A DNA stretch of 9,765 nt, from IMG/VR virus record IMGVR_UViG_2609459769_000004; one strand, written 5' to 3'. Source of the stretch: a virus. Its lineage: Duplodnaviria > Heunggongvirae > Uroviricota > Caudoviricetes. Within the stretch, counting starts at the first letter, position 1, and every line of letters starts with the position of its first letter. A program made the position numbers and the translations under genes. Below are positions 1 to 9,765 of the stretch, piece after piece. The notes beneath the pieces were generated by a model. That model was not told the DNA's origin. It made no database searches and saw only the letters and a program-made list of their open reading frames with translations.

Positions 1-60
1 CGGTCTTGAAAACCGGCGACCCGAAAGGGTTCCAGAGTTCGAATCTCTGCGCTTCCGCCA
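1..60 (+). tRNA. serT: 3' 60 nt of tRNA-Ser (anticodon UGA); 5' part lies outside the window
   Basis: Sequence CGGTCTTGAAAACCGG...GGTTCCAGAGTTCGAATCTCTGCGCTTCCGCCA has anticodon loop CU-UGA-AA, a long variable arm, T-arm GGTTCGAATC and a 3' CCA. It matches my recollection of E. coli tRNA-Ser(UGA). Confidence 0.9.
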
Positions 61-69
61 AACAATCAA

Positions 70-102
70 GGGGTTACCAAATGGTAGCCCCTTTCTTTTT
101 TT
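70..102 (+). terminator. Rho-independent terminator of the tRNA gene
   Basis: 9-bp stem GGGGTTACC / GGTAGCCCC (one G-U pair), AAAT loop, then T-tract TTTCTTTTTTT. Confidence 0.75.
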
Positions 103-107
103 GCTCT

Positions 108-137
108 TAGTATACACTTGGTATACTAATTGGTATA
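108..137. repeat. Short repeat cluster just downstream of the tRNA: 8-bp inverted repeat plus direct repeats
   Basis: TAGTATAC (108-115) and GTATACTA (121-128) are a perfect inverted repeat with a 5-nt spacer. TTGGTATA occurs at 118-125 and 130-137, and the complement ATACCA at 152-157. Confidence 0.5.
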
Positions 138-638
138 TTTAGCTCAACACATACCAGATAGATTTTTCTCTTTATGATTTATCGCTATACCGATGAATTA
201 TGAATAACCCCAATCCATGCATGACGTGTGGTGCCTGTTGTGCATTTTCCGCGTCTCTTTTTACTGGGCAGAAGCTGACGATGCTGGCGGAAAGGTTCCG
301 GTCAGTCTCACTGAGCAAATATCTCCTTTTCATCGCTGTATGCGCGGCACCAATCAGAAAAATCCCCGATGTGTCGCTCTTGCCGGCCCCCCCCCGGAGA
401 AAACGCATATTGCTCTGTTTACAAAAACCGTCCACATGCAGGGAATTCGCAATGTCCGGCGAAAATGGCATCGTAAATGAAGCATCTAATCGCGCACGGG
501 AAAAATATGGATTTCCAAAAATCTGAATATTCTCCGCCGTGCAAAAATGCGAACAACATCACTTCACTAATCAACCTGACATGGCATACTTAGCACGCTA
601 ACTATGATAACAAACTAATACCCTAAAACTCATGGTTC

Positions 639-668
639 CGGGACTGGTCGTGGTCCCGTTTTTTTTAT
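639..668 (+). terminator. Rho-independent terminator, plus-strand orientation
   Basis: Stem CGGGAC (639-644) / GTCCCG (653-658), 8-nt loop, then T8 (659-666). It sits immediately 3' of the stop of the convergent minus-strand gene at 669. Confidence 0.65.
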
Positions 669-1364
669 TCAGCCTGCAGGCCATCCAACAACGTAACTGC
701 GGATCGCCTTCAGCTCTGTCAGCGCCTCAACCTCTGCTTTCATCTGCAACTGCCGTGTATTAATCTCCACCCCCTTCGCAAACATCGCCTGCTCTGTCGC
801 ATCCGACAGGGCTATGATGTCTGCCGCCGTCACCGGCACCACATTATTATCCCCGTCGGTCCAGGCAAAACCTTCCGGAAGACGGTTATTCTCTGCCATC
901 AGGCGTGTCATGCTTATCCTGGACAACGTCTTCTTGCCGTAATCCCAGTTCCTTCCGTTGAATTCCATCATGTATTCCATATTCTCCTGCACATCACGCC
1001 AGATATTAATCTCTTCCCTTTTCGCCGCTTTTGCCGCTTCCAGTACTGCTTCCGTGGCGACAAAGGCACTCACACTTCCGTACGTTCCTGCTGTCAGCCC
1101 AGACCACAATGCTTTTCCGTGTTCTGTATTATCCGTTTCCGTTGCAGTATACGGCAGCCATACCTGTTCCCCTTTTTCATTCACCGCGTCTTCAAACTGC
1201 ACCTCACAGTTTATCCCGCCATATTCGTTGCTGGCTGCATTTCGTACTGCAAGAATCTCTTTTCCCTTATCCACCATGACCTCCTCTATGATATGCGCTG
1301 AAATAATCCTGCCTGTCTGATACCCGGAGATGATGTCCATAGCATCGGACCACATGCACGCCAC
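669..1364 (-). CDS. Phage tail-fibre assembly protein (Tfa / P2 gpG-like); start uncertain (ATG at 1277 has SD GAGGAGG, the longest ORF starts at 1364)
   Basis: C-terminal region ...[27 protein letters not shown]...[17 protein letters not shown] resembles Tfa/gpG C-termini (PENFTW-like motif, ending in a WP motif). It lies directly downstream of the tail-fibre fragment, as in stf-tfa pairs. Confidence 0.5.
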
Positions 1365-1771
1365 GTGCCCGGTAAACGGGTCTCCCCCACATTACCGGAA
1401 GCAACCAGGGGAGTACCATTCGAAAGGCAGCATGCAGACAGTGATGACCCGGCAACAGTTGAGCCAGGGGCACGGTCCCCCGAATAATGCGTCTGGTAAT
1501 ACGCCGCAAGAACAAAAGAACCGACACCAAACAGCCCGCTGTCAGGGCTTCCGGATGGTCCCCGTGGTCCTGCCGGGCCTGCAGCTCCCGTATCCCCTTT
1601 CGGTCCCCGTGGTCCTGCCGGGCCTGCAGCTCCCGCATCCCCTTTAGGTCCCTGAGGACCTGCCGGCCCTGCAGCTCCCGTATTCGCGCCAGTTCTCCAC
1701 CTTCTGACCGTGCATACCATCAGGGTAAAAATTTGCATCCTGTACGCCTGCCGCCGCCAGCTTCTGACCAA
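1286..1771 (-). pseudogene. 5'-truncated phage tail-fibre gene fragment with collagen-like repeats and a distal C-terminal domain
   Basis: Minus-strand frame encodes [43 protein letters not shown] followed by ...[20 protein letters not shown], a tail-fibre-tip-like GTWRxxG motif. There is no plausible N-terminus: the in-frame sequence upstream is interrupted by a stop at 1784 and overlaps the preceding ORF. Confidence 0.55.
1557..1690. repeat. 45-bp tandem repeat, about 3 copies, encoding collagen-like Gly-X-Y triplets on the minus strand
   Basis: GGTCCCCGTGGTCCTGCCGGGCCTGCAGCTCCCGTATCCCCTTTC at 1557-1601, repeated at 1602-1646 with 2 substitutions, and a diverged partial copy at 1647-1690. 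Confidence 0.85.
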
Positions 1772-2039
1772 TCGCCTTTATCATTACTGGCGCAAGATAT
1801 CCGGCCCTGAATATGCGCACGGATTTTCTGCCTTCCGGCACAATTTGCAGCTTATCCAGTTCGGATAACTGCTGCTCCCCAAGCCACACAGGAGGCTCAT
1901 TATCTCCGGCCATACGCGCGTCATGTTCCTGCCATTGTTTTGCGTGTGACCAGGCATCACTACCCGCAAAAATAATGACTTCTGTTTCTTTGTGTTTTAT
2001 GCCGCGTGACTGCTGTTTTACGTTCGGTGCCAGTTTCAT
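1644..2039 (-). CDS. Hypothetical protein, 131 aa; probably the 5' fragment of a larger gene that reads into the collagen-repeat DNA
   Basis: ATGA start/stop overlap with the upstream ORF and SD AGGGG 6 nt upstream. The last ~15 codons overlap the collagen repeat in another frame and look like read-through (…[10 protein letters not shown]). Confidence 0.4.
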
Positions 2040-2335
2040 TTTTTACCCCTGAATCCGTTAATCATGGTTTTCAGCTTCTGGATGTTTGCCCGTGCCCTGG
2101 CGTTGCTGGTGGGCACGTTATGCGGCGCGGTCTGTACCAGAGAAAAATCACGCCGGAACTGATAAACAGGCATCACGCAATCATATTCGTAACCTTCACG
2201 GCGGTAGGTTACGCGCCGTTCTTCCACGCCCTTAATCATTACCGTGCCGCCGTACTGGTCGCGGTAAATATCACCGCGCGTAAATTTAGGGTGAGTGTTG
2301 CCACTGGCAGTTAAGCCAGAATATTTAAGTTTCAT
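2036..2335 (-). CDS. Small hypothetical phage protein, 99 aa
   Basis: SD GGAGA 5 nt upstream of the ATG, and ATGA overlap with the next gene. Protein MKLKYSGLTASGNTHPKF...RRVTYRREGYEYDCVMPVYQF. Confidence 0.5.
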   Translation of the reverse strand: MKLKYSGLTASGNTHPKFTRGDIYRDQYGGTVMIKGVEERRVTYRREGYEYDCVMPVYQFRRDFSLVQTAPHNVPTSNARARANIQKLKTMINGFRGKK

Positions 2336-2340
2336 TATTT

Positions 2341-2574
2341 TTATTCTCCGGTGTGCTGTTCTTTATATCTGTCGTGCAATAGATCTATTTCTTGCAGTTC
2401 CATTATTACAGGCTCAAGAAGCGTTATTAATGCCGTGGCAATTCTTGATTTTTGTTTGTCGCATTCATTGTCGCCAAGTGTTTCAAGCCATATGCGCAAT
2501 ATTTCCTGCATGTTTTCACTGTGAGAAAGTGCAAGAAATGCGCGGTCTATTGTTTCGAGGTAAATATCACGCAT
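2341..2574 (-). CDS. Small hypothetical protein, 77 aa
   Basis: SD GAGGA 9 nt upstream; start overlaps the upstream gene's stop by 8 nt. Confidence 0.45.
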   Translation of the reverse strand: MRDIYLETIDRAFLALSHSENMQEILRIWLETLGDNECDKQKSRIATALITLLEPVIMELQEIDLLHDRYKEQHTGE

Positions 2575-2800
2575 GGCTTACATCCTCAGGAAATTTTCTT
2601 CTGTAACGCGCCTCTGCCACATATTCCGCATAATCGGCGGCGATATTCAGTACATCAAGTCCCGTTGATTTATATTCTTTCGTGGAAAGTAAGAAAAAAG
2701 CCGCTCTAATAAGTTCTGGCATTGACGAAAGCGCATCAGCCGCATCATCAGGAACGCCGGAAAATTCCTGTTTCAGGGAATTAAAACGATCATCACGCAT
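2567..2800 (-). CDS. Small hypothetical protein, 77 aa (MRDDRFNSLKQEF...); alternative start at 2812
   Basis: Start lies 2 nt downstream of a G8 tract (on the coding strand) and overlaps the upstream gene's stop, suggesting translational coupling. Confidence 0.4.
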   Translation of the reverse strand: MRDDRFNSLKQEFSGVPDDAADALSSMPELIRAAFFLLSTKEYKSTGLDVLNIAADYAEYVAEARYRRKFPEDVSHA

Positions 2801-3014
2801 AACCCCCCCCATTTTCACAATCAGCAACAAGAATATTTTTAGCGTCATTCAGTGACCGCGTTGCGGTGTATCGGATACATTCCAGGGCGAATAGTGTGTA
2901 TTCTTCCCTTTCTTCCTTTTGTGCAAGCTCTGCTGTGCATTCAATATCAATAAGCGCGTGCATCAGCGTAGTGAGTGCGGCGGCGGCTGCGTCCGGTGTG
3001 GTTTTATTGCACAT
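2793..3014 (-). CDS. Small hypothetical protein, 73 aa (MCNKTTPDAAAAALTT...); the longest ORF extends to 3068
   Basis: SD GGAGGGG immediately upstream of the ATG at 3014. The C-terminus ...ENGGGYA is encoded across the G8 homopolymer. Confidence 0.4.
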   Translation of the reverse strand: MCNKTTPDAAAAALTTLMHALIDIECTAELAQKEEREEYTLFALECIRYTATRSLNDAKNILVADCENGGGYA

Positions 3015-3234
3015 GTACCCCTCCGCATTTTTTTTCGTTAGAAATAAGCGTTCTTCTTTCCTGTTCATCGATCAGGAATACGCAGACCTCACCGCTAAGG
3101 CGTTTAAGTAAGCCGATGATTGCCCCTGATTCGCTGTCGGTCATCATGCCAGGGTAATCCTCTGCCAGTGCGCAAATAACTTCGATTTGGTGGGCGCGTT
3201 CTGCTGCCTGTTGTAGTGTGATTTCCTGGCTCAT
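3004..3234 (-). CDS. Small hypothetical protein, 76 aa (MSQEITLQQAAERAHQIEV...)
   Basis: ATG overlaps the stop of the Icd-like gene (ATGA), consistent with translational coupling. Confidence 0.45.
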   Translation of the reverse strand: MSQEITLQQAAERAHQIEVICALAEDYPGMMTDSESGAIIGLLKRLSGEVCVFLIDEQERRTLISNEKKCGGVHVQ

Positions 3235-3425
3235 AAGCCTACCCCCTGGCGAATACGGGCGGCGAATACAGCAACACAACCGGACGGGCAACGGCTACGC
3301 GCTTCGCGTTCCGTCCAGGCGGTTACGTGGATGATTTGAGATTCTCCGGCACTTAGTGCCAGAAAACGCCACACAAAGGCAGTTTGTGTGTGCGCCAGAC
3401 GTGGGGTATGCTGTGTTCCAGCCAT
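3231..3425 (-). CDS. Icd-like small protein (host cell division inhibitor Icd-like family), 64 aa; first gene of the leftward operon
   Basis: SD AGGAG 8 nt upstream of the ATG. Protein MAGTQHTPRLAHTQTAFVWRFLALSAGESQIIHVTAWTEREARSRCPSGCVAVFAARIRQGVGL carries the T-E-R-E-A-R ... F-A-A-R motif I associate with Icd-like proteins of P4-like prophages (from memory). Confidence 0.5.
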   Translation of the reverse strand: MAGTQHTPRLAHTQTAFVWRFLALSAGESQIIHVTAWTEREARSRCPSGCVAVFAARIRQGVGL

Positions 3426-3612
3426 AATCGTTACTCCTGTTAACGGTTTGGTTAGACGCCCCGCTACTGCCGCAAACAGTTCGGGGCGTTGTCGTTTACA
3501 TCCTCTTACTGAGGTGTGATTTAAATTAAATTCAACTGAATCACAGGTCAAGTGTTTTTTGTGATTCTTTTTTGTGTATACTGAATCACATCTTTTGTTT
3601 AGGAGAATGCAC
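3426..3612. promoter_or_regulatory. Divergent control region between the Icd-like operon (leftward) and a regulator gene (rightward), with repeated operator-like motifs and a leader hairpin
   Basis: Four copies of GAATCACA / TGTGAT(T/C) in alternating orientation at 3515-3522, 3537-3545, 3560-3567 and 3582-3590, about 22 bp centre to centre. Candidate -10 TATACT at 3577-3582 for the plus promoter; candidate -35 TTGACC (complement of 3546-3551) for the minus promoter. Hairpin ACGCCCCG / CGGGGCGT at 3456-3489. Confidence 0.55.
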
Positions 3613-3918
3613 ATGGCAAAAAACACTATCAACGACAAATCAAAACAGATTTCAATTCGTATCCCACATGATGCTTTTGATGGCATGGAATCCGTAAAAC
3701 TGGACGGCGAAAGCAACGCCGGATTCATAGTAACCGCCATGCGCGGTGAAATCGCCCGCCGCCAGGCAGAAGGAAGCGGAGAAAACCTCCTGATTTCTTC
3801 GCTCAATGCACTGGCGCAGGTGGAAAAACTCGGAATCAAAGCCGCCGAGGAGATCGGGCAGCTCGTCACTGTCGCACGTGAAGAACTCCAGCGCCGCAAG
3901 ACTAAAGAACCAGAGTAA
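3613..3918 (+). CDS. Putative DNA-binding regulator, 101 aa, possibly ribbon-helix-helix
   Basis: SD AGGAG 7 nt upstream. N-terminus KQISIRIPHDAFDGMESVKL... fits a beta-strand-then-helix RHH pattern. Divergent from the operator array. Confidence 0.4.
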   Translation: MAKNTINDKSKQISIRIPHDAFDGMESVKLDGESNAGFIVTAMRGEIARRQAEGSGENLLISSLNALAQVEKLGIKAAEEIGQLVTVAREELQRRKTKEPE

Positions 3919-3975
3919 TCACCATCAGCGCCGTGGTGTAAGGTATTACGGCGCATTGCTATGCAGGACAACACA

Positions 3976-4149
3976 ATGACCGATAAAGAATTGACCAAAA
4001 CATTATCACCGGCACGGAAAAGACGGCGCAGAAAGATAGAGCATGAATCAGAAAGATTCGCGCCATGTGCTTTTGCCCTTGAGCAATTCCTTAAAGAGTA
4101 CAGGGAAAAGCGCTCATTGCAGGTATGGCAACGAACTGAACCAGACTGA
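3976..4149 (+). CDS. Small basic hypothetical protein, 57 aa (alternative start at 3961)
   Basis: AGGA 8 nt upstream of the ATG at 3976. Protein MTDKELTKTLSPARKRRRRKIEHESERF... Followed by the terminator at 4229. Confidence 0.35.
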   Translation: MTDKELTKTLSPARKRRRRKIEHESERFAPCAFALEQFLKEYREKRSLQVWQRTEPD

Positions 4150-4228
4150 TTGCATTGCCCACCAGCCGCAAATGTGGCATTGTTGGCAATGCTCATGCGT
4201 TGGGGATAAGGTATAGCTTGTGTCGAAT

Positions 4229-4256
4229 GGCCACCGTGACAGGTGGCCTTTGTTTT
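4229..4256 (+). terminator. Rho-independent terminator ending the rightward regulator operon
   Basis: Stem GGCCACC / GGTGGCC with GTGACA loop, followed by TTTGTTTT. Confidence 0.7.
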
Positions 4257-4541
4257 GCCCGTTATTTGGCAATTGTGGCGCTTCTTCACACAGTTGATAT
4301 AATTCCCCTGCACTGATCCAATTTTTTCGCAGCAGGTTAATTGTTCGCAAGGGCGCTCTGGTAACGGGGCGCTTTTTGTTTTTACCCACCAGCACAATAA
4401 AAATCTTTATTTTCCATTTTTATAAAATTTCATGCTTTCCGGACGACTGGTCATATGTCATTTTTTAGCAGAAGATTTTGCCTTGCTGGTGAGTAGCTTC
4501 TCGGTTAACACGATGTACCGTATAATCAGCACCGCGTGTGG

Positions 4542-5120
4542 TTACTGAATACGCTCACCAAAGTAAAACTCAGGCTGATATTCACGTATCAGCCTTTTTT
4601 CTTCTTCCTCCAGTTCACGTTTTTTGCGCTTACATGCCTGTAGCGCCCTCCCCTTCTCGCTGGCACTTATCTGGTATTGCTCTTTGCGGCGGGAAAAATC
4701 CTGTAATGCACCCCACGGGATACCATAAGCCCCCGTTTTTCTGATACCCGGTATCACATTTCTGAATACCCAGTTACTGAAACGATGGGCGAATGTGCCT
4801 TGCGTCGTTGCTTTGCGGCTACGGGCTATTAGTTTGTAGAAACCTGACTCAGAGATAATGCTCATATTCTGATTTCCTCCTGGGGTGTAAGTTAAATTTA
4901 CTCCCTTTTCATCATCATCAAGCATCTGCAACGCCGTACGCGAATTGGTCAGTTCCAGCGCAGCGCAGACATCCTTTGCAACAAACCACGGATCGCCGTT
5001 CAGATACACCACGCGAACGTTCACACCATCAAAGCGCAGAACGACCAGATCACGAAAATCACAGAATTTTTTTACATGACGTGCGTCACCCTTGCCCGTC
5101 ACGGCAATATTTTTATTCAT
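4542..5120 (-). CDS. Bro-N domain protein (antirepressor-like), 192 aa
   Basis: N-terminal ...FDGVNVRVVYLNGDPWFVAKDVCAALELTNSRTALQMLDDDEKGV matches the Bro-N signature. Charged coiled-coil-like C-terminus KRKKRELEEEEKRLIREY. SD GAGGT 9 nt upstream. Confidence 0.7.
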   Translation of the reverse strand: MNKNIAVTGKGDARHVKKFCDFRDLVVLRFDGVNVRVVYLNGDPWFVAKDVCAALELTNSRTALQMLDDDEKGVNLTYTPGGNQNMSIISESGFYKLIARSRKATTQGTFAHRFSNWVFRNVIPGIRKTGAYGIPWGALQDFSRRKEQYQISASEKGRALQACKRKKRELEEEEKRLIREYQPEFYFGERIQ

Positions 5121-5138
5121 TTCTTTTTTACCTCACAT

Positions 5139-5165
5139 ACAAAAAACCCCGCATTGCACGCGGGG
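5139..5165 (-). terminator. Rho-independent terminator after the integrase/AlpA genes
   Basis: Stem CCCCGC / GCGGGG with 7-nt loop; on the minus strand it is followed by TTTTTTGT. Confidence 0.6.
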
Positions 5166-5179
5166 TATGAAAGATATTA

Positions 5180-5383
5180 TTAGTGGGGATTGGCCTGTTC
5201 TCGTTGTTTATCTAACCATGCTTCTACATCTCTACGGTGCCAGGTATGTCGCCGTCCAATTCTGAACGGCTGAGGAAAACCATTATTCTCATCTTTCCAG
5301 AAATTGATGAATGCACTCATTGCTCCATATCGCAAGATTTTCATTACGTCTTTAGTAAATAAAATATCTTCATTGGTATTCAT
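5180..5383 (-). CDS. alpA: AlpA-family DNA-binding protein (excisionase/regulator-like), 67 aa; the longest ORF starts at 5404
   Basis: Strong SD GAGGAGG 8 nt upstream of the ATG at 5383. Sequence ...ILFTKDVMKILRYGAMSAFINFWKDENNGFPQPFRIGRRHTWHRRDVEAWL aligns in pattern with E. coli AlpA (HTH, FP, W-L tail). Confidence 0.65.
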   Translation of the reverse strand: MNTNEDILFTKDVMKILRYGAMSAFINFWKDENNGFPQPFRIGRRHTWHRRDVEAWLDKQREQANPH

Positions 5384-5396
5384 TTGCTGAACCTCC

Positions 5397-6635
5397 TCAA
5401 CCATTTACTACTCTTAAACCTTTCATACCACCGGATCTATTAATTACCCCTTTTCTCGCATCATCAAAAAAATCACCGACCCATTGCATCATGATCTTAC
5501 GCTGTTCTAGATAAGTAGTTCTATTATAAATATCTCTTATTTTATCACCACTTTTATGCGCCAATGCAGCCTCGATTACATCGGGGTTAAATCCCTCCTC
5601 ATTTAAAAGCGTACTCCACATTGAACGAAAACCATGTAACGTTACAATCCCTTTGAACTTGCTGGCAGCAATTGGGGTCTTGATAGTATTCCTCCCCATA
5701 GGCGCATCTTTTGTTCTGGAGGAAAAAAACACATAACGCCCTCTTTTTATTTCCTGCATTGTTCTGAGGATACTAATAGCCTGTGATGACAAGGGAACAA
5801 CATGTTCACGATGGCATTTCATTTTATGCGCGGGGATAATCCACAAGCCAGAATCAAAATCAATCTCTGACCACTCTGCTTTAATCGCCTCACCTGGCCT
5901 GACCATTGTCAATATCTGGAATAAAAGTGCATTATGAGCTATTTGATAGGTATGAGGCACACTATCCCACCAGCTCAGAAATTCAGGCAATCTTTCAACA
6001 GGTAGTGCTGCTAATGATTTATTTTTCTTTCCTGTGAATGCAGTCTTTATCTTAAGTAATGGATTTGTTTTCAATGCTCCACAATTTACAGCATAATTCA
6101 TAATTTCATTTAATCTTGATATTAATTTTTTTTGCAACGCATTCTTATCGGATACGGCATCCAGAGCATTAATAGCTACTGGTGCTGTAATTTTTTCTAT
6201 ACTGTACTTACCAAAGAAAGGAACAAGATATTTGTATACTTCATATTCGATATTATACAGCGTAGGTTTCCGCAATTCAGATCCCTTTTTAAAAGCGAAC
6301 CATGCATTAGCAATAGCTTCAAATGTCTGTAGATTTTTTAGTGACATCTCAATTTTACGATTTTTCTTCTCCGTCACTGGATCAACTCCACGTGCAATCA
6401 TTCGCCGAAGTTCATCACGTACTTCCCGTGCTTCCGCGAGTGAGAATTCAGGAAAACGTCCTATCGTGTATGTCTGCCGTTTCTTCGTTATCGGATGGCT
6501 ATAACGGAAACGCCACACTTTCCCACCGGCTTTACTCACATTCAGCAATAAACCGAACCCATCATAAACGGCATAGTCCTTTTCACGTGGTTTCATCCCC
6601 TTAACTTCAGTCACGGTTAATGGCTTTACCGACAT
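5397..6635 (-). CDS. int: Tyrosine site-specific integrase, P4-type, 412 aa
   Basis: N-terminal arm-binding-like region (LLLNVSKAGGKVWRFRY), C-terminal catalytic region HGFRSMWSTLL...GDKIRDIYNRTTYLEQRKIMMQW with candidate catalytic Tyr. SD GAGGG upstream. Confidence 0.9.
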   Translation of the reverse strand: MSVKPLTVTEVKGMKPREKDYAVYDGFGLLLNVSKAGGKVWRFRYSHPITKKRQTYTIGRFPEFSLAEAREVRDELRRMIARGVDPVTEKKNRKIEMSLKNLQTFEAIANAWFAFKKGSELRKPTLYNIEYEVYKYLVPFFGKYSIEKITAPVAINALDAVSDKNALQKKLISRLNEIMNYAVNCGALKTNPLLKIKTAFTGKKNKSLAALPVERLPEFLSWWDSVPHTYQIAHNALLFQILTMVRPGEAIKAEWSEIDFDSGLWIIPAHKMKCHREHVVPLSSQAISILRTMQEIKRGRYVFFSSRTKDAPMGRNTIKTPIAASKFKGIVTLHGFRSMWSTLLNEEGFNPDVIEAALAHKSGDKIRDIYNRTTYLEQRKIMMQWVGDFFDDARKGVINRSGGMKGLRVVNG

Positions 6636-6796
6636 CTATCGCCCTCATTTTTTAGTCCGTCATGTAGTCCATTCAAGCCAATAACAAGCGATAAACTAAC
6701 TCATTATCAAGCAAAGAGAGGAAACTCATAAAATCACAACTCATTGAAAAGACTATGAAACGACACCAGAACATACAAACAGGTAAGAAATGTACC
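6636..6796. promoter_or_regulatory. AT-rich integrase-upstream region with three direct AACTCAT repeats; candidate int promoter / attachment-arm region and junction with the truncated terminase
   Basis: AACTCAT(T/A) at 6698-6705, 6723-6730 and 6738-6746. The region lies between the integrase start (6635) and the premature end of the terminase ORF (6797). Confidence 0.3.
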
Positions 6797-7804
6797 CTAC
6801 ATCCAGAATGACGCAATCCGGGAATTTCGTGGCGTTCCGGTGATACTGCCGTCCGCCACCGCCCGTTCACCTTCACGAAGCCAGATCCCTTTGTTATTCA
6901 GTTCGCGTTTCTGCTCAGGGGCAATCAGCCCGCGACAATGCGGACACATCAGACGGGCAGCCTGACCGGCAGCCACAAAATCCGGGTTATTCCGGTATCC
7001 GGTCATGTTATCCATCACCGGCTGAAAATATTCCCCGCAGTGCGGACACGGCCAGTACCACCGGCGGCGGTCTCCCCGGTTATACAGTGACAGGATCCCC
7101 GTTGTTGGCGGTGCCTCATGTGCGCCGCCACAGCGCCATTTGGTGTCAGTGATATCCCGCCCCGGCGAACTCTCGACCAGGGTCATCCCCGAGGACATAA
7201 AGGTGGTGGTACGCTTTGATGCCAGGGTGAAGGCATCCCCTTCCCCGTCCACGTTTTCAGGGAAACGGTCATAATCCGTCAGCGCCACACGACGGTAATC
7301 CGAAGAAGAAAATACAGTGATCGACGGCCAGCCAATCTTCAGGAAGGAGCCGTCAAGAAACATTTTATCGTGGACGTTGTTGTCATTACGGGAAGGACTG
7401 AGGCGCTTGCTGACCTCCGGACTGTGGCGAAACGTTCTGGAAAGACGCGTTCTGGAATGCTCACGCGCCTTCGTCTCAGTCATCTGCACCACCAGCATAT
7501 CCGCCGGATCACAGATGATGCCGTACACAATCCAGCCATCAATCAGCCCTTCGGTTTTCCCGGTTCGCGCAGGTCCCACAAACACCACCGCGTCATATTC
7601 ACGGGCTGATAATGTATTAATGGGGTCAATCATATAGGGCGTCAGCGATGACTCCCACGGACCGGAAGTATTGGCTCCCCGTGGTACCCGCATATAACGC
7701 CTGATGGCTTCCGCTACTGGTAACCGGCTGGGTGGGCGAAACAGCGAGGCCACTTCGCGCCAGATATCGGATGCGCGGCTATGGCTCTCGTTCACCTGAT
7801 TCAC
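6797..7804 (-). pseudogene. Terminase large subunit (lambda gpA-like), N-terminal 335 aa only; truncated
   Basis: SLFRPP...VAEAIRRY, Walker-A-like GPARTGKTE, CPHCGEY...CPHC and NKGIWLREG parallel lambda gpA. Lambda gpA is about 640 aa; here the ORF ends at ...ASFWM* with no continuation. Confidence 0.85.
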
Positions 7805-8277
7805 ATATCGGCCTCATCACAACAGTCAATGACTGCCTTTTCCAGTGTATCGCGGATCTCATCAACCACAATCTGTACTTCATTCAGTTGTGATGCGGTC
7901 CACCCCCTGTCCCTCTCCAGCCGGTCAGGCCAGGTTTCCAGTACCTGAACTATCGCTTTCACCACGACAGAAAAGGACCGCCTGACATCACTGACTGGCA
8001 CAAGCTGAACAGTTTCATGCTGAAATTTAAGACGCTCGCGCTCGGACTGATACCATGCCTTCCGATCATGTGGGTTCATCTCTTCATCTTCGGAAGCCGG
8101 TGGTTTTTCCAGCAACGAAATAATCAAATCCGTCAGGAGATACATTTTTTTCTTTTCATTACTGCCTGGTGCAAGAGGAACATCCGCCATTCTGGCGGCA
8201 ACAGTCTGCCGGTGCAGACCTGAAAGGGCTGCCAGTTGATTAATATTTAACTTCATATTTTTCAGCTCGCCGTCCAT
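7801..8277 (-). CDS. Terminase small subunit (lambda Nu1-like), 158 aa
   Basis: N-terminal HTH-like LNINQLAALSGLHRQTVAARMAD parallels the start of lambda Nu1. SD GGAGGG 7 nt upstream. Stop overlaps the TerL start (ATGA). Start is about 187 bp from the putative cosN, as in lambda. Confidence 0.85.
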   Translation of the reverse strand: MDGELKNMKLNINQLAALSGLHRQTVAARMADVPLAPGSNEKKKMYLLTDLIISLLEKPPASEDEEMNPHDRKAWYQSERERLKFQHETVQLVPVSDVRRSFSVVVKAIVQVLETWPDRLERDRGWTASQLNEVQIVVDEIRDTLEKAVIDCCDEADM

Positions 8278-8289
8278 TCACATCCCTCC

Positions 8290-8490
8290 ACATAAACCGC
8301 TGAACAAAAGTGGCTCTTTTTTTGTAAAGAAATGCCGCCATATAAAGATGTCGAACAAAAATCAACCACAATCATCATCTTTTTAATGCTAAATACATTA
8401 AAAACAACAAGTTACGCTAATGATGATGATGACGATAAAATCACAAAAATGCGCCTTTTTCCGCGCCGTCCGCCCCGTGTTCAGGCCCAC
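8290..8490 (-). other. Lambda-like cos site region (cosN about 8464-8475, cosB towards Nu1)
   Basis: Minus-strand GGGCGGACGGCG resembles the lambda cohesive end GGGCGGCGACCT. Downstream CGTCAT...AACTTGTTGTTTTTAATGTATTTA parallels lambda CGTCATAACTTAATGTTTTTATTTA (recalled from memory). No ORF of 60 aa or more on the minus strand in this interval. Confidence 0.5.
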
Positions 8491-8729
8491 CCCACCAGGA
8501 GGACCCGCAAAAACGATAATGGTTATCATTTTCAATGTAGTCCGGTTTCTTCCACCATCGCACCGGACAGGCGACTATGAGGGGACAACGCCGCGCTCCG
8601 TTAACGCGGTAAACCCCGGTGTGTATCGTTTTTGATTATCCCCGCACACTCGCGCAGAGGAGTCTCCCTGTCGGGCTGCGGTCTCTGTTAATGAGGGAAT
8701 ACAGCGACGATACGGCGCATCAACAAAAC

Positions 8730-9197
8730 TTATTTCAGGCACTGAGTACGGATATATTCCTGCGCCCCTTCCAGTTGCTTGTGCATCGTCATCAGCCGCT
8801 CTCTGAGGGTGAAATAATCCCGTTCAGCGGTGTCTGCCAGTCGGGGGCCGGTTGCATTATCCACGCGGGCGGTGCCGGTGGCTTCACGCACGGGACCTGG
8901 ACAGGTGGCGTTGATACGCAGGCGCTTACGACCAGCGGCAACGTCAGCGCGAAGAGTTTCATTTTCAGCTCTCGCATCGGCTAATTCCCTCGAGTATTTT
9001 GCATCGAGCGCAGCAACATCACGCTGACGCATCTGCATGTCAGTAATTGCCGCGTTCGCCAGCTTCAGTTCTCTGACATTTTTGTCGCGCTGGGCTTTGT
9101 AGGTAATGGCGTTATCACGGTAATGATTCAGCCCCAGACTAAGCGCACCACAGGCCACCAGCATGACAATAATCACCACACACAGAACACGGTTCAT
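8730..9197 (-). CDS. Rz: Rz i-spanin, 155 aa
   Basis: [67 protein letters not shown]... is near-identical in pattern to lambda Rz, with an N-terminal TM segment. Confidence 0.9.
8792..8977 (-). CDS. Rz1: Rz1 o-spanin lipoprotein, 61 aa, embedded in the +1 frame of Rz
   Basis: [61 protein letters not shown] has a lipobox LVVSAC and proline-rich core matching lambda Rz1. Confidence 0.85.
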
Positions 9198-9198
9198 A

Positions 9199-9285
9199 TC
9201 ACCACCAACGGATTGCCCAGACCAGAACAGCAATGGCCACAATACGAATGGCAAATGCCATTGCCCGAATAAGTTCAGCACTCAT
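9199..9285 (-). CDS. Candidate 28-aa hydrophobic peptide immediately upstream of Rz
   Basis: ATG at 9285; [28 protein letters not shown]; stop TGA is 1 nt before the Rz ATG. No recognisable SD, so this may not be expressed. Confidence 0.2.
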
Positions 9286-9296
9286 CTTTTTAAAGT

Positions 9297-9547
9297 TCAC
9301 GATTTCAGCGCAATGACCAGTTTTGCCAGCCCATATAGCATCGGAGACACAGCAATACCAACAGCCACCCACTTAATAGCAAAAGCCAGCGCTCTGCTGA
9401 TGTCATCAGTCACTGTCACCCCAGCAGCCCCGACGAAGACAACATCACCCAGGCGAGGGACAGAAAAAGAGCAACCAGCATTAGTGAAAATGAAATACCG
9501 ACAATCACACACAGGACCTTTGCCGGCGTTATGAGTTTGTCTGACAT
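9297..9547 (-). pseudogene. Candidate holin-like small membrane protein, apparently frameshifted (two frames, two TM segments)
   Basis: Frame A: MSDKLITPAKVLCVIVGISFSLMLVALFLSLAWVMLSSSGLLG* (9547-9416). A second frame continues ...VTVTDDISRALAFAIKWVAVGIAVSPMLYGLAKLVIALKS* (to 9297). It sits in the position where lambdoid phages carry holin/endolysin genes. Confidence 0.3.
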
Positions 9548-9549
9548 AG

Positions 9550-9645
9550 CTACCCCTTAATTGCCACAATTAACTGGGATACTACCCATAAAAAAGGGAT
9601 GCTCCAGACCAGCAAAAATTTCCAGTTTGGTAATTGACTAATCAT
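9550..9645 (-). CDS. Candidate 31-aa hydrophobic peptide
   Basis: SD AGGGAG 7 nt upstream of the ATG at 9645. MISQLPNWKFLLVWSIPFLWVVSQLIVAIKG, with the stop 2 nt before the next ATG. Confidence 0.3.
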   Translation of the reverse strand: MISQLPNWKFLLVWSIPFLWVVSQLIVAIKG

Positions 9646-9716
9646 GAGTCGCAACTCCCTAATCAGTTTGCTAAAATCAATCAAGGCAGCCTCCCATAGC
9701 TTACTGCCATAAAAAC

Positions 9717-9760
9717 AAAACCCCGCTTGCTGCCAACAAACGGGGTTTTTACTTTTATTC
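9717..9760. terminator. Hairpin with flanking T/A tracts; likely bidirectional intrinsic terminator
   Basis: AAAACCCCG ... CGGGGTTTTT with an imperfect extended stem, followed by TTTTTACTTTTATT on the plus strand and preceded by AAAAACAAAA. Confidence 0.6.
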
Positions 9761-9765
9761 ACTTA

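What the first reader, a model, noticed from the sequence alone, without database searches (positions are those of the whole stretch)
1644..3425. Seven-gene translationally coupled operon of small unknown proteins headed by an Icd-like gene
Seven consecutive minus-strand ORFs (64, 76, 73, 77, 77, 99 and 131 aa) are packed with ATGA or 8-11 nt start/stop overlaps, and each has its own Shine-Dalgarno. Only the first (Icd-like) has any family resemblance I can name. In phage P4 the equivalent operon encodes small host- and helper-manipulating proteins (kil, eta, epsilon) ahead of the primase. Cassettes like this are where anti-repressor, anti-defence or toxic host-takeover functions are typically found, so these are candidates for an undescribed function.
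Basis: partly seen in the sequence, partly recalled or inferred. Interest (0 to 1): 0.55.

Follow-up and report, generated by a model that had tools for sequence, protein, structure and literature searches.

The report
Truncated phage-satellite early gene operon
The seven packed genes are real. They are the front end of the early/replication operon of a common E. coli phage satellite (a mobile element that exploits a helper phage). The copy here is broken: the seventh 'gene' is only the stump of the satellite's DNA primase, and four of the middle genes are small proteins of still unknown function.

Summary
Observation confirmed. Seven minus-strand ORFs lie at 3425→1644, each with a Shine-Dalgarno-like motif. 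Junction overlaps are 4, 11, 8, 8 and 4 nt; one junction (o5→o6) is a 5-nt spacer.

The cluster is not seven small unknown proteins:
- o1 is Icd-like and falls in the same PHROG as the phage P4 kil region.
- o6 is Pfam DUF4222.
- o7 is the first 120 residues of a P4-alpha-type primase. A deletion (TAT microhomology, 1681-1683) joins it to prophage tail-fibre DNA, adding 11 out-of-frame residues.

The cluster belongs to a PICI/cfPICI-type satellite (P4-type integrase, HTH, BRO-N, YlcI/YnfO regulator) inserted in a lambdoid prophage's large-terminase gene. The satellite's replication remainder, capsid module and far end are gone.

In relatives, Icd and DUF4222→replicase are fixed anchors. The DUF4222/replicase ATGA overlap holds in 11/11 loci, whether the replicase is a primase or a RepA helicase. 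The genes between the anchors vary by cassette.

o2-o5 are small and acidic. AlphaFold predicts helices for a natural o3-o4 fusion homologue. They match only 'unknown function' families and are under purifying selection (dN/dS about 0.1-0.5).

A covarying leader hairpin precedes Icd and matches no Rfam family.

Verdict: a degraded member of a known element type. The small-protein functions remain open. Modest interest.

The parts
3510..3590 (.). Divergent control region. It holds four TGTGATTC-type half-sites arranged as two inverted repeats (3510-3521/3539-3550 and 3560-3567/3583-3590), and a weak leftward promoter candidate, TTGACC (3551-3546), 17 nt, TAATTT (3528-3523).
   Evidence: Repeats. 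The promoter candidate was read by eye. It scores only 8/12, and the consensus scan found no promoter here that meets its threshold. The operator role is an inference.
3574..3918 (+). Divergently transcribed YlcI/YnfO-family small protein, the putative repressor of the leftward operon. It is followed by a 62-aa ORF (3961-4149) and a terminator hairpin (4229-4248).
   Evidence: NF041551, 65.2 bits against a cut-off of 30. PHROG 6522. Terminator. Relatives carry a YlcI/YnfO protein or a HicB-family antitoxin-like protein at this position. The repressor role is inferred.
3445..3499 (-). Conserved structured leader: a two-part hairpin followed by an invariant UCUAACCA, about 20 nt upstream of the Icd start.
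   Evidence: Single-sequence fold z = -3.3. 92% of cells paired; 7 of 10 pairs show compensatory changes; 0 of 500 shuffles reach this; slid controls give at most 53% paired. The covariance model finds it upstream of the Icd-like gene in 14 sources (13 loci plus the window), including three not used to build the model. No Rfam match.
3231..3425 (-). o1: Icd/Kil-like small basic protein (64 aa, pI 11.2), the first gene of the operon.
   Evidence: NF033153 phage_ICD_like, 64.8 bits. PHROG 1743, E = 1.6e-23, the same PHROG as residues 73-137 of the P4 'cI ORF'. dN/dS 0.17-0.40.
3004..3234 (-). o2 (family F): 76-aa acidic protein. It is an optional cassette.
   Evidence: PHROG 1478, unknown function. 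Present in only 261 of 5426 complete E. coli genomes, at 97.8% nt identity or more in all but two. Absent from 5 of 10 related loci. Occurs alone as Icd-F-DUF4222-primase in 16 IMG/VR loci. pN/pS 0.41.
2793..3014 (-). o3 (family C): 73-aa acidic protein. The homologous half of a natural C-A fusion is predicted as a helical hairpin.
   Evidence: PHROG 5146, and the N-terminal half of PHROG 2512. Present in 10 of 10 E. coli relatives, always just before family A. AlphaFold model of the natural C-A fusion P0264: helices 8-34 and 48-73, pLDDT 50-69.
2803..2810 (-). Poly-G tract (G8) at the o3 stop / o4 start. Its length sets whether o3 and o4 are separate, o3 is extended, or the two are fused.
   Evidence: G8 in 6 sequences (the window and 5 loci) and G9 in 3. 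A G7 reading (my derivation from the sequence) gives the fused 155-aa protein seen as P0264 and as PHROG 2512.
2567..2800 (-). o4 (family A): 77-aa acidic protein. The homologous half of the C-A fusion is predicted as three helices.
   Evidence: C-terminal half of PHROG 2512, and PHROG 24341. Only 27 representatives among 1.84 billion clustered proteins. Conserved G15, P17, D19, G47, Y57. The A half of the fusion model has pLDDT about 83.
2341..2574 (-). o5 (family E): 77-aa acidic protein.
   Evidence: PHROG 2196, unknown function. 525 homologue clusters; the 120 best listed are named E. coli or unnamed. Present in 8 of 11 sequences (the window plus 7 of 10 loci); other small ORFs take its place in the rest.
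2036..2335 (-). o6: DUF4222 protein (99 aa, pI 10.2). A Tudor/SH3-like beta-barrel followed by a basic C-terminal helix. Its stop overlaps the replicase start (ATGA).
1681..2039 (-). o7, real part: the N-terminal 120 codons of the satellite's P4-alpha-type DNA primase.
   Evidence: 100% identical over residues 1-120 to the 584-aa primases of L005 and L006, and the match stops at residue 120. PHROG 2850 and 864 (DNA primase). The full-length relative carries D5_N, DUF5906 and Pox_D5.
1644..1683 (-). Deletion junction and out-of-frame tail. A TAT microhomology at 1681-1683 joins the primase to the collagen-repeat part of a prophage side-tail-fibre gene. The last 11 codons of o7 ([11 protein letters not shown]) read that DNA in the wrong frame.
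   Evidence: Three-way alignment with the tail-fibre parent L012 and the primase parent L005. Homology breakpoints. Collagen repeat in the correct frame.

Best explanation
The cluster is the promoter-proximal part of the early/replication operon of a PICI/cfPICI-type phage satellite.

The satellite's gene order is: P4-type integrase, small HTH, BRO-N antirepressor-like gene, divergent YlcI/YnfO regulator, then Icd ... replicase. It is inserted in the large-terminase gene of a lambdoid prophage.

How it most likely works:
1. Transcription starts in the 148-bp divergent region. It is probably gated by the divergent YlcI/YnfO-family protein acting on four TGTGATTC half-sites, and it passes through a conserved structured leader. 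(Inferred.)
2. Ribosomes then read a chain of start/stop-coupled genes. (The overlaps are shown; the coupling itself is inferred.)
3. The first product is an Icd/Kil-like basic peptide that arrests host division and opens translation of the downstream genes. (Inferred from the P1 icd and P4 kil precedents.)
4. Next come four small acidic proteins, o2-o5. They are interchangeable accessory cassettes, not core machinery. I take them most likely to be protein-binding modulators of helper-phage or host targets. (Inferred; roughly 40% of my belief.)
5. The last two genes are a DUF4222 Tudor-like adaptor, always translationally fused by ATGA to the replicase, and the replicase itself.

In this window the operon is a fossil. 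A deletion with 3-nt microhomology cut the primase after codon 120 and joined it to the prophage tail-fibre gene. That removed the rest of the satellite and the prophage's head and tail genes. The '131-aa ORF' is therefore a primase stump, and the element can no longer replicate or be packaged.
For: ORFs and overlaps.

Primase stump and junction: with breakpoints.

Element context:
- Integrase domains and the terminase gpA ATPase fragment; BRO-N; YlcI/YnfO.
- Intact relatives at five different insertion sites carry the primase plus capsid genes or a full cfPICI set.
- The same integrase-terminase junction is found in 57 of 5426 genomes.

Anchors and variable middle:
- The order Icd -> (F) -> C -> A -> E -> DUF4222 -> replicase recurs in 10 E. 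coli loci.
- E. albertii has Icd, one 61-aa ORF, DUF4222 and the primase.
- Of 120 IMG/VR loci, the 71 that carry both anchors start with Icd and end with DUF4222. The interval between is 217-1363 nt and holds different cassette families.

Selection.

Link to P4 kil.

DUF4222 fold.

Leader hairpin.

Acidic and basic charge pattern.

Literature:
- Icd-like, BRO/Ant, YlcI/HicB and primase genes are listed as typical of PICI, cfPICI and P4-like satellites (PMC13612085).
- O157 Sakai Sp7 was described as a lambdoid/P4 chimera with a P4-like integrase, a Vis homologue and an alpha-like gene (PMC2669165).
Against: - No transcript, promoter or protein data exist here.
- The consensus scan found no sigma-70 promoter in the control region that meets its threshold.
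- The small HTH upstream has only a sub-threshold HTH_17 match, so calling it AlpA rests on position and on the RefSeq annotation.
- The functions assigned to Icd, DUF4222 and o2-o5 are by analogy. o1 has no significant pairwise similarity to P4 kil, and no P1 or P4 record was hit by tblastn.
- The deletion junction is in none of the 5426 complete E. coli genomes searched. An assembly chimera cannot be formally excluded, although a 3-nt microhomology junction is typical of a real deletion.
Confidence: 0.8

Rival explanations
1. First reader's reading. The small ORFs (o2-o5) are a cassette of anti-repressor, anti-defence or host-takeover effectors of undescribed kinds, carried by the satellite to manipulate the helper phage or the host immune systems. 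This concerns the function of o2-o5 and is compatible with the operon identity given above.
For: - The content between the conserved anchors varies. Families F, C, A, E, H, G and at least several more occur in different combinations.
- All four proteins are small and acidic (pI 4.5-4.8). The o3/o4 homologues in the natural fusion are predicted helical.
- They are not needed by every relative: Icd-DUF4222-primase and Icd-F-DUF4222-primase architectures exist.
- The families are narrow and lineage-restricted.
- By my own knowledge of the P4 literature, P4 epsilon occupies the equivalent position.
Against: - No homology to P4 epsilon (hhalign probability 5%) or to other P4 left-operon proteins.
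- No PADLOC, Pfam or PDB match.
- The C-A pair keeps a fixed order in all 10 E. coli loci, and the o3-o5 stretch matches 1065 genomes. That is more conserved than typical fast-turnover counter-defence genes.
- Nothing was tested functionally.
Confidence: 0.35
2. The cluster works as an Icd-centred abortive-infection or superinfection-exclusion module. The Icd-like toxin is held in check, and together with the linked small genes and the primase it is triggered by an incoming phage protein. This is what was reported for a prophage locus in E. coli ECOR61.
For: Silas et al. (bioRxiv 10.1101/2023.04.06.535777) report that a phage accessory gene (orf24) triggers cell death through a prophage locus. 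[quoted passage not shown] That matches the gene content and order seen here. P4 kil is also lethal when derepressed (same paper).
Against: - I could not obtain the ECOR61 sequence, so homology of the linked genes to o2-o6 is untested.
- The module sits where every relative keeps its replication genes. A defence read-out may be a side effect of derepressing a satellite's early operon.
- No PADLOC hit.
- In this window the primase is truncated, so a primase-dependent system would be dead.
Confidence: 0.2
3. o2-o5 are replication-initiation accessory factors (origin remodelling, helicase or primase loading), expressed stoichiometrically with the replicase through translational coupling.
For: They are always upstream of, and co-oriented with, the replicase, and are coupled to one another by overlaps. 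DUF4222 keeps an invariant ATGA overlap with either replicase type.
Against: - Many relatives replicate with the same primase or RepA genes but lack C, A and E altogether.
- The same small-gene set is found with two unrelated replicase types: D5_N/DUF5906 primase and AAA_25 RepA.
- The proteins are acidic and have no detectable nucleic-acid-binding family.

The argument holds better for DUF4222 than for o2-o5.
Confidence: 0.15
4. The small ORFs are chance reading frames or decaying pseudogenes in a dead element.
For: The element in this window is non-functional: the primase is truncated, and the capsid module and far attachment site are lost. A few close comparisons give dN/dS of 0.65-0.78 for o4 and o5, based on only 4-15 substitutions per comparison.
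Against: - All six frames are intact and full-length against relatives.
- dN/dS is 0.1-0.4 at informative divergence, and pooled pN/pS is 0.35-0.56.
- Each ORF belongs to a PHROG family.
- Conserved residue patterns fit folded helical proteins.
Confidence: 0.03

Closest known systems
Left (early) operon of satellite phage P4: kil/eta (inside the old 'cI ORF') - epsilon - ORF151 - ORF106 - alpha primase
   Same: - A leftward operon that starts next to the immunity/control region.
- The first gene is a basic peptide of about 65 aa. o1 and residues 73-137 of the P4 'cI ORF' both match PHROG 1743.
- It is followed by small ORFs joined by 8-nt overlaps (P4 coordinates) and ends in an alpha-type primase.
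- A P4-type integrase lies nearby.
   Different: - No detectable homology of o2-o6 to epsilon, ORF151 or ORF106.
- No sequence similarity to the P4 region upstream of kil, where the CI RNA is encoded by my recollection of the P4 literature, and no hit of the leader model in P4.
- Control appears to rest on a divergent YlcI/YnfO protein.
- No psu, delta or sid is annotated in the relatives, which carry capsid genes instead.
E. coli PICIs and capsid-forming PICIs (for example EcCICFT073, EcCIEDL933), and O157 Sakai Sp7
   Same: - The same backbone: integrase, small HTH, antirepressor, Icd-like gene, primase.
- One close relative of this operon (L004, 88% nt identity) sits in an element with a full cfPICI capsid and packaging set.
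- The literature lists Icd-like, BRO/Ant, YlcI/YnfO or HicB and primase genes as typical content (PMC13612085).
- Sp7 was described as a lambdoid/P4 chimera with a P4-like integrase, a Vis homologue and an alpha-like gene (PMC2669165).
   Different: - This copy is truncated after primase codon 120.
- Its closest terminase-inserted relatives carry only a ClpP-protease/major-capsid fusion as a morphogenetic gene, not a full capsid set.
- The small ORFs between Icd and the primase have no assigned role in the papers I read.
Phage P1 immI operon (c4 RNA - icd - ant)
   Same: An Icd-family first ORF (NF033153) overlaps and precedes the next gene, and a structured RNA element lies just upstream. The role of P1 icd as a division inhibitor, and the dependence of ant expression on its translation, are from my own knowledge of the P1 literature.
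   Different: - No match to Rfam C4 or to any other family.
- tblastn with o1 finds no P1 record.
- The downstream genes are not ant. The BRO-N antirepressor-like gene lies upstream in a separate unit.
ECOR61 prophage cell-death locus (Silas et al., bioRxiv 10.1101/2023.04.06.535777)
   Same: An Icd-like gene plus linked small genes and a DNA primase act together. Icd is the likely toxic effector.
   Different: Homology of the linked genes was not testable here. [quoted passage not shown] In this window the long in-frame ORF (3231-4397) looks like an artefact antisense to the regulator gene.

Membership tests
Icd-like proteins (NCBIfam NF033153, phage_ICD_like) | Match to the family HMM above its curated cut-off | tested here: met
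   o1 scores 64.8 bits against a cut-off of 25, E = 5.2e-18.
Icd-like proteins (NCBIfam NF033153, phage_ICD_like) | Inhibits host cell division when expressed | not testable with these tools
   Needs induced expression and microscopy.
P4 Kil (the 65-aa product inside the P4 'cI ORF') | Sequence relatedness to the P4 kil region | tested here: inconclusive
   Both match PHROG 1743: o1 at 1.6e-23, and residues 73-137 of the P4 ORF at 7.5e-21. Direct blastp and phmmer comparison is not significant.
Pfam DUF4222 (PF13973) | Match to the family HMM above the gathering score | tested here: met
   o6 scores 85.7 bits against 27 and covers the whole 53-position model.
P4-alpha-type primase | Complete protein with D5_N, DUF5906 (helicase) and Pox_D5 domains | tested here: not met
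   o7 holds only residues 1-120, which are 100% identical to the N-terminus of the 584-aa relatives. The domains lie at residues 153-575 of the full-length protein and are deleted here.
P4-like satellite (strict sense) | Presence of psu, delta and sid capsid-hijack genes and of an epsilon homologue | tested here: not met
   None is annotated in the intact relatives. No similarity of any operon product to P4 epsilon, ORF151 or ORF106.
PICI / cfPICI satellites of Enterobacteriaceae | Site-specific integrase at one end | tested here: met
   Window 5397-6635 carries Arm-DNA-bind_3, Phage_int_M and Phage_integrase.
PICI / cfPICI satellites of Enterobacteriaceae | AlpA-family regulator next to the integrase | tested here: inconclusive
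   Window 5180-5404 has only a sub-threshold HTH_17 match (17.7 bits against 27). RefSeq names the relatives' protein at this position 'helix-turn-helix transcriptional regulator'.
PICI / cfPICI satellites of Enterobacteriaceae | Own replication gene (primase or rep), followed by a packaging or capsid module | tested here: inconclusive
   Met in intact relatives: L004 has a full cfPICI set; L003, L005 and L006 have a major capsid protein and a decoration protein (L003 also an annotated small terminase); L001 and L002 have a ClpP/major-capsid fusion. In this window the primase is cut and the module is deleted.
P4 epsilon (helper derepression protein), considered for o3 | Profile-level similarity to epsilon | tested here: not met
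   One 21-residue local tblastn match (E = 0.002 in a tiny database). hhalign of the o3 family against epsilon gives probability 5%. The PHROGs differ.
P1 C4 / P4 CI immunity RNAs, considered for the leader hairpin | Match to the Rfam C4 model, or sequence similarity to the P4 region upstream of kil | tested here: not met
   No Rfam hit even with lax filters. No similarity to the P4 region upstream of kil. The leader model has no hit in P4.
Known anti-phage defence systems (PADLOC-DB) | Any component HMM match | tested here: not met
   No family at E <= 0.1 for any of ten proteins.
Single translationally coupled operon | Same strand, overlapping or abutting stops and starts, no predicted terminator between genes | tested here: met
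   Overlaps. The only terminator-like site inside the cluster is a weak hairpin within o1 (3390-3370), and none lies between o2 and o7. Co-transcription itself was not testable.

The most novel reading that the evidence does not exclude
The stretch between the Icd-like gene and DUF4222 is a dedicated accessory-gene slot of enterobacterial satellites. It holds a rotating pool of small acidic proteins (o2-o5 and at least six further families). These act on helper-phage or host-defence proteins by mechanisms not yet described. The slot is switched on through a new, covarying leader RNA element (hairpin plus UCUAACCA) that has no Rfam family.
Probability: 0.3. Interest if true: 0.6.

Novelty: new member of a known kind. 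Interest (0 to 1): 0.33.

Why it matters
The window's copy is a broken remnant, so it is of little interest in itself. The operon it represents is very common. Parts of it match 1565 of 5426 complete E. coli genomes, including Nissle 1917, ATCC 25922 and many O157:H7 strains, and its middle genes are all annotated 'hypothetical'.

Three points could guide experiments on how these satellites exploit helper phages or trigger cell death:
- The gene order is two fixed anchors (Icd-like gene; DUF4222 joined to the replicase) around a variable cassette slot.
- DUF4222 is a Tudor-like partner of two unrelated replicase types.
- A conserved structured leader precedes the operon.

None of this overturns current understanding of PICI or P4-type satellites.

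Tried and rejected
- **Rfam.** Scans of the whole window, of the control region with lax filters, and of the Klebsiella relative gave nothing for C4, IsrK or any other family. Sub-threshold hits to isrD, MicX and R1162 are terminators or chance.
- **Homology to P4 left-operon proteins.** blastp, phmmer and tblastn gave nothing significant. The one lead, the o3 family against epsilon, failed hhalign.
- **o3, o4 and o5 as paralogues** (MAFFT aligned a shared P-D-A-A-x-A-L motif; o4 and o5 both start with MRD). hhalign probabilities were below 1%, so this was rejected.
- **PADLOC, Pfam, NCBIfam and PDB sequence searches for o2-o5.** No meaningful hit.
- **Fold search of the C-A fusion model against BFVD.** Nothing at E <= 0.001, and model confidence is modest.
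- **DUF4222 against BFVD.** Only uncharacterised small proteins and DUF1653.
- **AFDB50 fold library.** Unavailable.
- **Homologue searches for o2 and o5.** These returned almost only near-identical E. coli proteins, too shallow for good alignments.
- **Genome-contig scan.** The DUF4222 alignment found only two loci.
- **Phage collection.** tblastn with o1 hit one record, and blastn with the operon hit only the 74-nt leader.
- **Sigma-70 promoter in the control region.** The scan found no promoter there that meets its threshold.
- **Literature.** I found no paper describing satellites inserted in the terminase gene.

Full report
**Observation.**
- o1 3231-3425 (64 aa)
- o2 3004-3234 (76 aa)
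- o3 2793-3014 (73 aa)
- o4 2567-2800 (77 aa)
- o5 2341-2574 (77 aa)
- o6 2036-2335 (99 aa)
- o7 1644-2039 (131 aa)

Successive stops and starts overlap by 4, 11, 8, 8 and 4 nt. The exception is o5->o6, which has a 5-nt spacer. Every start has a purine-rich Shine-Dalgarno-like motif 4-11 nt upstream. No terminator-like site is predicted between o2 and o7. The description is therefore correct, apart from one junction and from the nature of the last two ORFs.

**The seventh ORF is a primase stump.**
- Residues 1-120 of o7 are 98-100% identical to the N-terminus of 584-aa 'DNA primase family' proteins of related elements, and every match stops at residue 120.
- PHROGs places it in primase families.
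- The full-length relative carries D5_N, DUF5906 and Pox_D5 domains beyond residue 150.
- Left of window position about 1683 the DNA is instead 99% identical to the 3' part of a prophage side-tail-fibre gene, followed by a DUF4376 protein (probably tail-fibre assembly), a YkgJ-family gene and the 3' end of a tRNA-Ser.
- A three-way alignment puts the join at a TAT shared by both parents (1681-1683).
- The last 11 codons of o7 read the collagen-like repeat of the tail-fibre gene out of frame.
- None of the 5426 complete E. coli genomes searched has this junction.

**Context.** To the right of the cluster lie:
- a divergent YlcI/YnfO-family gene (3574-3918, + strand), a 62-aa ORF and a terminator;
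- a BRO-N gene (4542-5120);
- a small HTH gene (5180-5404; only a weak HTH_17 match);
- a P4-type integrase (5397-6635);
- the N-terminal 335 codons of a lambda gpA-type large terminase (6797-7804), preceded by DUF1441 and lysis genes.

In strain RM10466 the same integrase-to-Icd arrangement continues through a full primase and a ClpP-protease/major-capsid fusion gene. The C-terminal part of the terminase gene then resumes, all inside a Stx2c prophage. The cluster therefore belongs to a satellite inserted in its host prophage's terminase gene. The same integrase-terminase junction occurs in 57 of 5426 genomes.

The same operon, at 88-97% nt identity, also occurs in elements at four other sites: tRNA-Pro/yejM (Nissle 1917), tqsA, rcnR and roxA. 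These carry either a major capsid protein with a decoration protein (in Nissle 1917 also an annotated small terminase), or a full capsid-forming-PICI set with portal, protease, connectors, HNH and both terminase subunits.

**Families.**
- o1 is Icd-like. It shares PHROG 1743 with residues 73-137 of the P4 'cI ORF', a 65-residue stretch that starts at an ATG. I take this stretch to be P4 Kil, from my recollection of the P4 literature.
- o6 is Pfam DUF4222.
- o2-o5 match only PHROGs of unknown function (1478; 5146 and the N-half of 2512; the C-half of 2512 and 24341; 2196). They match nothing in Pfam or PADLOC, only a chance-level NCBIfam hit for o5, and no PDB sequence above chance.
- The o4 family has only 27 representatives among 1.84 billion clustered proteins.
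- o2 homologues are all E. coli or unnamed.
- o2-o5 are all acidic (pI 4.5-4.8). o1 and o6 are basic.

**Conservation.**
- Parts of the cluster match 1565 of 5426 genomes, and 108 genomes cover at least 80% of it.
- The o3-o5 stretch matches 1065 genomes over a wide identity range.
- o2 is in 261 genomes and is nearly invariant.
- Pairwise dN/dS against ten loci is about 0.1-0.4 at informative divergence.
- Pooled pN/pS against IMG/VR relatives is 0.35-0.56 for all six complete ORFs, including o2, which has 52%-identical homologues there.

**Architecture.**
- In ten E. coli loci the order is Icd -> [o2 family, optional] -> o3 family -> o4 family -> o5 family or another small ORF -> DUF4222 -> replicase.
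- The replicase is either the P4-alpha-type primase or an unrelated RepA/AAA_25 helicase.
- The DUF4222 stop overlaps the replicase start by ATGA in 11 of 11 loci.
- E. albertii has only one 61-aa ORF between Icd and DUF4222.
- Among 120 IMG/VR loci that share the leader 15-mer, the 71 with both anchors have an Icd-to-DUF4222 interval of 217-1363 nt. These intervals hold different combinations of cassettes, including families not present here. The exact arrangement of this window occurs twice.
- Icd and DUF4222/replicase are therefore fixed anchors, and o2-o5 are accessory cassettes. Within E. coli, o3 and o4 behave as a fixed pair.
- A poly-G tract at the o3/o4 junction (2803-2810) is G8 or G9 in different loci. 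A G7 reading would give the natural o3-o4 fusion (P0264, PHROG 2512).

**Structures.**
- AlphaFold on a 50-sequence alignment gives DUF4222 a confident core (pLDDT about 90): a small five-stranded barrel with one short helix, then a basic C-terminal helix.
- A natural o3-o4 fusion is predicted as all-helical: two long helices for the o3 part and three for the o4 part. Confidence is moderate (mean pLDDT 66), and there is no informative structural neighbour.

**Control region.**
- The 148 bp between o1 and the divergent regulator gene hold four TGTGATTC-type half-sites forming two inverted repeats.
- There is only a weak promoter candidate. The scan found no promoter there that meets its threshold.
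- Downstream lies a leader hairpin followed by an invariant UCUAACCA (3445-3499).
- The hairpin is supported by covariation: 92% of cells paired, 7 of 10 pairs with compensatory changes, 0 of 500 shuffles reaching this, and slid controls at 53% or less.
- A covariance model finds exactly one strong copy upstream of each Icd-like gene, including in Shigella, in a Klebsiella phage record and in one E. coli locus not used to build it. It finds none in P4 or in the E. albertii locus.
- No Rfam family matches.

**Comparison with known systems.**
- The layout parallels the P4 left operon, whose order is kil, epsilon, ORF151, ORF106, alpha, with 8-nt overlaps between the first three genes. Only the first and last genes are related to those here.
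- It parallels the P1 immI operon in having an Icd-family leader gene behind a structured RNA, but it is not C4.
- The element type is the PICI/cfPICI class. Recent surveys list Icd-like, BRO/Ant, YlcI/HicB and primase genes as its usual content (PMC13612085). Sakai Sp7 was described earlier as a lambdoid/P4 chimera (PMC2669165).
- The only functional report I found for such a gene string is the ECOR61 locus of Silas et al. There, an Icd-like effector plus linked genes, including a primase, caused cell death on sensing a phage protein.

The best-supported account is a translationally coupled early/replication operon of a PICI-type satellite, present here as a fossil cut off in its primase.

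The functions of the four small acidic proteins remain unknown. Their cassette-like distribution favours accessory roles directed at the helper phage or the host over core replication roles. No evidence here assigns a mechanism.

This is a new, degraded member of a known kind and is of modest interest. The more original by-products are the anchor/cassette architecture, the invariant DUF4222-replicase coupling, and the unclassified leader RNA motif.

Noticed in passing
window 3445-3499 (-); also L001 9595-9650, L003 11772-11827, L011 2527-2580, L014 3064-3119 and others: A conserved structured leader (a two-part hairpin plus an invariant UCUAACCA) lies upstream of every Icd-like gene examined. 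It has strong covariation and no Rfam family. It is absent from P4 and from the E. albertii locus. The exact 15-mer CGGGGCGTCTAACCA occurs in at least 120 IMG/VR contigs.
   Followed up: partly
window 6636-7804; L001 1544-2674 and 13021-14025: The satellite is inserted inside the large-terminase (gpA) gene of a lambdoid prophage (a Stx2c prophage in RM10466). The terminase N-fragment ends ...SFWM and the C-fragment resumes ...SWMEGP after the satellite. The same integrase-terminase junction is in 57 of 5426 complete E. coli genomes. Excision of the satellite might be needed to restore the prophage's terminase. I found no paper on this.
   Followed up: partly
window 1681-1683: A deletion junction with 3-nt microhomology (TAT) joins the satellite primase to the prophage tail-fibre collagen repeats. 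It removes the rest of the satellite and the prophage head and tail genes. It is found in no complete E. coli genome searched.
   Followed up: yes
window 2803-2810 (-): A poly-G tract at the o3 stop / o4 start. It is G8 in the window and five loci and G9 in three others, where o3 gains a different 9-residue tail. A G7 reading (my derivation) gives a fused o3-o4 protein, which exists in databases. This could be phase variation, programmed slippage or sequencing error.
   Followed up: partly
window 3231-4397 (-): A 388-codon ORF in frame with Icd runs antisense through the control region and the YlcI/YnfO gene. The frame is open for at least 232 codons in 7 of 11 sequences (the window plus 6 loci). 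PGAP annotates fragments of it as 'Icd-like, incomplete'. Its composition looks non-coding. [quoted passage not shown].
   Followed up: partly
L001-L010, L015 (DUF4222/replicase junctions): The DUF4222 stop overlaps the replicase start (ATGA) in all 11 loci, even though the replicase is either a D5_N/DUF5906 primase or an unrelated AAA_25 RepA-type helicase.
   Followed up: yes
window 3370-3390 (-), inside o1: A terminator-like hairpin (CACACAAA...TTTGTGTG followed by GCGTTTTCTG) lies 36-56 nt into the Icd ORF. It could be a translation-sensitive attenuator. The other Icd sequence type appears, by eye, to lack it, so it may be chance.
   Followed up: no
L011 (Klebsiella phage P12620-1, 106.5 kb) 1385-4033: A deposited 106.5-kb Klebsiella phage genome carries the same module: an AlpA-like gene, an antirepressor, a small divergent DNA-binding-like gene, the leader motif, an Icd-like gene and small ORFs, one of which starts with MRDIY like o5. 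The module is therefore not confined to small satellites.
   Followed up: partly
window 1-60: The window appears to start inside a tRNA-Ser gene next to the prophage end (hyaA side). I infer this from the match to L012, where the tRNA lies at 1473-1560. ARAGORN finds nothing in the window because the gene is cut by the window edge.
   Followed up: no

Follow-up and report, generated by a model that had tools for sequence, protein, structure and literature searches.

Introduction

Satellites embedded in the prophage of their helper have been known since 2023, when the founder HE-PICI Eco567.11capE (11capE) was described together with its helper-embedded configuration and the proposed logic (Tommasini, Mageeney & Williams 2023, PMC10111431). 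Excision of 11capE was demonstrated, but particles were not recovered. The HE-PICI integrases form a single clade, which according to the authors partly reflects how the set was discovered. Helpers of these elements are often truncated, leaving "abandoned" HE-PICIs, and the attP contains a doubled tgTGTATTGCantgTGTATTGCa located ~81 bp upstream and ~132 bp downstream of the attP centre (PMC10111431). The Gram-negative PICIs, represented by EcCICFT073 and CP-933C/Sp7 (Fillol-Salom et al. 2018, PMC6092414; Flockhart et al. 2012, PMC3378721), constitute a second related group. Classical PICIs were defined as lacking structural genes, and late genes in PICIs were accepted by later work. The cf-PICIs, such as EcCIEDL933 (10.1101/2022.09.08.507074), are described as encoding all proteins for their own capsids and for packaging their DNA.

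The window analysed here is the whole 9,765-nucleotide stretch. Positions 1680-6799 are very probably the half nearest the integrase of a PICI-type phage satellite ~10.4 kb long, which inserted into terL and later lost its other half to a deletion. Since the helper-embedded arrangement was already described in 2023 (PMC10111431), the window copy is a dead relic of a known kind and not a new compact element.

Results

Gene content of the element

The surviving part of the satellite consists of the Integration zone, the Bro zone, the Icd-like/RgdR operon and codons 1-120 of the replicase (Table 1). The genes named in the original prediction (integrase, AlpA, Bro-N, a regulator and the Icd-like operon) were all present, as supported by domain, PHROG and relative matches. 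The integrase was 99.3% identical to that of L001, a full-length relative, and the 67-aa HTH protein was 100% identical to the WP_001095275-type HTH regulators of the relatives. The L001 counterpart of the 64-aa gene opening the leftward operon has the PGAP name "host cell division inhibitor Icd-like", and the 64-aa gene also matched PHROG "transcriptional repressor" families. The four small ORFs that follow were 68-99% identical to L001 hypothetical proteins, with a frame change close to the 3′ end of ORF 2793-3014 relative to the 80-aa L001 protein. The DUF4222 protein contains RGD at residues 20-22 and agrees in length and RGD position with RgdR/ECs1581 as that protein is described (PMC3378721). 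The diffusible products (Int, the AlpA-like protein, Bro-N, YlcI, the Icd-like protein and the RgdR-like regulator) may still act.

As had been predicted, no intact primase or helicase was present in the window. Searches by tblastn (E≤0.01) of the window and of the full-length relatives L001, L002 and L006 returned no homologue of psu, delta, sid, epsilon, cI, cII, gop or beta.

Table 1. Features of the 9,765-nucleotide window, with the evidence for each.
Feature	Position	Strand	Evidence or remark
3′ part of tRNA-Ser (serT, adjoins hya operon), chromosomal edge of helper prophage	1-60	+	Match to strain 15A
Helper DUF4376 protein, tail-fibre-associated, intact	669-1277	-	Pfam DUF4376; equals L007 CDS 6668-7276
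Helper collagen-repeat tail-fibre gene, 3′ ~133 codons, distal deletion edge	1286-1683	-	Pfam Collagen
Truncated satellite replication gene (131-aa ORF)	1644-2039	-	Codons 1-120 of primase-family gene, 11 out-of-context codons, stop
Deletion junction, GTAT microhomology	1680-1683	.	Three-way comparison of window, L001 (primase) and L007 (tail fibre)
RgdR-like DUF4222 protein, 99 aa, intact	2036-2335	-	Pfam DUF4222, 85.7 bits; 97% identity to L001 homologue
Four small ORFs, Icd-like operon	2341-2574, 2567-2800, 2793-3014, 3004-3234	-	PHROGs without assigned function
Icd-like gene, 64 aa, opens leftward operon	3231-3425	-	81% identity to L001 protein
Divergent unit (YlcI/YnfO gene, 62-aa ORF, hairpin)	3613-4254	+	NCBIfam and PHROG matches
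YlcI/YnfO family regulator gene	3613-3918	+	NCBIfam YlcI_YnfO_N, 65 bits; PHROG match
62-aa ORF in divergent unit	3961-4149	+	PHROG match
Terminator-like hairpin followed by U-run	4212-4254	+	Sub-threshold isrD match (Rfam scan)
Bro-N domain protein (Bro zone)	4542-5120	-	Pfam Bro-N, 72 bits; 89% identity to L001 homologue
AlpA/Vis-type HTH protein, 67 aa, presumed excisionase and regulator	5180-5383	-	Weak HTH_17; PHROG "excisionase and transcriptional regulator"
Tyrosine integrase, 412 aa, intact	5397-6635	-	Pfam Arm-DNA-bind_3, Phage_int_M, Phage_integrase
attL: integrase-proximal arm (6636-6799) and TGGATG crossover core (6800-6805)	6636-6805	-	att comparison
Helper terL, N-terminal 335 codons only (ATPase domain)	6797-7804	-	Pfam GpA_ATPase
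Helper DUF1441 protein, small-terminase (Nu1) position	7801-8277	-	Pfam DUF1441, 165 bits; directly upstream of terL
Presumed helper cos region	8318-8513	-	Between Rz and DUF1441 gene; cos role inferred from position
Helper Rz spanin gene	8730-9281	-	Pfam Phage_lysis
Rz1-like lipoprotein ORF, embedded in Rz	8792-8977		ORF list

Full-length relatives

Full-length relatives, as sought in the original prediction, exist; six were examined (L001, L002, L005, L006, L089 and L090), all with replication and late genes. The six reside in different lambdoid prophages, including Stx2c, and split terL at one and the same point; each was flanked by a terL N-fragment and a fragment annotated "gpA endonuclease, missing N-terminus". 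Their integrase-plus-arm segments were 92.6-100% identical to that of the window. The element lies between terL codons 335 and 336, shares the strand of terL for int, the AlpA-like gene and the primase, and is ~10.4 kb in L001, the only relative measured. Beyond the shared left half, the relatives have a replication gene (primase or RepA helicase), copies of cos and a ClpP-capsid fusion gene of their own, the product of which contains CLP_protease and Phage_capsid_4 domains and is 51% identical to the fusion of the helper. SSB was found in some relatives, as was a DUF1441 small terminase (terS-like) gene. The four zones were complete and ordered in 6/6 relatives; the window ends 120 codons into the Replication zone.

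The module had been called P4-like, and a decayed P4-family satellite that had lost alpha, psu, delta and sid would share several features with the element. The integrase is of the P4 type (33.6% identity to P4 Int, 204 bits) and is followed by an AlpA/Vis-like gene, and the D5-type helicase part of the relatives' replicase is 40-50% identical to the homologous residues ~304-776 of P4 alpha. However, this replicase had no match to the N-terminal primase part of P4 alpha, and the 120 residues surviving in the window had no match to P4 alpha; the anticipated likeness of the 131-aa product to a primase N-terminus thus held for a satellite primase-family protein, but not for P4 alpha. Neither the window nor the three full-length relatives searched contain the hallmark genes psu, delta, sid, epsilon and cI, or cII, gop and beta. 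An Rfam scan of the window (E≤1) found neither C4 nor isrK RNA, yielding only two unrelated sub-threshold matches, and no cI RNA is present. The gene order matches 11capE, and order and late zone together fit GN-PICI/HE-PICI elements. Finally, the target is a lambdoid terL and not tRNA-Leu, and the apparent helper is lambdoid, not P2-like. Membership of the P4 family is very unlikely, and the element is read here as a PICI-type satellite.

Truncation of the replicase and the deletion junction

The 131-aa ORF was expected to be the 5′ fragment of a larger gene running into collagen-repeat DNA. Indeed, residues 1-120 matched residues 1-120 of the 584-aa DNA primase family protein of L001 (9440-11194) at 119/120 positions, the PHROG DNA primase match was limited to these residues, and the last 11 codons are collagen-repeat tail-fibre DNA. 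The D5_N, DUF5906 and Pox_D5 domains of the full protein begin at residue 153, and therefore none is kept in the 120-residue remnant.

Both the primase gene and the tail-fibre gene contain the GTAT found at 1680-1683. The simplest history is one illegitimate deletion of ~23.6 kb joined at GTAT, and two or more successive events are conceivable. On the satellite side, the DNA removed comprised the replicase from codon 121 onward, any replication accessory genes (some relatives have SSB), the copies of cos, the capsid late zone and attR. On the helper side, terL lost its nuclease half, and every head and tail gene is gone as far as the final ~133 codons of the tail-fibre gene. The satellite DNA lost was estimated at ~5.2 kb with L001 as proxy, in a group of satellites whose late zones vary. 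The window retains attL and lacks attR, so that Int has no partner site for excision. Excision, replication and packaging are all lost in the window copy, which is an immobile, clonally inherited relic; the satellite-type, decayed character first proposed for the module is supported.

It had also been suggested that the module might be a compact element relying on the adjacent cos and terminase functions. It would then be a minimal satellite, still functional, that lacks a replicase and capsid genes and exploits these helper functions in cis. Int, the AlpA-like protein, Bro-N and the regulators are intact, and the presumed helper cos region and DUF1441 gene lie only ~1.5 kb away. Against this, attR is absent, the replicase is cut ahead of all its domains, nothing is left of the nuclease half of terL or of the head and tail genes, the element's own cos copies are lost, and the GTAT join is an illegitimate one inside two unrelated genes. 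The missing replication and capsid genes are present in 6/6 relatives and were lost by deletion. Compact function is highly improbable, as is reliance on an adjacent terL that lacks its nuclease half. The original prediction had allowed that full-length relatives might reveal an ordinary truncated copy, and for the window this is essentially what they show; the satellite module and its decay stand.

Integration into terL of a serT prophage

By sequence identity, the flanks of the window are the two sides of one lambdoid prophage at tRNA-Ser (serT). Window 6795-9765 was 99.7% identical, and window 1-1683 99.1% identical, to the intact-terL serT prophage of strain 15A, in which the two breakpoints are ~18.5 kb apart. 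The tail-fibre remnant is the 3′ end of a 497-codon "prophage tail fiber N-terminal domain" gene (L007 7285-8778), and the match ends at 1683. In strain 15A the tRNA-Ser is annotated at L007 5973-6060 with hyaA beyond; ARAGORN detected no tRNA in the window because serT is cut by the window end. The flanks are lambdoid, as first described, but not incidental remnants, the right flank being the terL target of the element. The presumed cos region matched satellite-internal sequences in L001 (6360-6555 and 9001-9093) and L002 (3828-4023 and 6468-6560) by blastn. These copies are ~85% identical and were lost from the window relic.

Intact 707-aa terL homologues contain GpA_ATPase at 45-308 and GpA_nuclease at 330-648, and the window terL lacks the nuclease half. 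The att comparison included attL of the window, L001, L002 and L005, attR of L001, L002 and L005, and the intact attB of L004. Insertion occurred at the TGGATG core, after codon 335 of a GpA-type terL, with the satellite oriented like the late operon. The attB was CATTCTGGATGGAGGGG, attL was CATTCTGGATG joined to TAGGGTAC, and attR of the relatives was TTCTTGGATGGAGGGG. The window terL ORF terminates as ...SFWM-stop, where intact homologues read on as FWMEGPAAAF, and its TAG (6797-6799) is element DNA. The span of 1644-6796 first assigned to the module was roughly correct; element DNA begins at the deletion junction (1680-1683) and ends at the att core (6800-6805).

A chance fusion, in which a chromosomal PICI next to a lambdoid prophage became joined to it through deletions on either side with no specific terL integration, has a precedent in O157 Sp7 (CP-933C), once described as a lambdoid/P4-like chimera, and the left junction of the element is indeed a deletion. 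However, the right junction was identical to the base in the window and four relatives with differing terL sequences, and the annotation of two further relatives shows these split terL fragments too. Moreover, the two terL halves rebuild the intact gene when joined in silico, and empty attB sites exist in L004 and L098 (...SFWMEGPAAAF...). Fusion by chance is extremely unlikely, and site-specific integration into terL is the reading retained.

The window is a complete 9765-bp, repeat-bounded draft contig (JNRE01000065.1), as an assembly chimera might be, but it recurs at 99.98-100% identity in contigs of four NCBI assemblies, including contigs of 78-281 kb, and in a Logan assembly from an independent sequencing run, so a chimera is almost certainly not the explanation. 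The identical chimeric ORF was found on at least 15 contigs and the junction in 7/7 contigs retrieved; from this recurrence, the junction is no assembly artefact. It was spanned by none of 5426 complete E. coli genomes.

Discussion

The intact relatives suggest how the lineage would work, by analogy with 11capE for both excision and packaging. The satellite would split terL at the boundary between the ATPase and nuclease domains, and the helper, its terL split, would make no complete terminase before the satellite Int and AlpA-like excisionase remove the satellite. Excision would restore terL exactly. The satellite's own cargo would be the helper cos copies, the ClpP-capsid fusion, presumed to function in the capsid, and in some variants the DUF1441 small terminase; the excised satellite would then be packaged by the restored terminase of the helper. 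A regulatory role for the genes carried is likewise conceivable.

The lineage resembles the Gram-negative PICIs in its unidirectional int-alpA-...-pri organisation of ~10-15 kb, an order found in 6/6 relatives and of which the window keeps int, the AlpA-like gene and the pri fragment. Carriage of RgdR-type LEE regulators and, presumptively, cos-type packaging by lambdoid helpers are also shared. In contrast to classical PICIs, which use chromosomal att sites never used by prophages, this lineage is found within a prophage gene, and its intact members do have a structural gene, the ClpP-like protease/major capsid fusion. Like cf-PICIs, the intact relatives have a major capsid protein and a protease of their own, but they possess only the ClpP-capsid fusion, with or without the DUF1441 small terminase, and the window has none of these.

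The closest likeness is to the HE-PICIs, with the 11capE order int-alpA-bro-ylcI-icd-DUF4222-pri-ssb-capsid. The YlcI, Icd-like and DUF4222 genes are common to both, the primase is 43% identical, and the four zones correspond (Int plus HTH/AlpA; Bro; primase/SSB; captured late genes including a helper-homologous capsid gene). In both, excision rebuilds the interrupted gene, here predicted from an attL/attR identity block (TGGATG) and a flank join that gives an intact late gene. The integrase, however, is 25% identical (87 bits) to that of 11capE, compared with a discovery cutoff of ≥400 bits, and falls outside the single 11capE clade. The target also differs, being a GpA-type terL here, entered at the ATPase/nuclease boundary, and gene A, a Terminase_1-type terL, at positions 132 and 245/246 in the HE-PICIs. 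Both this site and this integrase are missing from the HE-PICI catalogue and are modestly new; the accessible portions of the supplementary files (PMC10111431) contain neither "GpA" nor the present att sequence.

The shared att core of 6 bp is shorter than the 8-10 bp identity blocks of catalogued HE-PICIs. The doubled HE-PICI attP motif TGTATTGC was not found in the window when ≤3 mismatches were allowed, and matches to a single copy were at chance level. A 10-bp repeat, TTTATCGCTT, occurs at -102 and +107 of the reconstructed attP, with a rough chance estimate of ~0.1-0.2 in that span.

Integration at the ATPase/nuclease boundary of terL

Full-length relatives of the element were taken from complete E. 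coli genomes. In both the Stx2c prophage of strain RM10466 (L001) and O157:H7 Z1835, an N-terminal terL fragment was followed by int, HTH, Bro-N, YlcI, Icd-like, small ORFs and DUF4222, and then by a primase (with an SSB in Z1835), a ClpP-like protease/major-capsid fusion and a 93-aa ORF. The right end carried a 'terminase gpA endonuclease subunit, missing N-terminus', the helper portal gene and the helper's own ClpP-capsid fusion. The same split of terL was present in four further relatives, whose integrase-plus-arm segments were 92.6-100% identical to that of the window and whose helper prophages differ.

The attachment sites were read from the intact terL of L004 (attB, CATTCTGGATGGAGGGG), the window (attL, CATTCTGGATG/TAGGGTAC) and L001 (attR, TTCTTGGATGGAGGGG), with a satellite attP junction of …TTCTTGGATGTAGGGTAC…; the core in common was TGGATG (window 6800-6805). 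The TAG codon right after Met335 of terL is supplied by the element, and in silico joining of the flanks restored ...SFWMEGPAAAF.... Insertion falls at the start of the GpA_nuclease domain (residues 330-648), just past the ATPase domain (residues 45-308). A chance fusion of a PICI with a prophage was rejected, given that the split recurs with different helpers and that the joined flanks rebuild terL.

In an attP reconstructed from L001 5663-6045 and window 6636-6799, a 10-bp repeat (TTTATCGCTT) occurs in the same orientation on both sides of the core, about 102 bp upstream and about 107 bp downstream (rough chance estimate about 0.1-0.2), and is a candidate arm-type integrase site. Strain 15A holds both states of the locus: its serT prophage has the empty terL attB (L098), and another prophage about 800 kb away is occupied (L006), with an integrase-plus-arm segment 100% identical to that of the window.

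The window copy is a deletion relic

Re-annotation of the window bore out the gene inventory of the original prediction for the module.

Gene layout of the window, listed in the direction of transcription (high to low coordinates). The relevant genes all lie on the minus strand; YlcI/YnfO is divergent.
Feature	Coordinates	Strand	Remark
Rz, lambdoid lysis	8730-9281	-	Rz1 within, at 8792-8977
Non-coding region	about 8278-8729		
DUF1441 gene	7801-8277	-	small-terminase position
GpA-type large terminase	6797-7804	-	first 335 codons, ATPase domain only
Tyrosine integrase	5397-6635	-	
AlpA/Vis-type HTH	5180-5383	-	67 aa
Bro-N protein	4542-5120	-	
YlcI/YnfO gene	3613-3918	+	divergent
Icd-like gene	3231-3425	-	followed by four small ORFs
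DUF4222 protein	2036-2335	-	99 aa
131-aa ORF	1644-2039	-	
Tail-fibre fragment	1286-1683	-	collagen repeats
DUF4376 gene	669-1277	-	
tRNA-Ser 3' end	1-60		adjoins hya operon

Both flanks of the element matched a single prophage, that at serT in E. coli O111:H21 strain 15A (99.7% identity for window 6795-9765 and 99.1% for 1-1683). There terL is intact and the positions of the two window breakpoints are about 18.5 kb apart. The 131-aa ORF had been taken for the 5′ fragment of a larger gene, and indeed 119/120 of its residues 1-120 were identical to residues 1-120 of the 584-aa 'DNA primase family protein' of RM10466, the PHROG DNA-primase match being confined to the same residues. Since all recognised domains of the full-length protein (D5_N, DUF5906 and Pox_D5) start at residue 153, no catalytic part of the replicase is left in the window. 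Element homology begins at 1680 and tail-fibre homology stops at 1683; in a three-way comparison, GTAT was common to the primase and tail-fibre sequences exactly at the junction, a microhomology characteristic of illegitimate deletion. With L001 as the measure, in which about 5.2 kb of satellite DNA lies past primase codon 120, the deletion amounted to about 23.6 kb. In the proposed sequence of events, a lambdoid prophage would have been resident at serT, the satellite would have integrated into its terL, and one deletion, with one end within the satellite replicase and the other within the tail-fibre gene, would have followed. A single integration and a single later deletion fully account for the odd gene content of the window.

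The junction was found in 0 of 5426 complete E. coli genomes, yet at least 15 contigs carry the exact chimeric ORF. The window (contig JNRE01000065.1 of GCA_000704525.1) was 99.98-100% identical in contigs of three other NCBI assemblies, and assembly GCA_009824785.1 also belongs to its lineage; an assembly chimera was thus rejected, and the relic is genuine and was inherited clonally. Identity at this level among the copies is no evidence for long-term selection.

The original prediction had allowed for either a decayed satellite or a compact element. The window copy lost the replicase domains, the satellite's own cos copies and the capsid gene, and the absence of attR makes excision impossible; the compact functional element was rejected on these grounds, and decay by deletion stands. 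The helper terL is beyond restoration in this copy, whose intact products could still be active in trans. What had been observed was thus confirmed and the interpretation held in part: the element is of a known kind and not P4-like, and the window copy is an ordinary truncated, dead relic.

The P4-like label was dropped because psu, delta, sid, epsilon, cI, cII, gop and beta were found neither in the window, where the lack of psu/delta/sid-type genes had been correctly noted, nor in three full-length relatives, and an Rfam scan of the window returned nothing relevant to P4-type immunity RNAs (C4, isrK). Affinity to P4 lies in the integrase (33.6% identical to P4 Int) and in the C-terminal part of the replicase (40-50% identical to P4 alpha).

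Relationship to helper-embedded PICIs

The 2023 publication on helper-embedded PICIs (HE-PICIs) reports 491 of them, inserted at 14 sites within nine lambda-cognate late genes and oriented like the late operon; they have Integration, Bro, Replication and Late zones and captured helper late genes (PMC10111431). [quoted passage not shown] The present lineage has the gene order of 11capE, including YlcI, Icd-like, DUF4222, primase, SSB and capsid gene, and the 11capE primase is 43% identical to that of L001. The integrases, in contrast, are 25% identical (87 bits), far below the 400-bit cutoff that defines the published set (PMC10111431). The HE-PICI attP motif was not found in the window, in which alone it was sought. 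The gene-A sites of HE-PICIs are in Terminase_1-type terL (PMC10111431); neither 'GpA' nor the present att sequence was found in the attL/attR files of the supplements or in the part of the spreadsheet covered, and this terL insertion does not feature in two papers on the structure of O157 prophages (PMC2669165, PMC8743559).

The low integrase identity, the absence of the attP motif from the window and the uncatalogued terL site indicate that the lineage is probably an additional, independent case of helper embedding. That it forms a second, independently evolved helper-embedded lineage, marked by a P4-type integrase, an uncatalogued target at the ATPase/nuclease boundary of GpA-type terL and no HE-PICI attP motif in the window, is a tentative proposal to which we give slightly less than an even chance. 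The satellite family of the window is modestly new within the helper-embedded class. Helper embedding would then extend past the single integrase clade reported in 2023, and the view that late genes of prophages are repeatedly selected as satellite landing sites would gain support.

Cos-region copies and variation in gene content

The presumed helper cos region (8318-8513, between Rz and the DUF1441 gene) had two matches in each satellite compared, L001 (6360-6555 and 9001-9093) and L002 (3828-4023 and 6468-6560). In each, one copy was full-length and about 85% identical, the other was shorter (83-88%), and the capsid fusion gene lay between them; this arrangement implies that the satellite would be packaged cos-type by the helper terminase.

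Two of the four further relatives have a RepA-family helicase (AAA_25; L005 6398-7807 and L006 9998-11398) in place of the primase, with int, HTH and DUF4222 nearly identical. Judged by sequence, this is a replication-module swap inside one satellite lineage, from a D5-type primase protein to a RepA-family helicase. In two of the four, the late zone has an added DUF1441 small-terminase-like gene (L089 2240-2725 and L090 1772-2257), and one satellite carries tail-assembly gene fragments (L090 2568-3268), consistent with capture of helper late genes.

Distribution, Shiga toxin prophages and an RgdR-like regulator

Of 5426 complete E. coli genomes, 83-90 (about 1.5%) carried the integrase; among the matches listed, Shiga-toxigenic serotypes predominated (O157:H7, O121:H19, O145:H28, O111 and O22:H8). 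Megablast of the module against 50,697 phage records gave no match, placing the element in no sequenced virion or phage record there, and no close relative of the integrase was found in phage records either. In a scan of one genome per species, the best integrase relatives (Vibrio, Colwellia, Pasteurellaceae and others) were at most 40% identical; some adjoin primase genes and none adjoins terL, so the scan neither extended the terL-targeting lineage past E. coli nor revealed its origin.

In RM10466 (NZ_CP028381.1 1891508-1919147) the terL split by the satellite belongs to a prophage with Stx2c A and B subunit genes and is annotated as two pseudogene fragments. Satellite-split Stx prophages with a 'pseudogenised' terL could be counted among defective prophages even though terL would be restored by excision; splitting of terL in lambdoid prophages of Shiga-toxigenic E. 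coli thus affects predicted Stx phage inducibility and transfer. If the proposal is true, satellite excision would be a packaging checkpoint for some Shiga-toxin phages, and relics such as that of the window would leave RgdR-type virulence regulators in the chromosome. For the window itself, a dead relic, the significance is very little.

The DUF4222 protein has RGD at residues 20-22 and is intact in the relic. Compared by description only, it fits RgdR/ECs1581, which regulates LEE type III secretion and motility and is carried on the PICI-like CP-933C/Sp7 (PMC3378721), in length, motif position and genomic context. Relics keep an intact RgdR-like regulator; control of LEE type III secretion and of motility is reported for its family (PMC3378721).

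Minor features of the window

The small ORFs mostly had no match in Pfam and NCBIfam, and their PHROGs matches were to families of unknown function. A frame of 388 aa (3231-4397, minus strand) is open antisense through ylcI and a 62-aa ORF, with homologues for the last 64 codons only, which are the Icd-like gene. As Pfam found nothing upstream of that part, the extension was treated as a chance open frame; the frame is probably this, antisense to ylcI, or what is left of a longer Bro/Icd gene. In L001, PGAP annotates the corresponding upstream stretch as a pseudogene, 'Icd-like, missing C-terminus'. Downstream of the ylcI/62-aa ORF unit, a GC-rich hairpin with a U-run behind it (4212-4254, plus strand) is probably an intrinsic terminator; as a match to isrD it scored 22.9 bits, below the gathering score of 37. 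Within the tail-fibre fragment, the collagen-like stretch (1557-1683), an internally repetitive Gly-X-Y coding array, aligned to the intact gene (L007 7601-7842, serT prophage of 15A) in several shifted registers. A second contig of the window's assembly (JNRE01000094.1) was 100% identical to window 1-2039. Past window position 1 it has genes for a 300-aa integrase and a DUF4224 protein in place of hyaA, which points either to prophages in tandem at serT or to a repeat that was assembled redundantly.

Follow-up and report, generated by a model that had tools for sequence, protein, structure and literature searches.

A predicted ribbon-helix-helix regulator and a putative four-site operator array between divergent promoters in a family of Gram-negative phage satellites

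The window, i.e. the whole stretch of 9,765 nucleotides analysed here, carries a truncated island in which a leftward operon headed by an icd-like gene and a rightward regulator gene diverge from a short intergenic region. The features of the island and its surroundings are as follows.

1644-3234, minus strand: rest of the leftward operon, with four small ORFs, DUF4222 (2036-2335) and the first 131 codons of the primase (1644-2039)
3231-3425, minus strand: icd-like gene (64 aa), first of the leftward operon, ribosome-binding site AGGAG at 3438-3434
3234-4406, minus strand: stop-free frame of 391 codons, in frame with the icd-like gene and ending in it
3384-3498, plus strand: candidate cis-antisense small RNA of about 80 nt, -35 TTGTGT at 3384-3389, -10 TATGCT at 3407-3412, start near 3419
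3421-3452, plus strand: stem-loop SL1 of the candidate RNA, with the anti-SD CUCCU in its loop
3455-3464/3481-3490, plus strand: terminator stem of the candidate RNA, followed by a U tail
3515-3521, plus strand: predicted operator site 1, TGTGATT (extended, GGTGTGATTTAAATTA), over the predicted leftward transcript start
3523-3551, minus strand: leftward promoter P_L, -35 TTGACC at 3551-3546, 17-nt spacer, -10 TAATTT at 3528-3523
3539-3545, minus strand: predicted operator site 2, AATCACA on the plus strand, inside the P_L spacer and abutting its -35
3560-3566, plus strand: predicted operator site 3, TGTGATT, upstream of the rightward -10
3577-3582, plus strand: -10 (TATACT) of the rightward promoter P_R, which has a T-rich upstream stretch and no good -35
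3584-3590, minus strand: predicted operator site 4, AATCACA on the plus strand, directly after the rightward -10 and over the predicted rightward start
3613-3918, plus strand: gene for a YlcI/YnfO-family protein (101 aa), ribosome-binding site AGGAG at 3601-3605, proposed binder of the array
3976-4149, plus strand: small basic ORF (57 aa) co-transcribed with the regulator gene, containing ARKRRRRK and matching phrog_21027
4229-4386, plus strand: two intrinsic terminators, stems 4229-4248 and 4349-4376
4542-6635, minus strand: integration and Bro zone, with integrase (5397-6635), AlpA-like HTH protein (5180-5404) and Bro-N (4542-5120)

By the definition of Fillol-Salom et al. 2018, a Gram-negative PICI has int, alpA and pri-rep colinear on one strand. 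Both int and alpA are present in the window and the primase is cut after 131 codons; intact counterparts carrying the same module are L001, L097 and EcCICFT073, the last being the prototype Gram-negative PICI. In a 95%-identical E. coli locus the element is intact, and primase, SSB and a capsid gene belong to it. The int end of the window island adjoins the N-terminal part of a terL gene, 96% identical to that of a Stx2a phage, and the intact island in E. coli RM10466 (L097) splits the terL of a Stx2c prophage. The terL junction places the window island among the helper-embedded PICIs (HE-PICI, PMC10111431), the far junction being lost in the window: it is a helper-embedded PICI remnant in a Stx-type prophage, truncated on the primase side. 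At about 1640-1800 the cut primase is joined to collagen-repeat tail-fibre and tail-fibre-assembly genes, and the terL side extends over 6795-9765.

The icd-like protein matches NF033153 at 64.8 bits (cut-off 25) and is annotated as such in homologue H1. It also matches the PHROG families phrog_1743 and phrog_6196, named 'transcriptional repressor', which disagrees with the name 'cell division inhibitor' used by NCBI. At 3370-3390 on the minus strand, 35-55 nt inside the gene, there is a terminator-like hairpin with a T-run. Its stem is confined to a single icd subtype, and the hairpin is probably a side effect of the TQTAFVWRF codons, with the T-run coming from the conserved WRF codons. Between alpA and bro lies a strong intrinsic terminator (5166-5146, minus strand; ACCCCGCGTGCAATGCGGGGT and then a T-run), which, as read from its sequence, would stop alpA transcripts before bro unless antiterminated. 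On the plus strand, the terminators at 4229-4386 are predicted to end the rightward transcript ahead of bro.

The first-pass annotation had described four copies of one motif, alternating in orientation at about 22-bp intervals across a divergent promoter, and the sequence bears out the array: TGTGATT or its complement AATCACA occurs four times within 3515-3590, starting at 3515, 3539, 3560 and 3584. Two of the starts given earlier (3515 and 3560) are exact, and the other two (3537 and 3582) differ trivially in taking in one or two flanking bases (CTGAATCACA). The site centres are at 3518, 3542, 3563 and 3587, so that the spacing is 24, 21 and 24 bp (mean 23), close to the earlier estimate; its strict two-turn phasing does not hold, the real range being 21-24 bp. 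The four sites can be written as two 31-bp inverted repeats, TGTGATT-N17-AATCACA, and a repeat finder returned inverted repeats at 3510-3521/3539-3550 and 3560-3567/3583-3590 together with an 11-nt direct repeat, ACTGAATCACA, in two copies 45 bp apart. Over the whole window and both strands, TGTGATT was observed 9 times against an expectation of 1.80 ± 1.36, a count reached in 0 of 200 shuffles. For the 187-bp intergenic region taken by itself, some non-trivial 7-mer attained a count of 4 in 34 of 20,000 dinucleotide shuffles. A fifth copy, at 3217, might have been an auxiliary operator, but we rejected this: the copy is coding, the same coding sequence is found unchanged in loci of other operator types (H and I, see below), which makes it a coincidence, and it is missing from another type-A locus.

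When the sites are set against the promoters, the order from left to right is site 1 (leftward +1), leftward -10, site 2, leftward -35, rightward -35 region, site 3, rightward -10 and site 4 (rightward +1). Sites 1 and 2 thus bracket the leftward -10, sites 3 and 4 bracket the rightward -10, and sites 1 and 4 cover the predicted transcription starts. P_L was read from the sequence with a match of 8/12, and a promoter scan of the window at a threshold of 9/12 called neither P_L nor P_R; homologues of P_L were called by the scan in site types C and B, as TTGACA-17-TAAAGT (10/12) and TTGACG-17-TAACAT (9/12). In an alignment of 13 sequences the CAA of the P_L -35 is invariant, and the P_R -10 appears across types as TATACT, TATATT, TATAGT or TAATGT. 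The segments between sites that are kept in related loci are GTCAAG (the leftward -35) and GTGTATAnT (the rightward -10). The association of motifs with promoters proposed earlier is upheld, TATACT (3577-3582) adjoining site 4 and the leftward -35 TTGACC abutting site 2. The same annotation had left it open whether the array serves a repressor or an activator; sites that flank both -10 boxes and lie over both predicted starts favour repression and disfavour activation.

The gene next to the array encodes a protein whose homologues carry the NCBI name YlcI/YnfO and which matches the YlcI/YnfO N-domain model NF041551 (NCBIfam) over residues 9-50 at 65.8 bits, against a cut-off of 30. An AlphaFold2 model built with 42 homologues, as a monomer, had a mean pLDDT of 81 and shows an extended N-terminal segment followed by helices at 19-28 and 35-54 and then by a conserved helix of 40 residues at 59-98. 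The N-terminal domain (approximately residues 9-54) accordingly models as a ribbon-helix-helix (RHH) fold, β-α-α with an N-terminal strand. PF07704 matched 30 of the 42 homologues with a best E-value of only 0.0011 and did not match the window protein; a PDB profile search with the regulator gave no RHH match, and a Foldseek search with the full-length model gave no match. A C-terminal helix-hairpin-helix, suggested by a match to Hef (E 0.012), was dropped, as AlphaFold2 gives one continuous helix. Among regulator proteins, variation is limited to the first ~40 residues, in which Arg16 is invariant, and the C-terminal 56 aa are nearly invariant and shuffled among N-terminal types. We also considered, and rejected, the idea that this gene is a by-product of the long minus-strand frame opposite it: the protein scores above the NCBIfam cut-off and has the RHH fold in the model, and in a family search of the minus-frame peptide the last 64 aa only, i.e. 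the Icd domain, matched any family, which argues that the plus-strand gene is no artefact. The likeness to TraM of F-like plasmids and to NikR would be at the level of the fold only.

To our reading, the four motifs are probably the operators of the 101-aa RHH protein, through which it would repress both P_L and P_R. The evidence that carries this reading is comparative. We assembled 96 loci from seven genera, comprising E. coli genomes, 80 IMG/VR contigs and look-ups of homologues in Edwardsiella, Klebsiella, Serratia, Erwinia, Raoultella and Enterobacter; a scan of genome contigs with the regulator protein alignment gave nothing that could be confirmed, and a scan of viral contigs and look-ups of exact proteins were used instead. 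Every locus has 4-5 sites, at about -117 (optional), -95, -71, -50 and -26 from the start codon. The layout is constant in all 96 loci, and the sites have at least nine different sequences, each of which goes with its own version of the regulator's N-terminal strand:

Strand (K/R)QISIRIP (type A): site TGTGATT
Strand QLTTVRVP: site TGTGTTTC (TGTGTTT in the count table)
Strand QSLTARIP: site TGTAAG
Strand QMTT(I/V)R(V/I)P: site GTGAGATA
Strand QMKNIRFP: site GTGTATAT or GTGTGCTAC-like
Strand QLKNIRIP: site GTGTGTATTT
Strand QIKNVRVP: site GTGTGCATT
Strand QALKARVP (EcCICFT073, type H): site GGTGTGGCCCAC
Strand QQLNARFP: site TGGTATTCAC

In the count table, TGTGATT has a mean of 4.0 copies per locus in all 35 type-A loci and zero in the other types. 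Wherever the type-A strand occurs in Edwardsiella, Klebsiella and Serratia, TGTGATT is present four to five times at the same positions despite diverged flanks, and site 1 is kept at -98 from the ATG in type-A loci of these three genera and of E. coli. A GTGT core is common to all site types. Sites 1 and 2, which flank the leftward -10, are the best-conserved in all types. The orientation of the sites varies by type (+-+-, ++-+ or ++--), which suggests that the unit is the single site rather than a palindrome and which fits one symmetric dimer per site. Thus, the alignment of homologous elements that the first-pass annotation had proposed as a check on motif conservation shows a conserved layout with type-specific site sequences that change together, and the covariation of sites with strands, along with the layout, supports its proposal of an operator array for the 3613-3918 product between divergent promoters.

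Other proteins of the island do not follow the site type. This bears first on AlpA, the known activator of Gram-negative PICIs, which could be the protein that binds the sites and switches on the icd-like/primase operon. Its gene lies 1.6 kb from the array, and in EcCICFT073 AlpA is necessary for induction and its over-expression is sufficient (PMC6092414). However, the AlpA-like proteins of L001 (type A) and CFT073 (type H) are 94% identical and stand beside completely different sites, proteins 74-78% identical accompany types A, E and G, and those of most type-A loci are 13-32% identical to each other (67% in one pair, L088/L089). With no covariation between AlpA and site type, and with an activator being ill-suited to sites over both -10 flanks and both starts, we regard binding by AlpA, which the first-pass annotation had named as an alternative, as very unlikely. 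Icd-like proteins show no covariation either: those of the window (A) and L002 (B) are 84% identical, and those of L087 (A) and L093 (G) 97%. The replication proteins differ within one site type (primase, DUF927/Toprim or AAA_25), and the 57-aa ORF is identical in EcCICFT073 despite the different operator type (A vs. H). As none of these proteins is tied to type, recombination appears to have isolated a cassette consisting of the array and the strand-coding start of the regulator gene. The covarying DNA lies within about 150 bp of the strand codons, so that physical linkage contributes to the association; nevertheless, judging from the sequence comparison, linkage alone does not explain a concerted change at four separate sites, which is what a type-specific binder predicts.

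The same comparison bears on a host protein as the binder. The CRP consensus is TGTGA-N6-TCACA, and the type-A half-sites do contain TGTGA...TCACA, so that the sites might be taken for binding sites of host CRP or another host factor. The paired inverted halves are, however, 21 nt apart here and not N6, the eight other types have no TGTGA at the same positions (e.g. TGTAAG, GTGGCCCAC and TGGTATTCAC), and a host factor has no need for nine site versions linked to one island-encoded protein. The spacing of N21 and the types lacking TGTGA exclude host CRP, whose sole binding the first-pass annotation had named as a refutation, and we consider a host factor of any kind extremely improbable.

A third candidate function is that of iterons or a centromere, the repeats being bound by the initiator of replication or by the RHH protein in the role of a partition adaptor of the ParG/omega type. 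The repeats are regularly spaced and orientation-free, and RHH centromere-binding proteins do bind such arrays, omega using the same heptad (PMC9499535). Against iterons, the replication proteins change among loci that share a site type, and the PICI ori is reported downstream of pri (PMC10111431); against a centromere, a ParA-type ATPase gene is absent from all locus gene tables examined. Both functions are further at odds with the exact coincidence of the sites with promoter elements, and together they seem to us quite unlikely. The comparison with omega/ParB of pSM19035 is nonetheless instructive. The heptad WATCACW is non-palindromic, and the omega RHH dimer recognises it in both orientations (PMC9499535); the form AATCACA/TGTGATT of this heptad is the type-A site, letter for letter. 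In both systems the sites are non-palindromic, overlap promoters and stand in direct or inverted orientation, with one dimer per site, as is proposed here. The omega heptads, in contrast, are contiguous, in 7-10 copies with a period of 7 bp (high affinity at two or more adjacent copies), whereas single sites 21-24 bp apart are found here, a spacing that is unusual for RHH arrays. Pfam and PDB sequence searches revealed no homology to omega, including no Omega_Repress match, and the ParA partner is absent here.

The conserved intergenic region also specifies a candidate RNA. Just left of the array, on the plus strand, a putative RNA of about 80 nt would be antisense to the ribosome-binding site and start codon of the icd-like gene. 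Among 13 homologues, pairing in its structure is canonical in 94.9% of cases on the plus strand compared to 79.0% on the minus strand, and the plus strand has 47 G·U cells and 0 A·C cells, a strand-specific covariation. Its -10 is conserved and is extended (TGn) in roughly one half of the homologues checked. In an Rfam scan of the whole window (E ≤ 1) there was no C4/isrK match, and the RNA was left without an Rfam family; isrD-like and MicX matches were both below the gathering score and were discarded, the isrD match being the plus-strand terminator at 4229-4386.

The 391-codon minus-strand frame crosses the array and is antisense to the gene of the regulator. In 14 of 15 loci the frame in this relative position is open. 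Of 13 representative loci, 12 have no stop in it across the array, with a per-locus probability of 0.01-0.09, and the other two minus frames through the array have 2-7 stops. In EcCICFT073 the frame (L096 7752-9053, plus strand) has 433 codons and extends from 35 nt after alpA to the stop codon of the icd-like gene. RefSeq annotates 'icd-like protein' pseudogenes or long forms opposite the regulator gene at L001 5564-6121, L097 13016-13615 and L003 2675-3229; these opposite-strand annotations probably reflect the long open frame and not a second icd gene. In the IMG/VR contig L053, two Icd-like/leader modules stand in tandem in the translation of the long frame, which indicates that some islands have a duplicated switch region and matches annotations of 'Icd-like protein (x2)'.

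In P4, eta/kil is a long frame whose translation, coupled to an alpA homologue, lets upstream transcripts escape termination (PMC10111431). The arrangement here resembles the P4 immunity region (PLE, vis = AlpA homologue) in having a long ORF downstream of alpA/bro with an internal promoter, and the window frame, known here as an open frame, has the nested-gene architecture of P4, the nested short end product being Kil (cell-killing) in P4 and the icd-like protein, an annotated division inhibitor, here. By analogy, transcripts from the alpA/bro side or, where the island is embedded in its helper, late transcripts of the helper may cross the regulator gene and the array through translation of the frame and so enter the replication operon; the alpA-bro terminator at 5166-5146 complicates this read-through step in the window. 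In P4, immunity depends on the CI RNA, a processing product of the same strand, whereas a divergent RHH protein and its array are found here; the Rfam scan of the window gave no match to an RNA of this kind (C4/isrK), and the conserved structure is on the opposite strand.

These elements allow a different division of labour, in which the regulator binds the array as a local autoregulator, and the replication operon is governed by the antisense RNA and by transcription and translation from the alpA side. The candidate RNA is conserved, and so is the stop-free frame that leads from alpA/bro into the icd-like gene; both are in line with this division, as is the sufficiency of AlpA over-expression in EcCICFT073 (PMC6092414). 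The CFT073 regulator is also shortened: its gene (L096 8474-8653, minus strand) encodes 59 aa, with an in-frame loss of the long helix, approximately residues 51-93, and its array has perfect copies of GGTGTGGCCCAC at sites 1 and 2 and degenerate sequences at sites 3 and 4. However, it is around the leftward -10 that the best-conserved sites (1 and 2) lie, rather than at the promoter of the regulator gene itself, and on balance we find a purely local role unlikely, though less so than the other alternatives considered here.

The likely reading remains repression of both promoters by the RHH protein, and on this basis a mechanism can be outlined. Covariation and fold point to one RHH dimer per site, over some 8-12 bp. 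The GTGT core would probably be read by the invariant Arg16, and a site extension of 4-6 bp by the variable strand residues 12 and 14 together with the N-terminal arm. Neighbouring dimers would probably be stabilised or linked through the conserved C-terminal helix. Occupancy of the array would block P_L and thereby keep the satellite replication module (the icd-like, DUF4222 and primase operon) off, and would also autoregulate P_R. The regulator, with at least nine specificity types, may accordingly act as the repressor that provides maintenance or immunity in this family of Gram-negative PICI satellites.

Immunity region immI of P22 has the RHH repressors Mnt and Arc, the divergent promoters Pant and Pmnt and the sar antisense RNA, and immI of P1 has c4 RNA, icd and ant. 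By this established knowledge, the present module is similar in combining a small RHH repressor at divergent promoters with an antisense RNA and an operon of the icd/antirepressor type, and immI is likewise a secondary immunity region. The differences are the gene set, the one or two compact operators there compared to four spaced sites here, and the RNA, which here is a cis-antisense candidate outside Rfam families. In mechanistic terms, repression by an RHH protein from repeated operators between divergent promoters is of a well-known kind, and the interest lies in satellite biology; the array is not the omega system by the criterion of spacing, and it is neither a CRP site nor C4/CI RNA immunity.

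According to the field, the repressor of Gram-negative PICIs is not known, and their reliance on the activator AlpA rather than on a repressor has been called a mystery (PMC6092414). Stl/Rpr of the Gram-positive PICIs (SaPIs) is divergent from the replication module near int/xis, as the regulator is here, and keeps the island quiescent (PMC6092414), a role that is only proposed for the present regulator; the two are likened by position and proposed role, and Gram-negative PICIs are described as AlpA-activated. Literature searches returned no paper that connects YlcI/YnfO or an RHH protein with the regulation of PICIs, and in searchable papers a YlcI/YnfO-type protein appears solely as a 'prophage-associated protein' (PMC13612085). 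In E. coli K-12 the ylcI locus (DLP12) lies beside cos/nohD, and a comparable repeat array is absent there.

A wider proposal, which we offer tentatively and hold to be possible rather than probable, is that Gram-negative PICIs, including EcCICFT073, have in the RHH protein and the four-site array their missing immunity or master repressor module. There would be at least nine specificities that do not cross-react; the module would lie antisense inside a translated frame of the eta/kil kind and would be backed by the cis-antisense RNA against the icd-like gene; induction would come from transcripts, either AlpA-driven or late ones of the helper, that run across the repressor gene and the array; and the C-terminal helix might be a surface for oligomerisation or for sensing the helper. 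Two observations suggest that the RHH protein may not be the master switch: EcCICFT073, with its short regulator and degenerate sites 3 and 4, is quiescent without a helper, and AlpA is both necessary for induction and, when over-expressed, sufficient (PMC6092414).

A conserved divergent RHH gene with a co-evolving array at the promoter of the replication operon is a concrete and cheaply testable candidate for the repressor. One stretch of 190 bp appears to hold two promoters, four operators, the terminator of an antisense RNA and an open reading frame, which is unusually dense. The nine linked versions of protein and site constitute a natural experiment on recognition by RHH proteins, and they suggest the existence of immunity groups among co-resident satellites.

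Follow-up and report, generated by a model that had tools for sequence, protein, structure and literature searches.

The window, by which we mean the whole 9,765-nt stretch of viral DNA analyzed here (IMGVR_UViG_2609459769_000004), carries an integrase gene beside a large terminase (terL) gene that stops after its ATPase domain. Its features, named as interpreted below, are as follows; "helper" denotes the prophage that surrounds the satellite.

1680..1683, no strand: deletion junction with GTAT microhomology, satellite primase joined to a collagen-repeat tail-fiber gene
1684..2039, minus strand: DNA primase, first ~120 codons (80% identity to residues 1-120 of the primase of full-length copy L001; phrog_864)
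2036..3918, no single strand: satellite regulatory/small-gene zone, with a DUF4222 gene (2036-2335, minus), small ORFs and a YlcI/YnfO-family gene (3574-3918, plus)
4542..5120, minus strand: BRO-N antirepressor-like protein, the "Bro zone" (Pfam Bro-N, E=5e-20; phrog_2593 anti-repressor, E=2e-85)
5180..5383, minus strand: AlpA/Xis-like HTH protein of 67 aa, putative excisionase/regulator (phrog_66, E=9e-7; weak HTH_17)
5397..6635, minus strand: satellite tyrosine integrase of P4/CP4-57 type, co-oriented with terL (Pfam domains, phrog_1)
6636..6799, minus strand: integrase-proximal attL arm, AT-rich, with TAGGGTA beside the core, three ATGAGTT/AACTCAT repeats and a GGACTA pair
6800..6808, minus strand: att core at attL, coding strand TTCTGGATG, the F-W-M codons of terL
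6797..7804, minus strand: N-terminal half of helper terL (gpA family), ATPase complete, truncated by insertion
7801..8277, minus strand: helper small terminase, terS (Pfam DUF1441 family, E=1e-48)
8314..8513, no strand: helper segment upstream of terS, the expected place of cos, with a homologous segment inside full-length satellites
8730-9281, minus strand: Rz/Rz1 lysis genes

The junction itself is as the original prediction had described it. The ORF at 6797-7804 (-) encodes 335 aa ending in ...RIASFWM*, and the C-terminal half of terL is missing, a tblastn search with a gpA nuclease half against the whole window giving a best match of only E=0.5. The adjoining gap (6636-6796, 161 bp) is AT-rich at 36.6% G+C and holds three AACTCAT direct repeats (plus-strand copies at 6698, 6723 and 6738), and beside it lies a P4-type integrase gene (5397-6635, minus strand, 412 aa). 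The 3-kb stretch around the junction finds end-to-end matches in 57 complete E. coli genomes at 98.7-99.2% identity, O157:H7, O121:H19 and O22:H8 strains among them.

Domain analysis reveals that the terL fragment is cut at a functional boundary. Its GpA_ATPase domain is complete (residues 45-308, profile positions 2-247 of 247, E=8e-82), and a Pfam domain search found no nuclease domain in the 335-aa product. In the intact 699-aa homologue from strain EC43 (L002), GpA_ATPase spans residues 40-303 and GpA_nuclease residues 325-643, which places the insertion at the very start of the nuclease domain, with the att core at about positions 2-5 of the GpA_nuclease profile. The TAG stop of the truncated gene (6797-6799) is satellite-derived and lies directly after the core.

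Full-length copies reveal where the other half went. The complete composite of O157:H7 Z1835 occupies positions 1,789,000-1,802,000 of NZ_CP062700.1. In strain 2015C-3107 (L001) and in O157:H7 Z1835 (L004), the integrase opens a 10.4-kb block that runs, in order, int, the 67-aa HTH gene, BRO-N, a divergent YlcI/YnfO gene, an Icd-like gene, small ORFs, DUF4222, a D5-type primase, SSB, a ClpP-protease/major-capsid fusion and a 93-aa ORF. The block is followed by a gene annotated "terminase gpA endonuclease subunit, missing N-terminus", and then by a head-tail joining gene, the portal gene and the helper head/tail operon. Elements of 10-10.4 kb split terL in this way in five E. coli composites (L001, L004, L086, L087 and L105) and in Salmonella (L094); their genes are int, an HTH protein, BRO-N, an Icd-like protein, DUF4222, either a primase or RepA, SSB and a ClpP/capsid fusion, and beyond the nuclease half come portal and head genes. 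The C-terminal half of terL at the other end of full-length copies bears out the first of two alternatives originally offered, namely that an integrase-bearing element had entered a prophage packaging gene.

When the element is removed in silico, the joined terL flanks give an open frame (...RIASFWMEGPAAAYQTW...), and exact empty sites exist. When 1-kb flanks of the O157:H7 composite L004 are joined at a 7-bp overlap, the product shows 100.000% identity to terL of an O111:NM Stx1a prophage (L003), and the reconstructed 2 kb has no stop in the coding frame. Those of the O121 RM8352 composite (L087) match the intact EC43 gene at 99.75%, gapless, over 2 kb. The comparison with uninterrupted terL genes that had been proposed for this junction thus gives 99.75-100% identity over 2 kb. 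The same satellite, its integrase 99-100% identical in DNA, uses the same codon in the divergent terL allele of L087 and L105, whose N-terminal half is too diverged for megablast. Beyond E. coli, a Salmonella relative (L094, integrase 76% identical) has attL and attR 10.2 kb apart with the nuclease half after attR, and in a Rahnella relative (integrase 68%) attL is identical in site. We therefore read window positions 6636-6808 as attL, the integrase-side junction of a PICI-type satellite inserted site-specifically in the gpA-family terL gene of a lambdoid prophage (probability about 0.88).

The second alternative was a hotspot junction, and the corresponding rival is a non-specific deletion or illegitimate-recombination hotspot of a decaying prophage, with the integrase beside a broken terL by accident. 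The window taken by itself is compatible with it: the C-terminal half of terL is missing, the other module boundary (1680-1683) truly is a microhomology deletion, and no complete E. coli genome reproduces the overall arrangement. The full-length copies are not, since in them the C-terminal half of terL follows the element at its opposite end and the core is duplicated at both element ends; moreover, the terL flanks rejoin in frame to match empty sites at 99.75-100%, and the same position is occupied in divergent terL alleles and in three genera. With split halves that rejoin, a duplicated core and a shared site, this alternative is already refuted for the integrase/terL boundary, and we regard its remaining probability as negligible. 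The case against insertion had originally been framed as a simple deletion without an insertion signature together with absence of the repeats from other copies. The former is contradicted by the insertion signature; the latter is true of the orthologous attL in Salmonella and Rahnella and untrue of a copy with 93% DNA identity. As for the element in its free form, the excised junction pattern ACCTTTTATTTACTTCTTCN{1,2}GGATGTAGGGTACATTTC had no match in IMG/VR or in JGI metagenome contigs, and GenBank phage records contained only distant BRO-N matches and in no case the integrase, so mobility is here a matter of comparative genomics only.

The site of recombination can be narrowed further. An identical sequence of 9-10 bp occurs at both ends of the full-length copies L001, L004, L086, L087 and L094 (Salmonella), and once in the intact terL genes L002 and L003. 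A simple 9-bp core with indels was considered as the exchange site and was replaced by a model with a 7-bp overlap, which fits L004, L086 and L094. Under this model the crossover overlap would be CTGGATG (window 6800-6806), with recombination within (C/T)TGGATG; with slashes marking the overlap, attB reads ..TT/CTGGATG/GAG.. and attP ..CTTCTTC/CTGGATG/TAGGGTA... The attP of the composite would then read …TTATTTACTTCTTC[C/T]TGGATGTAGGGTACATTTC…, and the O157 lineage pairs a TTGGATG overlap with a TTTTGGATG target. The junctions of L001 and L087 deviate from the model by one nucleotide at the left edge of the core, and excision of L087 at the 7-bp overlap would frameshift terL. At attL, TTCTGGATGTAGGGTA is unchanged across E. 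coli, Salmonella and Rahnella. The core consists of terL codons and the window has no tRNA gene, which agrees with the initial suggestion of an att site away from tRNA.

The arm sequences are less uniform. The three ATGAGTT/AACTCAT repeats (6698-6704, 6723-6729 and 6738-6744; ATGAGTT on the coding strand) had been proposed as integrase arm-type binding sites, and several features are in keeping with that idea: they form three direct copies inside 47 bp, 57-97 bp from the core; the other arm also has TGAGTT-like copies, one direct at -182 and one inverted at -46; and the integrase contains an arm-binding domain. AACTCAT occurs five times in the whole window against 1.35 expected. Among 5000 shuffles of the gap that preserved its dinucleotides, 2.9% contained some 7-mer at least three times; the repeat is thus real, yet only moderately unusual. 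However, the repeats are not conserved between copies, which leaves the assignment unsupported. A copy with 93% DNA identity keeps two of the three, having lost the middle one, and the attL arms of Salmonella and Rahnella have none, though core and TAGGGTA are invariant. We consider an arm-site role for AACTCAT doubtful.

A better candidate for a conserved protein-binding site, judged by conservation, may be GGACTA. It is paired in the window (6653-6658 and 6665-6670), and the pair GGACTA-N6-G(G/A)AC(T/C)A, with a spacing of 12 bp and 23-57 bp upstream of the int start, is kept in 12 of 12 clade members, whereas AACTCAT is lineage-specific. In E. coli and Salmonella alike, the attR arm has an extra GGACTA 67 bp from the core (-67). 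Simple consensus scans found no promoter-like or terminator-like site in the attL gap or the attR arm.

The other module boundary of the window has a different origin. Identity to full-length satellites (L001) is lost at window position 1680, within codon ~120 of the primase. From 1680 to 2049 the window matches the satellite primase, and window 1-1683 matches a prophage right end known from other genomes, comprising the collagen-repeat tail-fiber gene, a DUF4376 protein and a chromosomal ykgJ-family gene beside tRNA-Ser. The tail-fiber-side and primase-side matches overlap by GTAT, and no complete E. coli genome spans the 1680-1683 junction. The original prediction had pointed to about 1650-1790 as the place to look for a matching core; no co-oriented match was found. 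The single exact occurrence of CATCCAGAA is inverted, at 2076-2084, and several others have one mismatch; with five found against 2.4 expected, they are at the level of chance. The second boundary is thus an ordinary deletion, unrelated to att recombination. It took the rest of the satellite from primase codon ~120 on, attR included, together with the nuclease half of terL and all head and tail genes of the helper. Lacking attR, the element in the window is unable to excise. The junction noted at the outset is real and explained, and this copy is a decayed, immobile deletion remnant.

Of the satellite, the window retains the zones for Integration and Bro, its small ORFs and the first 120 codons of the primase. 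The integrase has the domains Arm-DNA-bind_3, Phage_int_M and Phage_integrase, and its gene has a Shine-Dalgarno sequence (GAGGG) 7 nt upstream of the ATG. The 67-aa protein (RefSeq WP_001095275.1) belongs with phrog_66, labeled "excisionase and transcriptional regulator". The genes int, alpA-like, primase, terS and terL all lie on the minus strand of the window, and the same co-orientation is seen in L001, L004 and L094. Four ordered zones (Integration, Bro, Replication, Late) are complete in L001, L004, L087 and L094. The regulatory zone has the same gene order in the window, in L001 and in 11capE (L005), the founder of the HE-PICIs to which we return below. In the Late zone, the ClpP-protease/capsid fusion is homologous to the helper's own. 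Composites L001 and L086 contain IS insertions and pseudogenes. A search of the window against Rfam at gathering threshold gave no match, so that no C4/isrK-type immunity RNA was detected in it.

Satellite and helper also share a segment that may serve in packaging. Window 8314-8513 is 95% identical to the helper segment of L004 (23015-23217) and 85% identical to a segment inside the satellite of the same composite (L004 11763-11964). In full-length satellites this segment, of ~200 bp, has 84-85% identity to the helper region upstream of terS. Its position upstream of terS and its homology suggest that both segments could function as cos.

These gene contents bear on whether the element is a satellite at all. 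An integrase, an antirepressor, a primase, SSB and a capsid/protease fusion are phage-like genes, and they could in principle belong to a second complete temperate phage, lying in tandem with or inside a defective one. The size of the element, only 10-10.4 kb, and the absence of tail, lysis, portal and terminase genes from its full-length copies argue against such a phage, as do the cos-region homologue common to element and surrounding prophage and the succession of int-AlpA, Bro, replication and late zones, which is the Gram-negative PICI organization (PMC10111431). We consider a second phage very improbable, and a PICI-type satellite remains the preferred reading.

Under that reading, the satellite's own integrase would have inserted it into the F-W-M codons at the ATPase/nuclease boundary of terL. 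The genes that immediately follow the truncated terL are those for the integrase and the AlpA-like protein, and late transcripts of the helper probably continue into both, since there is no predicted terminator or promoter between terL and int. Read-through could trigger excision late in induction, and excision would restore terL, so that helper packaging may be delayed. The satellite would then be packaged via the cos-like segment it has in common with the helper, possibly in capsids containing its ClpP-protease/capsid fusion. These steps would correspond to a model put forward for 11capE, parts of which were tested there (PMC10111431). Carrying over the induction behavior of HE-PICIs is an assumption, because integrase and attP motif differ.

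A different function for the same element is conceivable, in which it mainly benefits the host as a switch or by anti-phage interference, keeping terL split and virions blocked, and is not mobilized by the helper. As long as the element stays in place there is certainly no full-length TerL, many of the composites appear decayed (L001, L086 and the window), and the HE-PICI study recovered no virions (PMC10111431). Yet the cos-like segment and capsid gene of the satellite point to packaging, and its spread, which extends to several alleles of terL, to several lineages within E. coli and to three genera, requires horizontal transfer; mobilization and interference are, besides, mutually compatible. 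A mainly host-serving role is therefore improbable, if less so than a second phage, and helper mobilization of the satellite is the reading carried forward.

The integrase is found in 96 of 5426 complete E. coli genomes and adjoins a terminase fragment in nearly all of the matches listed; that of the window is 99% identical to a 657-member E. coli cluster. The satellite occurs in O157:H7, O121, O145, O103, O45 and O111 strains. Sakai lambdoid prophages are reported to have intact terminase genes except Sp4 (PMC2669165), so the element is not a named Sp element. Among GTDB species representatives the best integrase match reached 40% identity, a scan that missed close Enterobacterales relatives later seen in the protein database, where a large collection yielded a graded series of them. 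Every sampled relative of at least 44% identity follows closely after phage late genes and has their orientation. In all, the members sampled, at 44-100% identity, are found behind ten late-gene contexts in Enterobacterales, including gpA terminases of two types. Besides the site described above, these contexts are (with host, integrase identity and locus):

Head-tail gene after an FII-like gene: E. coli, 60%, L088
Lambda-type gpA cut at ...FHIW, core ~TCTGGAC: E. coli, 59%, L089
S78 protease gene: Salmonella, 63%, L095
PF09950 capsid gene cut at 153 aa: Raoultella and a vOTU, 52%, L096/L097
DUF2213 head gene: E. coli, 50%, L092/L093
Terminase_2 terS: E. coli, 50%, L098/L099
Baseplate genes: Enterobacter, 49%, L100
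Type-3 portal gene: Pantoea, 45%, L101
Tail-tip genes: Providencia, 44%, L102

Gene interruption is established for the gpA sites and the PF09950 capsid gene only, and the other contexts describe the neighborhood of int. None of the nine late-gene loci scanned (L088 and L089 left out) has a tRNA gene. The nearest relatives outside this group are P4/CP4-57-type integrases at 33-42% identity: two at 41-42% lie at tRNA-Pro after yejM, and 57 of 60 at 33-40% have a tRNA or tmRNA gene 170-550 bp upstream. A neighbor-joining tree, drawn without bootstrap, unites all sampled embedded members in one clade, with 11capE as a distant outgroup, and none of the 120 relatives among the matches listed exceeds 105 bits against the 11capE integrase. 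On balance, and by a narrow measure, we favor the view that these integrases form a second, undescribed clade that is directed at prophage late genes and nested among P4/CP4-57-type integrases with tRNA/tmRNA targets. If so, helper embedding had two origins or more, or else one integration module was exchanged for another on the HE-PICI backbone.

The significance of the locus lies in the combination of a known satellite backbone with an unrelated integrase and a new site, which falls in the gene responsible for packaging the DNA of helper and satellite alike. Should this be confirmed, embedding in a helper would be a more general, possibly convergent strategy. "Truncated terminase" calls beside integrases may often denote intact split genes and not decay. 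The exact empty site in an Stx1a prophage suggests that such satellites could affect particle production or recombination of Shiga-toxin-type lambdoid phages, and satellites shared between prophages may act as recombination bridges that set mosaic breakpoints precisely on the att core within the terminase genes of helpers. In practical terms, the junction in the window has its explanation, and this copy of the element is dead.

The configuration is that of the helper-embedded PICIs (HE-PICIs) of Tommasini, Mageeney & Williams (2023, NAR Genom Bioinform), the closest known elements, which are satellites inside, and co-oriented with, late genes of lambdoid helpers; their founder is Eco567.11capE in E. 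coli NRG857c (PMC10111431). This sole description of helper-embedded satellites ties the lifestyle to one integrase clade, defined by a threshold of 400 bits to the 11capE integrase and covering 14 sites, and to an attP motif, tgTGTATTGCantgTGTATTGCa, which is present twice, near -81 and +132 relative to the core, and which it calls unique to HE-PICIs (PMC10111431). The satellite described here resembles them in lying inside a lambdoid late gene with int, alpA and primase co-oriented with the target, in giving the target gene no replacement sequence, in the short att identity block (7-10 bp), in its four-zone organization, in the helper head-gene homologue of its late zone and in the cos-region homologue common with the helper. 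With 11capE (L005) it shares the gene order, and the primase, SSB and a small ORF are 82%, 80% and 95% identical. Unlike the backbone, the integrase is only 25% identical (87 bits, below the 400-bit cut-off and thus outside the published clade), and the AlpA-like/HTH proteins have no detectable similarity. A search of the reconstructed 479-bp attP for the published HE-PICI motif found neither TGTATTGC nor its complement. The published terminase sites, such as A:Terminase_1:132 and A:Terminase_1:245/246, are all Pfam Terminase_1 (PMC10111431), whereas the target here is GpA_ATPase/GpA_nuclease and not among the 14 sites. Neither gpA names nor our att 12-mers occur in the supplementary site names, tables and att alignments of that study (PMC10111431), and in the literature searched other papers only cite it. 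The kind of element has thus been known since 2023, and the integrase lineage, gpA site and arm motifs appear undescribed.

Other Gram-negative PICIs, such as EcCICFT073 (Fillol-Salom et al. 2018, PMC6092414) and the fis/hpt PICIs, share the int-alpA-Bro-primase backbone, the small size and lambdoid helpers. In contrast to the present satellite, which sits inside its helper, they occupy chromosomal housekeeping sites and meet the helper in trans only. P4/CP4-57-type integrases are of the same superfamily and domain set but target tRNA/tmRNA genes, where the integrase of this satellite targets terL codons. In the capsid-forming PICIs (cf-PICIs), the module for head formation and packaging is complete, with terS, terL, portal and connectors. 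The present satellite resembles them in having its own capsid-related protein, the ClpP-protease/major-capsid fusion of full-length copies; unlike them, it has only that fusion and depends on the terminase it interrupts. A preprint on cf-PICIs is bioRxiv 10.1101/2022.09.08.507074. Genes that are split by an element and restored by its precise excision are also familiar from the skin element in sigK of B. subtilis and from phi10403S in comK of Listeria. The concept of "regulated gene integrity", or a phage regulatory switch, is discussed in connection with HE-PICIs (PMC10111431). The terL gene studied here is split likewise; however, the split gene is that of the helper phage, and the timing of its restoration presumably serves the satellite, not the cell.

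The helper prophage of E. coli 2015C-3107, which carries a full-length satellite (L001), is a hybrid, as a comparison of the two halves of its large terminase gene (L001 10083-11082 and 21510-22505) with two uninterrupted copies reveals. In its N-terminal half the gene matches the lineage of the O111:NM Stx1a prophage (L003) at 99.8-100% identity, and in its C-terminal half it matches that of the intact terL of strain EC43 (L002) at 99.6%. The switch between lineages coincides exactly with the att core. Distinct helper prophages may recombine across the satellite, or through its integrase, as a bridge. The terL of the O111:NM Stx1a prophage (L003 about 3663-3750) is also an empty site corresponding exactly to the O157:H7 composite. 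Its annotation as 'frameshifted; internal stop' is due to a 44-bp tandem duplication located ∼235 bp upstream of the core.

The left core edge varies by one nucleotide among some of the junctions, reading TTCTGGATG versus TTCTTGGATG or TTCCTGGATG. Excision of the O121 RM8352 satellite (L087) at the 7-bp overlap would leave a +1 frameshift in terL. The deviating edges are:

L001 11083-11091, attR
L087 about 15404-15413, attL

On the integrase side, the sequence upstream of int contains a direct-repeat pair:

window 6653-6658, minus strand, GGACTA
window 6665-6670, minus strand, GGACTA

The pair, GGACTA-N6-G(G/A)AC(T/C)A, is present in 12/12 clade members, 23-57 bp before the integrase start codon. 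This set comprises the window, L086, L088-L092, L095, L096, L098, L100 and L101, whose integrases are 45-100% identical. An additional single GGACTA is found in the attR arm, 67 bp off the core, in E. coli and Salmonella alike. These repeats are candidates for an Int-arm site or an AlpA operator.

The full-length satellites also contain sequences related to the helper's packaging and capsid genes. They hold an 84-85% identical copy of the helper segment upstream of terS (window 8314-8513), where cos is expected, and a second, partial copy of the same segment; in the O157:H7 composite these are:

L004 11763-11964, satellite copy of the terS-upstream segment
L004 14409-14501, satellite copy of the terS-upstream segment

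These copies fit packaging of satellite DNA by the helper terminase. The full-length satellites further encode a 629-aa ClpP-protease/major-capsid fusion of their own (L001 11998-13887; L004 6273-8252). It is a homologue of the helper's fusion protein, with two segments showing about 65% nucleotide identity, and might shift the size of the capsid. The window has lost this region by deletion.

Satellites with near-identical integrases differ in their replication modules, which encode a RepA helicase, a DUF927 primase or a D5_N/DUF5906 primase:

L105 (E. coli) 7998-9398, replication module
L094 (Salmonella) 13305-15428, replication module
L001 15497-17311, replication module

The Bro and regulatory zones of these satellites are likewise variable. 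Window 2049-4540 is just 75-85% identical to L001, or unalignable.

In the left part of the window (context 1-2049), codon ∼120 of the satellite primase is fused at a 4-bp microhomology, GTAT (1680-1683), to a collagen-repeat tail-fibre gene of the prophage right end, beside a ykgJ-family gene and tRNA-Ser. Because this deletion junction was found in no complete E. coli genome, an assembly artefact is a possible alternative. Collagen-like Gly-X-Y tandem repeats in the N-terminal region of the fibre (1286-1771, minus strand) lie directly at the junction.

A relative of the integrase (52% identity) sits behind a major capsid gene cut at 153 aa in L096, a 42-kb contig classed as a viral OTU (ENA vOTU_01619); composite helper-plus-satellite genomes may therefore occur in virome data.

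Follow-up and report, generated by a model that had tools for sequence, protein, structure and literature searches.

A probable intact cos site beside a DUF1441-type small terminase gene in a lambdoid prophage remnant with a satellite-interrupted terL

Gene content of the locus

The window (the whole 9,765-nucleotide stretch analyzed here, IMG/VR record IMGVR_UViG_2609459769_000004) carries the end of a lysis cassette, a small terminase gene (terS), a fragment of a large terminase gene (terL), the remnant of an integrase-bearing satellite, a tail-fiber fragment, and part of a tRNA-Ser(UGA) gene (Table 1). All genes relevant here lie on the minus strand, and the 452-bp spacer between Rz and terS holds a cos-like site in the canonical location, between Rz/Rz1 and terS-terL. 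No complete E. coli genome contained the whole window; exact matches (100% identity) were found only in two draft assemblies, contigs L017 and L018.

The small terminase gene is intact and its product is 99.4% identical to TerS of Stx2 phages. The preliminary description had called it Nu1-like, which holds for its position but not for its family. In Pfam the protein matched DUF1441 only and not Phage_Nu1, BLASTP against lambda Nu1 gave no alignment at an E value of ≤100, and a PDB sequence search returned no relative. A single-sequence AlphaFold2 model (pLDDT 58) was too poor to use. Judging from synteny and family labels (phrog_141), the protein probably acts as TerS.

The terL reading frame overlaps terS by 4 nt, and PHROGs labels its product a terminase large subunit. 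Intact homologues are 2124 nt long and have the gpA architecture of about 707 amino acids, with an ATPase domain followed by a C-terminal nuclease; the nuclease half is absent from both the window and L017. With terL reduced to its ATPase domain, the locus cannot cut its own cos, in agreement with the earlier statement that the large terminase is truncated and that the region cannot package itself.

TABLE 1 Features of the window and their coordinates (plus-signed positions count from the first G of the cohesive-end 12-mer)
Feature	Position	Strand	Remarks
tRNA-Ser(UGA), 3' part	1-60	plus	Complete in L017
Spacer, 600 bp			Between the tail-fiber/DUF4376 gene and tRNA-Ser
Collagen-like tail-fiber fragment and DUF4376 gene	669..1771	minus	Joined to the satellite stub by deletion
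Satellite remnant	1680..6794	minus	Helper-embedded PICI type
Satellite primase stub	2039..1680	minus	N-terminal 120 aa
Satellite DUF4222	2335..2036	minus
Satellite Bro-N	5120..4542	minus
Satellite AlpA-like regulator	5404..5180	minus
Satellite integrase	6635..5397	minus	P4-type
attL core of embedded satellite, TGGATGTAGGG	6795..6805	minus	TAG at 6799..6797 is the terL stop codon
terL fragment, 335 aa	6797..7804	minus	GpA_ATPase domain positions 2-247 of 247; nuclease domain missing
terS, DUF1441 type, 158 aa	7801..8277	minus	Intact; Pfam PF07278, E = 1e-48; phrog_141 "terminase small subunit," E = 2e-64
R1-like element, TCGACATC	8347..8354 (+122 to +129)	minus	Oriented as the R3-like element; inside conserved block TTTTTGTTCGACATC
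R2-like element, TCATCATC	8372..8379 (+97 to +104)	plus	Inverted relative to the R3-like element
IHF-like site, AAACAACAAGTTA	8402..8414	plus	One mismatch to WATCAANNNNTTR; between the R3-like and R2-like elements
R3-like element, TCATCATC reiterated	8419..8435 (+41 to +57)	minus	Same position as lambda R3
Right flank between cosN and cosB, CGGAAAAAGGCGCATTTTTGTGATTTTA	8436..8463	minus	Nearly invariant in the footprint of 55 unique sequences
cosN core, CG/GGGCGGACGGCG/CG	8462..8477	minus	Putative 12-nt 5' cohesive end 8475..8464; conserved CG dinucleotide on each side
cosQ heptamer, GGGTCCT	8500..8506	minus	Packaging-termination element; identical to lambda cosQ; invariant in 55 unique related cos regions
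Rz spanin gene	8730..9281	minus	Pfam Phage_lysis, E = 3.5e-51; end of the lysis cassette, upstream of cos
Rz1, embedded in Rz	8977..8792	minus	Rz1 called in L014

Several further features were seen on the lysis side. The 220-bp stretch from Rz to cosQ is highly conserved, and a minus-strand open reading frame (ORF) of 55 amino acids at 8575-8742 overlaps the Rz stop and matches phrog_6954 ("Rz-like spanin," E = 1.4e-16). This ORF is unannotated in VT1-Sakai and in the RefSeq records compared, and the region could be either a genuine gene or conserved DNA close to cos; in lambda, an I2 site is found upstream of cosN. Two plus-strand ORFs over cos (8332..8580 and 8420..8635) were rejected as genes, having no family match and carrying 1-nt indels in close relatives. 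An Rfam scan of the whole window at an E value of ≤1 returned two subthreshold chance matches, neither near cos, and a promoter and terminator scan of 8150-8850 gave nothing exceeding shuffled expectation. Upstream of the window's right end (L017 1-2400 and L018 1-2260), no class II holin, DUF826, or full DUF1327 homologue lies between the DUF6645 esterase and lysozyme genes; an opposite-strand 104-aa ORF stands in place of the holin, DUF826, and DUF1327 genes of related prophages. Since these homologues are missing, the lysis cassette of the remnant may be incomplete as well.

Identity of the cos core

The preliminary description had reported a cosN-like 12-mer on the minus strand at 8464-8475, and the letters bear this out: the plus strand there reads cgccgtccgccc, which is GGGCGGACGGCG at 8475..8464 on the minus strand. 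CG dinucleotides flank it, and the cosQ heptamer lies upstream of cosN on the minus strand, just beyond the range then described (8290-8490). In lambda, GGGTCCT is followed by 23 nt and then by GGGCGGCGACCT at the genome start; in the window the spacer from cosQ to the cohesive end is 24 nt. The composite GGGTCCT-N23-GGGGCGG matched the window once with no mismatches, against an expectation of about 0.07 even when two mismatches were allowed. The junction ACG/GGGCGG is common to the window and lambda, and a CG also follows the window 12-mer. The start codon of terS (ATG, 8277) is 186 nt from the 12-mer and at +199 from its first G, compared with +191 for lambda Nu1, so the earlier figure of about 187 bp from cos to the small terminase start, as in lambda, was close.

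We compared 80 related IMG/VR viral loci whose TerS is 73 to 100% identical and found the cosQ-cosN layout again in 75. The cohesive end's left half, GGGCGG, is the same as in lambda and invariant in all 75 loci with a detected cos core, although the detection pattern itself demanded GGGCGG; the right half varies among related loci. In a footprint of 55 unique sequences, 52 to 99% identical to the window, cosQ, CGGGGCGG, and the flank GCGCGGAAAAAGGCGCATTTTT form the best-conserved part of the Rz-terS spacer. The right flank CGGAAAAAGGCGCATTTTTGTGATTTTA also occurs in satellite cos copies and in the distant phages cdtI, mEp460, and LLS. Flanking CG dinucleotides together with a conserved cosQ and left half and a variable right half are the pattern described by Feiss for lambda-like phages (PMC4669245), and we counted the match to it toward cos identity.

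Two phage records support the same identification. The distant phages LLS and cdtI also have a DUF1441 TerS, and their records open at GGGCGG: LLS with GGGCGGCGCGCT, annotated as a 12-nt 5' end, and cdtI with GGGCGGGAGCGT. Both then run into the same CGCGGxAAAxGGC...TTTTT flank. The ends of LLS and mEp213 were inferred by their authors and not measured (PMC12315714), and among viral contigs and phage records of the close subfamily we found none opening exactly at the cohesive end, which would be physical evidence of cutting. The cut positions and the 12-nt overhang length given here are therefore those predicted from homology; the length is the less certain, as the CG-to-CG stretch is 12 nt here and 13 nt in VT1-Sakai-type alleles.

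Taken together, we believe that this is very probably a genuine, sequence-intact cos of a long-tailed lambdoid, Stx-phage-like prophage with a DUF1441-type TerS and a gpA-type TerL. Seen directly are the sequence, its homology, its identity with copies beside intact packaging modules, and the insertion and deletion described below; competence for packaging is predicted, as are the cleavage positions and TerS binding.

Intactness and natural variation

A 61-bp query centered on the cohesive end was 100% identical in 23 complete E. coli genomes, and about 470 further complete genomes had one mismatch. Members of the cos family were found in 527 of the 5426 complete E. coli genomes, and a single genome can hold as many as 5 copies. 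In E. coli O18 the identical core adjoins an intact terS, a terL of 2124 nt, and genes for portal, capsid-protease fusion, and tail proteins, and the window and O18 are identical from cosQ through cosN and the R3-like element. The same core beside a complete packaging module argues that the window site has not decayed, and the earlier impression of an apparently intact cos was sound. Nothing about this cos is new in kind, with identical copies already in public genomes.

The cohesive-end alleles of the 75 IMG/VR loci fall into a few types. The commonest, GGGCGGGCGGCG, was read in 45 loci; GGGCGGGCGGGCG (VT1-Sakai and O157 Z1835) and GGGCGGGTCGGCG, each with 13 nt between the CG flanks, were read in 10 loci apiece, the window's allele GGGCGGACGGCG in 7, and other alleles in 3. 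The window allele differs from the commonest by a single change, A for G at position 7. That this A, or changes in cosB, has inactivated the site is an explanation we regard as very improbable. It would suit an otherwise heavily degraded prophage and the prevalence of G at position 7, both among the IMG/VR loci (45 of 75 against 7 with A) and among complete genomes (about 470 against 23). However, the A allele also adjoins complete packaging and head modules, and position 7 lies in the naturally variable right half, where lambda terminase tolerates changes (PMC4669245). The three R-like elements, cosQ, and the flanks are all identical to those of intact relatives. As the window allele also occurs with an uninterrupted terL att site in three IMG/VR loci (L023, L029, and L034), this A is a natural polymorphism in the tolerated half and not decay.

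Between the CG dinucleotides (window 8462-8477; compared in L008, L010, and L035-L063), most alleles have 12 nt; one locus has 14 nt, and L050, a satellite-occupied locus, has 9 nt. Either this phage group is not uniform in overhang length or some of these sites are impaired.

A cosB-like array of three elements

The preliminary description had also proposed a cosB-like sequence downstream of cosN. An array of R3-like, inverted R2-like, and R1-like elements is indeed present; lambda R sites are not, as a search of the cos region and cosB for lambda-type R sites (CGTTTCCNTTCT) found none. The lambda layout is R3-I1-R2-R1, with R3 at bp 50-65 (PMC9026076). Across relatives of the window, three 8-mers occupy conserved positions at about +46, +96 (inverted), and +121, a count made with an R-element consensus derived from the same sequences. 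The arms 8371-8382 and 8419-8430 form an inverted repeat, ATCATCATCTTT and AATGATGATGAT, that is 92% complementary.

In a second TerS group (75 to 77% identical, N-terminus MDRELKNLHL...), the positions of the elements are unchanged, but their sequences are CCATCACC, TCGACACT, and TCATCACT. All three switch together between the two TerS sequence groups, from ..CATC to ..CAC(C/T). Based on this concerted change and on a forward/inverted/forward order with an AT-rich spacer, like R3-I1-R2-R1 of lambda, we took the three elements to be putative TerS binding sites. Within the spacer lies the IHF-like AAACAACAAGTTA; IHF-consensus matches in the window are no more frequent than chance, and only the placement of this one is weakly suggestive.

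As in lambda, the cosQ heptamer is GGGTCCT, CG dinucleotides flank both predicted nicks, the TerL belongs to the gpA family, and cos is placed between the lysis genes and terS. The order of the cosB-like elements is that of R3, bend, inverted R2, and R1, with the first element at about +45 here and R3 at +50 to +65 in lambda. The differences are in the R elements, which are of the TCATCATC type here and of the CGTTTCC type in lambda; in the spacing, with 24 nt between cosQ and cosN instead of 23 and with alleles related to the window's that have 13 nt between the CG flanks; and in the DUF1441 TerS, for which no similarity to Nu1 could be detected. Feiss's "lambda-like" cos group comprises lambda, 21, phi80, N15, Monarch, and Gifsy-1. 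For the window site the term fits cosQ, cosN, and the layout but not the specificity.

Comparison with the cos sites of E. coli PICIs such as EcCICFT073 (Fillol-Salom 2018/2019; Murialdo and Feiss 2022, PMC9026076) shows a cosQ and a cosN that almost match the helper's at helper-like spacing. The PICI sites lack the helper R sequences, and Rpp redirects TerS (PMC9026076). In contrast, the window site is a helper's own cos, with a full R-like array beside its own terS.

A satellite in terL and a later deletion

Homology to the intact terL of VT1-Sakai ends at window position 6795; in RM10466, terL homology resumes 10.3 kb further on, with a 12-bp overlap. A 12-bp block, TTGGATG(G/T)AGGG, stands at both junctions in RM10466 and O157 Z1835. 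The satellite junctions read ...TTGGATGTAGGGtacattt and ...cttcTTGGATGGAGGGGcc, and the empty site in VT1-Sakai is TTGGATGGAGGGGCC, in frame (F-W-M-E-G). The T in attL yields the TAG that ends the window's 335-aa terL product. These junctions indicate that terL was truncated by a PICI-type satellite inserted at codon 336. The integrase module mentioned in the preliminary description is not the prophage's own; it belongs to this degenerate element.

Intact relatives of the satellite carry int, AlpA-like, Bro-N, Icd-like, and DUF4222 genes, a 605-aa primase gene, SSB, a ClpP/capsid fusion gene, and cos sites of their own. The element occupies window 1680-6805 and L001 8675-19020 and is also present in L010 and L013-L016. 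We found the terL-satellite junction in 65 of the 5426 complete E. coli genomes, among them O157:H7, O145, O121, and O45 strains, and in 13 of about 68 readable IMG/VR loci.

This is the arrangement of the helper-embedded PICIs (HE-PICIs) described in 2023 by Tommasini, Mageeney, and Williams (PMC10111431). The intact relatives share with HE-PICIs a flanking repeat around a site that is in frame when empty (the window keeps attL only), the backbone of int, AlpA, Bro-N zone, Icd-like, DUF4222, primase, SSB, and capsid genes, and a copy of a helper-type cos carried by the satellite itself. Their primase shares 87% identity with the primase of HE-PICI 11capE. The differences are in the integrase clade, the arm motif, the target gene, and the state of the window element, a dead stub. 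The satellite integrase is 25% identical to that of 11capE, and the diagnostic doubled HE-PICI arm motif TGTATTGC is absent from both satellite arms. Among the 14 published HE-PICI sites, those in the A gene are all in Terminase_1-type TerL (PMC10111431). None of the 14 is codon 336 of a GpA-type terL, and neither "GpA" nor the core sequence appears in the text or supplements of that paper. A different integrase, a missing arm motif, and an unpublished target suggest that prophage late genes are targeted by a second integrase lineage as well.

In L017 and L018, about 120 homologous residues of the satellite primase are left, fused to the collagen-like tail-fiber fragment, beyond which lie the DUF4376 gene, tRNA-Ser(UGA), and hyaA/hyaB. 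A later deletion removed the primase C terminus, the capsid gene, and the cos sites of the satellite, together with the prophage head and tail genes. What is left is a stub that has neither attR nor a complete primase nor a cos of its own, and the helper cos lies 1.7 kb outside attL. Lacking these parts, the stub can neither excise nor replicate.

Two observations concern the far end. The tail-fiber fragment has an internal 45-bp tandem duplication at window 1557-1683 (82-nt self-matches, 91% identity), typical of Gly-X-Y repeats, and the deletion endpoint joining the tail fiber to the primase stub, at about 1680, falls at its edge. Between the tRNA and the tail-fiber assembly-like gene (window 1-668; L017 12100-13219), a plus-strand ORF of 108 amino acids (200..526) with an N-terminal cysteine-cluster motif looks like prophage-end cargo.

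Packaging from the retained cos

Our working model draws on homology with lambda. TerS would bind the R3-like element (+41 to +57), the inverted R2-like element (+97), and the R1-like element (+122), the first two being separated by an AT-rich, bendable spacer. TerL would then be placed to nick at the two CG-flanked positions, leaving a 5' overhang starting with GGGCGG, and DNA would be translocated toward terS, downward in window coordinates. The cosQ element would serve termination once a filled head reached the site. As for the history of the locus, a PICI-type satellite integrated at codon 336 of terL, followed later by a deletion from the satellite primase gene to the prophage tail-fiber gene. 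The remainder would serve a cognate terminase, were one supplied in trans, as a substrate competent for initiation.

The preliminary description had supposed that a superinfecting lambdoid helper could package the locus in trans. This has to be narrowed. With no lambda R sites and no Nu1-like TerS, lambda, phi80, and HK97 are not expected to initiate here, and a helper with the same TerS/cosB type should be needed.

In-trans rescue of terminase-defective prophages via a shared cos was already established in 2009 for O157 Sakai, where Sp4, whose nu1 is disrupted, is packaged via an identical cos, and the terminase responsible is most likely that of Sp14 (Asadulghani et al., PMC2669165). Like the window prophage, Sp4 is a lambdoid prophage with no working terminase, and its cos is identical to one in a co-resident prophage. 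In contrast, Sp4 still excises, is amplified, and has a full-length genome, while the window holds a short remnant with one cos.

We consider it unlikely that the retained cos mobilizes the locus at a biologically meaningful rate, with a superinfecting or co-resident helper packaging the adjacent DNA, including the integrase module. The Sp4 case places trans-packaging in the same kind of prophage pool, cognate helpers should be common given the frequency of the cos family (527 of 5426 genomes), cos and terS are both intact, and packaging would run into the satellite remnant and then into tRNA-Ser and hya. However, passive prophages of lambda use an upstream cos for initiation and a downstream cos for termination (PMC4669245), and there is a single cos in 13 kb of the source-like contig, which ends about 4.3 kb upstream of cos and continues downstream for 8.4 kb through the remnant, tRNA-Ser, and hyaAB. 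With one cos alone, efficient cos-to-cos packaging, and with it efficient transducing particles, would not be expected unless the remnant can still excise and form concatemers or another co-oriented cos lies one genome length away, and the sequence at hand shows neither. Also against mobilization are the missing attR, complete primase, and own cos of the satellite remnant, and helpers of the lambda, phi80, and HK97 types lack a matching TerS and cosB. A present role in mobilizing neighboring DNA is therefore possible and probably marginal. Given that no partner cos is nearby, the most fitting reading of the site is a recent relic, not a maintained function.

The window cos is an ordinary feature, a further instance of a cos allele common in E. 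coli prophages. The comparison built around it gives a first sequence-level cos map for lambdoid phages with a DUF1441 TerS and a gpA TerL, several Stx phages included. The map covers cosQ, cosN, and the three covarying R-like elements and predicts which helpers package which prophages. The locus also shows that, in such prophages, a "truncated terminase plus integrase" can mark where a satellite inserted and is not to be taken for the prophage's own integration module.

Co-oriented cos sites in intact satellites

In intact satellites, two cos-like sites about 2.5 kb apart flank the ClpP/capsid fusion gene, both in the orientation of the helper cos (minus strand of L001, 9512-9548 and 12050-12086; L013, 17862 and 20398). 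Their distances to that cos are 8.6 and 11.2 kb in RM10466 and 8.6 and 11.1 kb in L013. One could imagine that the embedded satellite uses the helper cos in cis, packaging from it to a co-oriented satellite cos with no excision, and that the window shows this arrangement broken. We give this very little credence. The spacing and orientation would allow it, and among published HE-PICIs 97% lie in genes A, B, C, and E, a short way downstream of cos; yet excision of the published HE-PICI follows composite replication (PMC10111431). In the window, moreover, the satellite cos sites have been deleted. For lambda to cut cos at termination, the head has to be nearly full, and a cos met after 9 to 11 kb should accordingly be skipped in a normal capsid. 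On a broader version of the idea, satellite placement in terL, 1.7 kb downstream of the helper cos and co-oriented with it, would be a packaging strategy (8.6- to 11.2-kb cos-to-cos units and exit without excision) and not only a cis-regulatory trick, and in degraded copies the orphan helper cos would drive one-directional transfer of the neighboring chromosome (tRNA-Ser and hya). This we regard as speculative and very improbable. The reading of the window cos as a recent relic is the one we prefer.

The satellite cos copies vary in type. In the RM10466 satellite, one cos has R-like elements of the helper's TerS group and the other has those of the second TerS group; with two cosB types, this satellite may be packageable by two terminase specificities. 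The satellite cos alleles of L013-L016, GGGCGGGAGCGT and GGGCGGGAGCGG, differ from that of the resident prophage, and a DUF1441 terS gene follows the second one.

Follow-up and report, generated by a model that had tools for sequence, protein, structure and literature searches.

A putative accessory microprotein module between the SAR endolysin and spanin genes of lambdoid lysis cassettes

Phages lambda and 21 lyse their hosts with S, R and Rz/Rz1 alone, and other phages encode additional small membrane proteins within the lysis cassette: P2 LysA, P1 LydB, LydC and LydD, and the antiholins lambda S107 and S21-71 are non-essential and are thought or have been shown to tune the timing of lysis, with P2 lysA lying between the endolysin gene and the spanin-equivalent lysB/lysC. 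Hydrophobic single-helix peptides of the inner membrane, some of them prophage-borne, are also familiar as type I toxins (Hok, TisB, Ldr, Ibs and ZorO). In phage Mu, which has no holin, the releasin gp25 (DUF2730) is a membrane-anchored non-holin protein encoded close to an endolysin of the signal-anchor-release (SAR) type and to the spanins; it bears an anionic cytoplasmic domain of ~72 residues and controls SAR-endolysin release, which it promotes (PMC9239132). Cassettes that pair a pinholin with a SAR endolysin are typical of Shiga toxin (Stx) phages (PMC8136144).

We analysed a 9,765-nucleotide stretch of a prophage of the Caudoviricetes (IMG/VR record IMGVR_UViG_2609459769_000004; hereafter, the window) in which four consecutive small hydrophobic ORFs, recognized by ORF listing and by reading of the sequence, occupy positions 9199-9645 on the minus strand next to the spanin genes (Table 1). 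The preliminary description of this DNA had seen here a lysis cassette in which small hydrophobic peptides stood where the endolysin should be. The small frames are present as it described them, the terminator that bounds them is strong, and Rz and Rz1 are intact, forming by their two complete ORFs and the lipobox cysteine of Rz1 (...VVSAC) a two-component spanin. The terminator hairpin (9717-9749) folds with a dG of -25 kcal/mol (z = -5.4, with 0 of 200 shuffles equally stable), is flanked on both sides by an A-run/T-run, which makes it potentially bidirectional, and is also found after R in E. coli and Salmonella relatives. The five cistrons that follow are closely packed, the successive stop-to-start distances being 2 nt, 2 nt, 11 nt (a 4-nt overlap, GTGA, if ORF4' begins at its GTG) and 1 nt, and each has a plausible Shine-Dalgarno (SD) sequence except for the ATG of ORF4', which is preceded by a weak AAAAAG.

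Table 1. Features of the lysis region in the window
Feature	Coordinates and length	Strand	Family or remark
Intrinsic terminator	9707..9755, stem 9749-9717 then T-run	minus	lies right after the SAR endolysin gene, which is outside the window
ORF1	9550-9684, 44 aa from TTG; or 9550-9645, 31 aa from ATG	minus	phrog_6632
ORF2	9416-9547, 43 aa	minus	phrog_4906
ORF3'	9297-9413, 38 aa, GTG start	minus	N-terminally shortened copy; phrog_1115/3246/4493
ORF4'	9199-9285, 28 aa from ATG; or 33 aa from GTG 9300	minus	phrog_4493, short ORF3-family paralogue
Rz, i-spanin	8730-9197, 155 aa, intact	minus	PF03245 E=2e-51; phrog_13
Rz1, o-spanin lipoprotein	8792-8977, 61 aa, embedded in Rz, +1 frame	minus	PF06085 E=4e-21; phrog_3198

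Topology prediction gives a single transmembrane (TM) helix per peptide, by hydropathy throughout and by AF2 for ORF2 and the 60-aa form of ORF3. Each ORF contains one hydrophobic segment, whose best 19-residue Kyte-Doolittle window scores 1.9-2.9; AF2 models ORF2 as one continuous helix (residues 3-38, pLDDT 84) and the 60-aa ORF3 form as a short N-terminal helix followed by a long one (residues 25-59, pLDDT ~90 over the helix). Charge analysis finds the N-terminal side richer in K/R in ORF1, ORF2 and the 60-aa ORF3 form, an excess that suggests N-in/C-out insertion, and the C-terminal flanks comprise 2-14 residues with 0-1 basic residues, while the cytoplasmic parts are net neutral or basic and 4-25 residues long.

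None of the small ORFs matched Pfam, NCBIfam, PADLOC, Rfam or PDB sequences, and the PHROGs that they do match are all annotated as 'unknown function', none of them in the lysis category. Searching the literature for the peptide strings and for the subject brought up no study of what these peptides do, and their sequences are already in the databases, labelled 'hypothetical protein' or placed in PHROGs of unknown function. By hydropathy and AF2 each ORF has the TM domain, at least one, that is expected of a holin; the window ORFs, at 28-44 aa, nevertheless depart from the typical ~60-150 aa and the highly charged hydrophilic C-terminal domain of holins, and PHROG, Pfam and NCBIfam comparisons gave no sequence likeness to holin, antiholin or releasin families. 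Like P2 LysA, the P1 Lyd proteins and the antiholins, these are small membrane-embedded products encoded inside a lysis cassette; unlike the multi-TMD LysA or the class I and class II holin-antiholin pairs, they are peptides of 28-60 aa with one helix and no sequence likeness to them. The Mu system is similar in that the SAR endolysin here also carries basic residues in a short cytoplasmic N-terminus (MNTKIKYG...), and gp25 and the present peptides alike have essentially no periplasmic domain. It differs in that a releasin joins an N-terminal TMD to an anionic cytoplasmic DUF2730 domain of ~70 aa, an arrangement not found here, where the ORFs have no Pfam match and cytoplasmic parts of 4-25 residues, and in that intact relatives of our cassette have a pinholin. 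Given that no sequence or domain match links the ORFs to LysA, the Lyd proteins, antiholins or gp25, we claim analogy with these systems and not membership. The earlier suggestion of retained membrane-active peptides with domesticated functions stands insofar as these are conserved single-helix membrane microproteins; they do not stand in for a holin or an endolysin, and we saw no sign of domestication.

Inside the window alone no endolysin is visible, as would be expected if the small frames were non-coding debris of a holin/endolysin deletion, a frameshifted holin of ~84 aa included. The whole window had no full-length match among complete E. coli genomes. Through the truncated TerL protein that it encodes, however, we found two contigs (L230, GCA_009824785.1 WUJA01000003.1; L231, GCA_011317395.1 WUMY01000003.1) that are 100% identical to it over the 8969 bp covered, and in both the same intact 177-aa lysozyme gene (PF00959) ends 75 bp beyond window base 9765. 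E. coli 55989 (99.8% identity over 1466 bp) and O111:H21 15A (99.9%) likewise have a 177-aa Phage_lysozyme gene that ends 75 bp upstream of the equivalent of base 9765, with a class II holin gene further upstream. Judged from these identical and near-identical copies, the apparent absence of an endolysin is an artefact of the window edge. The lysozyme N-terminus, MNTKIKYGLSAAVLALIAIGAPAP, is of the SAR type and the upstream holin is S21-like, class II (PF04971), and the pinholin/SAR-endolysin/spanin set is thus complete in the near-identical genomes. Related loci were also gathered with divergent lead sequences, beyond the 100%-identical copies. Across 226 IMG/VR loci that contain an ORF2 homologue, a lysozyme gene is found upstream together with a class II holin gene; the lysozyme gene is present in nearly every locus that extends far enough in that direction, with an exception elsewhere in the defective CP-1639 prophage.

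On the evidence of the two contigs, the genome from which the window derives has kept the lysozyme gene and lost that of the holin. Compared with 55989, they show a deletion of 1326 bp upstream of the window, and with it have gone the 3' end of the gene for a SASA/DUF6645 esterase, the pinholin gene and a YdfR pseudogene; a tblastn search for the holin in them gave no match. With the pinholin deleted and terL, in the window, cut to 335 aa by an integrase-bearing element, this prophage is defective, and the small-ORF module is a passenger in it. The prophage has decayed as far as pinholin and terL are concerned, and to this extent the notion of a decayed lysis cassette, put forward in the preliminary description, is borne out; it finds no support for 9199-9645: the deleted pinholin gene had lain ~1.2 kb further upstream, outside this interval, the endolysin is intact, and the frames are conserved in viable phages that carry the module (933W, VT2-Sakai, phiON-2011 and PhiR5_1).

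ORF2, which starts 2 nt past the ORF1 stop behind the SD sequence AAGGGG and matches phrog_4906 with E=4.5e-21, had been joined with the next frame into a two-frame, holin-like ORF of about 84 aa. The pair instead consists of ORF2 and a truncated copy of an unrelated 60-aa family, and the frameshift suspected near 9416-9430 is absent: 20 of 21 unique DNA variants, phages with Rz directly next among them, share the stop codon that follows the 43 codons of ORF2, and ORF2 and ORF3 are fused in one frame in no relative, the lone 65-aa ORF2 variant being a single read-through into Rz. In VT2-Sakai, phiON-2011 (annotated as ORF49), Stx1a phages and 933W the ORF2 homologue is a free-standing gene of 43-44 aa with Rz directly next, which in 933W sits unannotated in the 153-bp gap between ant and Rz, and the length of 43 aa is conserved in most of ~100 protein clusters. 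Over 20 unique DNA variants the ORF2 frame has 0 stops and the two remaining sense frames have 81 and 9, and pN/pS is 0.37 in frame versus 0.79 and 1.37 off-frame. We also considered whether ORF2 might be a duplicate of the N-terminal TM helix of Rz; the local likeness (VLCV...MLVA) fell short of significance when compared with composition-preserving shuffles (p 0.05-0.09) and BLASTP found nothing, and the idea is unsupported.

A homologue of ORF2 has been recorded among the 465 'novel small genes' candidates of E. coli O157:H7 Sakai as XECs191 (Huecker et al. 2017, PMC5597208); ORF2 shares 70% identity over 43 aa with this peptide, which is identical in VT2-Sakai. In LB, XECs191 gave an RNA-seq RPKM of 30 and a RIBOseq RPKM of 12.6, with an RCV of 0.43 and a coverage of 0.55, a modest signal from uninduced cultures that met the RIBOseq thresholds in LB only, one of three conditions (PMC5597208). 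The same study predicted an inner-membrane location with one TM helix, assigned no function, and did not discuss the position in a lysis cassette, the distribution of the family or the linkage to Rz (PMC5597208).

ORF1 consists of an N-terminal cytoplasmic segment, IDFSKLIRELRLM, which is conserved in the CP-1639 variant, followed by one predicted TM helix whose codons show a pN/pS of ~0.21 in frame versus 0.68 and 1.9 off-frame. Its TTG start at 9684 has an SD sequence, GGGAGG, 5 nt upstream. A longer frame of 70 aa from GTG (9550-9762), called 'TPR_REGION domain-containing' in some records, was rejected, since the terminator hairpin makes up the first third of it and the family profile (phrog_6632, E=1e-12, positions 2-43 of 45) is matched by residues 28-69 alone, and the 44-aa TTG start is preferred.

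The third family is represented in the window by shortened copies. ORF3', whose GTG start lies 2 nt past the ORF2 stop, corresponds to the last 38 codons of a family that elsewhere is 48-60 aa long (MGKYKRILLRLTMKNGLELKAPVTDD...), with a PHROG profile match of E=3e-24; ORF4' matches phrog_4493 with E=3.8e-6. Both match phrog_4493 and phrog_3246, and a protein of intermediate form, P0277, has the RWW end of ORF4'. If read from GTG 9300, ORF4' overlaps the ORF3' stop as GTGA and yields the 33-aa form annotated as P0019; the frame closes 1 nt ahead of the Rz ATG, and the ribosome-binding site of Rz is made up of its final codons (RWW). One cassette (L213) has a full-length ORF3 gene before ORF2 and a truncated copy after it, which points to recombinational duplication. 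The truncation of ORF3' and ORF4' is what the debris reading would predict, and as N-terminally shortened recombinant copies they may be less functional or non-functional in the window; though the families may be functional, these two could well be duplicates in decay. Elsewhere the full-length ORF3 gene is constrained, with a pN/pS of 0.19 within E. coli (family range 0.19-0.26) and of 0.21 when E. coli is set against Salmonella (Sd 23/46, Nd 14/137, Fisher p = 6e-8), compared with 1.0 and 3.0 off-frame. Both frames alternative to ORF3 contain stops in relatives and have pN/pS of ~0.9 and ~1.8, and an alternative 33-aa ATG frame (9305-9406, MTSAERW...), which had no PHROG match, was rejected.

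Taken over ORF1, ORF2 and the ORF3 family, to which the selection results apply (ORF4' variants being too few for an estimate), pN/pS computed pairwise from related, non-independent sequences is 0.19-0.38 in frame versus 0.7-3.0 off-frame. These values are within the range that bona fide lysis genes show at these loci (0.11 for the endolysin, 0.13 for the pinholin, 0.32 for the SAR domain and 0.54 for Rz codons 1-70), and such substitution patterns show the three to be genuine protein-coding genes under purifying selection. On the opposite strand, a 123-aa ORF (9163-9534, plus strand) was considered and set aside, as the extent and start of the antisense ORF differ in every architecture and none of the antisense ORFs proved conserved; one antisense frame has a low pN/pS, which probably just reflects the constraint that acts on the sense frame. 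Purifying selection and the RIBOseq signal stand alongside the intact endolysin and the free-standing ORF2 genes, and intact relatives have conserved genes at these positions instead of unconserved non-coding debris. For ORF1 and ORF2 the debris reading is already refuted by these comparative data, and as an account of the interval we give it only a very slight probability.

ORF2 has homologues in 1702 of the 5426 complete E. coli genomes (31%), at 4602 places and in up to 11 copies per genome, and in 281 phage records, mostly of Stx phages. This family was seen solely in Escherichia and Shigella, and the ORF3 family additionally in E. marmotae and Salmonella. Three main architectures, among which the modules are shuffled, recur: holin-R-ORF3-ORF2-Rz; holin-R-ORF1-ORF2-ORF3'-ORF4'-Rz, the type found in the window; and holin-R-ant-ORF2-Rz. 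CP-1639 has another 45-aa variant right before Rz, which combines an ORF1-like N-terminus with an RWW end. In Salmonella, Q comes first, then a holin that belongs to a different family (PF16080), a SAR lysozyme resembling R21, a terminator, an ORF3-family gene and, 10 nt downstream, Rz, and the succession of SAR endolysin, terminator, microprotein and Rz is thus kept between E. coli and Salmonella despite the differing holin family. Comparison with intact lambdoid cassettes, which the preliminary description had proposed, finds small genes between the endolysin and spanin genes there too, and on this comparative evidence the microproteins belong to the usual accessory equipment of many lambdoid lysis cassettes, those of Stx phages included.

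What is constant across the arrangements is that a microprotein gene, downstream of the SAR endolysin gene, ends 1-10 nt before the Rz start, and its last codons are the Rz SD sequence (GGTGGTGA, GGGGTGA...). This is also what one would expect of cis-acting leader ORFs, in which a short ORF is kept mainly for delivering ribosomes to Rz after insertions and the terminator had split Rz from R, and the peptide itself has little or no function. Such leaders would not, however, account for selection on amino acids that spans the whole TM helix and not merely the 3' end, for the conservation of length and start codon, for two to four tandem ORFs, which exceed the needs of coupling, or for an ORF3 family that is conserved even when not adjacent to Rz (R-ORF3-ORF2-Rz); we regard this explanation as quite improbable.

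We tentatively favour, with a confidence that stops somewhat short of even, the reading of the interval as an accessory microprotein module of the lambdoid pinholin/SAR-endolysin/spanin cassette that putatively tunes a membrane step of lysis. The module would have no promoter of its own and would be transcribed with the late operon by Q-antiterminated polymerase passing through the post-R terminator; translation would be coupled from cistron to cistron down to Rz, and the peptides would insert into the inner membrane N-in/C-out. Candidate steps for such tuning are the triggering of the pinholin, the SAR endolysin's release and the function of the spanins. The module cannot be essential, given that S, R and Rz/Rz1 suffice for lysis by lambda and 21, and since the gap between R and Rz is a general insertion site for unrelated cargo (ant), position alone leaves a role in lysis unproven.

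The use of this gap by other cargo, together with the presence of bor just after Rz in 933W, is also compatible with moron-type genes that occupy a permissive site and whose expression from the repressed prophage would profit the lysogen, or the prophage itself as an addiction element; conceivable roles include superinfection exclusion, modulation of membrane stress and type-I-toxin-like peptides. The terminator would insulate such genes from R, the RIBOseq signal of XECs191 was obtained without induction, the module is 100% intact in a defective prophage that lacks the pinholin and an intact terL, ORF2 homologues are present in up to 11 copies per genome, and the peptides, single-helix and hydrophobic with 28-60 aa, resemble type I toxins, with which they share the character of small hydrophobic membrane peptides. 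Of the dedicated promoter, antisense RNA and stand-alone locus of type I toxins we found none in the sequence, and the genes are probably coupled in an operon with Rz. Upstream of ORF1 the coding strand showed nothing promoter-like; the lone antisense promoter-like site (9541-9570, plus strand) is at chance level, with one found versus 2.1 expected, and cannot be general because other architectures have no ORF1; and PADLOC gave no match and Rfam no family. Spontaneous induction in EHEC cultures could, moreover, account for the low RIBOseq signal. Weighing both sides, we consider moron-type cargo unlikely, and retain the lysis-tuning module as our tentative reading.

A lysis cassette without an endolysin, as the case was originally posed, is mostly explained away, which leaves a lead that is modest yet concrete: three conserved, apparently translated families of membrane microproteins inside the lysis cassette of many E. 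coli lambdoid prophages, which the reference annotations of Shiga-toxin phages omit. Our interest in them is moderate, and follows from their sitting unannotated in these reference phages. In a bolder version of the tuning idea, possible but in our estimation doubtful, the ORF2 family and its partners would be an unrecognised class of lysis component whose TM helices contact the pinholin, the SAR domain or the Rz anchor and thereby set the timing of lysis, affecting the timing and amount of Stx release as well. As Stx depends for its release on lysis by the phage, anything that modulates the timing of lysis in these phages would be of practical interest, and if this proposal is true, the unannotated copy upstream of Rz in 933W and VT2-Sakai would influence when, and how much, Shiga toxin is released.

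The reference records of phages 933W and VT2-Sakai carry no annotation for a homologue of ORF2, one of the small membrane-protein genes upstream of Rz in the window; in both, an unannotated homologue lies between ant and Rz (table). In Salmonella enterica (CP030203.1; locus L235, 2723-2812), an extra hydrophobic ORF of 29 aa, MICFVAAFMLACDGRSGWGWFLLVGLIVM, begins in an ATGA overlap with the stop codon of the SAR endolysin gene and lies upstream of the terminator. This ORF may represent another lysis-cassette microprotein.

Two contigs identical to the window (L230 and L231) carry, outside it, a 1326-bp deletion (L230, ~1868-1870; L231, ~1732-1734) that corresponds to positions 6543-7868 of the Escherichia coli 55989 locus (L004) and has removed the pinholin gene together with a YdfR pseudogene, besides truncating the SASA/DUF6645 esterase gene at its 3′ end. 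The SAR endolysin, microprotein and Rz/Rz1 genes of these contigs are intact. A hypothetical gene of 104 aa, located between holin and endolysin of the window-type cassette in 55989 (L004 7950-8264) and encoded on the strand opposite to the lysis genes, is also still present in the source-identical contigs.

On the plus strand of the window, a promoter-like site (CTGACA-18-CACAAT with a TG; 9541-9570) lies antisense to the junction of ORF1 and ORF2, directed toward the potentially bidirectional terminator. With one such site found versus 2.1 expected, its occurrence does not exceed chance, and it cannot be a general feature because ORF1 is missing from other architectures.

Between Rz and a DUF1441 small-terminase-like gene (7801-8277), approximately 450 bp (8278-8729) contain no convincing ORF and include an inverted repeat near 8541-8570; in lambdoid phages, cos is located at this position. 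A tandem repeat (1557-1683; 45-bp unit, 2.8 copies, 91% matches) encodes a collagen-like Gly-X-Y repeat within a minus-strand ORF (1286-1771) that adjoins a DUF4376 tail-fibre-like ORF (669-1364).

Coordinates of the ant-Rz gaps that contain ORF2 homologues in other cassettes and of the block adjoining terL
Feature	Sequence	Position	Strand	Remark
Unannotated ORF2 homologue	933W (L233)	3425-3577		ant-Rz gap, ~150 bp
Unannotated ORF2 homologue	VT2-Sakai (L006)	2483-2632		ant-Rz gap, ~150 bp
terL	Window	6797-7804	minus	Prophage gene, shortened to 335 aa
P4-type tyrosine integrase	Window	5397-6635	minus	Next after truncated terL
Bro-N protein	Window	4542-5120	minus	Beyond the integrase
Small ORFs	Window	1-6796	minus	After Bro-N protein; position is that of the whole block
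DUF4222 protein	Window	2036-2335	minus	Within the block

Because the truncated terL is followed by a block encoding an integrase, Bro-N and DUF4222 proteins, the equivalent of which terminates in a D5_N/DUF5906/Pox_D5 primase in sister contigs (L227-L232), the block at 1-6796 appears to be a satellite-like integrative element that has entered a lambdoid prophage within its terminase gene. Across the assembly collection, 196 blocks contain the identical truncated TerL; thus, the insertion into terL is widespread.
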